Positions 1-64,000 of a DNA stretch of 64,000 nucleotides are shown one piece after another. A program made the translations under genes and the position numbers. The notes beneath the pieces were generated by a model. That model was not told where the DNA came from. It made no database searches and saw only the letters and a program-made list of their open reading frames with translations. Within the stretch, counting starts at the first letter, position 1; the number at the start of each line of letters is the position of its first letter. The stretch comes from Flavobacteriaceae bacterium (GTDB taxonomy: Bacteria > Bacteroidota > Bacteroidia > Flavobacteriales > Weeksellaceae): positions 322 to 64,321 of the forward strand of contig JAISSC010000225.1 of assembly GCA_031273305.1 (NCBI GenBank). The letters are read 5' to 3'.

Positions 1-130
1 TGACACCGGTTCCGTAACCGAAGACATTAAGCCCCAATTGTACTTTCTGGTCATTTGTTCCCTTAAAAGTCTGGGCATTACTAAATGATACCATTCCCAG
101 AAAAAATAATATAAACGACAATTTTTTCAT
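1..130 (-). CDS. 5' part of a secreted/outer-membrane protein (DUF6646-like), truncated by the window edge
   Basis: Manual translation from ATG at 130: MKKLSFILFFLGMVSFSNAQTFKGTNDQKVQLGLNVFGYGTGV; signal peptide ending SNA-Q; not in ORF track. Confidence 0.7.
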   Translation of the reverse strand, partial: MKKLSFILFFLGMVSFSNAQTFKGTNDQKVQLGLNVFGYGTGV

Positions 131-163
131 TATAATAAAAAATAAATTTGTTTTTTAGCGACT

Positions 164-658
164 TTAATCATCAACTTCTAAAAAACCCTGCGTAAAAGAA
201 CAAGATACTTTAAAACGCAAAGATTCTTCATGTGTTATAAAATCATTGCAATATCCTTGCCAAATAAGTTTTAAATTTCCCTGTTCGTCTTTTCCAAATT
301 TTAATTCATTATCATCCGTCTCCAAATCTTCCTCGTCATTGATATTTAAATTAGTGTAATATACCTCTTCCCAATCTCCGTTTTCGTTTTCAACTTCTTC
401 AAAAGCAGGAATATGAAAGGATTTTCCGGATAGTTGCCGAACTGTTCTTACGGGGATTTCAAAATCCTCAATAGTAAAAGACACCTGAGGATATTCGTTC
501 TGGTAGGAATCCTCCTCCACATGATTCAGATCATCATCCGACTCGATTTCAACGACTAAAGTGTTTTTATTATTAAGAAAAACCACTTTACAAAAGCACT
601 TCCTGATGTGATATTCTAAGGTTTCATCAGGATGATAAAACTTAATAAGCCCATTCAT
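164..658 (-). CDS. Acidic hypothetical protein
   Basis: 164-aa ORF with TATATTTG box on the - strand at about 680-687; no recognisable motif. Confidence 0.75.
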   Translation of the reverse strand: MNGLIKFYHPDETLEYHIRKCFCKVVFLNNKNTLVVEIESDDDLNHVEEDSYQNEYPQVSFTIEDFEIPVRTVRQLSGKSFHIPAFEEVENENGDWEEVYYTNLNINDEEDLETDDNELKFGKDEQGNLKLIWQGYCNDFITHEESLRFKVSCSFTQGFLEVDD

Positions 659-752
659 CTATTTGTTCTATAACGTGTTGCAAATATATTTATTTATTTT
701 TTCTATTAGATAAAACATTACATTTTTCTACATCAAAAATAAAAACCTTTTG

Positions 753-2048
753 TCAAATTCCCTTTAAAATAAAATATGATTTTTTTCCCCTTTGAAGTAA
801 AATATACTTCCCTTGTAGAAGATTGCTTTCATTAATGATATGATCCTCTTTTACTTTCTCCTGATTAACGGAAATGGAATTCTCTTTTAAAGCTCTCCGG
901 GCTTCCCCTCTGGAGGATAAGAAACCACTAAGATCAGATAAGGCTTCTACAATAGAAATTCCGTTATTTATCTCACTTAAAGAGACCTCCCTCTGAGGAA
1001 CTCCCTCAAACAGAGATAAAAAAGTTACCTCATCCAACGAGAGAAAATCCTCTTTGGTAGATTTACCAAACAAAATTGCGGAAGCCTTAATCGCCTTTTC
1101 TGTCTCTTCCGCTCCGTGAACCCAGCGTGTTATCTCCTCAGCCAGTTTTTTTTGTAAAAGCCTCGCCGAAGGATTCTCATGCTGTTTTTCCAGTAAAAGT
1201 TCTATCTCTTCCTTAGATAAAAAAGTATAAATTTTGATATACCGTTCAGCATCAATATCGGCTACATTCAGCCAGAATTGGTAAAATTTAAAGGTAGAAG
1301 TACGGCGTACATCCAACCATATATTTTCACCTCCTTCACTTTTCCCAAACTTGGTTCCATCTGCTTTAGTAATCAGAGGACAAGTAAGAGCATAGGCTTC
1401 TTTACCCAGTTTTTTACGTATCAGTTCCGTTCCGGTAGTTAAATTCCCCCATTGGTCGGAACCTCCCATCTGGAGCTTTACCCCCATCTCCTTATACAGG
1501 TGATAAAAATCGAACCCCTGTAATAATTGATAGGTAAATTCGGTGAAAGACATACCTTCCTGATAGTCTCCGTTAAATCGTTTTTTAACAGAGTCTTTTG
1601 CCATCATATAATTAACCGTGATATGCTTCCCAATATCCCGCGCAAATTCTAAAAAAGAGACATCTTTCATCCAGTCATAATTATTCACCATAAGGGCAGA
1701 ATTAGGCTTGTTCCCCTCAAAATCTAAAAAGCGTTCCAGTTGAGATTTTATTCCCGCCAGATGTTTTTGCAAGGTTTCATCATCCTGCAAATTTCGTTCT
1801 GCACTCTTTCCTGAAGGGTCACCAATCATCCCGGTAGACCCTCCGATTAGGGCAATCGGCTTGTGTCCGTGCCTTTGAAAGTGAACTAAAAGCAGAATGG
1901 GAACCAAACTACCCACATGAAGAGAATCCGCAGTCGGATCAAAACCAATATATCCTGATGTCATTTCTTTATCCAACTGTTCTTCTGTTCCGGGGGTTAT
2001 ATCGTGAATTAATCCCCTCCACGTCAACTCTTCAATAAAAGAATTCAT
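753..2048 (-). CDS. tyrS: Tyrosine--tRNA ligase
   Basis: [14 protein letters not shown] (HIGH-like), [13 protein letters not shown] (KMSKS-like), C-terminal S4 domain. Confidence 0.98.
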
Positions 2049-2317
2049 ATTTTAACTTTTTAGACGAACAAAGTTATAATTTTTAATGGAATCGTACCAC
2101 TGTATAAACATAAAATGATTAAAATTGCCTCTATTAATTAGACATAAAGCCCTGTTTCCATAGAAAAATAGGCAACAAATAAGAAAAAGTAAGGCATACA
2201 GGCTTACTTTTATAAGACCAATACCCCCTGAGCACGGATGACATGCCCTTTCAATTTCAGAGTAATCTTAAAAAATTAACGTATTTTTGCACTCGTTAAA
2301 AATACAAAGATACATAA

Positions 2318-3241
2318 ATGAAAAACTGGATAGAGGCAGCCCGGTTGAGAACCTTACCCCTCTCTTTGAGCGGAATTATCTTAGGCGGAATGTTGGCTAA
2401 GTGGAAAGGCAATTTTGACGGGATTATTTTCGGATTATCCTGCCTGACGACTATTCTGTTTCAGGTACTTTCCAATTTTGCCAATGATTACGGAGACGGA
2501 ACAAAAGGAACGGATAACGAACACCGGATAGGTCCCGTGCGCTCTATACAGTCGGGAGCGATTTCCCGTGAGGCAATGCTTAAAGGGATTATCTTTACTA
2601 TCCTGCTCTCTCTAATTTCAGCAGTGTCGCTATTGTGGTATGCTTTTATTCCCGATCATCTAAATGAATTTTTTATCTTTACGGGGTTAGGAATTGCCTG
2701 CATCCTTGCAGCGATCTTTTATACTATGGGAAAAAACCCATACGGCTATATGGGGTTGGGAGACATTTTCGTATTTATATTCTTCGGACTGGTTTCTGTG
2801 TTGGGAAGCGAATTTTTATATACCAAAACATTTAGCTGGGACAGTTTATTGCCCGCTTCGGCAACAGGTTTATTCAGCGTGGCTGTTTTGAACCTGAACA
2901 ATATGCGGGATATGGAATCTGACAAGATAAGCAATAAAAAAACTCTGGCTTTACGGATAGGATTCCGTAATGCAAAATATTATCAGTTGGTTCTGATGAA
3001 TCTTCCGTTTATACTTTGCCTGATATTTTTATTAATACATAAAGACCGATTCATGGTGCAAATGGAAAATTTATCTTCTTTAAAGCCATTTTTATTCTTT
3101 ATCCTATTTATCCCGACCACTATGTTGCGCCGCAAAATTTTATATACATCAGAACCGGTGAAATTAGATTTATACATGAGACCTACCGCCCTTTTAGCAT
3201 TGTTTTTTGCTGTTTTGTTCGGAATGGGATTAAGCCTTTAA
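2318..3241 (+). CDS. menA: 1,4-dihydroxy-2-naphthoate octaprenyltransferase
   Basis: ARLRTLPLS, NFANDYGD..KGTD and NNMRD...D..SNKKTLA UbiA-family motifs; multiple TM helices. Confidence 0.95.
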   Translation: MKNWIEAARLRTLPLSLSGIILGGMLAKWKGNFDGIIFGLSCLTTILFQVLSNFANDYGDGTKGTDNEHRIGPVRSIQSGAISREAMLKGIIFTILLSLISAVSLLWYAFIPDHLNEFFIFTGLGIACILAAIFYTMGKNPYGYMGLGDIFVFIFFGLVSVLGSEFLYTKTFSWDSLLPASATGLFSVAVLNLNNMRDMESDKISNKKTLALRIGFRNAKYYQLVLMNLPFILCLIFLLIHKDRFMVQMENLSSLKPFLFFILFIPTTMLRRKILYTSEPVKLDLYMRPTALLALFFAVLFGMGLSL

Positions 3242-3256
3242 ATAAAGATTTACCAG

Positions 3257-3961
3257 ATGCAGGAAAAAATAAAACACATATTTTTTGATTTAGACAACAC
3301 GTTGTGGGACACAGATAGAAATTCCAAACTAACCCTCCGGCAGATGTATAGCGACACAGAAGTAGAAAGGAAATACCGGCTTACATTCTCGGATTTCTTT
3401 ATAAACTATTATGACCGGAATGAAAAACTCTGGGCTTTATACAGTCAGGAAAAAATAACCAAACAGGATATTTTGGATCAGAGGTTCAAAAAGACTTTTC
3501 AGGAATTGGGCGTAAAAGATGAAGAGATATGGAATTACTTTGATGAGCATTTTCTGGATAAAGTAGTTCAGAACAATAACCTGATAGATAATACGGAGGA
3601 AACTCTGGAATATTTAAAAACAAAAGGCTATGAATTGCATGTTGTTTCCAACGGATTTATACGGCAAACCCACCGGAAAGTAAATGATACTCCTATTAAA
3701 AACTATATTTCCACAATCACCAGCGGAGAAGAAATTAATAAAAGAAAGCCTGCAAAAGAGGTTTTTGAATTAAGCCTGAAAAAAGCCGATGCCTCTCCGG
3801 AAGAATCTTCCTTTGTAGGCGACGACTGGGAAGCGGATGTATTGGGAAGTAAGAGAATAGGAATGTCTCCGGTTTTTTTCAATTATAAAAAGGATGATAA
3901 ATATAAACAAAACGGGGTTCCCATAATCAGGGACTTACTGGAATTAAAAAATATTTTTTAA
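3257..3961 (+). CDS. YjjG-family HAD nucleotidase
   Basis: FFDLDNTLWD motif I, SNG motif II, KP motif III, VGDDWEAD motif IV. Confidence 0.9.
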   Translation: MQEKIKHIFFDLDNTLWDTDRNSKLTLRQMYSDTEVERKYRLTFSDFFINYYDRNEKLWALYSQEKITKQDILDQRFKKTFQELGVKDEEIWNYFDEHFLDKVVQNNNLIDNTEETLEYLKTKGYELHVVSNGFIRQTHRKVNDTPIKNYISTITSGEEINKRKPAKEVFELSLKKADASPEESSFVGDDWEADVLGSKRIGMSPVFFNYKKDDKYKQNGVPIIRDLLELKNIF

Positions 3962-3966
3962 CCCTT

Positions 3967-4443
3967 ATGATAGAGGTTTTTACAGATGGAGCATCGTCAG
4001 GAAATCCCGGAAAAGGAGGATATGGAATTATCATGCGCTTACACGGTACTTCTTATGAAAAGACCTTTTCGGAAGGATTCCGGCTCACCACCAATAACAG
4101 GATGGAATTATTGGCTGTAATTGTTGCTCTGGAGAAAATAACCAAACCTGATCAGGAAGTTACGGTTTATTCCGATTCCAGGTATGTGATAGAAGCAATA
4201 AATAAAAATTGGATATATAGATGGGAAAAAAAACGATTTGAAAAAGTAAAGAATCCCGATCTATGGCTCCGATTCCTGAAAATATATCGAAAACATAAGG
4301 TTACCTTTAAATGGATAAAAGGACATGTAGGTCATCCTGAAAATGAACGAGCGGATAAGTTGGCGGTTTCCGCATCAAAGTCGGAAGAGCTTTCTGTTGA
4401 TACCGCTTATGAAAAATCCATAGAGGAAAATACTATTTTTTAG
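3967..4443 (+). CDS. rnhA: Ribonuclease HI
   Basis: FTDGASSGNPG, TTNNRMEL, SDSRYV, WIKGHVGHPENERAD. Confidence 0.97.
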   Translation: MIEVFTDGASSGNPGKGGYGIIMRLHGTSYEKTFSEGFRLTTNNRMELLAVIVALEKITKPDQEVTVYSDSRYVIEAINKNWIYRWEKKRFEKVKNPDLWLRFLKIYRKHKVTFKWIKGHVGHPENERADKLAVSASKSEELSVDTAYEKSIEENTIF

Positions 4444-4489
4444 ATTATTTCGTTATACTGTAAAATCGTAATATCCTAAAATTATTTAA

Positions 4490-5131
4490 ATGAACAGGAT
4501 AATATTTCTTTTTTTATGTATAGGCTTTTTTCTACCGCTACACTCCCAAACAAAGAAATCGGTGAAAAAGACCCATAAGACAGTTTCATCCCAATCGGTT
4601 TCAAGTACCAAAAAAGTACCAAAATCGACATCGGGGAAAAAGAATATTACCCAAACTAAAAAAACGGTTGCTAAAAATACAAAGGCTCCTGTTAAGACAA
4701 CAAAAAAAAGCACCAGACTAAGGTCGGACTGTGTCAAATATACCATTTCAAAAAAGATAAAAACTGTCTTGTCGACGGCGAAAACTTATGAGGGAGTTCC
4801 GTATAAATTAGGAGGAGAAACGAAAACGGGAATAGATTGCTCCGCACTGGTTAAAAAGGCTTTTAAAAAGGCGGGAATAGAACTTCCCAGAAGGTCTGTT
4901 GAGATGGCGAACAGGGGTAAGCCGATAAAGATAAACAAGGTTAAAGAGGGGGATTTATTGTTTTTCTCCACAAGCGGAGGGACAGTCAATCATGTAGGAA
5001 TTGTTTATACCGTAAAACCCGGAGGTATTATATCCTTTATCCATTCGTCATCTTCTAAAGGAGTGATGATTAGTGACCTTGACGAAGATTATTGGAAGAA
5101 TACATTTGTCAAGGCTAAAAGAATAACATAA
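4490..5131 (+). CDS. NlpC/P60 (C40) peptidoglycan peptidase with signal peptide and K/T/S-rich linker
   Basis: PYKLGG...GIDCSAL, LPRRS, GDLLFF, HVGI, FIHSS Cys-His-His triad. Confidence 0.92.
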   Translation: MNRIIFLFLCIGFFLPLHSQTKKSVKKTHKTVSSQSVSSTKKVPKSTSGKKNITQTKKTVAKNTKAPVKTTKKSTRLRSDCVKYTISKKIKTVLSTAKTYEGVPYKLGGETKTGIDCSALVKKAFKKAGIELPRRSVEMANRGKPIKINKVKEGDLLFFSTSGGTVNHVGIVYTVKPGGIISFIHSSSSKGVMISDLDEDYWKNTFVKAKRIT

Positions 5132-5214
5132 ATTTTAATACGTTATTTGACACTATGTGAGCATTTTATTAATAATTTTGTAATTTAGCATAATTAAATT
5201 AAACCCTAGAAAGT

Positions 5215-5880
5215 ATGAAAAGCAGAAATCTATTTTGTTTAACCGCATTTGCATTTTTGATAATGTTAACTTCCTGTGTTTCATATGAAACGACTGCTTC
5301 TTCCAAGAAGAAAAGTACATCTCCATCCGACCGATATACCTATAATTCCAAATCAACTAAAACTAAATCCGGCACGTCTAAATCTAAAACCGGCACATCT
5401 AAGTCCACTAAATCTACCAAATCTACGGCTTCATCTAAAAAATCGGACTCAGGTACTAAGGTTACATTAAAATCAAAAAATACCGGATTATCCAAATCAT
5501 CAAGTGTGAAAACGGTATTGAATGAAGCGGAAAAATACAAAGGAACACCCTACAAATACGGGGGGAATACCTCCAGTGGAATAGATTGTTCAGGCTTGGT
5601 TTGTGCTGCTTTCAAGAAAGTAGATATAAAATTGCCGAGAAGGTCGGTAGACATGTCTAATGAGGGAAGTAGTGTGGGTATTTCCAACGTAAAAGAAGGG
5701 GATCTACTCTTTTTTGCTACCGGAGGAGGAGGAATTAACCATGTAGGAATCGTGTATGATGTAGCTAATTCCGGAGAAATATCTTTCATCCATGCTTCAA
5801 CCTCAAAAGGAGTGACTGTCAGCTCTTTGGAAGAAACCTATTGGAAAGGAAAATTTGTGAAAGCTAAAAGAATTTTATGA
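5215..5880 (+). CDS. NlpC/P60 (C40) lipoprotein, tandem paralog of the upstream gene
   Basis: Lipobox LTSC; PYKYGG...GIDCSGL, HVGI, FIHAS. Confidence 0.92.
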   Translation: MKSRNLFCLTAFAFLIMLTSCVSYETTASSKKKSTSPSDRYTYNSKSTKTKSGTSKSKTGTSKSTKSTKSTASSKKSDSGTKVTLKSKNTGLSKSSSVKTVLNEAEKYKGTPYKYGGNTSSGIDCSGLVCAAFKKVDIKLPRRSVDMSNEGSSVGISNVKEGDLLFFATGGGGINHVGIVYDVANSGEISFIHASTSKGVTVSSLEETYWKGKFVKAKRIL

Positions 5881-5945
5881 TAACAATCAGTACATGAGAT
5901 AAATTCATTTTTCGTATCTTTAAAGTATAAATTAAAACTACTGAT

Positions 5946-6365
5946 ATGAAAAAGAGAACTCCTGTATCAACAATAATGACAAAAAGCCCTGTTACGGTGA
6001 ACTTGTCAGATGGATTGGCAAAAGTAAATTCATTGTTTAAAAAATTAAATATCCGCCATATCCCTGTGGTTTCCGGAAAGAAATTGATAGGAATCATCAG
6101 CCAAACGGATATTATGCGTCTTTCTTTCGGAGATATTTATTCCGGTCAGGAAGAAGCCGATAATTCCTTGTTTGATATGTTAAGCATAGAACAGGTAATG
6201 GTTGCCTCCCCAAAAACAGTAAAACCGGATGATACCATAAGGGATGTAGCTGAAATATTTGCATCCTCTACATTTCGGGCATTACCGGTGGTAGAAGATA
6301 ATGATGTAGTCGGGATTGTTACCACAACCGATGTTATAAAATATCTCCTGGAGCAATATGACTAA
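5946..6365 (+). CDS. CBS-domain pair protein
   Basis: IRHIPVV...LIGIISQTD and FRALPVV...VVGIVTTTD tandem CBS motifs. Confidence 0.92.
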   Translation: MKKRTPVSTIMTKSPVTVNLSDGLAKVNSLFKKLNIRHIPVVSGKKLIGIISQTDIMRLSFGDIYSGQEEADNSLFDMLSIEQVMVASPKTVKPDDTIRDVAEIFASSTFRALPVVEDNDVVGIVTTTDVIKYLLEQYD

Positions 6366-6393
6366 ATAAATTTCGGTAACTAAGAGAGATAAA

Positions 6394-6425
6394 ATAAGCC
6401 CTAATTTGACTTTTAGGGCTTGTTT
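6394..6425 (+). terminator. Intrinsic terminator after the CBS gene
   Basis: aagccctaa/ttagggctt 9-bp stem followed by gttt. Confidence 0.6.
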
Positions 6426-6467
6426 ATATAGATAAACTAAATTTCCTCTTTAGGTTTTTGAATGTCT

Positions 6468-6776
6468 TTAGTAAGAGCGAACTCTATAACCAACTGATAT
6501 TATTGCATCAAGATTATAAAAATCAACTTCATAAGTTTTCCCATCTGTATGGAGTTATTGCATTTTTTGCAACAACTGAATCTCTTTGTAGTTATCCTTC
6601 TTCAAAGATATTTTGTAAATGATAACTAATATTTTGTTTTGTTGTATCAAATATTTCTGCCATTGAAGATTGCGTAACCCAGACAGTTTCATCTCCAAGT
6701 ATTACCTGAATTTTATCTTACCATCATTACCCTGATAAAATAAAAAATGCGATTCATTCTCAAACTCGTTATTCAT
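6468..6776 (-). pseudogene. Truncated RhuM-family (virulence RhuM) pseudogene
   Basis: Manual translation across two frameshifts and one in-frame stop: MNNEFENESHFLFYQGNDGKIK/QVILGDETVWVTQSSMAEIFDTTKQNISYHLQNIFEEG*LQRDSVVAKNAIT/DGKTYEVDFYNLDAIISVGYRVRSY*; YNLDAIISVGYRV is the RhuM signature. Confidence 0.85.
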
Positions 6777-6950
6777 TTATTATGGTTTTCATAAATTAGA
6801 ACTCTTTTAAACCTTTTTTGTAGAAAAAGCAATCCGAAAAGATGAATTGCTCTATTGCAAAGATAACAAAAAGTGAATTAGAAAATTATATTTTATCGGT
6901 TATTACAGGAAATAAAAGAGACTTGGAATTATCCCTTTCCACAATAACCT

Positions 6951-9074
<2,124 letters not shown>

Positions 9075-9137
9075 TTTTTTTTTTGTTTCTTAATTTAGAA
9101 AAACGTTACTTTGCAGTTTAAATTTAGATTTATATAT

Positions 9138-10532
9138 ATGAAAAAGTTCAATTTGTTACTTACAGCATTAGCTACTACGTTAGCTACTTCTGTGTTCGCA
9201 CAGAATACTTCTGATAAGTGGTACATCGGAATTGGGGCGCATGCTACCGATCATACTTCTGTTCGTGGAGTCTTTGATGGATTCTTCGACACGGATGATT
9301 ATAGCATAGTTCCTCCACTGTCGAAATTAACTGTGGCTAGAAGCATTGCAAAAAACTTTGCAGTTGATTTGCAGGCCTCAATAGGAGAAATAGATAATAA
9401 ACGGTTAGGGATCAAAGATGAATTCTTTGTCCTTGCCGGTTTAGGGTTAAGATGGACACCTTTAAGCGAATCAAGCATTAAATGGTTTGACCCTTATCTA
9501 AGAGTGGGGGCTAATTATCATAAATATGCGTATGATGGGATAGAAATAGATGAAGACAATCCATACCTGTCATATGATAATGATTATGACCCTGAGAAAA
9601 ATCACGCATTAGGAGGCAAGTTTTCAGGACATGACGATAACTTCGTAGTAAACGGAGGAGTCGGAATCAACTTTTGGTTTGCCAGAAACTTTGGTTTGAA
9701 TGTAGAATCTCAATATAATTGGGCGGCTTCTTACTCTAAAGATTATGCAAACTTCTTCCAGCATTCAGTATCTATAATATTTAAATTCGGGGCTAAGCAA
9801 GAAGAAGAAGTATTGCCTCCGCCACCGGTGGTAGTAAGTGATATAGATGGAGACGGAATCCCGGATGATGAGGATAAATGTCCGGATGTAGCAGGATTGC
9901 CACAATTCCAGGGATGTCCTGACAGCGACGGAGACGGAATCCCGGATGCAGATGACAGATGTCCGAATCAGGCAGGGCCTGCACAATTCCAAGGATGTCC
10001 TGATACTGATGGAGACGGAATCCCGGATGTGAGTGATGGTTGTCCGGCTGTAAAAGGTCCAAGAGAAAACAACGGTTGTCCGTGGGAAGTTAAAGATGTG
10101 ACTGTCAAATTAAAAAACATCAACTTCGAATTCAACAGCTCTAAATTAACAGCAGAATCCTTACCGTTAGTAAAAGATGCCGCCAAAATGTTAAACGACG
10201 AAAGCTTTGCAGGTAAGAAATTCTATGTGGATGGTCATACAGACAGAGTAGGCTCCGCAGCCGTTAATAATAAGATTTCCAAACAAAGAGCACAATCTGT
10301 TGTTGAAGAATTAATAAAAGAAGGTATTGAAAAAGACCGATTGGTAGCCAGAGGACTTGGTAAATCTCAATTACTATGTAAAGAAAGCGACATTAACAAA
10401 GCTAAGGATGAAAAAGGAAATATTCTTTATCCGGATCAAGCAACCTGTGATAAAGAAAACAGAAGAGTTGTCGTTTTAGACCAGTCAGGAAGTGAAGTTT
10501 CCATAACAAAAGAAGTTGAAGTTAGGAAATAA
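9138..10532 (+). CDS. ompA: OmpA-family outer-membrane protein with thrombospondin type-3 repeats
   Basis: Signal peptide, beta-barrel, Pro linker, DxDGDGIPDxxDxCP repeats, C-terminal INFEFNSS...GHTD...SKQRAQSV...NRRV OmpA domain. Confidence 0.92.
   Translation: MKKFNLLLTALATTLATSVFAQNTSDKWYIGIGAHATDHTSVRGVFDGFFDTDDYSIVPPLSKLTVARSIAKNFAVDLQASIGEIDNKRLGIKDEFFVLAGLGLRWTPLSESSIKWFDPYLRVGANYHKYAYDGIEIDEDNPYLSYDNDYDPEKNHALGGKFSGHDDNFVVNGGVGINFWFARNFGLNVESQYNWAASYSKDYANFFQHSVSIIFKFGAKQEEEVLPPPPVVVSDIDGDGIPDDEDKCPDVAGLPQFQGCPDSDGDGIPDADDRCPNQAGPAQFQGCPDTDGDGIPDVSDGCPAVKGPRENNGCPWEVKDVTVKLKNINFEFNSSKLTAESLPLVKDAAKMLNDESFAGKKFYVDGHTDRVGSAAVNNKISKQRAQSVVEELIKEGIEKDRLVARGLGKSQLLCKESDINKAKDEKGNILYPDQATCDKENRRVVVLDQSGSEVSITKEVEVRK
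9846..10029 (+). repeat. Three intragenic repeats with 81-bp period encoding TSP3 Ca-binding motifs
   Basis: ga(t/c)ggagacggaatcccggatg at 9846, 9927 and 10008. Confidence 0.9.
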
Positions 10533-10561
10533 ATAAGATACAAAAAACACATAATATTTGG

Positions 10562-10600
10562 AACCGTCTCAAAGTTAAATTTGAGGCGGTTTTTTTATTT
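10562..10600 (+). terminator. Intrinsic terminator of ompA
   Basis: aaccgtctcaaa/tttgaggcggtt stem followed by a T-run. Confidence 0.85.
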
Positions 10601-10660
10601 TGTTCAATAAGCAATTAAGGATTTCCTGACTTTGACTATGCGACACTCATTTGTATTGTC

Positions 10661-10743
10661 CAGCCTTTCAGGCTGCGGTTTGGGGATGTTGCTCTTTCCG
10701 CAGGTCGCTGACCTACGGTTATGAAAATCAAGCCCTCCGGGCT
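10661..10743. repeat. Triple-hairpin REP-like element
   Basis: cagcctttcaggctg (10661-75), ccgcaggtcgctgacctacgg (10698-718) and agccctccgggct (10731-43); GC-rich island in an AT-rich spacer. Confidence 0.6.
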
Positions 10744-10759
10744 AAATCCTGTTAGGAAT

Positions 10760-10927
10760 TGTAGAGACGTCCCAATTTGGGTGTCTCCTCCCAAACATAA
10801 CAACCTATTACATGAGATTATTACGAACACCTCCCTTCCCTATGCGTGACGTTTTTACCCAATTTACACAACAATGATAACGTTGAACAGTATACCGTGG
10901 AGACGCCCAAATTGGGACGTCTCTACA
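10760..10927. repeat. REPIN-like inverted pair of GTAG REP palindromes
   Basis: tgtagagacgtcccaatttgggtgtctcc (10760-88) and its reverse complement (10899-927), 1 mismatch in 29, 110-bp spacer. Confidence 0.8.
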
Positions 10928-11024
10928 TATTTTTTCTATTTATTGGCTTAATGGACATTTTTTAGGCTAAAAACCTCTGAATCTCTTATTATTGTTAGCT
11001 TTGATAGCACTCAAAGGCTATGAA

Positions 11025-11058
11025 TAAAAAAACCGCCTCAGTCTTGAGACGGCTTTAT
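11025..11058 (-). terminator. Intrinsic terminator of gap
   Basis: On the - strand gccgtctca-agac-tgaggcggt followed by a T-run. Confidence 0.8.
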
Positions 11059-11077
11059 TCTTTATTTATTATTTTTA

Positions 11078-12106
<1,029 letters not shown>

Positions 12107-12133
12107 TTATTTTAAATTTGCTTTGTTATTTTC

Positions 12134-13126
12134 TTAGGTGGAAAGGATATCTGCTACCTTAATCAAATCTTTATCTATCTCATTATGTTTTTTAATCGCT
12201 TCTTCTATGGGTGTATATACAATTTTATTGGATTGCATTCCTGCCATCACATTGGATTTTCCGGACATTAATCCTTCTATTGCTGCTACTCCCAATCTTG
12301 AGGCTAATACCCTGTCCGCTACTGTGGGGGAACCTCCTCTTTGTATGTGCCCTAAAACAGTTACTTTTACGTCAAATTCGGGATACTTCATCTTTGTGAA
12401 TTTTGCCAGGTCATAAACTCCTCCGAGTTTTTCTCCTTCTGCTACTACAACAATGCTTGACGTTTTTCCTTTTCTCTGGGCATTCTCAAATGAGGCGAAC
12501 AGGTCTTCTATGCTATCTTTTTGTTCCGGAATCAATATATCCAATGCTCCGGTAGCAATGCCACTGTTCAACGCAATAAACCCGGCATCTCTTCCCATCA
12601 CTTCGACAAAAAATACCCGGTTATGGGAAGTTGCTGTATCCCTGATTTTGTCAATGGCTTCTACGACGGTGTTTAATGCGGTATCGTATCCTAAGGTAAA
12701 ATCCGTCCCGAAGATATCATTGTCTATGGTTCCCGGAATGCCGATAAACGGTACTCCTTCTTCTTTCTGAAAAATGGCTCCTCCTGTGAATGATCCGTCT
12801 CCTCCGATGATTACCAATGCATCTATATTATGCTTTTTTACTGTCTCTGCTGCTTTTGCTCTTCCTTCCGGTGTTCTAAATTCTTCTGAACGTGCTGATT
12901 TTAATTCCGTCCCTCCCCGATTTATCAGGTTTCTTACGGAACGCGGGCCTAAATCAACTACGTAATCATTAATCAACCCGTCATATCCCATCCTGATTCC
13001 GCTGCACTCTATTCCATAGTAATAACAAGACCTTACCACGGATCTTATGGCTGCATTCATTCCCGGCGAGTCACCTCCGGAAGTTAGCACTCCTATTTTC
13101 TTCATTTTCGACATATTTTCCGACAT
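12134..13126 (-). CDS. pfkA: ATP-dependent 6-phosphofructokinase (start may be one of the downstream Mets)
   Basis: LTSGGDSPGMN, GGDGS, PGTIDND, EVMGR, LGHIQRGG. Confidence 0.98.
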   Translation of the reverse strand: MSENMSKMKKIGVLTSGGDSPGMNAAIRSVVRSCYYYGIECSGIRMGYDGLINDYVVDLGPRSVRNLINRGGTELKSARSEEFRTPEGRAKAAETVKKHNIDALVIIGGDGSFTGGAIFQKEEGVPFIGIPGTIDNDIFGTDFTLGYDTALNTVVEAIDKIRDTATSHNRVFFVEVMGRDAGFIALNSGIATGALDILIPEQKDSIEDLFASFENAQRKGKTSSIVVVAEGEKLGGVYDLAKFTKMKYPEFDVKVTVLGHIQRGGSPTVADRVLASRLGVAAIEGLMSGKSNVMAGMQSNKIVYTPIEEAIKKHNEIDKDLIKVADILST

Positions 13127-13427
13127 GTTTTTATATCAATTATTCTATGCAAATATACTAATCAATTATTAAATCTCATCTGATAAGATTCATCTAAATA
13201 TAAGAAATATTTATCATATTTATGAGTTTTTTCTGCTAAGTATTTTTATTTATTTTTGTAGTTATTTTTTTCCTGATTTAATTCCACATTTTTCGATATT
13301 TCCGGTATAACATGTAATCGGAGATTTATATATCCTAATTTAACCGGTCATAATTCCCCAAGTCAATACAGGATAATTATAAATTCGGATTAAAAACAGT
13401 ATCTTTGCCTTGTTTGTTATATACCTA

Positions 13428-14393
13428 ATGCTTTATAAAATATCTGTAATAGTACCTGTTTATAATGTGGAATCTTATCTTCCGAGATGTTTGGATTCTC
13501 TTGTGAATCAAACACTAAAAGAGATTGAAATAATTACAATAAATGATGGTTCCACCGATAATTCTCAGGCAATTATAGATGAATACTGCGCTAAATATTC
13601 TAATATAAAATCAATTAGTAAGGATAATGGCGGTTTAAGCGAGGCTAGAAATACCGGAATTTTACATGCTAAGGGGGAATATCTGGCTTTCGTAGACAGC
13701 GATGACTGGGTAGAAAAGGAAATGATGGAAGAAATGTATTTACTGGCAAATGAACATAATGCAGAAATAGTTTTTTGTAGCCTTCAAAATATTAATGAAA
13801 GGGGTAAAGTTTTCAGATACCTTCCTCAACTTCCTCAACTTCCGGAAAAAATAGTACTTAGTGAAGATTTTACTATTTTTGGGGAGATGGAATGCTTTGC
13901 TTGTAATAAAATATTTAAACGGGAATTATTCAATGATATAGAATTTCCCAAAGGGTTACATTTCGAGGATATAGCTACCATTCCGCGTTTATTTTTAAAG
14001 GCAAATGTAGTGGCAAAAACTAATAAATATTTTTATCAATATTTTATAAGAACCGGTTCCATCACAAGGAGTTATACTTCGAAAGGATTGGATATGTTCC
14101 GGGCAATTAAACTGGTCAAAGACGAATTCATTAAAAGTTCTTATAAAAATCATCCTCAGGATTGGAAGAAATTTGTCATATTTCAGGGGTTTTATTGTTT
14201 CTTGGCTTATTATGCTTATGTAAAACAAACAGATGTAAAAAAACAAATGTTTCAACAGCTTAAAGTTCTAATTAGATCAGAAAGTATAAGTAAAAAAGAT
14301 ATTTTAGGGTATGCCAGACATAATAAAAATTATCTATTAAGCCTTACTATAAAAAAGATAGCCTATTATTTAATACAAATAGTGAAAATCTAA
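13428..14393 (+). CDS. Glycosyltransferase family 2
   Basis: ISVIVPVYN, NDGSTD, NGGLSEARN, FVDSDD, FED; ATG at 13428 follows TATCTTTG box at 13400-13407. Confidence 0.93.
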   Translation: MLYKISVIVPVYNVESYLPRCLDSLVNQTLKEIEIITINDGSTDNSQAIIDEYCAKYSNIKSISKDNGGLSEARNTGILHAKGEYLAFVDSDDWVEKEMMEEMYLLANEHNAEIVFCSLQNINERGKVFRYLPQLPQLPEKIVLSEDFTIFGEMECFACNKIFKRELFNDIEFPKGLHFEDIATIPRLFLKANVVAKTNKYFYQYFIRTGSITRSYTSKGLDMFRAIKLVKDEFIKSSYKNHPQDWKKFVIFQGFYCFLAYYAYVKQTDVKKQMFQQLKVLIRSESISKKDILGYARHNKNYLLSLTIKKIAYYLIQIVKI

Positions 14394-14394
14394 A

Positions 14395-15552
14395 ATGCTA
14401 CACCCTATTTACTATATTATATTATTCATTATAACTTTTTTTAGTTATCTGGAATTTACCAATAATAGTATTTTTACTAAAGCATATATAAAAAAAATCT
14501 ATATTTTAATTGTACTATTACTCATTTTTATAGGAGGAACACGACTCGCAGGGGCTGATTACATGCCTTATTTAATCATGTATATAGATGCTAACAAATA
14601 TATAAGTTGGAATGAAGTCTTTGATGCAAGTGTAGAACCTACTTATGTAATAATATCTAAAATATTGGGATATTTTCGCATGCCTTTTTTTGCTTTACTA
14701 ACTGTATTCGCAATCATTTCAGTTTCTTTAAAAACGTCCACATATTTTAAATATTCGCCTTATCCTATGTTGTCTTTATTGTATTTTTTCATGCCATTTT
14801 ATTTTTTTGAAGATTTAGGACATATAAGACAATCTGCAGGAATGGCCTGTTGTCTCTTTTCATATAGATATATTGAAAAAAAACAGTTATTTAAATTCTT
14901 ACTCTGTGTACTTATAGGATATTACTTTCATAAAACTGCAGTAGTTTTTCTCCCTGCTTACTGGATAGCAAATGCTTATATTTCTACAAGGCAATGTGTA
15001 ATTATTCTAATCATTTCCATAATCATAAGCCCCTTTAAGCCCTATCTGTTATTTGGAAACTTATTTGAAAATATATCTATAGATGTTTTATCTCATGCAA
15101 CCGGAGGATACTTTTCATATCAAAGTCTGGAAGGAGCTGGTTTTACCATGGCCGATGTAGTAAAAATAATAATTATATTTATCATTTTATTTAATGACAA
15201 TTATATCATTAATACCACAGATGATAAAAATTATATGAAAATGAGAAATTTAGTTATATGTTACTTCTTTTTATATTACTCCCTTAAAGAAAATGTGATC
15301 TTTTCCGTAAGGCTTCCTGGCTACTATAGTGCCTTTTATATAATATTAATAGCAATGATTATAAAATATTCTGCAAAAAATATCAGCAAATTAATATATT
15401 TTTACGTTATCATTTATATATATTTAATGAGCTGGAGGTTCTGGCCAAATTCTGTTGCTCTCGGCTTTGATAAATTTTCTAATGTATTTAATACCAATAT
15501 TGATATTAATAATTTTATTCCGTATGAATTCGCTGATAAGGAACAAAATTGA
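14395..15552 (+). CDS. EpsG-family polysaccharide polymerase (Wzy-like)
   Basis: GTR..GADY..Y, EPTY, IRQS.G, FHKTA motifs; polytopic membrane protein. Confidence 0.85.
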   Translation: MLHPIYYIILFIITFFSYLEFTNNSIFTKAYIKKIYILIVLLLIFIGGTRLAGADYMPYLIMYIDANKYISWNEVFDASVEPTYVIISKILGYFRMPFFALLTVFAIISVSLKTSTYFKYSPYPMLSLLYFFMPFYFFEDLGHIRQSAGMACCLFSYRYIEKKQLFKFLLCVLIGYYFHKTAVVFLPAYWIANAYISTRQCVIILIISIIISPFKPYLLFGNLFENISIDVLSHATGGYFSYQSLEGAGFTMADVVKIIIIFIILFNDNYIINTTDDKNYMKMRNLVICYFFLYYSLKENVIFSVRLPGYYSAFYIILIAMIIKYSAKNISKLIYFYVIIYIYLMSWRFWPNSVALGFDKFSNVFNTNIDINNFIPYEFADKEQN

Positions 15553-15727
15553 GAACCTTTTTTACACAATAGTATTTCCTGCTATTATATGTTCTATTAA
15601 CTATTTTAGACATTTTTCCAGATATACTTTTTATTTCAATCCCCAAACATTACCTGAAAATTATTTTTCCGGAGTATATAAATATAAGATTCTTTCAAAT
15701 CACTCAATTCCCTTTAAAAATGAGTAA
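15524..15727 (+). pseudogene. Short ORF, probable N-terminal remnant of a deleted membrane protein
   Basis: 67 aa MNSLIRNKIENLFYTIVFPAIICSINYF...YFSGVYKYKILSN; overlaps the epsG stop and the next start like a coupled operon gene. Confidence 0.45.
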
Positions 15728-16478
15728 TAATCAACCCTTAGTATCAATTATCACCGCTTGCTATAATTCTGAGAATTTTATTACTGATACAATTGAATCC
15801 GTATTGAAGCAAACTTACACAGATTGGGAATGGATAATTATTGACGATCACAGTAAAGACAACTCCGTTGAAATTATCAAAAGATATACTGATGATAGAA
15901 TAAAGCTAATTTTATTAGATGAAAACCATGGAGCAGCAAAAACCCGGAATTATGGGATAGAAAGAGCAAGAGGACGGTATATAGCTTTCATAGACAGCGA
16001 TGATATATGGCTTCCTAATGCTCTGGAGGAAAGAATTAATTTCCTGAAAAATAATAATGAAGAGGCAGTATACACATCGTATAAAAGAGTGAATGAAAAA
16101 TTAGAATCCTGTCTGGATGATTTTATCGCTGAGGATAATATCACTTACAACCGATTATTGAAGAATTGTCCTGTTTTTATTTCCACTTTAGTATATGATA
16201 CCCAAAGAATTGGAAAAATTTTTATCCCTGACGTACGCAGAAGAGAAGACTATGCCATGATCTTAAACTTATCAAAAGTTGTAAGAAAAATAAAAGCTAT
16301 CCCCCGATCTTTGGTAATATACAGAATTAGAAATAATTCTTATTCCAGAAATAAATGGTTGATGTTTAAATTACAATTTTTTGTGTATTATAAATTTTTA
16401 AATTTATCTTTGTTCAAATCTTTATACTACACTACCTTGTGGGCATTTAATGGATTAAAAAAATATGGAAGGATTTGA
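15720..16478 (+). CDS. Glycosyltransferase family 2 (TuaG-like)
   Basis: LVSIITACYN, IDDHSKD, GAAKTRN, FIDSDD, REDY. Confidence 0.92.
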   Translation: MSNNQPLVSIITACYNSENFITDTIESVLKQTYTDWEWIIIDDHSKDNSVEIIKRYTDDRIKLILLDENHGAAKTRNYGIERARGRYIAFIDSDDIWLPNALEERINFLKNNNEEAVYTSYKRVNEKLESCLDDFIAEDNITYNRLLKNCPVFISTLVYDTQRIGKIFIPDVRRREDYAMILNLSKVVRKIKAIPRSLVIYRIRNNSYSRNKWLMFKLQFFVYYKFLNLSLFKSLYYTTLWAFNGLKKYGRI

Positions 16479-17577
16479 TATACGAGAAATTAAAAACATT
16501 TTAGGACTAGACAGTTTTTATTTAAAGTGTTCTATTGGTATTATTGGTGCTTTTCTTATCACTTACCTTTCTATTCCTAAAATCATACGAGTTTCTTATA
16601 AAAAGAATCTGACTGCTCAACCCGAAAAGAGAAGTTCTCATAAAAGAAGGACCCCAAATTTGGGGGGAACGGCTGTTTTTTATTCTGTTACCATCATGTC
16701 TTCTATTTGTGCTTATGAATTATTTTCTACTTATATATTCTTATTTGCAGCGATTATTATACTCTTTTTCATCGGTTTAATGGATGATATATTAGTTGTG
16801 GCTCCAGATAAAAAATTTTATGCCCAGATTGTTGCCGCCTTAATGATCTCAGTAGGTTCTAATGTACGGATTGGGCATTTTTTCGGCATCCTGGGGGTAG
16901 AATTACTTCCCTACTGGCTCAGTATAACCTTTACTGTATTTGTTTTCATATTTTTAATCAATGCTTTTAATTTGATTGACGGGATCGACGGATTAGCCTC
17001 AGGAATAGCCATTGTGGTTTGTGGGGCATTTATCTTTACTTTCTGGCGTTTAGGAAGGCTTAATTACCCTATGGTAGTATTGGCTTTAACAGTAATAGGA
17101 AGCCTTTTAGCATTTCTCAGGTTCAACTTATCTAAAAAATATAAAATATTTATGGGCGATACCGGGTCTATGATTGTAGGATTTTTGTTATCCTTCATGG
17201 GTATAAAATTCTTAAACTTATTTCTCCTACAATATCCTTCCGGAACACCGGTATATCACCTGCAATCTGCTCCTGCCATTGTTGTTGCTATACTGATTAT
17301 TCCTATTATTGATACCATCGTAGTTTCTTTAATAAGAATCTCCAAAGGAAATTCTCCCTTTAAAGCTGATAAAAATCATATGCATCACAGGTATTTACGA
17401 TTAGGGCTCAACCATAAGCAGGTAACTATAATTATGGTATCGGAAAATGCCCTTGTTATTTTACTGGCCTATTTTTTAAGGCATACAAATGTACATTTGC
17501 TACTTCTTATTGTATTAGGGTTAGGGCTTGCGTTTTCACTTCTTCCTCTGGTATTCATGAAAAAGATTAAATCATAA
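16465..17577 (+). CDS. MraY/WecA-family undecaprenyl-phosphate sugar-1-phosphate transferase
   Basis: RSSH..RTPNLGG, GLMDD, NAFNLIDGIDGL, IFMGDTGS, ADKNHMHH. Confidence 0.93.
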   Translation: MEGFDIREIKNILGLDSFYLKCSIGIIGAFLITYLSIPKIIRVSYKKNLTAQPEKRSSHKRRTPNLGGTAVFYSVTIMSSICAYELFSTYIFLFAAIIILFFIGLMDDILVVAPDKKFYAQIVAALMISVGSNVRIGHFFGILGVELLPYWLSITFTVFVFIFLINAFNLIDGIDGLASGIAIVVCGAFIFTFWRLGRLNYPMVVLALTVIGSLLAFLRFNLSKKYKIFMGDTGSMIVGFLLSFMGIKFLNLFLLQYPSGTPVYHLQSAPAIVVAILIIPIIDTIVVSLIRISKGNSPFKADKNHMHHRYLRLGLNHKQVTIIMVSENALVILLAYFLRHTNVHLLLLIVLGLGLAFSLLPLVFMKKIKS

Positions 17578-17580
17578 AAA

Positions 17581-18699
17581 GTGCATAAAAACAACAAAAT
17601 ATATTTATCTCCTCCATGTGTTGATGATGCTGAAATAAAAAATGTCTGCGATGCTTTACATAGCGGCTGGATTTCTCCTCTGGGATCATTCACTGATGAT
17701 TTTTCCAACAAATTATCCCGCTATTTTAAGAAGAAGGTATTGCTTACCAATAGTGGGACATCAGCCATTCATCTGGCGTTAAGGCTTTCCGGAATAAAAG
17801 AGAACGACTATGTTTTGTGTTCTGATTTCACTTTTGCCGCCACAGCTTTTCCTATACTATACCAAAAAGCAATACCTGTATTTATCGGGTCTGAAAAAGA
17901 AACATGGAACCTTTCTCCTGAATTTCTGAATGAAGCTCTTGCGGGATTAAAGAAAAAGAACATTCATCCTAAAGCACTTGTCATTGCTCATGCATATGGA
18001 GTAGCAGCTCAAATGGATAAAATCATAAACCTGTGTAAAAAGCATAATATTTTACTTATCGAAGATGCTGCGGAGGCCTTAGGTTCCTTATATAATGGCA
18101 CCCCTCTGGGGAAATTAGGCGATTATGGAATAGTCTCATTTAACGGAAATAAGATTATAACCTGTTCTACCGGAGGTGCTTTGATATTACCCGACGATGA
18201 TAAATACCTGTACGCACAAAAGTTAGCTACTCAGGCTAAAGAAAAAGCCGATTATTATAAACATGATGAACTGGGATATAATTATGCCCAAAGTAATATT
18301 CTTGCGGCGATAGGAAATGCACAATTCGATAAATTAAATAAAAAAGTAACCCGCCGAAGAGAAATATTTAACTATTACCTCTCTTTTTTCAAGGATAAAA
18401 TAGAGGTTAGTTACCAAAAGGAATATAAAAACAGTTTTTCTAACCGGTGGTTGAGTTCCTTTATCTTTCCCGAATCCGTAAATAAAAAAATAAAAGAATC
18501 TTTAAAACAAAATAACATAGAATGCCGTTACTTATGGAACCCATTACATAAACAAAAAGTTTTTAAAAACTATCTGTTCTATGGGGATAAAAAACTGGAA
18601 AAACAATTATTTGAACAAGGAATAAGTCTTCCTTCCGGTGATAATCTGGGAAATAAAGACCTACAAAAAATCACCGGTATTTTAGAAAAACATCTTTAA
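17581..18699 (+). CDS. DegT/DnrJ/EryC1/StrS sugar aminotransferase (PglE/EpsN-like)
   Basis: IYLSPP, NSGTSAIHLAL, IEDAAEALG, SFNGNKIIT..GG with PLP lysine, LGYNY, LPSG. Confidence 0.92.
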   Translation: MHKNNKIYLSPPCVDDAEIKNVCDALHSGWISPLGSFTDDFSNKLSRYFKKKVLLTNSGTSAIHLALRLSGIKENDYVLCSDFTFAATAFPILYQKAIPVFIGSEKETWNLSPEFLNEALAGLKKKNIHPKALVIAHAYGVAAQMDKIINLCKKHNILLIEDAAEALGSLYNGTPLGKLGDYGIVSFNGNKIITCSTGGALILPDDDKYLYAQKLATQAKEKADYYKHDELGYNYAQSNILAAIGNAQFDKLNKKVTRRREIFNYYLSFFKDKIEVSYQKEYKNSFSNRWLSSFIFPESVNKKIKESLKQNNIECRYLWNPLHKQKVFKNYLFYGDKKLEKQLFEQGISLPSGDNLGNKDLQKITGILEKHL

Positions 18700-18708
18700 A
18701 ACAGGAAA

Positions 18709-19752
18709 ATGCTATTAGAAGACGACATACTAAAAATTAATACTCAAACTATACGTTTTGAAGAATTATTTAATAAGAAAATTGATTATTCTCCTCAATT
18801 TTTTCATTTTTTAAAGAACAAAACTTTACTGATAACAGGAGGGAGCGGCTCTATCGGAACTGTTTTAATAAAACAATTAATAGCTCAGGATATTCACCAA
18901 ATCATAGTATTGGATCACTGTGAATATGGAATTTTTAGACTGGAATTAGTATTCGGGGAAGAAATAAAAAACAAAAAATTACACCTGATTTTGGGAGATA
19001 TTAGAAACTCTACCCTTATTGAAAAAATTTTTTCTTTATTCCCTATACAGATCGTATATCATGCGGCTGCTTACAAACACATCAATATTCTAGAAAATAA
19101 TGTAGACGAATCTGTATCTGTGAATATTGAGGCTTCATTGAATTTAGTAAGAATATCCGGGCAAAAAAATATTGAACAATTTGTATTTATTTCTACAGAT
19201 AAAGCGGTGAACCCCATAAATAAGATGGGAATTTCTAAAAGAATTACTGAACTCCATTTAATTAAACAAATTCTTTCAGGAAAAACGAATTTGACCATTA
19301 AAATCATCCGTTTCGGGAATGTGTTTAACAGTAGTGGCTCCGTTTTTCCCATCTTCAAATATCAAATAGAAAATAAATTACCTATTACTCTTACTAACAA
19401 GGAAATGAAAAGATATTTTATCTCTAAGTTCCAGGCGGCAAATGGATTAATCCAAATAGCAAATCCCGTAAATGGTTCAGGAATTTATTTACTAAACATG
19501 GGACAACCTTTAAAAATAGGGGATTTATTACAACAATTATTGAAAAAATTAAATCTGGACTATACTCCCAAGATCCTTAGTAACCCAAAAAAGACAATAA
19601 AGTACGAAAAAATTGAGGAAGAATTGTATTTCCCTTTTGAAGAAATTGAAGAAGAAAATCCCAATTATAAAAATATAAAACTGGCTAACTATAATTTACC
19701 GAAAATAGAACTGGAAATCAAAAATCTTATCCATTTATTAAAAAATAACTAA
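18709..19752 (+). CDS. UDP-sugar 4,6-dehydratase (CapD/PglF catalytic domain only)
   Basis: ITGGSGSIG, HAAAYKH, STDKAVNP..KMGISKR, RFGNVFNSSGSV. Confidence 0.85.
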   Translation: MLLEDDILKINTQTIRFEELFNKKIDYSPQFFHFLKNKTLLITGGSGSIGTVLIKQLIAQDIHQIIVLDHCEYGIFRLELVFGEEIKNKKLHLILGDIRNSTLIEKIFSLFPIQIVYHAAAYKHINILENNVDESVSVNIEASLNLVRISGQKNIEQFVFISTDKAVNPINKMGISKRITELHLIKQILSGKTNLTIKIIRFGNVFNSSGSVFPIFKYQIENKLPITLTNKEMKRYFISKFQAANGLIQIANPVNGSGIYLLNMGQPLKIGDLLQQLLKKLNLDYTPKILSNPKKTIKYEKIEEELYFPFEEIEEENPNYKNIKLANYNLPKIELEIKNLIHLLKNN

Positions 19753-19775
19753 CTTTGCCAAATATAGTATTTATA

Positions 19776-20603
19776 ATGAAGTTAAATCAAATCATGTATT
19801 TTGTCTTCTGTTCCGTCTTTTTAAGTTCCTGCATAGGGGTAAAAGACTTAAAATATCTTCAACCCAGTGAGAACTTACAATTAAATGAATATGGTTTAAT
19901 CCCTGTTACTTATGAAAACTACAGAATAAAAAAAGATGACATTCTTGCGATGGTACTCATCACTTCTGATGAAAATGCTTCAAAGTTTTTATCAGAAGAA
20001 AATACTACCGTATTCAAAGGAGGAGGAAGTTCAGTAGCAGGAAGTTACGGAACCGGAAATAGTAGATTAAGAACCGGCGGATTAATTGTAGACCCTAATG
20101 GATATATTACTATATACGGATTGGGAGAATTCTATGTTTATGGACTAACCCTCAGAGAAGTAACCAATTTGGTACAAGCCAAATTAGATCAGGTTTTATA
20201 TAACGAAGGAAAAGCAGAAGTACGAATGAACTTAGGAGAAATACGATACTATATGGTGGGAGAAATCGGAGCCCCCGGAGAAAAAATTGAATCATCAACA
20301 AGAGTAGACCTACTTCAAGCCATAGCCAAATCCGGAGATTTGACAAGATACGCAGACAGAAAACATATCCGGATAATCAGAGAATATCCCGAAGGGAAAA
20401 AAAATATTGTATTAGATATAACGCGGGATGATATTATGAACTCCCCTTACTTTTACTTACAGTCCGGAGATCAGGTAATCATTGATCCATTAAAAGAAAA
20501 AATTTCAGGTCTAGGAGGCGGAACTACCATAGGAGATGTTACCCAATTTATGTCTTTAGGAATGTCTGCCATAACAACATACCTATTCCTTAAAGGTTTA
20601 TAA
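19776..20603 (+). CDS. wza: Polysaccharide export lipoprotein (Wza-like)
   Basis: Lipobox LSSC, YRIKKDDIL, VDPNGYIT..GLG, GDLTRYADR, SPYFYLQSGD; TAACTTTG box at 19750-19757. Confidence 0.88.
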   Translation: MKLNQIMYFVFCSVFLSSCIGVKDLKYLQPSENLQLNEYGLIPVTYENYRIKKDDILAMVLITSDENASKFLSEENTTVFKGGGSSVAGSYGTGNSRLRTGGLIVDPNGYITIYGLGEFYVYGLTLREVTNLVQAKLDQVLYNEGKAEVRMNLGEIRYYMVGEIGAPGEKIESSTRVDLLQAIAKSGDLTRYADRKHIRIIREYPEGKKNIVLDITRDDIMNSPYFYLQSGDQVIIDPLKEKISGLGGGTTIGDVTQFMSLGMSAITTYLFLKGL

Positions 20604-20613
20604 CAATACAATT

Positions 20614-23139
20614 ATGAATTCTACTGAACAGCAGAACATAAATCAATCCAAAACCACTCCTCAAAAGAACAGAATTTCTGATTTCATGGGGAATAATTTC
20701 TTTAGTATAGAAAGATTCATCCGAAGGATAATTAAAAATTGGTATTGGTTTCTAATTGCATTTATAATTGGATGGATCATCGCCTTCTTAGTCAACAGAT
20801 TTTCTGACAGATTCTATCAATCTACCATTACGGTAAGTATTTCTACAGGTACTTCAAGCGTTTTAGCTCCCAGCCAGTCCATAAATTTTATTTGGGGGGG
20901 GAATAGCGGTGCCACACAAGGTGTTTTTTACAAAAAACTATTAACTTCCCGTACCCACAATGAAAACTTGGTTAAATCACTGGACTTATTTATAAACTAT
21001 TACCAAAAAGGAAATGTAAAAACTACTGAGATTGATTATGTAGACGTGCCTTTTAAAATAGTTGTTGATACCGGCTATGCCCAAGCCCTTCATTCGGATA
21101 TTAAAGTAGAGGTTCTGCCTAACAATAAATTTAAATTGACTTTTCCCGAAACGCTGGTTGAAAATTGTTTTTACTATCCCACAGAAAGATATATTACCCG
21201 TAAAGATTCCTATAAAAAAGAATTATTAGTTCCCCTAAACACTTGGATCAAAACCAATAATTTAAAATTCAAATTCATAAAGAATGAAGAATACGTAGGA
21301 CATTTCGAGGAAAACGTATCTGAATTTGAATTCTATTTTTATCTTTCCAACATTGATCGTGCCGTATCTAAGACTCAATCCATGATTAACATAAGTTTCG
21401 ATGAAGAGCTTCCATCTATTATAATCATCACTAAAAGAGGATTAAGTCTGAATGGCACCATAAACTTTTTAAATAAATCTGTAGATGAGCTTATAGCAAA
21501 ACGCTTGGATGATAAAAACAAAGTAAATCTAAATACAATACAATTTATCAAAAATCAGATTGCTATCACAAAGAAAAAATTAGATAGTGCCTCCGCAGTA
21601 TTTCAAAAAGTTCAGCTTGAAAATAAAATATTTTCCATATCTGATGTCAGTATAGACAGAGTCCTATCCAAGATACAAACACTAGACCTGCAAAAAGAAG
21701 AATTAAAATCTAAAATAGTTGTTTTTAACCAGCTAAAAAGTTCACTATATGGAGACAAACCGATTATAGATGGAATTTTTGCAGGAATCCCTGACTCCGG
21801 ATTTGATGCGGCTATTCAAACTATTCAATCCCTTGAACAAGAGAAAAGAGAAAAATTATTGCTGTACAGGTCTAATTCGGAACCGATAAAAGAACTTGAT
21901 TACAAAATAGACAATGTAAGAAACAAAGCTATTTCTATATTAAATAATTCGTCAAAAGAATTATTCGACAATATGAAAAGCATTGACAGTCAAATAAATA
22001 ATCTGGAAATAGAAATTGAATCCCTCCCGGAAAAAGAACGTCTATTCGTCAATGCACAAAGAGGATATTTATTAAACGATGGTATTTATAACACCCTTTT
22101 AGAAAAATTATCTGAGGCGGAAATGAGAAAAGCTACTACCATTTCAGATATTAGCGTTCTGGATAAAGCTAAAAACACAGGACAGGGGCCTATCACTCCT
22201 GATACCGGAAGGAATAAAAAACTCTACATCGGAATATCGCTCTTCATTCCTTTCGTGCTTCTATTTTTAATAGAATTATTGGACAATAAAATAAAATTAA
22301 TCACAGATTTAACATCTATTACCAAAATACCACTTGTCGGTATTATAGGAGAAAAAAATATAGATAATAATCTTGCCGTTTTCACAAGACCCAAATCAAG
22401 CATATCTGAGAGTTTCCGGGCTATCCGATCCAATATGAGATTCTTGTTTAATGAAAAAGGAATCTCCGGAGGAAAAGTATTTTTAATTACCTCTTCCATC
22501 GGAGGAGAAGGAAAAACCTTTGTAGCCATAAATCTGGCATCCGTATTGGCGTTAAGTGGTAAAAAGACTATATTGGTCGGGATGGACTTAAGAAAACCCA
22601 GAATTTTTGATGACTTTAAGATCAGTAACAAAATAGGACTTTCCGGATACCTCTCCGGAAGAAACTCTCTGGAAGAAAGCATAAAAAGGACTGATTATGA
22701 AAATTTAGACATCCTGCCTGCCGGGCCTATTCCGCCAAATCCCGGAGAACTTTTAATTAGTGATGAAAATAAAAAACTAGTCCAGAGATTAAGAGAAATA
22801 TATGACTACATCGTAATTGACTCTCCTCCTGTCGGATTGGTTATAGATGCCTATGATCTTATGGATATATCGGATGCAAGATTATATGTTACACGATGCA
22901 ATTATACTTACAAACAATTACTAAAGGGAATCGACGAAAAATATACGAATGGAGAAGTAGGTCATATCGGACTTATTTTTAATGATTATACAAATCCTGA
23001 AAGATACGGATATGGTTACGGATACGGATATGGTTATGGGTACGGATATGGGTATGGTTACGGATATGGATATTTTGAAGAAGATGAAAATTATGATAAC
23101 TCATTAATTACTCGAATAAAACGATTGTTCAAAAATTAA
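20614..23139 (+). CDS. wzc: Polysaccharide co-polymerase / BY-kinase (Wzc)
   Basis: Two TM helices flanking a periplasmic coiled coil; ESFRAIRSN, Walker A GEGKT, DLRKP, IDSPP, C-terminal Tyr cluster. Confidence 0.95.
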   Translation: MNSTEQQNINQSKTTPQKNRISDFMGNNFFSIERFIRRIIKNWYWFLIAFIIGWIIAFLVNRFSDRFYQSTITVSISTGTSSVLAPSQSINFIWGGNSGATQGVFYKKLLTSRTHNENLVKSLDLFINYYQKGNVKTTEIDYVDVPFKIVVDTGYAQALHSDIKVEVLPNNKFKLTFPETLVENCFYYPTERYITRKDSYKKELLVPLNTWIKTNNLKFKFIKNEEYVGHFEENVSEFEFYFYLSNIDRAVSKTQSMINISFDEELPSIIIITKRGLSLNGTINFLNKSVDELIAKRLDDKNKVNLNTIQFIKNQIAITKKKLDSASAVFQKVQLENKIFSISDVSIDRVLSKIQTLDLQKEELKSKIVVFNQLKSSLYGDKPIIDGIFAGIPDSGFDAAIQTIQSLEQEKREKLLLYRSNSEPIKELDYKIDNVRNKAISILNNSSKELFDNMKSIDSQINNLEIEIESLPEKERLFVNAQRGYLLNDGIYNTLLEKLSEAEMRKATTISDISVLDKAKNTGQGPITPDTGRNKKLYIGISLFIPFVLLFLIELLDNKIKLITDLTSITKIPLVGIIGEKNIDNNLAVFTRPKSSISESFRAIRSNMRFLFNEKGISGGKVFLITSSIGGEGKTFVAINLASVLALSGKKTILVGMDLRKPRIFDDFKISNKIGLSGYLSGRNSLEESIKRTDYENLDILPAGPIPPNPGELLISDENKKLVQRLREIYDYIVIDSPPVGLVIDAYDLMDISDARLYVTRCNYTYKQLLKGIDEKYTNGEVGHIGLIFNDYTNPERYGYGYGYGYGYGYGYGYGYGYGYFEEDENYDNSLITRIKRLFKN
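23005..23073 (+). repeat. (YG)11Y tyrosine cluster of Wzc
   Basis: TAYGGN hexamer x11 plus TAT, counted from the DNA. Confidence 0.9.
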
Positions 23140-23575
23140 AACTTTCCACCACCTTATATTCCCATTTAGAATTATCAAAATAAAAATAAATATGCTGCAG
23201 TCCATTGGTAATAAGCAAATATTTTGCGCAAATCTCCCTGTTGTATCTCGCAGCTTGTTCAAAAACCTCTTTAGTAAGTTTTATTTCAGGAGCTTTGCAT
23301 TCTATCAGTAAAAAAGGTACAGCCTTCTTTATGATTAAAACATCCAATCGTTGGGTCTGTCGATTGATTTCTACCTTTTTTTCAATCAGAATATTCGAAT
23401 TTGAAATATGATGCAGGCTTTTCAAATATTTAATAATATGTTGCCTCACCCATTCCTCAGGTGTGAGGATTAACCATTTTTTCCTAACTTCGTCAAAAAT
23501 ATACCAAAGAGAATTACTCTCTTTAATTTGAAAGCTATAACGCTCAGGAAAATTTAAAATCGGAAGCTCCACCAT
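23129..23575 (-). CDS. Stand-alone HsdR N-terminal-like (PD-(D/E)xK) protein
   Basis: IFDEVRKKW..LTPEEWVRQ, RLDVLI, IECKAP, QAARYN, TNG; start taken at ATG 23575. Confidence 0.88.
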   Translation of the reverse strand: MVELPILNFPERYSFQIKESNSLWYIFDEVRKKWLILTPEEWVRQHIIKYLKSLHHISNSNILIEKKVEINRQTQRLDVLIIKKAVPFLLIECKAPEIKLTKEVFEQAARYNREICAKYLLITNGLQHIYFYFDNSKWEYKVVESFNF

Positions 23576-23582
23576 ATTGAAT

Positions 23583-24593
23583 ATGAAAGAATATAATAAT
23601 TTGGTCAAAGATATTAAAAACAAAAATTTTTTACCTATTTATTTTTTAGAGGGGGAAGAACCTTTCTATATCGACAAAATAAGCAGATTATTGGAAGAAA
23701 ACGTTTTGACTGAGGAAGAAAAAGCGTTTAACCAGAATATTATCTACGGAAACGAGACAGATGTAGACCAAATCGTTTCTCTGGCTAAACAGTTCCCTAT
23801 GGGGGCTGACAAGCAGTTGATAATAGTAAAAGAAGCAAAAAATCTCGCTTTCGAAAAATCCGAAACCTTTGAAAACTATATAAAAAATCCGCAGCCCTCC
23901 ACCATACTGGCGATTAATTTCAAATACAAGTCTCTGGATAAACGCAAATCCCTGACCAAATTACTGGGAAAACAAGGATATATCTTTTCCGGGGAGAAAC
24001 TTTACGACAATCAGGTTCCGGGTTGGATTGGTTCGCTCTGCCAATCTCTGGGAATAGAGATCGATGAGAAATCAAAAGCCTTGCTGGCTGAATTTTTAGG
24101 AACGGAATTATCCCGCATTGACAATGAAATCCGCAAATTACAGATGATTTTAGGCAGTCCAAAAAAAATAACCCCTGAAATCATTGAGCAAAATATTGGC
24201 ATCAGCAAAGAATACAACAACTTTGAGTTAAGGAAGGCTCTTGTAGAAAAAAACATCACCCAAACATATAAAATTATTGATTACTTTGAGAAAAACCCGA
24301 AAGCCAATCCGATGGTACTTACTTTCGGCACTTTGATTAGTTTATTTACCAATATTCTGATTGTGCACACACTTCCTGTAAAAACTCCCCAAAATATTGC
24401 AAAAGAATTGCGTATCAATCCGTTTTTTGCCAATGAATATCTGACCGGAATCAAAAATTATTCACTAAAAAAAACCACTGCCTGCATTGCTTACCTTCGA
24501 AATGCAGATATGAAATCCAAAGGAGTGAATAGTTCTTCACAGGCTACCACCAAAGACATTTTAATGGAAATGGCATATAAGATCTTACACTAA
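23583..24593 (+). CDS. holA: DNA polymerase III delta subunit
   Basis: PIYFLEGEEPFYID, FNQNIIYG, FPMG, IGISKEYNNFEL. Confidence 0.95.
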   Translation: MKEYNNLVKDIKNKNFLPIYFLEGEEPFYIDKISRLLEENVLTEEEKAFNQNIIYGNETDVDQIVSLAKQFPMGADKQLIIVKEAKNLAFEKSETFENYIKNPQPSTILAINFKYKSLDKRKSLTKLLGKQGYIFSGEKLYDNQVPGWIGSLCQSLGIEIDEKSKALLAEFLGTELSRIDNEIRKLQMILGSPKKITPEIIEQNIGISKEYNNFELRKALVEKNITQTYKIIDYFEKNPKANPMVLTFGTLISLFTNILIVHTLPVKTPQNIAKELRINPFFANEYLTGIKNYSLKKTTACIAYLRNADMKSKGVNSSSQATTKDILMEMAYKILH

Positions 24594-24654
24594 ACTACAC
24601 AATCATGTCCGTAAAATTTTTTAGGTAAATTTATGATTATTCCAAAACTTTTTA

Positions 24655-24662
24655 TACATTTG
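24655..24662 (+). promoter_or_regulatory. -7 promoter box of the his operon
   Basis: TACATTTG matches TAnnTTTG, 22 nt before the leader ATG. Confidence 0.65.
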
Positions 24663-24684
24663 TATCATCAAATAAAAACCAAAG

Positions 24685-24741
24685 ATGAACAAATTACATT
24701 TACATCATCATCATTTAATAGCTTACGTTCAGGTGAGGTAG
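24685..24741 (+). CDS. hisL: his operon leader peptide MNKLHLHHHHLIAYVQVR
   Basis: 5 CAT codons (4 consecutive) in an 18-codon ORF directly upstream of a terminator and hisG. Confidence 0.85.
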   Translation: MNKLHLHHHHLIAYVQVR

Positions 24742-24773
24742 ATGATTGATTTTGTATTTGTACGAAAATAAGC

Positions 24774-24807
24774 AAAAACCGCCTGAATAGTCCGGCGGTT
24801 TTTTTAT
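24774..24807 (+). terminator. his attenuator terminator
   Basis: aaaaaccgcc/ggcggttttttt; its 5' arm (cgcctgaa) can alternatively pair with ttcaggtg at 24728-24735 in the leader. Confidence 0.85.
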
Positions 24808-24846
24808 GCAGGATGTATTCAGGTTTAAAAAGAGAAAAATAGAACT

Positions 24847-25704
24847 ATGAGCAAACTGAAAATTGCCGTTCAAAAAAGCGGACGGTTAAGCGGAAAATCG
24901 TTGGATTTACTCCGCGAGTGTGGAATTAAAATTTCTAATAGCAATCAAAAACTCATGACGGTTTCTTCCAATTTCCCTATTGAAATTTTATTTCTCAGGG
25001 ATGACGACATTCCGCAGTATGTAGAGCAAAACGTCGCAGACATCGGGATTCTGGGAGAAAATGAAGTTTGGGAAAAAAACCGGAAAGTAACGACAGTTCG
25101 AAAGCTGGGTTTCGGAAACTGCCGATTGTCTCTGGCTATTCCCAAAGAGGAAAACTATACCGATTTGACGTATTTCAACCACAAAAAAATAGCCACTACC
25201 TATCCGAATATTTTACGAGATTTTTGCACCAAAAAGCAATTGGAAGTAGAAATTGAGGAAATCGGGGGTAGCGTGGAAATTGCACCTGGGATAGGGCTGG
25301 CGAACTGCATTTTCGACATTGTCAGCACCGGAAGCACCCTGTTGATGAACGGATTGAAAGAAGTGCAAACCGTCGCACAAAGCGAAGCCGTTCTTATTAA
25401 AACACCCGAATTATCCGAAGAAAAACAAGCAATTTTAACCCAATTACTATTCCGTATTCAGGCAGTAATGTATTCCAAAGAAAACAAGTATATCTTGCTC
25501 AATGCGCCTAACAATGCAGTGAAACAGATTATCAGCCTGTTACCCGGAATGAAAAGCCCTACCGTACTTCCTTTGGCGGAAGAAGGCTGGAGCAGTATCC
25601 ATTCCGTGATAAAAGAAGATAAGTTTTGGGAGATTATCGACCAATTACAAGATTTAGGAGCACAAGGAATTTTAATTATTCCGATTGAAAAAATGATTAC
25701 TTAA
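24847..25704 (+). CDS. hisG: ATP phosphoribosyltransferase (long form)
   Basis: IAVQKSGRL, LRDDDIP, GSVEIAP, DIVSTGSTL, PGMKSPTV. Confidence 0.98.
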   Translation: MSKLKIAVQKSGRLSGKSLDLLRECGIKISNSNQKLMTVSSNFPIEILFLRDDDIPQYVEQNVADIGILGENEVWEKNRKVTTVRKLGFGNCRLSLAIPKEENYTDLTYFNHKKIATTYPNILRDFCTKKQLEVEIEEIGGSVEIAPGIGLANCIFDIVSTGSTLLMNGLKEVQTVAQSEAVLIKTPELSEEKQAILTQLLFRIQAVMYSKENKYILLNAPNNAVKQIISLLPGMKSPTVLPLAEEGWSSIHSVIKEDKFWEIIDQLQDLGAQGILIIPIEKMIT

Positions 25705-25814
25705 AAAACAAATGAAAGACTAACACATTAAATCAGACTTTTCAAGGCATATCAGGAAGACCAGCCTGATAATTAATGACCGGTCGAAAATCATCAATCA
25801 AGAATAGAGAAAAT

Positions 25815-27107
25815 ATGAAAGTAACAAAATATCCCGAAAAAGAACTTTGGCAAGAGTTCACCATACGACCTGAAACCCGAAAAATTTCTTTGCAGGAAAC
25901 AGTTCGTGAGATATTTGAGGAAGTAAGAACATCAGGTGATGAAGCACTGAAAAAATACACCTTAAAGTTCGACCACGTAGCACTTTCCGACATAAAAGTA
26001 TCCCAAAAAGAACTTGAAGAAGCAGAGAATCAACTTTCCGAAGGATTAAAAAAAGCGATTCTTCAAGCTAAAAATAATATTGAGAAGTTTCACAGCTCAC
26101 AAAAAGAACAGATTCAAACAGTTGAAACCCAAACCGGAGTGAAATGCTGGCGAGAAGCCCGTGCGATAGAAAAAGTCGGACTGTACATTCCCGGAGGAAC
26201 AGCTCCCTTGTTTTCAACCGTGTTAATGCTCGGTGTTCCCGCAAAAATTGCAGGATGTAAACAAATTGTGCTTTGTACTCCCCCCGATAAAAACGGAAAA
26301 ATTCATCCCGCCATTCTATTCGCTGCACAAACCATCGGAATATCGGAAATCTACAAAGCAGGAGGCATTCAATCCATCGCCGCATTGACTCTGGGAACAG
26401 AAACCATTCCTTCCGTGTACAAGATATTCGGTCCCGGAAATCAATACGTAACCGCTGCCAAGCAATATGCTCAGAATTTTGGCCTTAGCATTGATTTACC
26501 TGCCGGTCCGAGCGAAGTTTTGGTTATAGGAGATGCCCAAGCCCGCCCTGATTTCCTCGCTGCCGATTTGCTGTCTCAGGCAGAACACGGAGTTGACAGT
26601 CAGGTTATTTTCCTCACTACGGACACTATCATTCTGGATAAAACCCTTGCTGCCATAGAAGTACAATTAAAAACCCTGCCGAGAAAGGAGATTGCTGAAA
26701 AAGCATTGGAGAACAGTCGGGCAATTTTGCTTTCCAACATAGACGAATGTATAGAATTTAGCAACTTATATGCCCCTGAACACCTGATTTTAGCGGTGGA
26801 AGATGCGAAGAATCATATTCCGAAGATCGGAAATGCAGGTTCGGTTTTTTTAGGAAATTACAGTTGTGAAAGTGCCGGAGATTATGCCAGCGGTACCAAT
26901 CATACCCTGCCGACTAACGGATATGCTCGTAATTATAGCGGTGTTTCTTTAGACAATTTTATTAAGAAAATAACCTTTCAGGAACTCTCTCAGGAAGGAT
27001 TGAGGAACATAGGAAAAACTATTGAACTCATGGCTGAAGCCGAGCAGTTGCACGCTCATAAAAATGCAGTAACTATCCGGTTGAAACAGGCAGATGGTAA
27101 GATATAA
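25815..27107 (+). CDS. hisD: Histidinol dehydrogenase
   Basis: GLYIPGG, GPGNQYV, PAGPSE, LSQAEHG, GDYASGTNHTLPT; start taken at ATG 25815. Confidence 0.98.
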   Translation: MKVTKYPEKELWQEFTIRPETRKISLQETVREIFEEVRTSGDEALKKYTLKFDHVALSDIKVSQKELEEAENQLSEGLKKAILQAKNNIEKFHSSQKEQIQTVETQTGVKCWREARAIEKVGLYIPGGTAPLFSTVLMLGVPAKIAGCKQIVLCTPPDKNGKIHPAILFAAQTIGISEIYKAGGIQSIAALTLGTETIPSVYKIFGPGNQYVTAAKQYAQNFGLSIDLPAGPSEVLVIGDAQARPDFLAADLLSQAEHGVDSQVIFLTTDTIILDKTLAAIEVQLKTLPRKEIAEKALENSRAILLSNIDECIEFSNLYAPEHLILAVEDAKNHIPKIGNAGSVFLGNYSCESAGDYASGTNHTLPTNGYARNYSGVSLDNFIKKITFQELSQEGLRNIGKTIELMAEAEQLHAHKNAVTIRLKQADGKI

Positions 27108-27135
27108 AATTAATTGTAAAATATTAACTAAAAAC

Positions 27136-28161
27136 ATGAAAAACATACACCAACTTGTACGCCCAAATATCCTTAACTTAAAACCTTATTCCAGTGCAAG
27201 AGGAGAATCGGGAGGAGCAGAAGGTATCTATCTGGATGCCAATGAAAATCCTTTCGGGGAGAATAATCGCTATCCCGACCCTTACCAGAATATCCTGAAA
27301 CAGAAGATAAGTGAACTAAAAGATATTTTGGTTGAGAATATTTTTATCGGGAACGGAAGTGATGAAATTATTGACCACATCTATCGTATATTTTGCAATC
27401 CGACGAAAGATAAAGCAATGATATTTAATCCTACTTTCGGAATGTATCAGGTAGCCGCAGACCTCAACGAAGTAGAGATCATTGATATTCCGCTTACTTC
27501 TGATTTTCAAATCAATATCAAAGAAGCTCAGAAGTATTTCAATGACGAACATCTGAAAGTAGTAGTCATTTGCACTCCTAACAATCCGACCGGAAACGAC
27601 ATACGGCAGCAGGATATTGACTTCATTCTCAATAACTTTAACGGAATTACGGTTATAGACGAAGCCTATATAGATTTCTCCCGACAGGAATCTTACCTAA
27701 ATAAATTGGAACAATACCCTAACCTGATTGTTTTCCAGACGTTGAGCAAAGCATGGGGACTTGCCGGAGCAAGGATAGGAATGGCGTATGCCCATGCAGA
27801 GATAATTCAGTTGTTAAACAAAGTGAAGCATCCTTACAACATTAGTTCCTTAAATCAGAAAGCCGCTTTGGAAGTTCTGAACAGCACGGAGGAATTTGAA
27901 CAAAGGAAAGCAGTAATTTTATCCGAAAAAGAAAAAATACGGCAGGAACTGGAAAGACTTCCTTTCGTAATCCAAATCTATCCTTCAGATGCGAACTTTT
28001 TTCTAGTTGAATTTTCCGATGTAGATAAAATATTTACAAAACTATTAAAACAGGGAATTATCGTACGTAATCAATCAGCAAGAATTAAAAATAGCCTGAG
28101 GATAACCATAGGAACTCCTGAAGAGAATCAAAAATTACTTCAAATACTGAAAAAATTATGA
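27136..28161 (+). CDS. hisC: Histidinol-phosphate aminotransferase
   Basis: [43 protein letters not shown]. Confidence 0.97.
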
Positions 28162-29252
28162 AAAAAGTACTTTTTATAGACAGAGACGGAACGCTGGTGA
28201 TAGAACCGCCGACAGATTATCAGCTGGATAGTCTGGATAAACTCGAATTTTATCCGGGAGTATTCCAAAATCTGTCGAGAATTTCCCTCGAACTGGACTA
28301 TGAACTGGTTATGGTAAGCAATCAGGATGGGTTGGGAACCGATTCTTTTCCCGAAGATACCTTTTGGCCTGCACAAGATAAAATCATACAAGCCTTTAAA
28401 AATGAGGGCGTTGTATTCTCCGAAATCCTTATCGACCGAAGTTTCGAGCATGAAGATCTTCCAACACGAAAACCCGGAATCGGTATGTTAACTCATTACA
28501 TCAAAGCGAATTATGACCTGCCAAATTCCTATGTGATTGGAGACAGGCTTACCGATGTTCAACTAGCAAAAAATCTGGGCAGTAGATCCATTTACTTAGG
28601 TACGGAAAAAAACAGCGGTGCGGACTTGGTTACACAAAACTGGGCGGAAATATACAGGTTTCTTAAACAGCAACCACGTAAAGCAAAAATTATCCGCAAT
28701 ACCAAAGAAACCCAAATCTCTGTGGAAATCAACTTGGACGGTTCAGGAAAAAGCTCTGTGCATACGGGAATAGGTTTTTTTGACCACATGTTGGATCAGA
28801 TTGCCCGACATGGAAATATAGACCTGTTCATTACTGTGAACGGAGATTTGCAGGTGGATGAACATCATACGGTAGAAGACACCGGAATTGCGTTAGGAGA
28901 AGCCGTTTTACAGGCACTGGGGAGTAAAAAAGGAATCGAGCGATACGGTTTTTTGCTTCCTATGGATGATTGTCTGGCGCAAGTAGGAATTGACTTCGGC
29001 GGAAGACCCTGGATTGTTTGGAACACGGAATTTAAACGAGAGAAAGTCGGAGAGCTTCCTACTGAGATGTTTTTTCATTTTTTTAAGTCATTCAGTGACA
29101 ATGCCAAATGCAATCTCAACATCAAAGCCGAAGGAGAGAATGAACACCATAAAATAGAAGCAATTTTCAAGGCTTTTGCCAAAGCCGTGAAGATGGCAGT
29201 AAAACAAACCGATGGCAATTTTGCCATCCCCAGCACCAAAGGAAGTCTTTAA
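28158..29252 (+). CDS. hisB: Bifunctional histidinol-phosphatase / imidazoleglycerol-phosphate dehydratase
   Basis: [11 protein letters not shown] domain plus [21 protein letters not shown]. Confidence 0.97.
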
Positions 29253-29290
29253 GGAAAATTATAAAACATAAGAATTATAAATCCACAAAT

Positions 29291-29869
29291 ATGATTGCAG
29301 TTATAAAATACAACGCAGGAAACATAAAATCGGTGCAGAATGCTCTGGCTCGATTGCAGGTGGAATCAATGGTTACCGATGATGAAGACCTGATTAGAAA
29401 GTCGGATAAAGTAATTTTTCCGGGAGTAGGAGAAGCAGGAACCGCTATGCAATATCTTCGGGAACGAGGTTTGGATACACTGATTAAATCCCTGACACAG
29501 CCATTTTTGGGAATTTGTCTGGGGCAGCAGTTGATGTGCAGTCACTCCGAAGAAGGAAATACCGAATGCCTTAATATCTTTAAGGCTAAAGTTAGAAAAT
29601 TTCCGAATACGGGAATCGTTCCCCACATGGGCTGGAATAACATTTACGACTTAAAAGGAGAAATTTTCAAAAATAACAGGGAAAACGACGATGTATATTT
29701 TGTACACAGCTACTACGTGGACTTGTGTGAAGAAACCACAGCAAAGTGCGATTATATTCTGCCGTTTAGCGCAGCCCTGCAAAAAGATAATTTTTATGCC
29801 GTACAGTTTCACCCCGAAAAATCTGCGGATGTGGGGGAAAATATTTTACGGAGTTTTTTGGAAAGGTAA
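29291..29869 (+). CDS. hisH: Imidazole glycerol phosphate synthase glutaminase subunit
   Basis: FPGVG, LGICLG, PHMGWN, YFVHSY, QFHPEKS. Confidence 0.98.
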   Translation: MIAVIKYNAGNIKSVQNALARLQVESMVTDDEDLIRKSDKVIFPGVGEAGTAMQYLRERGLDTLIKSLTQPFLGICLGQQLMCSHSEEGNTECLNIFKAKVRKFPNTGIVPHMGWNNIYDLKGEIFKNNRENDDVYFVHSYYVDLCEETTAKCDYILPFSAALQKDNFYAVQFHPEKSADVGENILRSFLER

Positions 29870-29883
29870 AATGGAAATAATAA

Positions 29884-29891
29884 TACCTTTG
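29884..29891 (+). promoter_or_regulatory. Internal -7 promoter box preceding the PIN-GNAT gene
   Basis: TACCTTTG, 9 nt before ATG 29901. Confidence 0.5.
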
Positions 29892-29900
29892 TAATTAAAT

Positions 29901-31403
29901 ATGAAAGCATTACTCGACACAAATATTATCATTCACCGAGAAGCCTCAAAGGTTATCAATCAAGATATAGGTATTTTATATCGTTGGTTGGAACGGGCTA
30001 AATATACAAAATGCATTCACTCTCTATCGATTGCCGAAATTGAGAAATATCACAATCAGCAGACTGTTGACACTTTTCATATCAAATTGGATAGTTACGA
30101 ACAGATTGAAATTCCGTCACCTTTACAGTCGGAAGTTAAAGCCGTTTCTGACAAGATAGATGTTAATCAAAATGATAAGAACGACTCTTTACTTTTGAAT
30201 GAAGTTTTTGTCGGGCGGGTTGATATTCTAATTACCGAAGACAAGAAAATTCACAAAAAAGCTGCAGAATTAGGAATTGAAGACAAGATTTTTACGATAG
30301 ATTCCTTTCTGGAAAAGACTTTTGCCGAACACCCGGAATTGGTTAATTACAGAGTTCTAAATGTTCAAAAGTTGAAATTCGGACGAATAAATCTTGAAGA
30401 CGACTTTTTCGACAGCCTCAAAGAAGATTATGCCGGTTTCGATAAATGGTTTATAAAAAAATACGATGAAGAGGCCTACATTACCGTAAACTCAAACAAT
30501 GGACTTTTGTTGTCATTCCTGTATTTAAAAGTTGAAGAAAAAGACGAAAATTACACTGATATCACTCCTTTATTTTCAAAGAAGAGACGATTAAAAATTG
30601 GCACGTTCAAAGTTATCAACAACGGATTTAGACTTGGCGAACGTTTCATGAAAATCATTTTTGATAATGCACTCAAAAATAATGTGGAAGAAATTTATGT
30701 GACAATCTTTGATAAAAGGGAAGAACAGCAAAGATTGATTGGCTTGCTCGAACAATGGGGATTTATTTATTGGGGCAATAAAGGAGAAGAATTAGTTTAT
30801 ATAAGGGATTTTAGTCATAAAACCGATGAAACGCAATTAAAACAATACTATCCATTCATTTCACGCAATAAAGATTGTTTCATTGTTCCCATTTATCCCG
30901 ATTATCACACGGAACTATTGCCTGATTCGATTTTAAATACTGAGTCGCCAGAAGAGTTTATCGAAGATTTTCCTCATAGAAATGGTATAAATAAAGTATA
31001 TGTTTCACGAGCATTAGAGCCTCACCCCAAGAAAGGAGATATTTTAGTATTTTATAGGACTGGTGGATATTACAAAAGTGTTATTTCTACAATTGGTATA
31101 GTTCAAGAAATTCGATACAATTTTAGTGATGAAGAAGATTTTGTACATTATTGTAGAAAAAGCAGTGTATTCCCCGAAAAGCAACTTCGAGAAATGTGGA
31201 GATATTCCTTAAATAAACCATTTGTAATAAGATTTTTGTATATCTATTCGTTCCCAAACAGAATAAATATGAAAGAATTGATTGATTTACAAGTGCTAAA
31301 TGGCATAAATGATGCACCTCGAGGATTCAGAAAAATAACAACAGAACAATTTAATAAGATATTAAAAGCAACAAAAAGTGATGAAAGTTTTATTGTCGAT
31401 TAA
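29901..31403 (+). CDS. PIN nuclease - GNAT acetyltransferase - EVE/PUA-like fusion protein
   Basis: N-term LLDTNII...NDKND...LITED (PIN acidic residues); middle FLYLKVE...LKIGTFKV.NNGFRLGERF...IYVT...LEQWGF (GNAT); C-term FIVPI.P.YH..L.PD...INKVYVS...KGDILVFYRT...ISTIGIV (EVE/PUA-like). Confidence 0.8.
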   Translation: MKALLDTNIIIHREASKVINQDIGILYRWLERAKYTKCIHSLSIAEIEKYHNQQTVDTFHIKLDSYEQIEIPSPLQSEVKAVSDKIDVNQNDKNDSLLLNEVFVGRVDILITEDKKIHKKAAELGIEDKIFTIDSFLEKTFAEHPELVNYRVLNVQKLKFGRINLEDDFFDSLKEDYAGFDKWFIKKYDEEAYITVNSNNGLLLSFLYLKVEEKDENYTDITPLFSKKRRLKIGTFKVINNGFRLGERFMKIIFDNALKNNVEEIYVTIFDKREEQQRLIGLLEQWGFIYWGNKGEELVYIRDFSHKTDETQLKQYYPFISRNKDCFIVPIYPDYHTELLPDSILNTESPEEFIEDFPHRNGINKVYVSRALEPHPKKGDILVFYRTGGYYKSVISTIGIVQEIRYNFSDEEDFVHYCRKSSVFPEKQLREMWRYSLNKPFVIRFLYIYSFPNRINMKELIDLQVLNGINDAPRGFRKITTEQFNKILKATKSDESFIVD

Positions 31404-31749
31404 ACCCGAATTTGCGTTTAAAATTTTTGACGGGACAAAAAAATATGAATTTCGCAAAAGTATATTTAAGCGCAAAGACGTTACGAAAGTGATCGTTTAT
31501 GCCTCTTCTCCTGTTCAACGTGTAATAGGGGAGTTTGAAATCAAAACCATTTTAAATAATGATACTGAAACTGTTTGGGACATTACCAAACGTTTTTCCG
31601 GAATTACCAAACAATTCTATGATGAATATTTCGCCAATAAAGATGAAGCCTACGCTATTCAGGTTGGTAGAGTAACAAAATATGATACTCCGAAACTTTT
31701 ATCTGACTATAATTTAGATTTTGCCCCACAATCATTTGTCTATCTATGA
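31381..31749 (+). CDS. ASCH-domain protein
   Basis: LLSIKPEFA.KIFDGTKKYEFRK (GxKxxExR), YASSPV.RVIGEF, APQSFVY; overlaps the upstream gene by about 23 nt. Confidence 0.88.
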   Translation: MKVLLSIKPEFAFKIFDGTKKYEFRKSIFKRKDVTKVIVYASSPVQRVIGEFEIKTILNNDTETVWDITKRFSGITKQFYDEYFANKDEAYAIQVGRVTKYDTPKLLSDYNLDFAPQSFVYL

Positions 31750-32519
31750 AAAAAATTATTCTTATTTCGTTGATTTCAAATTTTGTTTTAGCTCAAACCA
31801 AACATGATTTAGAAGGGTTATGGATAATTGATGAAATCATTGGGTTATATACGGTTGATGAATATAATTTATCAAAAGTTAGCGAACAAGATGCTTCAAA
31901 AGGATGGGTATATGGAAAAAGTATAACATTTAGCGATGGCACATTTAATTCCCATTATTCTGCTGAGTGTGGTAATGATTGCTTCCCTTCTTCTAAAGGA
32001 ACTTTTAAAATGGTAAACAATACTCATATCCAATTAAAATTAAAACTTGTGGAGATAAGAGGTGGCTGCCCACATTCAAGAGACTCAAATCACCGTGATC
32101 TGGGTATTTTCCTTATAAAAAAACTGGAAAACGGTTATCGACTCATTCGTTCTTCAAGTACAGAATCAGATATACAACAAGAAAAATACTCTGAAATTTT
32201 AAATAATTTACCACAGATAAGTGGTGGTGGCTCCGGATTAAATTGGATTGAGTTAGACTACCTAACACGCGAAAAAGAAGATTCAGAAATTCTAAAGATC
32301 GGATTAAAAAATATTCCTAATTTCGATCCTCAAAAGGCACAATTAGTTTACACTAAATATTTACACTATGACAATAAAGGTTTTGTCTTTAAATACGAAA
32401 ATAAAATACTGGTTGCTATTTATGCTGTTGGAGCTTCCGTATTTGCCTTATATGATAAAGAAGAATTTTGTTTAAATACGAAAGATGTCGAAAAATTAAT
32501 TCTAAGTTCAAAATTATAA
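31746..32519 (+). CDS. Secreted hypothetical protein
   Basis: Signal peptide MKKIILISLISNFVLA-Q, GLW motif, CGNDC; ATGA overlap with the ASCH gene. Confidence 0.75.
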   Translation: MKKIILISLISNFVLAQTKHDLEGLWIIDEIIGLYTVDEYNLSKVSEQDASKGWVYGKSITFSDGTFNSHYSAECGNDCFPSSKGTFKMVNNTHIQLKLKLVEIRGGCPHSRDSNHRDLGIFLIKKLENGYRLIRSSSTESDIQQEKYSEILNNLPQISGGGSGLNWIELDYLTREKEDSEILKIGLKNIPNFDPQKAQLVYTKYLHYDNKGFVFKYENKILVAIYAVGASVFALYDKEEFCLNTKDVEKLILSSKL

Positions 32520-32522
32520 AAC

Positions 32523-33239
32523 ATGAGAATCATACCCGCAATAGATATTATCAACGGAAAGTGTGTACGTCTGACCAAAGGAGATTACAGCACGGAAAAA
32601 GTATATCGTGAAAACCCTTTGGATGTTGCCAAAGAATTTGAAGATGCCGGATTGGAATACCTACATTTGGTTGATTTGGACGGAGCAAAATCCAGTCGAA
32701 TAATTAACCATAAAACCTTATATAAAATAACTTCCCAAACCGGCTTAAAAGTAGACTTTGGCGGCGGACTGAAAAGCGATGAAGACATACGCATCGCCTT
32801 TGAAAACGGAGCCAGTCAGATAACCGGCGGAAGCATTGCCGTGAAAAACCCGGAGATATTTCAATCATGGATAAAAGAATACGGAAGTTCTAAAATTATT
32901 CTGGGAGCAGACTGCAACCACCGGATGATTGCAACCCACGGTTGGTTGAAATCTTCCTCTTTGGACGTAATCGACTTTATCTTGGAATATGAGGAAAAAG
33001 GGATAGAATACGTAATTTGTACCGACATTTCCAAAGACGGGATGTTAGAAGGAACTTCAAATGAGTTATATAAAGAAATCCTTGAGAAGACGAATATAAA
33101 ACTCATCGCAAGCGGAGGCGTATCTTCGATAGAAGATTTGCATTTGTTGAAAGAGATTAGTTGTGAAGCTGTTATCATCGGAAAGGCGATATATGAAAAT
33201 AAGATCACTCTGGAAGAACTTACAGAATTTCGAAGTTAG
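32523..33239 (+). CDS. hisA: ProFAR isomerase
   Basis: [40 protein letters not shown]. Confidence 0.98.
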
Positions 33240-33354
33240 AATTACATCAGGACGATTTGGGAATACAAGATTTGAGGTGCTAAATTTTAAAATCATAATT
33301 CCAAATAAAAAAAATGTTCTAATTTCGTACTTTAAACTTAAAACCTAAGAAAAC

Positions 33355-34113
33355 GTGTTAAAAAAGCGGATAATTCCCTGTCTGGACATTAAAAACGGAC
33401 GCACCGTGAAAGGGGTGAACTTTATAGAACTGATTGATGCGGGAGACCCGGTAGAATTAGCTAAAGCCTACGTACAACAAGGTGCTGATGAACTGGTATT
33501 TTTGGATATTACCGCTACCATTGAAAATCGTTCTACTTTATTGCATCTGGTGGAGAGAATTGCCCATGAGATCAATATTCCGTTTACCGTAGGAGGAGGA
33601 ATTAACTCTGTAAATGATGTTTCCGCCCTTATTAAAGCGGGAGCAGATAAAGTAAGTGTTAATTCTTCAGCCGTTAAACGACCTGAGTTGGTCTCTGAAA
33701 TAGCCGGACAATTCGGGAGCCAATGCACGGTAGTAGCCATTGACACAAAGAAAGAACAAGACGGGTGGAAGGTTTATACGCACGGAGGGCGCACCCCTAC
33801 CCCCATATTTACCCTTGCATGGGCGAAACAAGTGGAAGAACTGGGCGCAGGAGAGATTTTGCTCACTTCCATGAATAATGACGGTACTAAGAATGGTTTT
33901 GCTCTGGATATTACGAATGAAGTTGCCCAATTGGTAAACATTCCGGTGATTGCCTCCGGAGGAGCAGGAACCAAAGAGCATTTCCTTGATGTATTTTCCC
34001 AAACCAAAGCCTCTGCCGCACTGGCTGCAAGTATCTTTCATTTTAATGAGATCCCTGTCCCTAAACTTAAACAATATTTAGCTAACCAAAACATACCCAC
34101 ACGATGGAAATAA
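33355..34113 (+). CDS. hisF: Imidazole glycerol phosphate synthase cyclase subunit
   Basis: [44 protein letters not shown]. Confidence 0.98.
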
Positions 34114-34694
34114 ATTTTGATAAAGATAGCGGATTAGTCCCTGTGATTATTCAAAACATCTTGAATAAACAGGTTTTAATGCTGGGCTACATGAATCGGG
34201 AAGCAGTTGAAAAAACTCAAAAAGACGGAAAGGTCACCTTTTTCAGCCGGAGCAAAAACCGCTTATGGACGAAAGGGGAAACCTCAGGGAATTACCTTTG
34301 GGTAAAGGAAATACGCATTGATTGCGATGCTGATACTCTGCTAATAAAAGTGATTCCCGAAGGAATCACCTGCCATACGGGAAGTTATTCATGCTTCGGA
34401 GAAAAAGAAACTCAGGGATTTTTATATGATTTACAGGAGGTTATCAGCCAGCGTATTGATAAAAAAACGGATAATTCTTATACGTACAAATTATATCGAA
34501 AGGGCATAAATAAAATAGCGCAAAAAGTAGGAGAAGAAGCCGTAGAATTGGTTATCGAAGCTAAAGACAACGATGAGGATCTGTTTAAAAATGAAGCTGC
34601 CGATCTGCTTTACCATTATCTTGTTTTGTTAAAAGCCAAAGGATTTAAATTGGAAGATGTAGAACGCATATTGGAGGAAAGGCAGATTAAATAA
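34104..34694 (+). CDS. hisIE: Bifunctional PR-AMP cyclohydrolase / PR-ATP pyrophosphatase
   Basis: [37 protein letters not shown]. Confidence 0.97.
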
Positions 34695-34834
34695 ATTGCG
34701 CACATTCTTGGTTTCATGCCTTATATTTTCTTATTTACCTTAAACCAGGATACCATAAATGCCTCTTTTTGAAAATTTATATTTTTCTATCCTGCAAAAA
34801 ATCACTAAAATTGTACTAAATTGTAATCCACCAT

Positions 34835-37282
34835 ATGAAAGTAGTAAAATTCGGAGGAACTTCCGTAGGTTCGAGCCAGAGTATTCGTTGCATATTGGAC
34901 ATTCTGCAACAGAAATATTCCTCAGGAGAAAAATTCATTGTTGTTTCATCAGCCATGAGCGGAATCACGAATCTTTTAACGGATTTAGCTCAAACGGCGT
35001 CTAAAGGCAATGATTTTAAATCCGGGCTTACGGAAATTGAACAAAAACATTTTACTGTTATCAGGGAAATGATAGAGGTGAAAAATCAAAATCCGGTTTT
35101 TACACAAATCAGAATATATATCAACGAGATAGAGGACTTACTTCAGGGCGTTTACAGCTTACGTGAACTAAGTGCTCAAAGCAAAGATTTTATCTTAAGC
35201 TATGGAGAAAAATGCTCGACTTTCTTAATAAGCCGAATTGCAAAACAATATTTCCCCGAAAGTATTTTTGTTGATGCCTCAGACCTGATAAAAACAGACA
35301 GCAATTTCGGAAACGCTAAAGTGGACATTCCGAGAACGGAGAAACTTATCCGGGAGTTTACGGATTCCCACAAAGATAATATACTTTTCATAACCGGGTT
35401 TATCGCCTCAAACGATGACAATCGGATAACCACATTGGGAAGAGGAGGAAGCGATTATACAGCAGCCCTCTTCGGAGCAGCAATAGACGCCGAAGAAATA
35501 GAATTATGGTCGGACGTTGACGGAATGTTAACCGCAGACCCCAAAATAGTAAAAAAAGCATTCTCTTTATCGGAGCTTTCCTATACTGAAGCAATGGAAC
35601 TTTCCTATTTCGGAGCCAAAGTAATATATCCTCCGGCAATGATTCCTGCTTTCAGGAAAAAAATCCCTATCCTTCTTCGTAATACTTTCAATCTCGATTT
35701 CAAAGGCACACGGGTGCAGGAGAGCATAGAAAAGAATCCTTATCCCATACGGGGTATTTCTTCCATCCGTGAGATAAGCCTTATTAATATTACAGGAAGC
35801 GGTATGATAGGTAAGATTGGATTCAGCGGAAAACTTTTTTCCCTCTTAGCCCGTGAACAGATCAATGTAGTTTTAATTACCCAATCTTCTTCCGAGCATA
35901 GCATCACTTTTGCTATCGAACCGAAAGACGTACCGAAAGCCAGAACCTTATTCCATACCGAATTTGAACTGGAACTGGAAACCAACAAGCTAAATCCGCC
36001 TACTATAGAAGAAAACTTGGCTGTATTAGCTATCGTAGGAGAAAATATGAAGCAAACACCGGGAATATCAGGCAAGCTCTTCCATGCACTAGGAAGAAAC
36101 GGGATAAATATTCACGCAATCGCTCAGGGTTCTTCGGAATACAATATTTCGGTAATCATAAAACGAAAAAACATATCCAAAGCCCTGAATGCCGTACATG
36201 ATGCTTTTTTCACGGAGTTAACCAAAACATTGCACGTTTTTAATGTAGGAACGGGAAACATAGGCTCTACTCTTTTTCGGCAAATACAAAAACAAAGTAC
36301 TTTCCTTCGGGAGAATAACGATATTGAGGTAAAAATTGCAGGAATCAGTAATTCCAAAAAGATGATCATTGATGAAAACGGTATCGATCTGGAGAATTGG
36401 AAAGATGCTTTAGATAATGGAGAAAACGTTGATTTAGAACAATTTGTACAAAAAATTAAATTACTGAATCTATCCAACTGCGTATTTATAGATAATACCG
36501 CCAGCCCGATTCCTCCCAAATTCTATAAAAGTCTTTTCGAGTCCAATATCTCTGTAGTCACCTGTAATAAAATAGCCAATTCCTCATCTTATCAGGAATA
36601 CAAAACCCTTAAAGACACTGCCCGAAGGCGCGGGGTCGATTTTTATTACGAAACCAACGTAGGAGCAGGATTGCCTATCATACGGACATTGAAAGACCTC
36701 ATGGCAAGCGGAGACCGTATCATAAAGATAGAAGCTATTTTGAGCGGAACTATTTCTTACATCTTCAATAACTTCAAAGGAGAGGCTTCTTTTTATGAGG
36801 TAGTGAAAAAAGCCCACGAATTAGGATATACCGAACCTGACCCGAGGGATGATCTAAGCGGGAAGGATTTTATGAGAAAGATGATGATTTTAGCCCGTGA
36901 TGCCGGCTATCCGACAGAAGAAGAGGAGGTCAAATTAGGAGCCATTCTTCCTGATAATTGTATGAAAGCTCCTTCCGTAGAAGATTTCTATGAAGAACTC
37001 AAAAAATCTGATTCTTATTTTAATGATATAAAAGAACAGGCGGAAAAAGATAACAAGACTATCCGGTATATCGGGAAATTGGAAGACGGAAAAGCCTCCA
37101 TTAATTTGGAACTGGTAGACAGCTCTCATCCTTTTTACAACCTTTCCGGAAGTGATAATATCATATCTTTTACTACGGAAAGATACAAGTATAACCCTTT
37201 AGTCGTAAAAGGACCGGGAGCAGGAGCTGAGGTAACTGCTGCGGGGGTTTTTGCTGATTTAATCAATGTGGGGGCGGATTAA
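34835..37282 (+). CDS. thrA: Bifunctional aspartate kinase / homoserine dehydrogenase I
   Basis: KFGGTSV, TLGRGGSDY, two ACT domains, GTGNIG, YETNVGAGLP, GPGAG.EVTA. Confidence 0.97.
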   Translation: MKVVKFGGTSVGSSQSIRCILDILQQKYSSGEKFIVVSSAMSGITNLLTDLAQTASKGNDFKSGLTEIEQKHFTVIREMIEVKNQNPVFTQIRIYINEIEDLLQGVYSLRELSAQSKDFILSYGEKCSTFLISRIAKQYFPESIFVDASDLIKTDSNFGNAKVDIPRTEKLIREFTDSHKDNILFITGFIASNDDNRITTLGRGGSDYTAALFGAAIDAEEIELWSDVDGMLTADPKIVKKAFSLSELSYTEAMELSYFGAKVIYPPAMIPAFRKKIPILLRNTFNLDFKGTRVQESIEKNPYPIRGISSIREISLINITGSGMIGKIGFSGKLFSLLAREQINVVLITQSSSEHSITFAIEPKDVPKARTLFHTEFELELETNKLNPPTIEENLAVLAIVGENMKQTPGISGKLFHALGRNGINIHAIAQGSSEYNISVIIKRKNISKALNAVHDAFFTELTKTLHVFNVGTGNIGSTLFRQIQKQSTFLRENNDIEVKIAGISNSKKMIIDENGIDLENWKDALDNGENVDLEQFVQKIKLLNLSNCVFIDNTASPIPPKFYKSLFESNISVVTCNKIANSSSYQEYKTLKDTARRRGVDFYYETNVGAGLPIIRTLKDLMASGDRIIKIEAILSGTISYIFNNFKGEASFYEVVKKAHELGYTEPDPRDDLSGKDFMRKMMILARDAGYPTEEEEVKLGAILPDNCMKAPSVEDFYEELKKSDSYFNDIKEQAEKDNKTIRYIGKLEDGKASINLELVDSSHPFYNLSGSDNIISFTTERYKYNPLVVKGPGAGAEVTAAGVFADLINVGAD

Positions 37283-37401
37283 TCCTGATTTTATATCAAT
37301 ATGTTAAAATAATAATTTTATAGCCGAATTTTATGAAATGTTGATAATCAAGTATAATTAACTTAAATTTGCCGCTTGAAAGTTGAGATGTTTTTATTCC
37401 G

Positions 37402-38343
37402 ATGAAAGAAAAAGATACTGTACATGTTTTTGCCCCCGCAACTTCCGCAAATTTTATTTGTGGATACGATATTTTGGGAGTAGCATTGAATGAACCCGGA
37501 GATGAGGTAAGATTGAAACGAGTAGACAAACCGGGAGTGACTATTACCAAAATATCCGGAGACAACGGACTTTTACCCCTCGACCCCGACAAAAACACGG
37601 TGGGAGCCTGCGTGCAGATGATACTGCAACACCTGAAAAGGCATGATATAGGAATAGAAATAGAACTATATAAAAAAATGCCCATCGGGAGCGGATTAGG
37701 CTCCAGTGCTGCCAGTACAATTGCAGGATTATTTGCCATCAACCGGTTGCTGGGAGAACCCCTGACCAAACAGGAATTACTTCCTTTTGCCTTGAAAGGT
37801 GAAGAACTTGCCTGCGGGCACGGTCATGCCGACAACGTGGCTCCTTCCTTATTAGGAGGAATAACACTCATCCGAAGCTACCACCCTTTGGAAGTTATTA
37901 ATCTCCCTGTTCCTAAAGAATTATGTTGTTCCATTATTTTTCCTCATGTGGAAGTTCCTACACGGGCAGCAAGACAAATTCTCAGAACCAAAGTGGAGTT
38001 GAAAAATGCCGTAACTCAATGGGGAAATATAGCCGGATTGGTAACAGGGCTTTTTTTAGAAGATTACGATCTAATCTCCAGAAGCCTTCAGGACGACCTG
38101 ATAGAACCTACTCGTTCTATTTTGATTCCCGAATTTGATGCTATGAGACAAATTACCAAAGAATTCGGAGCATTAGGTTTCGGGATTTCGGGTTCCGGAC
38201 CTTCCGTAGTTGCTTTTACTAAAGGACTGGAAAAGGCTAAAGAGATTACGAATATATTACAATCGTTTTTAAAAACTAAAAATATCGAAAGCAACGGATA
38301 TTCTTCTTCCATAAATGCACATGGAGCTACGGAACTTCCTTAA
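37402..38343 (+). CDS. thrB: Homoserine kinase
   Basis: APATSAN, PIGSGLGSSAAS, HADNVAP, ISGSGPS; TAAATTTG box at 37364-37371. Confidence 0.97.
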   Translation: MKEKDTVHVFAPATSANFICGYDILGVALNEPGDEVRLKRVDKPGVTITKISGDNGLLPLDPDKNTVGACVQMILQHLKRHDIGIEIELYKKMPIGSGLGSSAASTIAGLFAINRLLGEPLTKQELLPFALKGEELACGHGHADNVAPSLLGGITLIRSYHPLEVINLPVPKELCCSIIFPHVEVPTRAARQILRTKVELKNAVTQWGNIAGLVTGLFLEDYDLISRSLQDDLIEPTRSILIPEFDAMRQITKEFGALGFGISGSGPSVVAFTKGLEKAKEITNILQSFLKTKNIESNGYSSSINAHGATELP

Positions 38344-38364
38344 AATTAATCAGTAAACCATCCT

Positions 38365-39660
38365 ATGAACTTATACAGCACCAATAACAAAAATCTCAGA
38401 GTATCTTTCAAAGAAGCTGTCTTTAACAGTTTTCCTGCGGATAAAGGGTTATATATGCCCGTTGAGATTCCCCAACTCCCGAAGGATTTCATTACCAATA
38501 TAAAAAATTATTCTTTTCGGGAAATAGCATTGGAAGTGGCACAGTCTTTACTAGGTAAAGATATTCCTAAAAAAGACCTAAAAGAGATTATAAATGATGC
38601 CGTAAATTTTGATGCGCCTGTTGTTCCTTTAAATGATCATCTGGCTGTTCTGGAACTCTTTCATGGCCCTTCCCTCGCTTTCAAAGACTTTGGAGCGAGA
38701 TTTATGAGCCGTGCTATGGCATATTTATCAGATGCTCAAGATAAGGTATTGGATATATTGGTAGCTACTTCCGGAGATACAGGAGGAGCGGTAGCACTGG
38801 GCTTTTTAGGAGTAAAAGGTACGCGTGTCACTATTCTTTATCCTAAGGGGAAAGTAAGTAAAATACAGGAACAGCAGCTAACCACCAATGGACAAAACAT
38901 ACGGGCTATTGAGGTAGATGGTACTTTTGATGACTGTCAGGCATTGGTAAAAGAAGCATTCAACGACCCGGAACTAAATGAAACACTGCGGTTAACTTCG
39001 GCTAATTCTATTAATATCTCCCGACTCATCCCACAGACTTTTTATTATTTTCATGCATATGCACAAGCTGTTAAAAACGAAAAAACTGAAATCGTTTTTT
39101 GCGTACCAAGTGGAAATTTCGGGAATATCGGAGCAGGATTACTAGCGTATAAGATGGGGCTGCCTGTTAAACATTTTATCGCTGCCACCAATGTAAACGA
39201 TACGGTTCCCCTTTTTCTAAAAAACGGAACTTACCTGCCTAAACCATCCGTACAAACTCTTTCAAACGCTATGGATGTAGGGAATCCGAGCAATTGGGTT
39301 CGTATTATGGATTTATTTGACCTCAACATTGAAGAAGTTCGTAAAACTATAACAGCTTACTCATTTACAGACCAAAACACTCTGGAAGGGATAAAGGAAT
39401 TATATAGAAAGTATAATTATATTGCCTGCCCTCATACGTCAGTTGCCTATCTGGCTGCTAAAGAATACAACCACCCTGAAGACTATACCATTTTCTTGTC
39501 CACTGCGCACCCTTGTAAGTTTATTGATGTATACCCGGAAGACTTGAAAACACAAATTGCAATTCCTGAACAGGTACAACGACTGGATGATAAAAAAAGC
39601 CACGCACATCCTATAAAAAACAACTTTGAGGAGTTTAAAGATTTTTTATTGGGGAGTTAA
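38365..39660 (+). CDS. thrC: Threonine synthase
   Basis: ELFHGPSLAFKDFG, ATSGDTG, SANSIN, VPSGNFGN, TAHPCKF. Confidence 0.97.
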   Translation: MNLYSTNNKNLRVSFKEAVFNSFPADKGLYMPVEIPQLPKDFITNIKNYSFREIALEVAQSLLGKDIPKKDLKEIINDAVNFDAPVVPLNDHLAVLELFHGPSLAFKDFGARFMSRAMAYLSDAQDKVLDILVATSGDTGGAVALGFLGVKGTRVTILYPKGKVSKIQEQQLTTNGQNIRAIEVDGTFDDCQALVKEAFNDPELNETLRLTSANSINISRLIPQTFYYFHAYAQAVKNEKTEIVFCVPSGNFGNIGAGLLAYKMGLPVKHFIAATNVNDTVPLFLKNGTYLPKPSVQTLSNAMDVGNPSNWVRIMDLFDLNIEEVRKTITAYSFTDQNTLEGIKELYRKYNYIACPHTSVAYLAAKEYNHPEDYTIFLSTAHPCKFIDVYPEDLKTQIAIPEQVQRLDDKKSHAHPIKNNFEEFKDFLLGS

Positions 39661-39711
39661 GGTATAAACATCTTACAAAAAATTAGGAGTAATGGACAAA
39701 AAGGATGGAAA

Positions 39712-39856
39712 TCAGATTGTCATTATCAGTTCTTTTTTCACTAATTCCCAAGCTACAACATCATCATACTCAACTTATCATATCTTGCTCAATTTGAGCG
39801 TAGCTTGGCCACGGAGCATTTTCTTTCCATTCTTCAATGTATCGTCTCGGAATCAT
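39712..39856 (-). pseudogene. AbiEii/AbiGii-type nucleotidyltransferase toxin remnant (large internal deletion)
   Basis: ATG overlaps the antitoxin stop (ATGA); MIPRRYIEEWKENAPWPSYAQIEQDMIS* followed out of frame by VEYDDVVAWELVKKELIMTI*. Confidence 0.75.
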
Positions 39857-40659
39857 AAATCATTCTCTATTATCACATTAACATCTACTTTCCAGTCTTT
39901 GTCAATATTCCCCTGCTTAGGCGAAACTACGGATAACAAGATATTTTGAGTTGCTTTATCTTTTAAAGCTCGTTGTATAGACGTAGCCAAATCCTGCCTG
40001 TTGAATACTTTATCGTATAAATATCCCAATCGTTGTATAGATGAGATTTGAGGATATCCGGATGCTATTTTATACATTACGGAAGGCTTTATTTCTTCGA
40101 TAAGTTCTCCCAAAATTGGAACTATCCGGGAAATTCCACCTATTTTTCCATTGAAAGACATAAAATCCAATGCTGTAAGTTCCGGTCGCGAAACATTGAA
40201 ATATCCGGCAGCAGAATTTTTCTTCACAATTCCATCTTGTTTCCATGCATTTCGGACAAGAAAATTTATCCGGGTATTATTTTCAACGATAGCTCTCATC
40301 GGGCGTTGTACTATCACCTGATACTCCATTGGTTGCTGATGCGCTGCACCATACAACGACGCTGCGGTGTATAGACCCAGATAATAATCCCGCCTTAAAT
40401 ATTTCATTAAATCATCAATGTACAGAAAGATGGGGAGAGAGCCATTTTTTGCATATTCCGGAGGAAGTACCACATAAAAATCTTTACGAATGATGGCAAT
40501 CTTATTGGCTGCATGCAATCGGTATATCTTCCTGCGAATGGCTTGTTCGGAGGAATCAAACACCTGATTTAACTCTTTAAATGTAAAGGAAAACCGTCCT
40601 TTTGAACGTATTTTCAAAAGATAATCATCTACATATTCGTATTTCCTTGCTATTTCCAC
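39853..40659 (-). CDS. Type IV toxin-antitoxin AbiEi-family antitoxin
   Basis: N-terminal winged HTH, FYVVLPPEY, YYLGLYTAASLYGAAHQQP, PELTALD, QRLGYL, WKVDVN. Confidence 0.85.
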   Translation of the reverse strand: MEIARKYEYVDDYLLKIRSKGRFSFTFKELNQVFDSSEQAIRRKIYRLHAANKIAIIRKDFYVVLPPEYAKNGSLPIFLYIDDLMKYLRRDYYLGLYTAASLYGAAHQQPMEYQVIVQRPMRAIVENNTRINFLVRNAWKQDGIVKKNSAAGYFNVSRPELTALDFMSFNGKIGGISRIVPILGELIEEIKPSVMYKIASGYPQISSIQRLGYLYDKVFNRQDLATSIQRALKDKATQNILLSVVSPKQGNIDKDWKVDVNVIIENDL

Positions 40660-40743
40660 TTCATAAATAATTCTCTCAAAGGTACAAAATATGTCCGTAA
40701 TTGCAAATAAATTATTTAATTCCGGATTCCGATTTTCCCGCCA

Positions 40744-41298
40744 TTACACAGTCATTATTTCCTTTTCCTTTTGTGCAAGATGTTCTTCTGCAAGTTTTAC
40801 ATATTTATCCGTTAAAATCTGGACTCGTTCCTCTCCGGTTTTTTTCTGATCTTCAGACAGGCTGTCTATTTTTTTAATCTCCGCATTGGCTTCTTGTCTG
40901 GATTTCCGTATGCCTATCTTAGAATTTTCACATTCAACTTTGGCTTGTTTTACTAAATCTCTTCTTCTCTCTTCGGTCAACGGAGGAATAGTAATAATAA
41001 TAGTTTCTCCATTATTGTTGGGAGTAAGACCTAAATTAGCCTGAAAAATTGCCTTTTCAATAGCACCCAAAGTAGATTTTTCCCAGGGTTGAATACTTAA
41101 CGTCATTCCATCCGGGACAGAAATATTGGCAACTTGGGATAAAGGAGTAGGTGATCCGTAATATTCCACCAAAATAGATTGAAGCATCGCAGGATTAGCC
41201 CTGCCTGCGCGTATTTTATTAAAAGCACTTTCCAGATGTTTGATTGAAGATTCCATGCCTTCCTTAGTGGCATCAATGATTAATTCTAATTCTTCCAT
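40744..41298 (-). CDS. frr: Ribosome recycling factor
   Basis: IRAGRANP, VEYYGSPTPL.QVANI, PPLTEERR. Confidence 0.98.
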   Translation of the reverse strand: MEELELIIDATKEGMESSIKHLESAFNKIRAGRANPAMLQSILVEYYGSPTPLSQVANISVPDGMTLSIQPWEKSTLGAIEKAIFQANLGLTPNNNGETIIITIPPLTEERRRDLVKQAKVECENSKIGIRKSRQEANAEIKKIDSLSEDQKKTGEERVQILTDKYVKLAEEHLAQKEKEIMTV

Positions 41299-41343
41299 AA
41301 TTTTAAGATAACGTTGCCCTGCAAATATAAAATTTTAATTATA

Positions 41344-42051
41344 CTAAATGGTAACTAAAGTTCCGACTTCTTTTCCCTCAACGATCTTTCTTAAATTACC
41401 CTCTTTGTTCATATCAAAAACAATGATAGGTATCTGATTTTCCTGACTTAGAGTAAAAGCCGTCATATCCATTATTTTCAATCCCTTTTTGTATACTTCT
41501 TCAAAAGAAATACTGTTGAATTTTATAGCATTTTTATCCTTTTCAGGGTCAGCATTATAAATACCATCAACACGGGTTCCTTTTAAGATAATTTCGGCGT
41601 TGATCTCAATGGCTTTTAAAGTAGCTGCCGTGTCGGTAGTGAAATACGGATTTCCGGTTCCGGCTCCGAATATTACTACCCTGCCTTTTTCCAGATGACG
41701 CTCTGCTTTCCTTTTGATAAAAGGTTCTGCAACCTGTTCCATTCTGATGGATGTTTGCAAACGGGTCTTTACTCCAATTGCCTCTAAAGAACTTTGAAGA
41801 GCCATTCCGTTGATTACGGTCGCAAGCATTCCCATATAATCTCCCTGAACCCGGTCTATTCCCGTAGCCGCACCCGATACTCCTCTGAAAATATTCCCTC
41901 CCCCGATTACGATGGCTACTTCCACACCCAGACTTACTATTTCCTTTATCTGTTGGGAATAATTTTGAAGAATAACCGAATCAATTCCGTATTGTTGTCC
42001 GCCCATTAAGGCTTCGCCGCTAAGTTTTAAAAGTATTCTTTTATATTTCAT
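41344..42051 (-). CDS. pyrH: UMP kinase
   Basis: [35 protein letters not shown]. Confidence 0.98.
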
Positions 42052-42282
42052 AATGTTACCTAAAAAGTATTATTAATGTGTTTTTTAATGAATAATCCGA
42101 CAGAAATAAAGGCAAAAACCCAAATTCTCGCTTTGTACAAAGTAAAAATATAATCAACATCTATAACAAAATTCCTGTACGCAAAGATAGTAATGATTTT
42201 CTAAAAAAGACAGATGTTAGTAACTATAATGCGAATCCGCAGACTCAACTAATGAATACAACACTTGGCTAAATTTTTTAGG

Positions 42283-42374
42283 ATTTGGGCGTGTCCCTGT
42301 CGGGTCGGGCTATCCGTGTAGGGACGTCCCTATGTGGGCGTACTTGTGGGCTTTCCACTACTATCCCTCACGCA
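42283..42374 (+). repeat. Flavo-1-like structured repeat carrying an embedded GTAG REP
   Basis: gggcgtgtccc..gggtcgggctatccg ... ctatccctcacgc frame, recalled as the flavobacterial Flavo-1 motif and unverified; 42300-42330 is identical (31 nt) to the reverse complement of 49894-49924. Confidence 0.55.
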
Positions 42375-42415
42375 AGATCACTTCCATTGTCAGAGATCGT
42401 CCTATTACATCAGGC

Positions 42416-42460
42416 GTAGGGACGTCCTTACATGGGCGTCCTACTCAATGTGGGTGTCTC
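42416..42460 (+). repeat. Additional GTAG REP copy plus partial arm
   Basis: gtagggacgtccttacatgggcgtcctac followed by caatgtgggtgtctc, matching the 10761 REP. Confidence 0.65.
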
Positions 42461-42678
42461 AGCCTATTTGTTGTTAATTTTTCTTGCATTTACTAACCGA
42501 GCCTACTTACTAACCGAGTTTTTTTATTATAAATTTGTTTAAAGTCTTGATATATCCTCAGGAATTGTCTATTTTTGAGCAGTTTTTTGTGCTTTACCTA
42601 AAGGAAATTCGGGAGATTTATAGCTCAATATTTTTCATCCGAAGTTATCGGCGAGGCAGTTTATACGTTTAGAATCAA

Positions 42679-43902
42679 ATGCAAACATATCAGGAAATTT
42701 TAGAATGGTTATATTCTCAAGTCTCTAACTATCAGAATGTTGGAAGTTCTGCTTATAAACCCGGATTTAAAAATATTCTACAATTATGTCATATCTTAAA
42801 CAACCCGCAAAAAAAGTTTAAATCCGTACATATAGCCGGAACCAACGGAAAGGGAAGTACTTCCAATATGACCGCATCTATTTTAAAATCAGCGGGATAT
42901 AAAGTAGGACTGTTTACCTCTCCCCATCTGAAAAACTTCACTGAACGTATCAGGGTAAATGGAGAAGAGTGCCCTCCGGACTTTGTACATGATTTTTTAG
43001 TAAAAATAAAGTCGCATTTCACGGAAGAATTTAATCCCTCGTTTTTTGAATTAACCACAGCTATGGCATTTGAATACTTTGCCCGACAAAAGGTAGATAT
43101 TGCAGTGATTGAGGTAGGACTAGGCGGAAGGCTGGATTCCACCAACAGTATATCACCTGAAGTATGTGCTATTACCAGTGTTTCTATGGATCATACAGAC
43201 TTGTTGGGAGATACTTTGGAGAAAATCGCAATGGAAAAAGCCGGTATCATTAAGTCCGGTGTTCCGGTTGTGATAGGAGAAGAAAAACCGAATATCAAAA
43301 CGCTGCTTATCGATGTGGCTAAAAGCAGAAATGCCGAATATGTAGATGCAACCCGGATTCAGGTAACCTATCCATCGGACTTAATCGGGGTATATCAGGA
43401 ACAAAATAAGAAAACTACGTTGGGAATCATTCGGGTTTTACAGGATAAAGGTTTTAACATCTCCGAAAATAATATAACCGACGGATTTCTCCACGTGCAA
43501 AAAAATATGAATTTCCGTGGAAGATGGGATATATTACAAAAAGAAAAACCGATGATCGTTTGTGATACCGCTCACAATGAGGATGGATTCAGGCAGTTGT
43601 CACAACAATTCAAAAAATTGCAGTATGATAAATTGCGGATTGTTATAGGGTTTGTAAAAGGTAAAGATTTGGATAAAATACTTCCCCTGCTACCTGAGGA
43701 CGCCGTTTATTATTTCGTTAAACCGAATATACCAAGAGGCTTGCATCCAAATCAATACGAGGATAAGATAAAATTATTTTTTAAAGATTATCAGACATTC
43801 GACACGGCAGAAGAAGGATTTAAAACCGCAAAGAAAGAGGCTCTAAAAGATGATGTAATTTTTGTGGGAGGGAGTAATTTTGTGGTAGCGGAATTTTTTT
43901 AA
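42679..43902 (+). CDS. folC: Folylpolyglutamate synthase / dihydrofolate synthase
   Basis: HIAGTNGKGST, FTSPHL..FTERI, EVGLGGRLDSTN, EKAGIIK, GRW, DTAHN. Confidence 0.97.
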   Translation: MQTYQEILEWLYSQVSNYQNVGSSAYKPGFKNILQLCHILNNPQKKFKSVHIAGTNGKGSTSNMTASILKSAGYKVGLFTSPHLKNFTERIRVNGEECPPDFVHDFLVKIKSHFTEEFNPSFFELTTAMAFEYFARQKVDIAVIEVGLGGRLDSTNSISPEVCAITSVSMDHTDLLGDTLEKIAMEKAGIIKSGVPVVIGEEKPNIKTLLIDVAKSRNAEYVDATRIQVTYPSDLIGVYQEQNKKTTLGIIRVLQDKGFNISENNITDGFLHVQKNMNFRGRWDILQKEKPMIVCDTAHNEDGFRQLSQQFKKLQYDKLRIVIGFVKGKDLDKILPLLPEDAVYYFVKPNIPRGLHPNQYEDKIKLFFKDYQTFDTAEEGFKTAKKEALKDDVIFVGGSNFVVAEFF

Positions 43903-43995
43903 TAAAATGTTTGCAGGAATAAAAAATGAACGTATATTTGCAATCCAATTACAAAACAAAGTAAAATTAAGGCTCTTATACATCTTTGTTTTTAT

Positions 43996-44070
43996 GGGCG
44001 ATTAGCTCAGCTGGTTCAGAGCACCTGCCTTACAAGCAGGGGGTCGCAGGTTCGAACCCTGCATCGCCCA
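43996..44070 (+). tRNA. tRNA-Val(TAC)
   Basis: gggcgat/atcgccc acceptor stem, cctgc-ct-TAC-aa-gcagg anticodon arm, ggttcgaac T loop; CCA not encoded. Confidence 0.97.
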
Positions 44071-44117
44071 CGATGATATAAACCTTACTTTTTCAGTAAA
44101 GGTTTTTTTGTTGGTAC

Positions 44118-44188
44118 AGACCCATGGTGTAACGGTAGCACACCGGTTTTTGGTACCGTTTGTCGGGGTTCGAATCCCTGTGGGTCTA
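44118..44188 (+). tRNA. tRNA-Gln(TTG)
   Basis: agaccca/tgggtct acceptor stem, cggt-tt-TTG-gt-accg anticodon arm, ggttcgaat T loop. Confidence 0.95.
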
Positions 44189-44284
44189 CAAGATAATTAA
44201 TTGAGTAAAAGTATTTGTTAGGTTTATAAAAATGTTTTACATTTGCAGCCGCAAATAGATAATGACAAAGAAAGATATTAAAAA

Positions 44285-44539
44285 ATGGCAAACCATAAGT
44301 CAGCATTAAAAAGAGTAAGGCAAAACCATGTAAGGAGGTTGCGCAACAAGTATTATCATAAGTCGACTCGAACAGCAATTAAAGAGTTAAGAGATGAGAC
44401 GGATAAATCTGTTGCAACGGAAAAACTACCTTCTGTTTTTTCCCAGATTGATAAGTTAGCAAAGAGAAATATTATTCATAAGAATAAGGCAGCTAATTTA
44501 AAGTCAAAATTAAGTAAGTTTGTAAACACACTGGCGTAA
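44285..44539 (+). CDS. rpsT: 30S ribosomal protein S20
   Basis: MANHKSALKR...IIHKNKAANLKSKL. Confidence 0.98.
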   Translation: MANHKSALKRVRQNHVRRLRNKYYHKSTRTAIKELRDETDKSVATEKLPSVFSQIDKLAKRNIIHKNKAANLKSKLSKFVNTLA

Positions 44540-44549
44540 AAAAATAGTA

Positions 44550-44621
44550 GGCCCGTTCGTCTATCGGTTAGGACCTCAGATTTTCATTCTGGTAAGAGGG
44601 GTTCGATTCCCCTACGGGCTA
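44550..44621 (+). tRNA. tRNA-Glu(TTC)
   Basis: ggcccgt/acgggct acceptor stem, tcaga-tt-TTC-at-tctgg anticodon arm, ggttcgatt T loop. Confidence 0.96.
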
Positions 44622-44631
44622 CAACCATAAC

Positions 44632-44668
44632 AACCCAAAGCATTGGAAATAAATGTTTTGGGTTTTTT
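44632..44668 (+). terminator. Hairpin/terminator after tRNA-Glu
   Basis: aacccaaagcatt/aatgttttgggtt followed by a T-run. Confidence 0.7.
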
Positions 44669-44803
44669 AATTTAGAGATTATACCACAGGAGAAGGAAGT
44701 TTAGGAGAATAGCCTTAGAAATGTTAAATTTGGAACATCATTAATTTATTCTTATCCCTCCATCGGGGTAATGCCTTTATATGAATAAAAAAAGCGATAT
44801 ACA

Positions 44804-45241
44804 ATGAAGAAAGAAGATTATTGGGAGGGAATATATTGGTCGAAAAAGGATAAAACGATTCTTCGTCTTATTTTTGGCACTCCGTTGGTATTAGGTATTA
44901 TCTTTATAATTTACAATTTCGTTTTTGGTAAAAGTGGAAAAGAATCGTTTTTAGAAGAAAAGAGTAAATTATATTTTAATGGAAAAATAGTATCTGAATA
45001 TAGACAGTGGGAGCATAATATTAAGGTAGCAGTTTTAAATGATGGATATGAGTATCCACTTATGGGAGAATGGGAAAAATTTATCCATATAGGAGATTCA
45101 ATAAGTAAGGAGAAAGACAGTTTATATATAATCCTGATAAATGGAACAACAGGAGAAAGGCTTAAATTGGATTACAGAGAAGCAGTAAAGAAATGGAGAA
45201 GTGATTTTATACAAAGAAGAATGAGGGAAGAAGCAAAATGA
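44804..45241 (+). CDS. Single-TM hypothetical protein downstream of tRNA-Glu
   Basis: 145-aa ORF; one N-terminal hydrophobic helix, soluble beta-rich C-terminus (IHIGDSISKEKDS). Confidence 0.75.
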   Translation: MKKEDYWEGIYWSKKDKTILRLIFGTPLVLGIIFIIYNFVFGKSGKESFLEEKSKLYFNGKIVSEYRQWEHNIKVAVLNDGYEYPLMGEWEKFIHIGDSISKEKDSLYIILINGTTGERLKLDYREAVKKWRSDFIQRRMREEAK

Positions 45242-45253
45242 CACCAAAATAAG

Positions 45254-45390
45254 TTTGATGTTATTTTATTTACATCTACAAACTTTGTGGGTCAAAAATT
45301 GGTAAAAATGATCCTCAAACTTATTTGATGTTATTTTATTTACATCTATAAACTTTGTGTATCAAAAATTAATAAAAATGATACTCAAAC
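45254..45390 (+). repeat. Tandem direct repeat, 67-bp unit with 70-bp period
   Basis: 45254-45320 vs 45324-45390, 6 mismatches. Confidence 0.9.
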
Positions 45391-45435
45391 ATGAATTGCA
45401 AGGTGTGTTATTGTCGGACAAAAAATACCAAAAAT

Positions 45436-45464
45436 AAAAAGCCATTTTTAAAAAACGGCTTTTT
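45436..45464. terminator. Probable bidirectional terminator downstream of acs
   Basis: aaaaagcc/ggcttttt with A- and T-runs on both sides. Confidence 0.6.
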
Positions 45465-45486
45465 ATACTTTATAATGCGTGGAATC

Positions 45487-48400
45487 CTAAAGTCGGGTTT
45501 TTATAATCTGTTCTACTACTTCCGGATTAACCAAAGTAGAAATATCCCCTAAACCGTCCAGTTCATTGGAAGCGATTTTTCTCAATATCCTTCGCATAAT
45601 CTTCCCGGAGCGGGTTCTTGGCAAACCGGGAACGAACTGAATTTTATCCAGTTTTGCAATAGGACCAATAGTACGGGAGATTCTCGCCTGTATCTCTTTT
45701 TTTACATCTTCTTCATTCTCCGGGCTTTCATAAGTAATAACAAAGGCATACAGAGCATTTCCTTTAATATCATGAGGAAAACCTACCACAGCCGATTCTG
45801 TAATCAGATAGTGTTCATTGATTACGTTTTCAATCGGGGCTGTTCCCAGATTATGACCGGATACTATAATTACATCATCCACCCTGCCCGTAATACGGTA
45901 ATTACCATTAGTATCCCGTAATGCTCCGTCTCCGGTAAAGTATTTTCCTTTATAGGCAGAGAAATAAGTATCTATATACCGTTGGTGGTCTCCATAAATA
46001 GTCCTTGCCATTCCTGGCCATGGAAACTTAACGCATAAATTGCCTTCTCCATTGGCAGATTCCAACTCCACTCCCTCACTGTCTACCAGACAAGGCTGAA
46101 TACCCGGAAGCGGTTGGGTTGCAAAGGTTGGTTTGGTTGTAGTAATCCCGGCTAAAGGAGCAATCATAATACCTCCTGTTTCCGTTTGCCACCATGTATC
46201 TGCAATCGGACAGTTGCCTTTTCCTATCTTATCATTATACCAATGCCATGCCTCTTCATTAATCGGTTCTCCTACGGAGCCTAATACCTTTAATGAACTC
46301 AAATCATGATCTTCCACAAAATGCAGAGGCTGAGCTTCTAAAGACCGTATTGCCGTAGGAGCCGTATAGAAATGAGTTACTCTGTATTTTTCCACTATCG
46401 CCCAGAATCTTCCGAAATTCGGGTATGAAGGAGTTCCTTCAAACATAATGGAGGTTACTCCGGAGCATAACGGAGCATATACGATAAACGAATGTCCGGT
46501 GATCCATCCAATATCTGCGGTACAGAAATATACATCGTCCGGTTCTCCGATTTGGAATACGTTTTTAAACGAATAGGTAGTATAAACCATATATCCTCCG
46601 CAAGTGTGAACCATTCCTTTCGGCTTCCCTGTGGAACCGGAAGTATAAAGGATAAATAGCGGGTCTTCCGCATCCATTTCTTCTGCCGTGCATTCCGGGC
46701 TTGCTTCTTTCATCAGGTCATGCCACCACAGGTCTCGGTTAGGAGCCATCATTATCGGCTTGTTGGAGCGGTTATATACAATAACACTTTCTATCGACGG
46801 AGTAGTTTCCAGAGCTTCGTTGGCAATTCCCTTTAAATCTACATATTTATTTCCTCTGTAATTTCCGTCACAGGTAATTAACATTTTACATTCGGAATCA
46901 ATAATTCTGGCGGCTAATGCTGAGGAGGAGAATCCCGCAAATACTACGGAATGTACGGCTCCTATGCGTGCACAGGCTAACAGACTGATCTCCAATTCGG
47001 GAATCATGGGGAGATAGATACATACCCTGTCTCCTTTCCTTATTCCTTTGCCTTTCAGCACATTTGCCAATTTGCAGACTTCTGCATGTAGTTCTTTATA
47101 GGTAAACGTACGATTCGGTTCTTCGGGGTTATTGGATTCCCAGATTACGGCGATTTTATCCGGATTGTGTTTCAAATGACGATCCAGACAATTTTCGGTA
47201 ATATTCAGCTTACCTCCCGTAAACCATTTGAAATCCGCTTTTTCAAAGTTGTATTCCAATACGGACTTCCACAGTTTTCTCCATGTAAAGGTCTGGGCAA
47301 TTTCTCCCCAAAACTGTTCGGGTTGATCCAGACTTATATCGTAGATTCGTTCGTAATCCGTTCTGTTCTTCACTACTAAATCATCAATGGTCTTTTCCCT
47401 GACGGCTACTTTGGTAACATTTTCTAACTCAAAATCCTGTTGAATTTCATAAATAACGGATGGATTTTTAGTTGTATCCGGAATGGAAAATTCCTCTCCG
47501 TCTGCAATCTTTCGGATAATATCCCGCAGAATATTTCCTGATTTTGTCTTTGGCAACCGTTTTACAAAAACCACCTGCTTTAAATCGGAATTGAACCCCA
47601 GTTTTTCCACCACCCTTCTTCTCAACTCTTCTGTTAGCCGGAAAGGGTCGGCTTGTTCAAAGGCTTTGATAACCGCAACGGCTACCACTGCCTGTCCTTT
47701 GATGGCGTCTTTGATACCTATAACGGCAACTTCTGAAATTTTCGGATGACTTTTTATAATGTTCTCTATTTCCAACACGGAAAGTCTTTGCCCTGCCACA
47801 TTGATTATATCTCCTAAACTTCCTGTGGTATAAAAGTTTCCGTTCGTATCCTGAAATCCGGCACCTCCGGTATTATAATATTCAACTAATTTCTCCGAAA
47901 CAAACTGATCTTCAGGCTTGTTATTCAATATAAAACTGAAAGAACCGGGAGGAAGCGGTTTGGATGCCGCAATAATTCCCATTTTTCCGTCTTCTGCTAT
48001 CGTTCCTTCTCCTGTTACTATCTTCATATCGAAACCTCTTACGGGTTTCCCTATCGAATCGGGAAGTATATCCGTTTCTCCTGCATTTATCTCTTTCCCC
48101 AATAACGGCCAGGCTCCTTCGGAATGCCACCATAAATTGGTAATGGCTACTCCGGTCTCATTTTTCAGCCATTCTATGACCTCTTTCCCCGAATCTTCGC
48201 CTGAAAGTACAATCCGATTGAGGCTGTCCTGAGAATAGCGACGTAGGTATTGAACTTCCGTATCTGCATTCATAATCTTTCTCAGATTGGTTTGCGGAGT
48301 GAATAAAACATTTACCTTATTTTCCTGAATAATTTTCCAGTATGAGCCGGGATCGGGAGTACGGGTGGAACTTCCCTCATAGATTATGGAGGGGCTACGG

Positions 48401-49275
48401 TTAATCATCGGGGCTAAAACCATAAAACTATGGCTTATTCCTCCTCCTATGTCGAAAGCCGTAAAAAGGGTTTCGTCCGGCTGACATTTTATACTATTGG
48501 TCATTACTTCTTTTAAAGCCACTGCATAATCTCCTGTATTATAAACGGCTCCTCTGGCATTTCCTTTGACTCCCGAAGTATATAATATGTAAGACGGAGA
48601 ATCTGATCTTACTTCTACATAGTTTTGCGGAGCGGAGCTTTCAACCAATTCATCAAAATCTATATCATAAGAATTATTGGCATGCATAAATCCTAATTTC
48701 CTGTTGTATAACAGTACATGTTCGGGAGAATGACCGGAGCGGGAAATGGCTTTATCCACAATCGGTTTATAGGAAATAATCCTGTCAACATCAATGCTTG
48801 AAGTGGCTGTTATGATTAGTTTTGGCTTGCAATCTTCGATACGGAGAGTGAGTTCACTGGCAGAATACCCGCTGTAAACTACGGAAAATGTAATACCGAG
48901 CCTTGCACAGGCTAAAATTGAAAAAGCGGTTTGCGGAATCATCGGCATATATATCAACACGACGTCTCCTTGTTTTAGCCCTAGTTTTTTAAGTCCACCC
49001 GCTAATTTCTCTACCTGCTCTTTTACCTGATTATAGGTATATTTTGCCTTCGTCTGAGTTACCGGTGAATCGAAAATAAACGCAATATTTTCTCCGTATC
49101 CGTCTTCGATATGCTTATCTATACATAAATAAGATAAATTGGTTACTCCGTCTCCAAACCAGACCTCTTTTCCTTCCTCACAGGAATAAAAAGTCTGTGG
49201 AGGACTAAACCATGATATTTTATTCGCTTCATTCATCCAGTACTCCTGAATGGTCGTTAATTCCTTTGTTTCCAT
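45487..49275 (-). CDS. acs: Tandem acyl-CoA synthetase: degenerate PrpE/Acs-like module fused to an intact acetyl-CoA synthetase
   Basis: C-module has YTSGSTGKPKG, WWQTETGG, TGDGA, GRVDD, PRTRSGK; N-module has the same order of motifs but they are altered. Confidence 0.9.
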   Translation of the reverse strand: METKELTTIQEYWMNEANKISWFSPPQTFYSCEEGKEVWFGDGVTNLSYLCIDKHIEDGYGENIAFIFDSPVTQTKAKYTYNQVKEQVEKLAGGLKKLGLKQGDVVLIYMPMIPQTAFSILACARLGITFSVVYSGYSASELTLRIEDCKPKLIITATSSIDVDRIISYKPIVDKAISRSGHSPEHVLLYNRKLGFMHANNSYDIDFDELVESSAPQNYVEVRSDSPSYILYTSGVKGNARGAVYNTGDYAVALKEVMTNSIKCQPDETLFTAFDIGGGISHSFMVLAPMINRSPSIIYEGSSTRTPDPGSYWKIIQENKVNVLFTPQTNLRKIMNADTEVQYLRRYSQDSLNRIVLSGEDSGKEVIEWLKNETGVAITNLWWHSEGAWPLLGKEINAGETDILPDSIGKPVRGFDMKIVTGEGTIAEDGKMGIIAASKPLPPGSFSFILNNKPEDQFVSEKLVEYYNTGGAGFQDTNGNFYTTGSLGDIINVAGQRLSVLEIENIIKSHPKISEVAVIGIKDAIKGQAVVAVAVIKAFEQADPFRLTEELRRRVVEKLGFNSDLKQVVFVKRLPKTKSGNILRDIIRKIADGEEFSIPDTTKNPSVIYEIQQDFELENVTKVAVREKTIDDLVVKNRTDYERIYDISLDQPEQFWGEIAQTFTWRKLWKSVLEYNFEKADFKWFTGGKLNITENCLDRHLKHNPDKIAVIWESNNPEEPNRTFTYKELHAEVCKLANVLKGKGIRKGDRVCIYLPMIPELEISLLACARIGAVHSVVFAGFSSSALAARIIDSECKMLITCDGNYRGNKYVDLKGIANEALETTPSIESVIVYNRSNKPIMMAPNRDLWWHDLMKEASPECTAEEMDAEDPLFILYTSGSTGKPKGMVHTCGGYMVYTTYSFKNVFQIGEPDDVYFCTADIGWITGHSFIVYAPLCSGVTSIMFEGTPSYPNFGRFWAIVEKYRVTHFYTAPTAIRSLEAQPLHFVEDHDLSSLKVLGSVGEPINEEAWHWYNDKIGKGNCPIADTWWQTETGGIMIAPLAGITTTKPTFATQPLPGIQPCLVDSEGVELESANGEGNLCVKFPWPGMARTIYGDHQRYIDTYFSAYKGKYFTGDGALRDTNGNYRITGRVDDVIIVSGHNLGTAPIENVINEHYLITESAVVGFPHDIKGNALYAFVITYESPENEEDVKKEIQARISRTIGPIAKLDKIQFVPGLPRTRSGKIMRRILRKIASNELDGLGDISTLVNPEVVEQIIKTRL

Positions 49276-49709
49276 CTTTTTGATTATAGTTTATTTGTTT
49301 GTTTTCAATAATTTTAACCTAAAAATATGAATATACTGTAAAAAAACCAAAAAAAATTTAATTATTACATCACTTATTCAAAAAAACTATTTGTTTTTTA
49401 GATATATTTTTTATGGAATTTATTGTTTTCCTTAATATTTATACCTGTTTTACATGACAAATATCATAAAAAAATAAGGTTTTCCGATTATTATCCAATT
49501 TTAATTTTATTAATTTACATTAATAAAGCTGCCTTCTTTATTAAATTAAGGTAAAAAAGCATCTGAAATAACAAATGCTTTTCAATTTGATGGTATATGT
49601 ATAAAACGGTAGCATATGGAGTATAAAGGTATTTATGGATTTCCCGGATAAAAAACGGATGAATTTGAGTTGGGGTAGGTTTAAATAACGTGAGTTCGGG
49701 ATAAGAACG

Positions 49710-49740
49710 TTGCTCGGCTTTGCTTCGCAAAGCCGAGCAA
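49710..49740. repeat. Perfect GC-rich palindrome
   Basis: ttgctcggctttgc-ttc-gcaaagccgagcaa, 14-bp perfect stem. Confidence 0.85.
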
Positions 49741-49879
49741 TATATTGATATACAATAAATTAGCCTGCGAATCCCGTTAGGGATTCAAGCTCGGTAGAAT
49801 GAGGGTAATCGTCATGGTGTCCGGCGTGCCGTCACCTTATATTTGCATTATGATAGGTACGCGACAATGATAACGCACA

Positions 49880-49995
49880 GAGATGCCCAAGTTGGGACGT
49901 CCCTACACGGATAGCCCGACCCGATAGTGGCACGCTCAAATTAAAAAACAAGTGTATAACCTAACTAAATGTTGCTCTCATTTGTTGAATCTGAG
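49880..49995 (-). repeat. Second copy of the Flavo-1-like/REP composite element
   Basis: Reverse complement aligns with 42240-42343, including a 31-nt identical core and a weaker upstream flank. Confidence 0.75.
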
Positions 49996-50022
49996 AGGTT
50001 TTAATGCATAAAGTTTTCGTGA

Positions 50023-51342
50023 TTAATATCCGAACAACTTACTATTCAGAGCCTGCAAGGCTTCTTTTTTGTATTTACTGTCAATGACTACGGAAATATT
50101 GTGTTCGCTTCCGCCATAGGAAATCATATGTAGGGGAATGTTTTCGAAAGCATCCAGTATTTTTACACCATAACCGGCATCGCTTTTAGTAATATTCCCG
50201 ACAATTGCAATAATAGTACGGTCTTTTTCCACTTCCACATTAGCAATTTCTTTCAGTTCCGCAACAATATGATCCAGACTGGAGGCATTGTCAATGGTAA
50301 GAGATACGGCTACTTCCGAAGTGGTTATCATATCTATGGAAGTTCTATACTTATCAAAAATTTCAAAAATAGTCTTAAGGAAACCATACGCCAACAGCAT
50401 TCTCTCACTTTTGATGGTAATTGCATAAATTCCGTCTTTAGCCGCAACTGCCCGGATTCCTCCGGGAGTTTTCAGGTTCCCTATCAAAGTTCCCTTAGCT
50501 TCAGGCTGCATGGTATTTTTCAATGCTACGGGAATATTTCTTTTCTGGGCAGGCAGGATGCAGGTAGGATGCAGGATTTTCGCCCCGAAATAAGCCAATT
50601 CTGCCGCCTCATCAAAACTCAATTCATCCACCGGATGGGTCTTATCCACAAAACGCGGATCGTTATTATGCATTCCGTCAATATCCGTCCATATCTGTAT
50701 CTCTTTCGCTTCAATCACAGCCCCGATAATACAGGCAGTATAATCACTTCCTCCTCTCTGAAGGTTATCTATATCTCCTTGTGCATTTCTACATATATAC
50801 CCCTGTGTAATGAAAACGTTAGAATCAGGGTATTTTTTTAATTCTTCTTTCAGGTGTTCTTCAATGTAGCCCATATCCGGCTCTCCGTCCCGGTTAATTC
50901 TCATAAACTCTAAAGCCGGAAGCAAAATCGACTTTTCTCCCCTCTCGCTCAGATAATAATGAAACAGTGTGGTACTTAGCAATTCTCCTTCTGACAGTAT
51001 GATCTTTTCTTCCTTCTCCGTAAATATCGGAAAGTCTATAAAGGAACGTAAATATCCGAAATGAGAATCGATAAGCTCTTTCCCCTTTTCAAGAATAATT
51101 GGATTCTTATACAAATCCTTAATCTCGGTCTTATATTTACTTTCAAGGGTATTTATCAATTCCTCAGCCTTAAACGTATTCTTTTCATATAAAGCATTGG
51201 ATATTTCGACTAAAGCATTGGTTGTGCCACTCATAGCGGATAACACAACAATCTTAGGTTCCTGACTTTTAATTAGTTCCGCCAGATTTTTAATACGCTC
51301 GGCACTCCCTACACTTGTGCCTCCAAATTTTAGTACTAACAT
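50023..51342 (-). CDS. lysC: Monofunctional aspartate kinase
   Basis: KFGGTSVGS, VLSAMSGTT, LQRGGSDY, WTDIDG, AELAYFGAKILHP, ACT domains. Confidence 0.93.
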   Translation of the reverse strand: MLVLKFGGTSVGSAERIKNLAELIKSQEPKIVVLSAMSGTTNALVEISNALYEKNTFKAEELINTLESKYKTEIKDLYKNPIILEKGKELIDSHFGYLRSFIDFPIFTEKEEKIILSEGELLSTTLFHYYLSERGEKSILLPALEFMRINRDGEPDMGYIEEHLKEELKKYPDSNVFITQGYICRNAQGDIDNLQRGGSDYTACIIGAVIEAKEIQIWTDIDGMHNNDPRFVDKTHPVDELSFDEAAELAYFGAKILHPTCILPAQKRNIPVALKNTMQPEAKGTLIGNLKTPGGIRAVAAKDGIYAITIKSERMLLAYGFLKTIFEIFDKYRTSIDMITTSEVAVSLTIDNASSLDHIVAELKEIANVEVEKDRTIIAIVGNITKSDAGYGVKILDAFENIPLHMISYGGSEHNISVVIDSKYKKEALQALNSKLFGY

Positions 51343-51545
51343 TAATTTTTATTATTGCAAAACAAAAATATACATTTTACAGATTATTCCGCATATCTAT
51401 TTATAAAATTATAAAAATTAACTCCTTAATTATCCCCGACAACGCTATTTATCCATCATCACATCTTTAGAAATATCCCTTATTTTAGTTTATCTTACCC
51501 TCCTCCCCGACTCTTCCAATAAAAAATTTCGTAAATTTGTGCTAT

Positions 51546-54500
51546 ATGAAATTTTTAGTTTTTGACACCGAAACCACAGGTTTGCCTGCCAATGCCGGCG
51601 CACCTGTTTCCGATTCCGACAACTGGCCTCGTATGGTACAGATTGCATGGCAGTTGCACGATGAAAACGGAAACCTTATCGAAAACTACGACTACATCAT
51701 AAAACCGGAAGGATATGACATTCCTTTCAATGCTCAAAAAATTCACGGAATCAGCACTGAAAAAGCCTTAGCGGAAGGTCATGACCTGAAAACCGTACTG
51801 GAACAGTTTCATGCGGTTTTGGCAGAAAATCCTGTTCTGGTAGGGCAAAATATCTCTTTCGACATTCCGATCGTAGGAGCCGAATTTTATCGGAAATCAC
51901 TGAAAAACAACATTGCTGATCTGCCTTTAATTGATACGGCGCAGGAAGGAACCAACTTTTGTGCCTTACCCGGAGGAATGGGAGGAGGATTTAAATATCC
52001 CAAACTTTCGGAACTATACAAAAAACTGTTCGGACACAACTTTGCTGAGGCTCATAACGCTGCCGCAGATGTAAATGCCACTGCACAGGCTTTTTGGGAA
52101 TTGGTTCGTCTACGACAGATAAAGCCTAAGAAGCTACACTTTACCGAAGAACAACTAACCGCCTTTATTCAAAATCATCCGGAACCTTTCCGGGCTTTTG
52201 ACATCGTAGTTCGTCAACAGGTAAAAGATTTTAATGCAAACCTTAAAAACAAAAGAGACGGAGGCAAAAAATCTTTAGATAATATCAATTTTTCTCATTT
52301 TTTCCATTTTCACAACCACTCCGTTTACTCTATCCTGACTTCCACCAGCAAACATTCCGACCTCATCAAAAAAACACAGGAATACAACATGCCCGCTCTG
52401 GGAGTCACCGATTCGGGAAACTTGATGGGAGCCTTTGCTTTCCTGAACGAGATAAAAAAAGCCAACGACAGCATCAAGAACCACAACAAAAAGGTGGAAG
52501 CCGGAGAACTTTCCGAGCCTGTGAAAAAAGAAATACTTCCCATCATAGGTTGTGAATTATACATATCCGAAAATTATCTCCAGAATAAATTTACCAAAGA
52601 TAATCCTGACCGTAGATTCACCCAGATTTTACTGGCAAAAAACCATACCGGATTTAAAAACCTGTCCAAACTTTCTACTTTGGGTTATAAATTAGGACTG
52701 TATGCCGGATACCCTCGTATCGGAAAAGAACTGATTGAACAATATAAAGAAAACCTGATTGCAACTACCGGAGGACTGTCTTCCGAAGTTCCAAGTCTTA
52801 TCTTGAACGTAGGAGAAAAACAGGCAGAAGAAGCCTTCGTGTACTGGCATAACCTGTTTGGGGAGGATTTTTATGTAGAACTACTCCGCCATCACTTGGA
52901 TGAAGAAGAACACCTCAACAAGGTATTACTCAAATTTGCCGAGAAATACGGGGTAAAAATACTGGCTCAAAACGATACTTTTTATATCAACAAGGAAGAA
53001 GCGGAAACACAGGATATTTTGCTCTGCATCAAGGATGGAGAAAAGCAATCTACCCCGATAGGAAGAGGATTCGGGAAACGATTCGGGCTTCCGAACAACG
53101 AGTACAATTTCAAGTCTCAGGAAGAAATGGCGGCTTTGTTTGCGGACATTCCGGAAGCTATTGAAAATTTTGAAGATTTCATCAAAAAATTTGAGCCTTA
53201 TGAATTAGCCAGAGAAGTTTTACTCCCTAAATTCCATATTCCTGATGAATTTGTCAATCCTCAGGATGAAACCGATGGAGGAAAACGAGGGGAAAACGCC
53301 TATTTGGCTCACCTCACTTGGGAAGGTGCCGTAAAACGGTATGGAGACAACCTGTCCGATAAAATTAGGGAACGTCTGGAGTTTGAACTTGAGATTATTG
53401 CGAAAACAGGCTATCCCGGATATTTCCTGATCGTACAGGATTTGACTTCTCAGGCGCGTAAGATGGGAGTTTCCGTCGGACCGGGGCGGGGTTCTGCTGC
53501 CGGTTCCGCTGTGGCTTACTGTATAGGAATTACCAATATAGACCCGATTAAATACGATCTACTATTTGAGCGTTTTTTAAATCCGGACAGGGTATCCCTC
53601 CCCGATATTGATATTGATTTTGATGACCGCGGACGTGAAAAAATTATCCAGTGGGTGGTCGATAAATACGGAGAAAATCAGGTAGCTCAAATCATCACCT
53701 ACGGCACACTTGCCGGACGGTCTGCAATCCGGGATGCCGGACGGGTGCTGGAACTTCCTCTGAGCGATACCGACCGCCTGTCTAAAAACCTGCCGTTCAA
53801 TCTTAACCTGACCAAGCTAAAGAATAGGTCGGAAGCGGATTTACAGAAAGACTTCGGAAGAGAAGAGATCGAACCGGTATTGCTGCTGAAACAAAAATTT
53901 GAATCTGATGATTTGGAAGGAAAGGTAATCCAAAATGCATATCATTTGGAAGGAAGCCTACGCAACACCGGAGTTCATGCCTGCGGGGTTATTATTACTC
54001 CGGAGGATATTACCAATCTGATTCCGGTGGCTGTTGCCAAAGATTCTACTCTGTTGGTGTCTCAATTCGACAACTCCGTAGTAGAAAGTGCCGGATTACT
54101 GAAAATGGACTTTTTGGGTCTGCGAACTTTAACTATCATCAGTGACACCATAGAAATTATTAAAAAACGTAAAGGAAAAGACGAAGCTCCGAATCCGGAT
54201 GAATTTCCTCTGGATGATGAGCAGACGTACAACATATTCAAAACCGGGAACACCATCGGAATTTTCCAGTATGAATCGCCCGGAATGCAAAAACACCTAA
54301 AGGCACTCCAACCGGATAAATTCGAGGATTTAATTGCCATGAATGCGCTATATCGTCCGGGACCGTTACAATACATCCCGAACTTTATCAACCGGAAACA
54401 CGGAAAGGAAGAAATCACCTACGACTTGCCTGATATGGAGGAATATCTGGCAGATACATACGGAATTACGGTTTATCAGGAGCAGGTGATGCTACTTTCC

Positions 54501-55922
54501 CAAAAGCTGGCAGGATTCAGCAAGGGTGATGCCGACGTCTTGCGTAAAGCGATGGGGAAAAAACAAATCGAAGTTTTGAACAAAATGGAGGCTAAATTCC
54601 TTGATGGAGCCATTGAACGAGGACATCCGGAAGAAAAACTAAAAAAGATATGGGAAGACTGGAAAGCCTTTGCTCAATATGCTTTCAATAAATCTCATTC
54701 CACCTGTTACGCCTTTATCGCTTTTCAAACTGCCTACCTGAAAGCTCATTATCCGGCAGAATTTATGGCTACATTATTGAGTAACAACTTAAACAACCTC
54801 AGCACGCTTACTTTCTTTATGGAAGAATGTAAAAATATGGGACTGGAAGTATTAGGGCCTGACATAAATGAAAGTGATTATGAGTTCACCGTCAACGAGA
54901 AAGGAGCAATCCGCTTCGGTATGGGAGCAATTAAAGGAATCGGGGAAAATGCGGTGGAAGCTATTATCAATGAACGTCAGAAAAATGGGAAATACAACGG
55001 TTTATTTGAATTTTTTGAAAGAACCGACCTAAAGAACATTAATAAAAAAGTATTGGAAAATCTGGTACTAGCCGGAGCTTTTGACGAACTGTCCGAAAAC
55101 AACCGGGCACAGTTCTTTATGGAAGAAAACGGTTCTACGACCATAGAAAAATTGGTGCGCTATGGAATTGCCTATCAGGATAATAAAAGTTCCGCACAAA
55201 ATTCTTTATTTGGAGACCTGGGGGATGAAGGTTTTGATGTGATGAAGCCGATTATTCCGAAAACTGAGGAATGGAGTGCGATGTATAAGTTGAGCAAGGA
55301 AAAAGAAGTGGTAGGAATCTACATTTCGGCACATCCGATGGATAATTACAAGTATGAAATTGCCCTGATCAAACCTAAAAATATTGCGGAAATCAATGAA
55401 CACAAGGAAGATTACATTAATAAAGAAGTCTATATCGCAGGGATGATTACCCGGTTTGAGCATCGGGATGTGGATAACGGAAGAACCCGAATGGCTTTTT
55501 TTGATGTGGAAGACAAAACCGGTACTATTTCTCTGAAATTGAAAAAAAACTACCTCGATTTCCAAAAATACCTGATGCCCAATTTATTTGTCCTGATAAA
55601 AATTACCGTCGGGGTGATACGGGATAACGGTTTTGTGTATACCAACGTTCTGAATATGGAAGAATTGAGCGAAGTGATCAGTAAACATACCAAGAAACTA
55701 ACCATCAAAATTAATCTGGAAGAACTGGATGAAAACACACTGGTTTCCTTAAACAGAATTTGTGACCAGAACGCCGGAGCAAAAGATATTCATTTTGAAA
55801 TTGTTGATACAAAAAATAATCTGTTCCTGCAATCTTCGTCTATGAACAAACGGGTAAATATTACCAAAGAAGTGCTGGATGAAATTAAGGATAAATTACT
55901 TCTGGATTTTAAATTGAATTAG
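51546..55922 (+). CDS. dnaE: DNA polymerase III alpha subunit with N-terminal DEDDh 3'-5' exonuclease domain
   Basis: FDTETTG...HNAAADV exonuclease; PHP HFHNHS; GRGSAAGS, PDIDIDF, KMDFLGL, YAFNKSH. Confidence 0.97.
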   Translation: MKFLVFDTETTGLPANAGAPVSDSDNWPRMVQIAWQLHDENGNLIENYDYIIKPEGYDIPFNAQKIHGISTEKALAEGHDLKTVLEQFHAVLAENPVLVGQNISFDIPIVGAEFYRKSLKNNIADLPLIDTAQEGTNFCALPGGMGGGFKYPKLSELYKKLFGHNFAEAHNAAADVNATAQAFWELVRLRQIKPKKLHFTEEQLTAFIQNHPEPFRAFDIVVRQQVKDFNANLKNKRDGGKKSLDNINFSHFFHFHNHSVYSILTSTSKHSDLIKKTQEYNMPALGVTDSGNLMGAFAFLNEIKKANDSIKNHNKKVEAGELSEPVKKEILPIIGCELYISENYLQNKFTKDNPDRRFTQILLAKNHTGFKNLSKLSTLGYKLGLYAGYPRIGKELIEQYKENLIATTGGLSSEVPSLILNVGEKQAEEAFVYWHNLFGEDFYVELLRHHLDEEEHLNKVLLKFAEKYGVKILAQNDTFYINKEEAETQDILLCIKDGEKQSTPIGRGFGKRFGLPNNEYNFKSQEEMAALFADIPEAIENFEDFIKKFEPYELAREVLLPKFHIPDEFVNPQDETDGGKRGENAYLAHLTWEGAVKRYGDNLSDKIRERLEFELEIIAKTGYPGYFLIVQDLTSQARKMGVSVGPGRGSAAGSAVAYCIGITNIDPIKYDLLFERFLNPDRVSLPDIDIDFDDRGREKIIQWVVDKYGENQVAQIITYGTLAGRSAIRDAGRVLELPLSDTDRLSKNLPFNLNLTKLKNRSEADLQKDFGREEIEPVLLLKQKFESDDLEGKVIQNAYHLEGSLRNTGVHACGVIITPEDITNLIPVAVAKDSTLLVSQFDNSVVESAGLLKMDFLGLRTLTIISDTIEIIKKRKGKDEAPNPDEFPLDDEQTYNIFKTGNTIGIFQYESPGMQKHLKALQPDKFEDLIAMNALYRPGPLQYIPNFINRKHGKEEITYDLPDMEEYLADTYGITVYQEQVMLLSQKLAGFSKGDADVLRKAMGKKQIEVLNKMEAKFLDGAIERGHPEEKLKKIWEDWKAFAQYAFNKSHSTCYAFIAFQTAYLKAHYPAEFMATLLSNNLNNLSTLTFFMEECKNMGLEVLGPDINESDYEFTVNEKGAIRFGMGAIKGIGENAVEAIINERQKNGKYNGLFEFFERTDLKNINKKVLENLVLAGAFDELSENNRAQFFMEENGSTTIEKLVRYGIAYQDNKSSAQNSLFGDLGDEGFDVMKPIIPKTEEWSAMYKLSKEKEVVGIYISAHPMDNYKYEIALIKPKNIAEINEHKEDYINKEVYIAGMITRFEHRDVDNGRTRMAFFDVEDKTGTISLKLKKNYLDFQKYLMPNLFVLIKITVGVIRDNGFVYTNVLNMEELSEVISKHTKKLTIKINLEELDENTLVSLNRICDQNAGAKDIHFEIVDTKNNLFLQSSSMNKRVNITKEVLDEIKDKLLLDFKLN

Positions 55923-56034
55923 GATGAAAAATACGATGTTTCTTCACCGCTTAATTTATTTTCAATAAAATTGTGTATTTTTGTGGGTTATATGAGAATT
56001 TTTTATTTCCCAAATTAAATCATTATCCCAGCTC

Positions 56035-57306
56035 ATGAAAAATTTTTTCAATGAAATAAAAACCATTATACATCTTATTCTCCCTGACTCTAAAAAAGAA
56101 TTTTTTATTTTACTCATTTTTATACTTCTTTATTATCCGTTAGGAATATACCTCTCGCTTACCACTAATATTATTGATGGAGATCGCACAGATATGTATT
56201 TTGGTTTCGATAATGGTATTTGCCTATATTTGGGCTCTGGAGAGCCTGCAACTCATCCGTTAACCCAATATTTTTATATTCCTTTAACAATTTTATATCA
56301 AAAAATTCAGCTTTATAATATCCATGAAAAAACGTACACCTTATTTGTAGTTTTCTTATGCAGTCTTTTTATAGCTTGGTCTAATTTATTTATTTTTAAA
56401 TATTTAAAGAATATAATAAAATTAAATCTAAAAATATGTTGTCTTCTTACTTTATTCTTTTCTTTTTTTGGTGGGGCAATAACTTTATCATTTACCCCTG
56501 AAACTTTTACCTTCACTTTATTCTTACTTACAGCGAACCTATACCTTGCCTCTTATTTTTTATCAAAGGGGACGGGACTTAGCTACTTCTATTATATAAT
56601 TTCCGGAACTTTAATAACCGGGCAGACAATTACGAATGCTCCTAAAGTACTTATTCCCATAATTTTTGAGAAGAAACTTTCCTTAAAAAATATATTATAT
56701 TCCTTCCTTAAAATTGCAGTAGTTACTGTATTTATAACTTATCTGAGCACTGCACTTATCTTAAGGAAAAACCAATGGGACTTGGAAACATTTTTGCTTT
56801 ATAATGTTAAGCGAAAAGGTTGGTTTCAGGCAGAAGGTTTTTCTGCTTTTGATTCTTTTATTTCTTATTTTCTTGGAGGTAATACACTATTCCCCTCTTC
56901 AAGGATAGACAAAAGTCCGTATATGAATCAAGAAATATATCTTAATTTTTATGACTCCTGGTATCAATATCTTTTTATTTTCATTATAATTTTGCTTATG
57001 GGTTTCGCAATTGTGATGAATAGTAAAAACAAACTCTTCTGGATACTTATACTAACTTTACCCGCAGATTTGTTTTATCATTACATCCTAAAAGTCGGTA
57101 TAGATGTAGCATTTTTATACGGAGGACATTTTATTTTTGTTATTCCTCTTATCTTGGGATGGTTGTTTAAAGTGCTTTCTCCCGAAAAGCAGCGATTTTT
57201 AGGGTATTTACTTACGGGATTAACTATAATGCTCATTTTTAATAACGGATACAGAATCTGGCAATTTATACAACTGGCTCAAAGCCTGTATCCTAATAAT
57301 TCTTAG
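56035..57306 (+). CDS. Polytopic membrane protein (DUF6080-like, possibly GT-C fold)
   Basis: About 10 TM segments; YFGFDN..HPL, FTPETF, TITN.PK, YGGHF motifs. Confidence 0.65.
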   Translation: MKNFFNEIKTIIHLILPDSKKEFFILLIFILLYYPLGIYLSLTTNIIDGDRTDMYFGFDNGICLYLGSGEPATHPLTQYFYIPLTILYQKIQLYNIHEKTYTLFVVFLCSLFIAWSNLFIFKYLKNIIKLNLKICCLLTLFFSFFGGAITLSFTPETFTFTLFLLTANLYLASYFLSKGTGLSYFYYIISGTLITGQTITNAPKVLIPIIFEKKLSLKNILYSFLKIAVVTVFITYLSTALILRKNQWDLETFLLYNVKRKGWFQAEGFSAFDSFISYFLGGNTLFPSSRIDKSPYMNQEIYLNFYDSWYQYLFIFIIILLMGFAIVMNSKNKLFWILILTLPADLFYHYILKVGIDVAFLYGGHFIFVIPLILGWLFKVLSPEKQRFLGYLLTGLTIMLIFNNGYRIWQFIQLAQSLYPNNS

Positions 57307-57742
57307 ATATTAATTCATAATTTTATTCTTTACAAATTTTCCGACAATTACACCAACCATTTTCTTATATCATTTATTTATCCAAACGGAAATGGCGCGC
57401 ATAAAATATGTAAAAATAAAATAAAAAGCCGCCATTAGTTAAATTTATAATAGCTTTTTGCGAATAAGTCAATATTTGGCTGAATATTAACACGACTTTA
57501 AGAAAAAGAAACCTTACCTTTGAACCTTAATTAAAGTTCTGTGTTTAAGTATCTTTATGAGCGTATTTTATTCACTGCTTAAGATTTTTATTTTGTAAAC
57601 ATGAATATTTTTATCAGAATCCCGTTTTTTCAGGTATCCAATATAAATTTTTGGTTACTTAGATTTTATACGGTACATAGACCTGCTTATTTAAAAAGTT
57701 GTTTTTCACATTAAAATCATTATTAAACATATCATCAAATAA

Positions 57743-59572
57743 ATGACTAAATCTTTTCATACTTTTCATATTCCGGTGATGGGATTAGCTTACACTATTG
57801 ACACTCCGGTTAAAGTTGCCCGCTTTGGTATCTCTTCTGTAATTTCCATTGTTCAGGACTCTCTGATAGAGAAAATGCGGGAATATTATTATAAGAAAAA
57901 CAACAAAGCCTATCATCCTATTGAGCCGTCAGAGCCTGATTATCGTGCAAAAAGGATTAAAGATTACCTGAATCTGCTTAACCAGATGGTTCAGGCACAG
58001 ATAGAAAAATTAAAAAATTCTTCTTTCGAACCGGGTTCAGATTTGATCCTTTATTTTGAAATGTTACCTGAAGAGAATTTCCTTAAAAAATTATACAACA
58101 AAATGAAGGAAATTCACGATAAATTTGAACTGAAAACCATCCAGCAGGAACTAAAGGCACACTTAAAACCCGGCAGTATTGATGTCAACATCATGACCAA
58201 AGTAGACAATAACCGGTATCATAAAGACGGTTCCATTATTGAAGATGGTTCTGATGCTATTGCGGCGTTACGCGGATATTCTGAAAGCAACCTGATAAAC
58301 TCTTCCATCATCTTTTCGGCGGGAATGAACCCCCGATTATTCAATTATCTGGAAAATATTCCTGCATTCACAGAGATAAAGAACGGGAGTTTTGAAAAAA
58401 AGATAATCATAAAGGTAAGCGATTACCGCTCGGCAATCATTCAGGGAAAATATTTAGCTAAAAAGGGACTATGGGTATCCGAATTTCGAATCGAGTCGGG
58501 ATTAAACTGTGGAGGACATGCTTTTGCCAGTCAGGGACATATGCTTGGACCTATTTTAGAAGAATTTAAAATCAAACGAGAATCTCTGAGCCTTGAGTTA
58601 TTTGAAATCTATGCCAAGACTTTACAATTAAAAGGAAAAACTCCTCCGGAAAAGACTCCTGAGATTTCTATTACCGTGCAGGGAGGAATCGGAACTCATG
58701 AAGAAAATGAATTTCTCCGCACTTATTATCAGATAAATTCCACCGGATGGGGAAGCCCTTTTTTATTGGTTCCTGAAGCTGTAAGTATTGATGACGAGAC
58801 GTTGCAGGCTCTGGTTAAATCAACGGAAAACGATATTCTTTTAAGTAAAAATTCTCCTTTAGGAGTTCCTTTTAACTACCTTAAAAATATTTCCGGAGAA
58901 AAGGAAAAATACGGTTTAGCTGAAAAAGGATGTCCGGGAAGTCCATGTACGGAAAAATTTTTAACATCGGATACTGAGTTTACCCAAAGACCTATCTGTA
59001 CGGCTTCGGTTTCCTATATACGGCAAAAGATCAAACAAATCAAAAAACTGGATATAAGCGAGGAACAACGAAGGGAACAAATTGCGAATATTCTGACTAA
59101 AGAATGTTTATGTGCCGGATTGAGCAACTCTGCATTACGAAAATACAAACTCTCCCCGATAACCAAAGACATTCTGGGAGTAACCGTATGCCCTGGTCCT
59201 AATATAGCTTATTTTGACAAGGTAGTTTCCCTTAAAGATATGGTAGACCACATCTATGGTCGTGCCAATATTCTGAAATCCGGATACCGCCCGCATATGT
59301 TTATCAAAGAACTTCATATTTATATGAATTACCTGAAAGACCAGGTTACTGAAATAGCAGATTATACGGATAAAAAACTGGCTAATTATTACGAAATATT
59401 CTGTCAGAACATGCAGAATGCAGTAGAATATTACCGTACACGGATAAACAGTATAATTCCTAAAGACGAGAATAAGAATCAATTCCAATCAGAACTAAAA
59501 TCCATAGAAAAAGAAATAGGCAAAGTTTTGAAAAACATCAAACTTTCTTTTCAGAAACAACTGATTGGCTAA
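57743..59572 (+). CDS. Hypothetical protein, probable FMN TIM-barrel oxidoreductase (FabK/FabX/NMO-like) with a Cys cluster
   Basis: PVMG, FSAGMN, ESGLNCGGH, VQGGIG, GWGSPFL..PEA, SPLGVP, C..SPC / C / CLC, CPGPN. Confidence 0.6.
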   Translation: MTKSFHTFHIPVMGLAYTIDTPVKVARFGISSVISIVQDSLIEKMREYYYKKNNKAYHPIEPSEPDYRAKRIKDYLNLLNQMVQAQIEKLKNSSFEPGSDLILYFEMLPEENFLKKLYNKMKEIHDKFELKTIQQELKAHLKPGSIDVNIMTKVDNNRYHKDGSIIEDGSDAIAALRGYSESNLINSSIIFSAGMNPRLFNYLENIPAFTEIKNGSFEKKIIIKVSDYRSAIIQGKYLAKKGLWVSEFRIESGLNCGGHAFASQGHMLGPILEEFKIKRESLSLELFEIYAKTLQLKGKTPPEKTPEISITVQGGIGTHEENEFLRTYYQINSTGWGSPFLLVPEAVSIDDETLQALVKSTENDILLSKNSPLGVPFNYLKNISGEKEKYGLAEKGCPGSPCTEKFLTSDTEFTQRPICTASVSYIRQKIKQIKKLDISEEQRREQIANILTKECLCAGLSNSALRKYKLSPITKDILGVTVCPGPNIAYFDKVVSLKDMVDHIYGRANILKSGYRPHMFIKELHIYMNYLKDQVTEIADYTDKKLANYYEIFCQNMQNAVEYYRTRINSIIPKDENKNQFQSELKSIEKEIGKVLKNIKLSFQKQLIG

Positions 59573-59666
59573 CTCTGATCTCATCCAAAATGAAGTGCTT
59601 TACATTATAAATTCGGTAATTTTTTAGCACTTCCTTATATTTTTTAATTATTTTTGAATATACAAA

Positions 59667-60170
59667 ATGGCTTTCATCAAAATTCAATATTATAAAACCG
59701 GATACGGAGAATTGATCTTAGGTTCTTATGAAGAGAAGCTATGTTTATGCGATTGGCGTTACCGAAAAAACAGGGAAACCATCGACAGCCGAATTAAAAA
59801 ATTCCTGAAATCGGAATTTGTTGAAGAAACTTCTACTCCGGTTCAGGAGGCTATTTTACAATTAGAGGAATACTTTAGACGAGAACGAAAAGAATTTAGC
59901 ATTCCCATCCTGCTTTGTGGTACGGATTTTCAACAATCCGTGTGGAATGAACTCCTGAAAATTCCTTACGGAAAAACGGAGACCTATTTGGGACAGGCAA
60001 AGAAAATGAAGAATGAAAAAGCCATCCGTGCCGTTGCTTCTGCGAACGGAGCCAATGCCATTTCCATAATGATCCCCTGCCATCGGGTTATCGGGTCTAA
60101 CGGAGAATTAACAGGCTACGCCGGAGGATTACCTACAAAAAAACAATTACTGGAAATAGAAACGGATTGA
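59667..60170 (+). CDS. ogt: Methylated-DNA--protein-cysteine methyltransferase
   Basis: GTDFQQSVW..L.KIPYG, RAVASANGAN, PCHRV active site, GYAGG. Confidence 0.95.
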   Translation: MAFIKIQYYKTGYGELILGSYEEKLCLCDWRYRKNRETIDSRIKKFLKSEFVEETSTPVQEAILQLEEYFRRERKEFSIPILLCGTDFQQSVWNELLKIPYGKTETYLGQAKKMKNEKAIRAVASANGANAISIMIPCHRVIGSNGELTGYAGGLPTKKQLLEIETD

Positions 60171-60217
60171 TTTTGGTCGTTAAGGCTTGAATTTTATACC
60201 CTAAAACAGTGAATAAT

Positions 60218-60250
60218 AAAAAAAGGCTGCCCTACTTTTCGGACAGCCTC
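60218..60250 (-). terminator. Terminator of the yegP-like gene
   Basis: aggctg/cagcct stem with a T-run on the - strand. Confidence 0.65.
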
Positions 60251-60303
60251 ATCTTTCCTTTCTTAGTAAATAATCAAACCTAAATTAGGTCTCAGTTAAT
60301 CTT

Positions 60304-60630
60304 CTATTTAGATAAATCAACTGTTTCTGCCGTTGGTGCATTATTCATTACTGATTTTACCCCATTTTTAGCATTTGCTTCATTGTCATAAGGTTCACTG
60401 GATCCAACCACTTGACCGTTTCCGGCTTTCAGGTTAAAAAACCACTTCTTGTTAGCTGCCTGTTTCAATTCAAAACGATCCTCGTTTTTAGAATTTCTTT
60501 TTACAGAGCTAACTCCTTTTTGACAGTTTGTCTTCTGGGTATACCCTTCACTCGAAAGGATAATTTGCCCACTTTTAGCTTTTAGTCTAAAACGAAAAGC
60601 TCCTGATTTGTCTTTAAAAATTTCAAACAT
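60304..60630 (-). CDS. YegP/DUF1508 family protein
   Basis: Duplicated FRFRLKA..GQII..SEGY / FFNLKAGNGQVVGSSE.Y units. Confidence 0.9.
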   Translation of the reverse strand: MFEIFKDKSGAFRFRLKAKSGQIILSSEGYTQKTNCQKGVSSVKRNSKNEDRFELKQAANKKWFFNLKAGNGQVVGSSEPYDNEANAKNGVKSVMNNAPTAETVDLSK

Positions 60631-60836
60631 AATTGTACAATTTTAGTGTCACTTTACTATAATTATTTAGTGTTATTCTCTTTACATTATTATTTATATG
60701 TGTTTTTCCAATTAACAAAAATAGCAATATTCCCTAACTTATTTTAACTTCCTATATAAAAATAAGAACATATCAATGGACAAAAATAATATATTTTTAT
60801 GACATAATATGTACGAGGTATGTTAAAATTGTTTTT

Positions 60837-61628
60837 TCAATATCTTTTTAATATAATCTTTTGCCGCCCTACTTCATAGCACACTATTGCAACGGCATTG
60901 CTGACATTCAGGGAGTCTATTTTACCTCTCATAGGAATTATTATATTTTGCTTTATCTTGTTTTTCCAGAAATCCGAAATTCCCGAATGTTCCGTCCCAA
61001 ACACAATGGCAGTGGGCTTTGACAAGTCTGCGTCCTGAATATTTATCGATGTTTCATTCATATAGGTAGCATACGTAGAAATTTTGTTTTTCTTCAGAAA
61101 TTCATAAATTTTTTCATTATTGGAAGATATGACCGGAATATTAAAGAAACTTCCTACGGAAGAACGTATTACATTCGGATTATAAATATCTGCCTTTTCT
61201 TCGCAAAGAACCACAGCATCCACTCCAAAAGCATCGGCAGAGCGGCATATCGCCCCAAGATTTCCGGGCTTTTCTACCGATTCAATGATCAACACAAAAG
61301 GATTATCGGATAAGTTGATTTCCGAGAGGTCATATAACTTATACTCATATACTCCTATAATTCCCTCCGTAATTTTCCTGTACGCTATTTTATTGTAAAC
61401 CGTTTGAGACACCTCATATTTCACGGCTGATTCCGGTAATTCCGTTGAGTTCTGAAAGATTTCAGGCTGAATATAGAACTCCACCGGATGAAATCCGTTC
61501 TGTATCGCAAAAAAGTTTTCCTGCCTGCCTTCTACCGCAAATTTTTTCTGTATCTTCCGTTCCCTGCTTTTTTCTAACAACTTTATCAGATTTTTTACCT
61601 TAGGGTTCTTGTCGCTTTCGATATGCAT
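60837..61628 (-). CDS. TrmH/SpoU family RNA methyltransferase
   Basis: EKPGNLGAI.RSA, FGTEHSG, IPMRG.IDSLNVS.A SPOUT motifs. Confidence 0.93.
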   Translation of the reverse strand: MHIESDKNPKVKNLIKLLEKSRERKIQKKFAVEGRQENFFAIQNGFHPVEFYIQPEIFQNSTELPESAVKYEVSQTVYNKIAYRKITEGIIGVYEYKLYDLSEINLSDNPFVLIIESVEKPGNLGAICRSADAFGVDAVVLCEEKADIYNPNVIRSSVGSFFNIPVISSNNEKIYEFLKKNKISTYATYMNETSINIQDADLSKPTAIVFGTEHSGISDFWKNKIKQNIIIPMRGKIDSLNVSNAVAIVCYEVGRQKIILKRY

Positions 61629-61706
61629 GATATAAAGAAATTTACTCAAAAATAACTAAACTTCCTGATTTTTGGATAATTTTGTCCTTTATATTTAACT
61701 TTAAAT

Positions 61707-62153
61707 GTGAAGAGAAAAAAACAATCCCCGCTTTATTTTTTATTGATCGGTGTTTTAATTGTTGCTGCTTTGGCTTTCAGCTATAAAAATGCTACACGGA
61801 AACTCGACATTGAACAATTTGATATTAGTCATTTAAGTTCCGAACAGGTCGTAATTCCTTACCTAAAGGAGAACCATCGACTACCGGATTATTATATAAC
61901 AAAAAAAGAAGCACGAAAATCCGGATGGAAACCCGAAAGAGGAAACTTATGTGATGTTCTTCCGGGAAAGATAATCGGGGGAGATATTTTCAGCAACAGG
62001 GAAAATAGCGTACCCTATAAGAAAGGAAGAAAATGGTTTGAGGCAGATTTAAATTATAATTGCGGAAACAGGGGAACAGACCGGGTAGTTTTTTCTGATG
62101 ATGGACTGATTTTTGTAAGTCATAACCATTATAACACTTTTGAACAAAGATGA
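61707..62153 (+). CDS. Barnase-like ribonuclease with N-terminal membrane anchor
   Basis: LPDYYITKKEA...GW, IGGDIFSNRE, WFEADLNY, RG.DRVVFS.DGLI, NHY (catalytic Glu/His retained). Confidence 0.9.
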   Translation: MKRKKQSPLYFLLIGVLIVAALAFSYKNATRKLDIEQFDISHLSSEQVVIPYLKENHRLPDYYITKKEARKSGWKPERGNLCDVLPGKIIGGDIFSNRENSVPYKKGRKWFEADLNYNCGNRGTDRVVFSDDGLIFVSHNHYNTFEQR

Positions 62154-62425
62154 CAACAGTAGTTTTTGATTTTAATACGATTCAGACCCTGCCCGATTTT
62201 TATAAACTTTTCCAAAAAGAATTTAGACTTACTCCCGTTGTGGCAAATAATCTGGATGGTTTGTGGGACGCTATTACGGGAATAATAAAACTTCCCGTGA
62301 GAATTGAATTTCAAAACTTGAGCTTGGATAAATTAAACACGTTTCAAAACTTGATCTCTTTATTTGAGAACGCAGAAAAAGAAACGGATACTGAATTAGG
62401 GTTTGCTTATTTCGTATCTAAGTGA
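62150..62425 (+). CDS. Barstar-family ribonuclease inhibitor
   Basis: NNLDGLWDAITG signature; ATGA overlap with the RNase gene. Confidence 0.9.
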   Translation: MTTVVFDFNTIQTLPDFYKLFQKEFRLTPVVANNLDGLWDAITGIIKLPVRIEFQNLSLDKLNTFQNLISLFENAEKETDTELGFAYFVSK

Positions 62426-62489
62426 AATTAATCTACCTTTGCTGTCTGTAATGCTATTGATAAGAAAACTATAAAAAACGCACATATCG

Positions 62490-63215
62490 GTGTCAGATAA
62501 AAAATTAGTCATAATACCTACTTACAACGAAAAGGAAAATATTAAAGATATTATCCTGTGTGTCCTGAATCTGGAAAAAAGTTTTGATGTTCTGGTTGTG
62601 GATGATTCCTCTCCCGACGGAACAGGTAATCTGGTAAAGGAATTAAAGGGGCTTTATCCGAATCGGGTATTTTTAGAAGAACGAGAAGAAAAAAACGGAT
62701 TGGGGCGGGCATACATTCATGGATTTAAATGGGCATTAACTCATGAATATGACTATATTTTTGAAATGGATGCAGATTTTTCCCATAATCCTACGGATTT
62801 GATTCGACTTTATGAAGCCTGTAAAAACGGGGCTGACATGTCAATAGGTTCCCGATATTCGCAGGGAGTGAATGTGGTAAACTGGCCAATGAACCGCGTT
62901 TTGCTTTCTTTTTTTGCTTCTAAATACGTACGGTTTATCACAGGACTGCCTGTTCATGACTCCACTGCGGGGTTTGTTTGCTTCACCCGGAAAGTATTGG
63001 AAACCATACCTCTGGATAAAGTAAAATTAGTTGGATATGGATTTCAAATCGAGATGAAATTCAGGGCTTATTGTAGAAATTTTAAAATTGTGGAAGTTCC
63101 TATTATCTTTACAGACCGAACCAGAGGAGAATCAAAAATGAGCGGAGCTATTATCAGTGAGGCGGTTTTTGGGGTAATTAAAATGAAAATTATGGCTTTA
63201 CGAGGAAAATTATGA
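62490..63215 (+). CDS. Polyprenol monophosphomannose synthase (GT2, Dpm1-like)
   Basis: IIPTYNE, VDDSSPDGT, GLGRAY, MDADFSHNP, GSRY, GYGFQIE. Confidence 0.93.
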   Translation: MSDKKLVIIPTYNEKENIKDIILCVLNLEKSFDVLVVDDSSPDGTGNLVKELKGLYPNRVFLEEREEKNGLGRAYIHGFKWALTHEYDYIFEMDADFSHNPTDLIRLYEACKNGADMSIGSRYSQGVNVVNWPMNRVLLSFFASKYVRFITGLPVHDSTAGFVCFTRKVLETIPLDKVKLVGYGFQIEMKFRAYCRNFKIVEVPIIFTDRTRGESKMSGAIISEAVFGVIKMKIMALRGKL

Positions 63216-63610
63216 GATATATATTAACCATATTGTTTTGTTTATTGCTTTTTTCCTGTCAACATGCACTGGAGAAACCCGAAAACTTGTTATCCAGAAA
63301 AGAAATGGCAGCTATTTTAACCGATATTTATCTTTATAAACAAACCTCCAACAATATGCCACTGAGTAAAGATACCGCTTTCGATACTTATGTGTCTATA
63401 TTTATAGAACACAACACCACCAAAGAAATATTTCAGGACAGTTATAATTACTACTATGCAGAGGCGAATGCCATGCAGCATATTTATGATGATGTAACGG
63501 ATAACCTAAAAGATAAACTAACCGAAGAGCAGTTACAGGTATTAGAAGAAGAAGAAGAAGAAGAAAGATTGGAAGAGGAAGAAAAAAAGAATGCCGAAAC
63601 TCCCGAATAA
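63212..63610 (+). CDS. DUF4296-like lipoprotein with acidic tail
   Basis: Lipobox LFSC, KPENLL...M..IL.DI, F.DSY.YY; GAA-rich 3' end. Confidence 0.75.
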   Translation: MRYILTILFCLLLFSCQHALEKPENLLSRKEMAAILTDIYLYKQTSNNMPLSKDTAFDTYVSIFIEHNTTKEIFQDSYNYYYAEANAMQHIYDDVTDNLKDKLTEEQLQVLEEEEEEERLEEEEKKNAETPE

Positions 63611-63619
63611 GAATAAAAA

Positions 63620-64000
63620 ATGAAGAATTGTATTACACTGTTGGTTTTTATCTTTTCTACCTTAGTTTTTTCTCAAGACAGGAAATTATATAATCCCGAA
63701 GACAATGCACAACAAAAAATAGATTCTTCCCTTGTTGTAGCCAAACAAGAACATAAATTCGTTTTATTACAAATCGGGGGAAACTGGTGTATATGGTGTT
63801 TACGGTTTAACAAATTAACTGAGGAGACTCCCGAATTAAAAAAATCTCTGGACGATAACTTTATCGTTTATCATTTGAACTATTCCAAAGAAAACAAAAA
63901 CGAACCTGTCCTGGCACAGTTAGGATTTCCCCAACGATTCGGATTTCCCGTTTTTGTGATTTTAAATGAGAACGGCGAAAGAGTCCACACCCAGCAAACT
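63620..64000 (+). CDS. Thioredoxin-family protein, truncated by the window edge
   Basis: Manual translation MKNCITLLVFIFSTLVFSQDRKLYNPEDNA...QIGGNWCIWCLRF...FGFPVFV; WCxxC motif. Confidence 0.88.
   Translation, partial: MKNCITLLVFIFSTLVFSQDRKLYNPEDNAQQKIDSSLVVAKQEHKFVLLQIGGNWCIWCLRFNKLTEETPELKKSLDDNFIVYHLNYSKENKNEPVLAQLGFPQRFGFPVFVILNENGERVHTQQT

Follow-up and report, generated by a model that had tools for sequence, protein, structure and literature searches.

A PDC-M11-type PIN-GNAT-PUA and ASCH gene pair, a candidate conflict module, in the his operon of a Flavobacteriaceae bacterium

Introduction

Operons of the form (PIN)-GNAT-EVE + ASCH have been described in comparative genomics (Bell, Wolf & Koonin, 2020, BMC Biol 18:159, PMC7641849), with credit given there to Iyer et al. 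(2013), and are catalogued in PADLOC as PDC-M11, an explicitly untested phage-defence candidate that was defined by where it occurs, namely within BREX, DISARM or type I R-M loci (Payne et al., 2024, bioRxiv 10.1101/2024.01.29.577857). The family is very large and spans several phyla, and defence-annotation tools include it although no activity has been published for any member; our search of the literature on PDC-M11, GNAT-EVE, GevT/GevA and PhiR47 found no experimental paper on any member. An earlier note on the DNA studied here had described the architecture as noted by comparative genomics and uncharacterised, which these sources bear out.

According to a 2026 preprint, ASCH proteins of the Glu type (GKER) remove the acetyl group of ac4C in tRNA and depend on a Lys/Glu pair: the Lys and the Glu are essential in TthASCH, EOLA1 and TRIP4, and ZmASCH strips ac4C from tRNA in vitro (bioRxiv 10.64898/2026.02.27.708502). 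In vitro, ZmASCH also cleaves ssRNA in a Mg-dependent manner (Kim et al., 2017, PMC5615036). The 2026 report makes the hypothesis of an acyl writer (GNAT), an acyl eraser (ASCH) and a PIN executor testable for the first time. Here we analyse a gene pair of this kind in a 64,000-nucleotide stretch of DNA from a Flavobacteriaceae bacterium (the window), in which all the features described below lie on the + strand.

Results

The ORF list of the window places two overlapping ORFs (genes A and B) and a third (ORF3) between hisH (29291–29869; TIGR01855, E 9e-62) and hisA (32523–33239; TIGR00007, E 5e-77), the his genes being identified with NCBIfam equivalog models; the earlier claim of a 500-residue ORF in this interval, overlapped by an ASCH ORF, agrees with both sources. 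Gene A (29901–31403) encodes a 500-aa PIN-GNAT-PUA (EVE-like) fusion and corresponds to PDC-M11A (PDLC04422, E 2.3e-218, residues 1–499 against profile positions 1–500 of 501). Gene B (31378–31749), adjacent to it on the same strand, encodes a stand-alone ASCH protein that scores above the Pfam ASCH cut-off and corresponds to PDC-M11B (PDLC04425, E 1.9e-50). Gene B may begin at a GTG at 31378 (123 aa) or an ATG at 31381 (122 aa), of which the ATG is the more probable, given that the alignment with homologs begins at residue 2; the 3′ end of gene A thus overlaps the 5′ end of gene B by 23–26 nt. Both genes match PDC-M11 end to end, as the PADLOC comparison called for in the earlier note established, and the single chain of gene A runs from a PIN through a GNAT-like to an EVE/PUA-like domain (VIA ranges 1–138, 148–306 and 321–495, Z 13–15), with borders close to those first read from the sequence. 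The pair is almost certainly a member of (PIN)-GNAT-EVE + ASCH / PDC-M11; it is an intact copy of a catalogued family and not a new one.

ORF3 (31746–32519), a 257-aa protein with a signal-peptide-like N-terminus, has its own ATG overlapping the stop of gene B (ATGA), and it was assigned to no family. It is missing from all 80 loci homologous to the gene A/gene B pair, and is therefore not part of the module, and a homolog with 56% identity stands alone between hisH and hisA in a congener (G002). ORF3 is thus a resident of the hisH-hisA slot, separate from the module. The slot holds unrelated cargo in congeners and its contents vary among them. The G+C content is about 0.40 in the his genes and 0.31–0.33 across gene A, gene B and ORF3. 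No mobility genes were found locally around the pair, and repeats or att-like sites sought on either side of the insert amounted only to short AT-rich chance matches. The sequence TATGAAA, present at both insert junctions, was discarded as a candidate repeat: it is the Met-Lys start of two genes and is indistinguishable from chance.

The his operon that carries the gene A/gene B cassette has an attenuator upstream of hisG (24685–24805, read from the sequence directly). It comprises an 18-codon leader peptide (MNKLHLHHHHLIAYVQVR, 24685–24741), followed by a G+C hairpin and T-run at about 24779–24805, and a TACATTTG box lies ahead of it at 24655. The intergenic distances along hisH, gene A, gene B, ORF3 and hisA are 31, −23, −4 and 3 nt, no convincing terminator was seen in the cassette stretch of the operon, and hisA, hisF and hisIE follow downstream; this arrangement suggests that genes A and B are most likely transcribed together with the attenuator-controlled operon. 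A search for public sequencing runs covering 29291–33239 listed none. Rfam models run over 24000–35000 gave only sub-threshold matches at chance level (RcsR1 with 32 bits against 60, and two snoRNA models).

A putative promoter element, TACCTTTG (29884–29891), matches the Bacteroidota −7 consensus TAnnTTTG and ends 9 nt before the gene A ATG, and no match to TAnnTTTG occurs on the + strand between 30198 and 32661. The element had been taken for the pair's own promoter box. The box itself is real, and a local promoter of gene A is plausible. The window contains more TAnnTTTG matches than expected (104 against 82.5 +/- 8.6), but any TAnnTTTG within 60 nt upstream of gene A occurs in only 4 of 73 loci, which rules the box out as a family-wide promoter.

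The predicted structure of the gene A product (pLDDT 85.4) comprises three domains. The N-terminal domain (29901–30314, aa 1–138) is VapC-like, superimposing on VapC of VapBC1, VapC15 and VapC21 with VIA Z 12.6–13.0 over its whole length, and Pfam PIN_3 matches with E 6e-5, under the gathering cut-off. In an end-to-end alignment with 33–34 homologs, down to 34% identity, the acidic residues D6, E46, D92/D95 and D114 are invariant, as are the motifs D6-T7-N8 and I-T-E113-D114; the PIN motif set (DTN, D, ITED) noted earlier is therefore present and holds in 34 homologs. Taking both genes together, the sites are invariant down to 34–42% identity.

The middle domain (30342–30818, aa 148–306) has a predicted GNAT fold with a variant cofactor loop. 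It matches Naa60, Naa50 and NatC with VIA Z 13–14.3 (rmsd 2.6–2.9 over 145–154 aligned residues for Naa60/Naa50), and Foldseek matches of the gene A model include the GNAT toxins TacT2, AtaT and GmvT. At the level of sequence, Pfam gives no GNAT match to gene A at E ≤ 1, the profile of the GNAT part (aa 145–310) finds no GNAT among all solved structures at E ≤ 10, and neither this profile nor that of the PUA part finds anything below E 0.1 among them. Thus the earlier assignment of GNAT and EVE/PUA domains, which modelling had been expected to decide, stands by fold (Z 13–14.3 and 14.9) and not by any profile match to a solved GNAT or EVE, and the GNAT assignment is correspondingly a fold-level prediction. 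Within the loop NGFRLGERF, G242, G246 and E247 are invariant in 34 homologs. The segment F243-R-L-G246-E-R248 departs from the canonical Q/R-x-x-G-x-G/A after strand β4: the first position is aromatic or aliphatic, the central Gly is invariant, and the last position is Arg in place of Gly/Ala, with Cys in the most distant homolog. Residues 241–243 of this cofactor loop have pLDDT below 50. Acetyl-CoA binding by gene A is accordingly putative, given that the GNAT assignment is at fold level and that an Arg stands in the cofactor loop.

The C-terminal domain (30861–31385, aa 321–495) is a predicted PUA-like (ASCH/EVE-type) β-barrel. It superimposes best on ZmASCH (5Y6B; VIA Z 14.9, rmsd 2.3, 139 aligned residues, aa 324–492), and Pfam EVE (PF01878) matches aa 375–489 weakly (E 0.0024; 18.3 bits against a cut-off of 23). 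Because the EVE score is below cut-off and the best structural match is an ASCH protein, ‘PUA-like’ is the safer name; the assignment is suggested by the predicted fold together with this weak EVE match. The domain lacks the GxKxxExR motif of ASCH proteins, and its loop at aa 340–360 is highly conserved and modelled with low confidence.

Gene B is homologous to ZmASCH over its full length (profile match to 5GUS, E 3e-18). Its octapeptide GTKKYEFR lies, as first reported, at residues 18–25 (31432–31455) and is of the GxKxxExR, ‘GKER’ type (G18-T-K20-K-Y-E23-F-R25); G18, K20, E23 and R25 are invariant in 28 partners, and the residues corresponding to the tested Tyr47 and Ser128 of ZmASCH are the invariant Y40 and S118. 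Gene B therefore has the ASCH fold and an octapeptide with Lys and Glu of the catalytic type, as in ac4C amidohydrolases. The caution that Glu in place of the catalytic Thr of YqfB might leave a protein that binds only has been overtaken, as Glu-type ASCH is reported to be active (bioRxiv 10.64898/2026.02.27.708502) and gene B keeps both the Lys and the Glu. A predicted complex of the two proteins scored 0.01, under the mark, a value that speaks neither for nor against binding.

ASCH domains of the gene B subfamily occur fused to HNH (HNH_5), HsdS, Dcm (a C5 DNA methyltransferase), McrBC, AAA_17, HTH and GNAT, and GxKxxExR is kept in 67 of 71 fused relatives. The motif is retained also where ASCH is joined to DNA nucleases, HsdS or Dcm, which counts against the explanation favoured below in that it is as compatible with a base-binding pocket as with a hydrolase. 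The GNAT-ASCH fusions fit poorly with a simple antagonism of writer and eraser.

Relatives of the pair are neighboured by AAA_17, HNH_5, HNH_4, a methyltransferase-HIT fusion, a type III restriction subunit and R-M methyltransferases, and one adjoins HsdR on a relaxase-bearing element. Also common in relatives is a 350-aa accessory membrane protein that received no name from Pfam, PADLOC or Atlas and whose fold matches a generic β-sandwich (Z 9–11). The accessory genes of relatives (AAA_17, HNH_5 and the 350-aa protein) are absent from the present assembly, which is 84% complete. Proximity to R-M or defence loci, the basis on which PDC-M11 was proposed, is found for part of the relatives and not here, where the pair lies outside a defence island, flanked by hisH and hisA. 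Membership of PDC-M11 stands despite the his-operon site because proximity is a feature of context and not a sequence criterion.

These fusions and neighbours bear on whether the pair is a modified-DNA system, R-M-like or modification-dependent, in which GNAT would mark a DNA base, the PUA-like modules would read it and ASCH would be a sensor or regulator rather than an eraser; as Bell et al. (PMC7641849) represent it, GNAT marking of a DNA base was proposed by Iyer et al. (2013). Fusion to HNH_5 nucleases, type I HsdS, C5 DNA methyltransferase, McrBC and HTH agrees with such a role, Bell et al. (PMC7641849) take the fusions to HsdS and HTH as a sign that DNA is bound, homologs adjoin R-M genes, and the BREX, DISARM or type I R-M embedding that defines PDC-M11 points the same way. 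The sole nuclease of the pair, on the other hand, is a PIN domain, which cuts RNA in VapC-type proteins, the closest characterised ASCH protein, ZmASCH, works on ssRNA and tRNA in vitro, and the window holds no DNA-acting partner for the pair; we consider the modified-DNA reading unlikely.

An ASCH gene lies directly downstream of the gene A homolog in 79 of 80 species loci, mostly with an overlap of ~20 nt. The distribution is patchy: homologs are present in 8 of 200 other genomes from the family of the host, and the 10 congeners contain a single remote one (28% identity), located elsewhere in that genome. Relatives with 82–88% identity are found in several orders of Bacteroidota and others in Spirochaetota, Elusimicrobiota, Pseudomonadota and Bacillota; the family comprises at least 5,800 relatives across phyla. 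The family is thus linked to ASCH and not plainly vertical in its inheritance, and the cassette is best read as a horizontally acquired copy of the module. Gene A and its relatives are 83–87% identical in amino-acid sequence while their fourfold-degenerate sites are 33–50% identical, which indicates very strong purifying selection on gene A. Defence genes evolve fast, and conservation as high as 83–88% between orders is unusual among them; it speaks against a role in conflict.

In the gene A tree, 25 loci form one well-supported branch (SH-aLRT 99), whereas the same loci are divided 7 + 18 in the gene B tree, and the gene B data reject keeping them together (AU test, p 0.007); genes A and B do not strictly co-diverge. 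Of the 80 loci, 8 have a disrupted gene A, and gene B is intact in 7 of these 8. The asymmetry resembles toxin decay, and we set it aside because it is not significant (P about 0.2), given that gene A is four times longer than gene B.

The tree data tell against a plain type II toxin-antitoxin addiction module, in which gene A would be a toxin acting by aminoacyl-tRNA acetylation and/or RNA cleavage, gene B a binding antitoxin, and a dedicated anti-phage role would be absent: discordant trees are unexpected for partners that coevolve at an interface. It is likewise atypical for the toxin gene to come first and for the antitoxin to resemble an enzyme, with an invariant motif of the catalytic type, and no RHH, DUF1778 or VapB-type antitoxin is present. 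Such a module would be consistent with the tight translational coupling and near-universal linkage of the two genes, the GNAT toxins among the structural matches, the GenBank record that labels a relative GevT toxin / GevA antitoxin, and the classing of these operons as putative toxin-antitoxin systems by Bell et al. (PMC7641849). We judge it improbable.

A cellular RNA-modification pair outside conflict, for example one that tunes tRNA acetylation or turnover in amino-acid starvation, would also explain expression from the his operon and would accord with the placement of the pair in an attenuator-controlled operon, the very strong purifying selection on gene A and the deacetylation of tRNA ac4C by ASCH proteins. 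It is very unlikely in view of the sporadic distribution in the family and the congeners, the low G+C of the insert relative to its flanks and the unrelated cargo of the slot in congeners; moreover, none of the 80 homologous loci lies in a his operon, and many lie beside R-M, HNH or mobile elements.

Discussion

The explanation that we find somewhat better than even is a horizontally acquired PDC-M11 module in a variable his slot, acting as a conflict module with an enzymatic ASCH antagonist. A role in conflict or defence, whether anti-phage, toxin-antitoxin-like or both, is probable, while the chemistry of writer and eraser within it is rather unlikely. The effector would be the 500-aa gene A protein: its PUA-like domain would dock on a nucleotide, probably modified, in RNA or DNA, its GNAT-fold domain would move an acyl group onto that nucleic acid or a charged tRNA, and its PIN domain would cleave RNA. 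The small ASCH protein would be the antagonist or gate, acting on nucleic acid either by removing the acyl mark or by binding or cutting the marked RNA. We favour an antagonism that is enzymatic rather than a lock-and-key protein interaction because the gene A and gene B trees are discordant (the AU result above). The case for defence and toxicity is one of association; we infer the defence or toxin role, the acyl transfer, its substrate and the eraser role of ASCH, and equally the earlier proposal that gene A is held in check by ASCH.

A bolder version of the conflict-module reading, which we think improbable, would make the pair a self-contained circuit of writer, reader, eraser and executor in which acylated nucleic acid signals infection or stress. 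Such a mark, N4-acetylcytosine or perhaps a related acyl group on tRNA, other RNA or DNA, would be written by GNAT and read by the PUA-like domain, which would license PIN; as long as the cell is uninfected, ASCH would erase it. Here the circuit would come on together with the his operon when charging of tRNA-His drops. If the hypothesis of an acyl writer (GNAT), an eraser (ASCH) and a PIN executor is confirmed, it would introduce a chemical principle new to bacterial conflict systems, and the family would supply natural writers, readers and erasers of acyl marks on nucleic acids. The present copy adds little alone, but it shows the two-gene minimum surviving intact where accessory genes are lacking, and the module riding within an essential biosynthetic operon.

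Comparison with Known Systems

The pair shares with (PIN)-GNAT-EVE + ASCH / PDC-M11 the domain order, the overlapping ASCH partner and full-length HMM matches of both proteins. PDC-M11 relatives have an AAA_17 accessory gene and R-M neighbours, as reported for the family, whereas the copy here consists of the two genes alone, the minimal form, has no AAA_17, HNH or R-M neighbours, and lies inside a his operon. One phage form is a GNAT-EVE + ASCH pair located directly after cI in a lambdoid phage and annotated as GevT toxin and GevA antitoxin (Escherichia phage PhiR47_2, PV340567.1), a label that is a database annotation for which we found no paper. Unnamed copies of GNAT-PUA + ASCH occur in other lambdoid phages, Salmonella phage SopEPhi and Lactobacillus prophage Lj965; in these forms the GNAT-PUA protein is 36–39% identical to gene A aa 147–499 and is likewise followed by an overlapping ASCH gene. 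The GevT-type phage forms, unlike the pair here, lack the PIN domain and lie in the immunity region directly after cI.

ZmASCH (ZMO0922, PDB 5GUQ/5GUS, PMC5615036) is a full-length homolog of gene B with which it shares GxKxxExR, and its fold is also that of the gene A C-terminal domain (Z 14.9). Lys53 of ZmASCH is replaced by Gln46 in gene B, and the activities have been shown for ZmASCH, gene B being known by sequence. The ASCH ac4C amidohydrolases (YqfB, PMC6972931; TthASCH, EOLA1 and TRIP4-ASCH, bioRxiv 10.64898/2026.02.27.708502) have the ASCH fold and octapeptide in common with gene B; they are stand-alone salvage or eraser enzymes, whereas the gene B subfamily is tied to conflict-type operons and to nuclease and R-M fusions.

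The GNAT toxins (TacT, AtaT, KacT, ItaT, GmvT) have in common with gene A the GNAT fold and the same proposed logic, acyl transfer that blocks translation, but gene A has no sequence similarity to them, has a non-canonical cofactor loop and is fused to PIN and PUA domains. In the corresponding toxin-antitoxin systems (TacAT, AtaRT, KacAT) an RHH/DUF1778 antitoxin lies upstream, while here ASCH lies downstream and hisH upstream. VapBC shares with gene A a PIN domain with four conserved acidic residues and a VapC-like fold (Z about 13); in contrast, no VapB-type antitoxin is present here, where hisH lies 31 nt upstream, and PIN is one of three domains. Finally, in modification-dependent restriction by PUA/EVE-nuclease proteins (EVE-HNH VcaM4I, PMC7897488), a reader of the PUA superfamily is fused to a nuclease, as in gene A. 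The gene A nuclease is PIN (RNase-type) rather than HNH or PD-(D/E)XK, with GNAT between reader and nuclease, and relatives of gene B occur as ASCH-HNH fusions that recall EVE-HNH VcaM4I.

The Cassette in the his Operon

Three open reading frames on the same strand as the his genes lie between hisH (29291–29869) and hisA (32523–33239): A (29901–31403), encoding the 500-residue PIN-GNAT-PUA protein; B (31378 or 31381 to 31749), encoding the stand-alone ASCH protein (122/123 residues); and ORF3 (31746–32519), encoding 257 residues. As read, A and B overlap by 23–26 nt, and the ORF3 ATG overlaps the stop codon of B. NCBIfam equivalog models place hisG, D, C, B, and H 5′ of the cassette and hisA, F, and IE 3′ of it. 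These calls bear out the placement and coordinates proposed in an earlier sequence-only note; the A-B cassette is genuine and intact, and the note described it correctly. The G+C contents of A (0.325), B (0.331), and ORF3 (0.305, the regional minimum) compare with 0.36–0.44 for the his genes and 0.37 for the assembly. ORF3, which has a signal-peptide-like N terminus (MKKIILISLISNFVLAQT...) and a GC3 of 0.21, is translationally coupled both to the ASCH gene and to hisA, and matches no family in Pfam, NCBIfam, or PADLOC.

Before hisG, a His-rich leader peptide (MNKLHLHHHHLIAYVQVR; 24685–24741) is preceded by a TACATTTG box (24655) and followed by a G+C terminator hairpin with a T-run (about 24779–24805), elements that, in this Bacteroidota-like genome, have the classical attenuator layout. 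The leader matches no Rfam family, apart from a sub-threshold RcsR1 hit (24705–24805). The box that the earlier note assigned to A as its own (TACCTTTG; 29884–29891) does fit the Bacteroidota −7 consensus, but just 9 nt separate it from the ATG of A, and it is not a feature of the family. Because distal his genes follow, and the stretch 30198–32661 has neither a convincing terminator nor a −7 box on the + strand, the cassette is predicted probably to be transcribed whenever the his operon is.

The hisH-hisA junction (29870–32522 in the window) is variable among 10 congener genomes: hisH abuts hisA in five (G004, G006, G008, G009, and G010), an unrelated, unnamed 180-residue ORF occupies the slot in G003, a PDDEXK_4-family ORF (224 residues) in G005, and an ORF3 homolog alone (56% identity) in G002, while the operon is broken after hisH in G001 and G007 (compared stretches: L084 2138–2680, L091 2069–2743, L086 2137–2868, L083, and L087). 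In an alignment with G002, the A-B insert begins somewhere between about 29886 and the start codon of A and ends at the start codon of ORF3. It is accompanied by neither an integrase, an IS, nor terminal repeats, and the junctions compared showed neither mobility genes nor repeats. The sole homolog in the 10 congeners is remote (28% identity) and lies elsewhere in its genome; across the host family, 8 of 200 other genomes have homologs.

Domain Architecture of Protein A

Pfam gave only two matches to A, both sub-threshold (PIN_3, residues 2–116, E 6e-5; EVE, residues 375–489, E 0.0024). A confident AlphaFold2 model (mean pLDDT 85.4) was obtained from an alignment of 34 homologs, and its per-domain analysis by structural alignment and Foldseek recovers the three folds that had been proposed, each match spanning a whole domain: a PIN domain (residues 1–138; VapC proteins best, Z 12.6–13.0), a GNAT domain (148–306; N-terminal acetyltransferases best, Z 13–14.3), and a PUA-like domain (321–495) closest to the ASCH protein ZMO0922 (ZmASCH; Z 14.9, rmsd 2.3, 139 residues). 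Foldseek matches include the tRNA-acetylating toxins TacT2, AtaT, and GmvT. The PIN motif set is intact as first read, its acidic residues (Asp6, Glu46, Asp92/Asp95, and Asp114) being invariant down to 34% identity. According to the model, GNAT identity holds at the fold level only; a profile of residues 145–310 matched no solved GNAT structure. The variant acetyl-CoA loop noted earlier corresponds to F-R-L-G-E-R, in which the central glycine is invariant and arginine replaces the canonical final Gly/Ala. The ASCH octapeptide (GxKxxExR) is missing from the C-terminal domain, whose 340–360 loop is very conserved, with low model confidence.

Linkage, Neighbors, and Divergence

Linkage, neighbors, and gene decay were compared across 80 species-level loci. 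B lies directly 3′ of A in 79 of them, the contig of the 80th ending too early, so that the proposed ASCH link holds. The commonest accessory gene (33/80 loci; representative L046 1271–2326), directly 5′ of A, encodes an unnamed protein of ~350 residues modeled (pLDDT 88) as a generic all-β sandwich (Z 9–11) with two long C-terminal transmembrane helices. AAA_17 (20/80) and HNH_5 (12/80) genes also recur, as do HNH_4, a methyltransferase-HIT fusion, and a type III restriction subunit; in 5/80 loci an unnamed 316-residue protein, anchored by one C-terminal transmembrane helix, is encoded between A and B (e.g. L063 2148–3098). None of these accessory genes is present in the window's own assembly. 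Defence linkage is partial: PADLOC finds defence genes (type I, II, and III methyltransferases, PbeA, SoFic, and PDC-S04) near some relatives, but only in a minority of 124 large neighbors. A Sulfitobacter copy adjoins HsdR and ArdC, near a relaxase.

Compared with copies from other orders, A is 83–87% identical in protein but only 33–50% identical at fourfold-degenerate sites, a combination that reflects strong purifying selection and not recent transfer. In the A tree, the 25 loci with an A of 78% identity or more to that of the window make up one branch (SH-aLRT 99), whereas their B proteins split between two clades that also contain partners of distant A's; keeping the 25 together is rejected on the B data (AU test, ΔlnL 67, p 0.007). 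In L052, A is 59% but B 77% identical to the window pair. A and B thus appear not to co-diverge, although this partner swapping is suggestive rather than final because B is short (123 columns).

A is disrupted in 8/80 loci (L018, L022, L044, L065, L074, L075, L077, and L078). The causes are in-frame stops and frameshifts, plus a 2.2-kb insertion with a 694-residue ORF in L078. B is intact in seven of the eight, and none of the 80 loci pairs an intact A with a disrupted B. MAG assembly errors may account for some of these disruptions, and the asymmetry was rejected as a signal, being not significant since A is four times longer than B.

The ASCH Partner and the Proposed Mechanism

B scores above the Pfam ASCH threshold, and its profile matches ZmASCH (PDB 5GUS) over its full length (E 3e-18). 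Its octapeptide (Gly18, Lys20, Glu23, and Arg25) is invariant among 28 aligned partners. The tested ZmASCH residues Tyr47 and Ser128 correspond to the invariant Tyr40 and Ser118, whereas Lys53 is replaced by Gln46. An earlier study describes ssRNA cleavage by ZmASCH in vitro (PMC5615036), and according to a 2026 preprint all 19 ASCH proteins tested, including ZmASCH, strip ac4C from tRNA in vitro, the octapeptide Lys and Glu being essential in Glu-type members (bioRxiv 10.64898/2026.02.27.708502). Given these findings, the caveat in the earlier note that, with Glu in place of Thr, B may bind rather than hydrolyze has lost its force. One rival to the reading favored below is a plain toxin-antitoxin pair of the binding type; another is a physiological RNA-modification pair.

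We favor, as the best reading of the sequences, a putative conflict module with A as effector: the PUA-like domain would dock on a nucleotide, probably modified, the GNAT fold would transfer an acyl group, and the PIN domain would cleave RNA, while B would antagonize or gate A via nucleic acid rather than via a co-evolving protein interface. A further rival is a DNA-level, restriction-modification-like system in which the ASCH protein senses modified DNA; it is supported by the longer relatives of B (P0121–P0191), which are fused to HNH_5, GNAT (including a 378-residue ASCH-GNAT-ASCH form), AAA_17, type I HsdS, C5 DNA methyltransferase, McrBC, and HTH domains and retain the octapeptide in 67 of 71 cases. 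DNA-base acetylation is an idea that Bell et al. (2020) credits to Iyer et al. (2013). A full writer-reader-eraser-executor circuit is improbable, and would be of high interest if true.

Comparison with Known Systems

Phages carry PIN-less GNAT-PUA + ASCH pairs. One of them, in Escherichia phage PhiR47_2 (PV340567.1; L103 2516–3944), carries the annotations "GevT toxin" and "GevA antitoxin" and immediately follows the cI repressor gene in the same orientation; lambda carries rexAB directly downstream of cI. A literature search found no publication on the Gev names.

The suggested PADLOC check identifies A+B as a PDC-M11 candidate: A matches PDC-M11A (E 2e-218) and B matches PDC-M11B (E 2e-50), in each case end to end. 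The PDC systems are 145 candidates obtained by "guilt by embedding" in BREX, DISARM, and type I restriction-modification loci (bioRxiv 10.1101/2024.01.29.577857). Bell et al. (2020; PMC7641849) describes (PIN)-GNAT-EVE proteins that almost always have an ASCH partner and often an AAA_17 gene, classes these modules as putative toxin-antitoxin systems, and states that none is characterized, in agreement with the earlier note; its accessible sections make no mention of the ~350- and 316-residue accessory proteins, and our search found no later experimental work on (PIN)-GNAT-EVE + ASCH. By sequence, the pair belongs to a family already described and catalogued, though uncharacterized. To this the present analysis adds the ZmASCH homology and Glu-type (GKER) motif of B, set against the 2026 deacetylase data, together with discordant A and B trees, a frequent membrane-protein accessory gene, and a hisH-hisA slot whose content varies, within a his operon under attenuation.

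Follow-up and report, generated by a model that had tools for sequence, protein, structure and literature searches.

Acetyl-CoA synthetase (Acs) is a central and heavily studied enzyme, and the ANL superfamily serves as a model for domain-alternation catalysis. In the window, i.e. the whole stretch of 64,000 nucleotides analyzed here, which stems from a fragmented metagenome-assembled genome (MAG; 229 contigs, 84% complete), an acs gene is fused behind a second, full-length synthetase module with altered catalytic motifs. The locus raises the questions of how such a fusion came about, whether its N-terminal module is still an enzyme and why this module has been kept.

Architecture of the fusion gene

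The preliminary description had claimed one uninterrupted ORF of 1262 aa comprising two complete adenylate-forming modules, and this is what the ORF check and the Pfam analysis returned: ACAS_N, AMP-binding and AMP-binding_C are each found in two stretches. The two modules meet near aa 628/629, close to nt 47391, within a poorly conserved linker, and the tail of the N-module has an invariant fraction of 0.36 vs. 0.56 module-wide. The gene, termed type A or copy A in the following, is organized as follows:

45487..49275, minus strand: whole fusion gene (type A), ATG-to-stop ORF of 1262 codons plus stop
47392..49275, minus strand: N-module, aa 1-628, PrpE-like acyl-CoA synthetase fold with apparently disabled catalytic motifs
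45490..47391, minus strand: C-module, aa 629-1262, canonical AMP-forming acetate-CoA ligase (Acs)
47356..47430, minus strand: linker between the two modules, approximately aa 616-640, with the lowest conservation
49276..50022, minus strand: AT-rich intergenic region upstream of the fusion gene, presumed to hold its own, putative promoter
45601..45603, minus strand: codon of Lys1225, the catalytic/acetylatable A10 Lys of the Acs module (PRTRSGK), equivalent to S. enterica Lys609 by motif alignment

A canonical Acs module behind a probably disabled PrpE-like module

The C-module passes the Acs equivalog cut-offs with 930.9 bits for TIGR02188 (cut-off 724.95) and 933.4 bits for NF001208 (cut-off 657) and is thus a full member of the family to which the S. 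enterica enzyme (1pg4/2p2f) belongs. Its core motifs A3 to A10 are all canonical. YTSGSTGKPKG (the P-loop, aa 877-887), DTWWQTETGG, YFTGDGA, GRVDDVIIVSGHNLGT and PRTRSGK are the same as in the stand-alone Acs of the family, and the acetate-pocket Trp (W414 equivalent) is kept together with the A10 Lys of PRTRSGK, the catalytic, acetylation-regulated residue of Acs. The C-module is best read as a working acetate-CoA ligase. While a typical Acs is about 650 aa long and has one module only, the type A Acs is preceded by a paralogous N-terminal module of 628 aa that is devoid of the catalytic residues but has the Acs fold (TM 0.85 to S. enterica Acs for the AF2 model).

The best relative of the N-module, both in sequence (E 1.5e-130, 35% identity) and in structure (TM 0.88), is PrpE from Dinoroseobacter shibae (5gxd). 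Pfam and the AF2 model (pLDDT 84.8) agree on the two-domain Acs/PrpE fold with an ACAS_N extension. With the PrpE models the N-module scores 481 bits (NF007815, cut-off 955) and 435 bits (TIGR02316, cut-off 827), which for the former is about 235 bits below its intact N-type relatives. The latter reach 709-719 bits and so also stay under the cut-off of 955, and we therefore address these modules as PrpE-like and not as PrpE. All motifs quoted in the preliminary description for the two modules are present as written; those of the N-module are located as follows:

48550..48582, minus strand: degenerate P-loop (A3) YTSGVKGNARG, aa 232-242; YTSGSTGKPKG in the C-module
48115..48132, minus strand: WWHSEG, aa 382-387, replacing WWQTE[T/S]; WWQTETG in the C-module
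47857..47871, minus strand: TGGAG, aa 469-473, ribose-binding Asp (S. enterica Acs D500 equivalent) lost; TGDGA in the C-module
47809..47823, minus strand: GSLGD, aa 485-489, equivalents of Arg515 and hinge Asp517 lost; GRVDD in the C-module
47533..47553, minus strand: PKTKSGN, aa 575-581, catalytic A10 Lys replaced; PRTRSGK in the C-module

The codon that had been assigned to the lost catalytic Lys (47533-47535) indeed encodes Asn581. Further changes, which go beyond the preliminary description, are DIGGGISH in the acyl pocket for D[VIF]GW[IVA]VGH, TPQTNLR for [TSV]APTA[FIM]R, SGEDSGK for AGE[RK]CD, AGQRLS for [AS]GHRLS and a Val for the CoA-binding Arg584 equivalent. Compared with PrpE, the module is thus devoid of the P-loop lysines and of the D500, R515, D517, R584 and K609 equivalents, while none of the PrpE/Acs catalytic motifs is missing from its intact N-type relatives. 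It does not match the signature of active ANL enzymes (P-loop [ST][ST]G[ST][ST]GxPKG, A7 Asp, A8 Arg plus hinge Asp, A10 Lys).

These changes are a property of the whole type A clade. All eight core motifs are altered in five of five clade-A orthologues and canonical in 15 intact N-type modules; the P-loop, for example, reads YTSGVKG[N/S/K]ARG in all five and YTSGTTG[K/S]PKG in all 15. The ribose-binding Asp position is occupied by G/G/G/A/G in the five sequences and the A10 Lys position by N/S/T/S/E, a variation that shows the latter to be no longer constrained. Motif loss in the N-module is far beyond chance: 55 of the 189 columns that are invariant in the 15 intact modules are replaced in all five clade-A members, vs. 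11 of 230 in the N-module of the sister paralog, which served as a control. At 37 of the 55 columns a new residue has become fixed, and the remaining 18, the K609, R515 and D500 equivalents among them, are now variable. The motif pattern strongly suggests that the N-module is catalytically inactive.

Conservation and selection

The fusion is not unique to the assembly. Full-length type A genes are present in G000, G001, G002, G003 and G008, the last of which is a single-contig genome, and a fragment was found in a sixth genome of the genus, G004. In the type A orthologues from the four other genomes the N-module is 68-85% identical to that in the window. Neutral evolution of the N-module, for which the dN/dS ratio was calculated, does not apply: a GY codon model yields an omega of 0.063 (0.036 for the C-module), and pairwise NG86 dN/dS values are 0.05-0.11, with dN 0.09 and dS about 1.25 for the closest pair. 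As dS is saturated (above 1), these omega values are approximate. The robust part of the result is the contrast in dN, which for the N-module is twice that of its partner (0.09 vs. 0.047; invariant fraction 0.56 vs. 0.74) and far below dS. Only a few short indels occur, and conservation is even throughout the N-module, the small C-terminal subdomain included. Neither an N-truncated form nor a stand-alone Acs of the type A lineage was seen in the genus, and among stand-alone proteins of 345-1099 aa none exceeded 45% identity to the dead module.

The proposal of a retained pseudoenzyme free of frameshifts is therefore borne out, as far as sequences can tell, by the loss of catalytic residues combined with purifying selection in five species. 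The N-module would fit the notion of a pseudoenzyme in being homologous to an active enzyme, in lacking essential catalytic residues and in being kept by purifying selection.

Fusion probably first, disablement later

The data support the earlier suggestion that neighboring prpE-like and acs genes became fused; within the family, the two genes commonly lie side by side. In G020 both genes reside in one frame and are separated by a single TAA plus nine codons. Intact PrpE-like-Acs tandem fusions occur in other genera (proteins P0006, P0011 and P0013-15; genomes G036, G107, G121 and G048), where they are annotated only as 'acetate--CoA ligase'. These fusions of Weeksellaceae/Flavobacteriaceae resemble type A in module order, linker position and length (1272-1294 aa) and are the phylogenetic parents of the type A gene. 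They carry canonical catalytic motifs in both modules, while a disabled N-module is confined to the Apibacter type-A clade. The sequence comparison supports a refinement of the earlier proposal, according to which the fusion probably came first and was fully active, the pseudo-module arising later, after duplication of the whole fusion.

The partner in this duplication is a paralog termed B' (P0009; locus L007, 8074-11898), which is located in the same genome on a contig (C138 of G000) separate from that of copy A. In the module trees, the N-module of A is sister to that of B' (98/97) and the C-module of A is sister to that of B' (100). Stem lengths for A vs. B' are 1.1 vs. 0.14 substitutions per site in the N-module and 0.095 vs. 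0.21 in the C-module. The long branch of the type A N-module could be misplaced by long-branch effects, but the same topology is obtained from the C-module tree, whose branches are short. The congruent N- and C-module trees and the intact outgroup fusions show that A and B' trace back to a single duplication, which affected a bifunctional ancestral gene.

The course of events would then have been the following. Adjacent prpE-like and acs genes, which are common in Weeksellaceae, would have fused by loss of the intervening stop, giving rise to a protein with two intact catalytic modules, and the whole fusion would have been duplicated in the Apibacter ancestor. In the N-module of copy A, a burst of substitutions would have removed the P-loop lysines and the acyl-pocket Trp as well as the equivalents of the ribose-binding Asp, Arg515, the hinge Asp, Arg584 and the A10 Lys, after which strong purifying selection on the module would have set in again. 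The N-module of copy B' would have stayed intact while its Acs module became derived.

The paralog B'

B' stems from the same duplication and has the same architecture as copy A, but the pattern is mirrored, with an intact N-module and a derived Acs module. In the latter, a P-loop Gly is replaced by Glu, the pocket residues Ile-Thr by Leu-Ala, the Trp414 equivalent by Tyr/Phe and the tunnel Gly524 equivalent by Asp/Asn, and evolution is faster (omega 0.069 vs. 0.049). With 859 bits, this Acs module remains above the cut-off of 725. The catalytic Lys and the Asp500 and Arg515 equivalents are preserved in it, so that it may have an altered specificity and need not be dead. The mirror-image claim is thus the weaker one for B'.

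Both paralogs are present in G000, G001, G003 and G004. G007 (97% complete) contains B' only, and G008 and G002 contain A only, showing that the two copies are not obligatorily paired. Contamination of the MAG as the source of the second paralog was considered and rejected, because the complete/low-contamination genomes G001 and G003 carry both copies and because the nearest relative of each copy comes from the same sister genome. Copy A is neighbored by genes for a folC-like Mur ligase, an aspartokinase and dnaE, and copy B' by NUDIX, Nramp-Usp, purD and HMG-CoA synthase genes. The genomic context of the two copies provides no functional hint, and genes for a short-chain-acid transporter or a CrbS-type kinase are found near neither of them.

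Why is the N-module kept?

We consider it probable that the type A protein consists of a working Acs and a folded, catalytically disabled PrpE-like module that is kept as a non-catalytic partner. Copy A would work as an Acs only. The dead module would most likely have a structural task, in folding, in stability or in a quaternary arrangement that took shape while both modules were part of one chain, and an additional modulation of the Acs module may be envisaged. A CoA or acyl-CoA sensor, a scaffold and a shield against acetylation, as suggested in the preliminary description, are more specific candidate roles. A complex prediction for the two large subdomains (aa 1-488 vs. aa 629-1132), run without controls, gave no answer (score 0.00) and speaks neither for nor against module contact. 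A SIR2 sirtuin gene occurs in four members of the genus and was not found in the 84%-complete source MAG; this distribution does not discriminate between readings of the idea that the module shields against acetylation.

An artefact, be it a chimera of contig assembly or an overlooked stop or frameshift between the modules, would be in keeping with the fragmented state of the source MAG, but is hardly conceivable given that the same open junction recurs in five independent assemblies, single-contig G008 included, and also in numerous type-B fusions of other genera and of metagenomes. That the N-module is a functionless, decaying remnant heading for deletion could be read from its roughly twofold faster evolution and from the drift at former catalytic positions. 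About 625 codons have, however, stayed open in five species at saturated dS (above 1.2) and a dN/dS of about 0.07, which, together with the rarity of indels and the lack of truncated forms in the genus, makes decay highly improbable. Strong purifying selection over the whole module with its preserved fold, and the presence of Glu386 (E417 equivalent), Arg497 (R526 equivalent) and the A8-loop Gly, would also be expected if the module had retained enzymatic activity, with a non-canonical reaction or substrate, and the protein were bifunctional. We regard this as very unlikely, as every motif that defines ANL adenylation is altered, the universally required A10 Lys varies among orthologues in a manner unlike a catalytic residue and the PrpE model score falls from about 715 to 481 bits.

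A more serious competitor, albeit still an unlikely one, is a neofunctionalized sensor, in which the N-module acts as an allosteric domain for acyl-CoA, CoA, a nucleotide or a short-chain acid and gates Acs in a pseudokinase-like manner. A burst on the stem followed by renewed constraint agrees with it, as do the many replaced sites fixed to new residues across five species, a P-loop that is still glycine-rich and basic (VKGxARG), a pocket opened by the change from Trp/Ile/Val to Gly-Gly-Ile and the precedent of Acs-type pockets taking regulatory nucleotides (Acs with cAMP, PDB 5jrh). On the other hand, the module has lost the residues that contact the ribose and phosphates of ATP and the 3'-phosphate of CoA (D500, R515, K609 and R584 equivalents), and at three of these positions the residue now differs between species. 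Conservation at the replaced sites is close to the average of the module and not markedly higher (67% vs. 56% invariant). The concept of a CoA sensor, also put forward in the preliminary description, is weakened by the loss of the Arg584 equivalent along with the ATP-binding residues. More speculative still is an obligate intramolecular pseudo-heterodimer in which the dead module allosterically regulates the live one, Apibacter having a reciprocal live/silent pair. If this were true, A would be an Acs gated by a former PrpE sensor and B' a PrpE-like ligase gated by a former Acs sensor, and activation of acetate and of propionate (or a related acid) would be cross-regulated through the pseudo-modules. 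We prefer a non-catalytic partner for which a structural or a regulatory role may be envisaged.

Analogues and implications

Full-text literature searches on the fusion, the genus and pseudoenzyme synthetases yielded no description of a bacterial Acs fused to a full-length pseudo-synthetase. Analogies, in which a dead or divergent paralogous module is likewise attached covalently to a related one and kept by selection, exist in the pseudokinase-kinase tandem of JAK (JH2-JH1) and in eukaryotic DIP2, a tandem ANL protein said to possess two AMP-binding (FAAL-like) domains. Both belong to lineages and subfamilies unrelated to the type A fusion and are analogies only, and a regulatory contact in the type A protein would be hypothetical.

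The family forms a compact natural series that leads from unfused neighbors via a bifunctional fusion to duplicated fusions with opposite modules degenerating. As all stages are present in cultivable or sequenced relatives, two general questions become open to ordinary biochemistry, namely whether dead domains are retained after fusion by structural entrenchment or for new regulation and whether subfunctionalization can act on modules within one polypeptide. A and B' may exemplify a division of labor by complementary degeneration of a duplicated two-enzyme fusion, the B' side being the weaker one. Annotation as plain acetate--CoA ligase hides the second module, live or dead. When metabolism is reconstructed for Apibacter and related Weeksellaceae, this could lead to errors regarding the use of propionate and acetate.

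Two synthetase modules in one reading frame

The fusion gene, termed copy A, and the neighboring genes mentioned here are arranged in the window as follows.

39853-40659, minus strand: 268-aa ORF bearing an AbiEi antitoxin C-terminal domain
44804-45241, plus strand: 145-aa ORF without a Pfam match, directly downstream of copy A and convergent with it, in surroundings of low GC content (~0.30) and strong GC skew
45487-49275, minus strand: copy A, an uninterrupted ATG-to-TAA frame of 1262 codons
51537-55922, plus strand: DNA polymerase III alpha subunit (1461 aa) with an RNase_T-type 3'-5' exonuclease domain N-terminal of PHP (Pfam), i.e. a fused proofreading-polymerase architecture

The Pfam domains ACAS_N, AMP-binding and AMP-binding_C each match copy A twice, and the gene thus holds two complete short-chain acyl-CoA synthetase modules that meet at about residue 628/629 (nucleotide ~47391). 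The C-module (residues 629-1262) reaches 931 bits against the Acs equivalog TIGR02188 (cut-off 725) and, judged by its sequence, belongs to Acs. Propionate-CoA ligase models come closest to the N-module (residues 1-628), yet the score is only 481 bits (cut-off 955). Its predicted fold is that of PrpE/Acs, but it passes neither the equivalog cut-off nor the test of catalytic motifs and should not be named PrpE or an active ANL enzyme.

The N-module was aligned with Salmonella enterica Acs (2p20 and related entries), PrpE 5gxd and 15 intact N-type modules, and every one of its core motifs departs from the latter. The motif pairs quoted in the preliminary description were all found as written, and the codon for Asn581 indeed lies at 47533-47535.

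Core motifs of the N-module of copy A and of intact N-type modules (residue numbers are S. enterica Acs equivalents)
P-loop: YTSGVKGNARG; intact, YTSGTTG[K/S]PKG
Acyl pocket: DIGGGISH; intact, D[VIF]GW[IVA]VGH
A5a motif (Acs YTAPTAIR): TPQTNLR; intact, [TSV]APTA[FIM]R
GE motif (Acs VGEPIN): SGEDSGK; intact, AGE[RK]CD
A5: NLWWHSEG; intact, DHWWQTE
A7 (Asp500 lost): NTGGAG; intact, [TSA]GDG
A8 (Arg515 and hinge Asp517 lost): TTGSLGD; intact, [TS]GR[LVI]DD
A8 loop: AGQRLS; intact, [AS]GHRLS
CoA-binding Arg584: Val; intact, Arg
A10: PKTKSGN; intact, PKTRSGK

The 15 intact modules share 189 invariant columns, 106 of which are retained by the N-modules of clade A (five members). Another 55 are replaced throughout the clade, 37 by a new fixed residue and 18 by variable ones; in the N-module of the paralogous copy B', which served as a control, 11 of 230 invariant columns are replaced. 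The variable positions include the equivalents of Lys609 (N/S/T/S/E), Arg515 and Asp500, and this variability is the signature of a putative release from catalytic constraint. Published work attests to the importance of several positions in these motifs: the pocket Trp determines the range of acyl groups accepted, the YxxGD motif has a key part in ATP binding, and the A8-loop Gly, described as strictly conserved, has been suggested to open the tunnel for pantetheine (PMC10455477).

Conservation of copy A within the genus

Four more genomes from this genus, including one that consists of a single contig, carry full-length orthologues of copy A, with identities of 68-85% for the N-module and 80-91% for the C-module. 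A sixth genome contains a C-terminal fragment of 305 residues at a contig edge that is 96% identical to one orthologue. One of the orthologues is listed at NCBI under the name Apibacter sp. HY039, Apibacter being placed in the Weeksellaceae. Under a GY codon model, the N-module has an omega of 0.063 and the C-module one of 0.036, values that are approximate as dS is saturated; even so, synonymous change exceeds amino-acid change by an order of magnitude. For the closest pair (pairwise NG86), dN is 0.09 against a dS of 1.25 in the N-module, and dN is 0.047 in the C-module. Indels in the N-module are few and short, and conservation is uniform along its length, including the small C-terminal subdomain. 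Copy A is therefore neither an artefact nor neutrally evolving. An AF2 model of the N-module is confident (pLDDT 84.8, pTM 0.84, alignment of 31 rows) and superposes on PrpE 5gxd with a TM of 0.88 and on S. enterica Acs with a TM of 0.85. Among proteins of 345-1099 residues in a collection of 5.8 billion proteins, no stand-alone relative more than 45% identical to the N-module was found, such that this module is known in fused form only.

Both copies are present in the window's own genome (G000) and in G001, G003 and G004, while G008 and G002 have copy A only and G007 has copy B' only. Four further genomes, all 99-100% complete (G005, G006, G009 and G010), yielded neither copy and not a single Acs/PrpE-like match to the N-module query at E<=1e-30. 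Activation of short-chain acids thus seems to be dispensable and patchily distributed within the genus.

Origin of the fusion and duplication

Across the 200 genomes sampled from the family, the usual arrangement is a stand-alone PrpE-like gene adjoining acs, the stand-alone proteins being 53-62% identical to the intact N-type. The two unfused genes of G020 (L037:1002-4838, junction 2904-2935) are in frame with each other, with no more than a TAA and nine codons between them, and a change of a single stop codon would restore the fusion. Fused frames of 1272-1294 residues in which both modules have canonical motifs are known from further genera of the family, from a second family of the same order and from metagenomes; the fusion thus preceded degeneration of the N-module and was originally bifunctional. 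Genus g10 features both states, a fused frame of 1284 residues in G121 (L042) and an unfused pair in G104 (L044; 60-62% identical to the query N-type), and fusion or fission of the pair has therefore occurred more than once in the family.

The second PrpE-like-Acs fusion of the same genome, copy B' (P0009, 1274 aa), lies outside the window on contig C138 (L007, 8074-11898, minus strand). Type A is sister to type B' of the same genus in the N-module tree (support 98/97) as well as in the C-module tree (support 100), which shows that the entire fusion was duplicated in the ancestor of the genus. The N-module stem measures 1.1 substitutions per site for A versus 0.14 for B', and within clade A the N-module now changes at only about 1.8 times the rate of its partner module: it has passed through a burst and come under constraint again.

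The divergence of B' is the reverse of this, but milder. Its N-module is intact (719 bits with the PrpE model) and slow (omega 0.049). The faster part is the Acs module, with an omega of 0.069 and a C-module stem of 0.21 versus 0.095 for A. The B' Acs modules share several derived states: Y[ST/D][SPA]E..G in the P-loop, where Gly has become Glu; GWL[A/P]G in the pocket; Tyr/Phe at the Trp414 equivalent; TGD[V/I/A/Q]; and VS[D/N][H/Y] (Gly524 equivalent to Asp/Asn). In P0009 the P-loop Gly is Glu, the pocket Trp is Tyr, the strictly conserved A8-loop Gly is Asp and SGHNLGT reads SDHRLST, and changes of this type are found in seven of seven members of the B' sub-clade. The catalytic Lys is retained and the score of 859 bits lies above the Acs cut-off. 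The B' Acs module may be adenylation-only, re-specialized or partly dead.

Possible role of the degenerate module

We propose that copy A is an Acs whose N-module is a pseudoenzyme, as the preliminary description had suggested. The most economical explanation for its persistence would be structural entrenchment: covalent linkage may have made the modules mutually dependent for folding, stability or assembly, and after the duplication either activity could have been lost but neither domain. The main rival is a regulatory N-module that senses a ligand. The many residues newly fixed in the old active site would fit such a sensor, but the canonical contacts to ATP and CoA are lost and drifting. 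The genes around the fusion give no hint of either role.

Tethering of a live module to a dead paralogue is well known as a concept, e.g. from pseudokinase-kinase tandems, which copy A would resemble. In the literature on Acs and on these flavobacterial fusions we found no report of a tethered dead module, and databases label the fusions 'acetate--CoA ligase' only. The main value of the case is as an evolutionary series that is clean and open to experiment.
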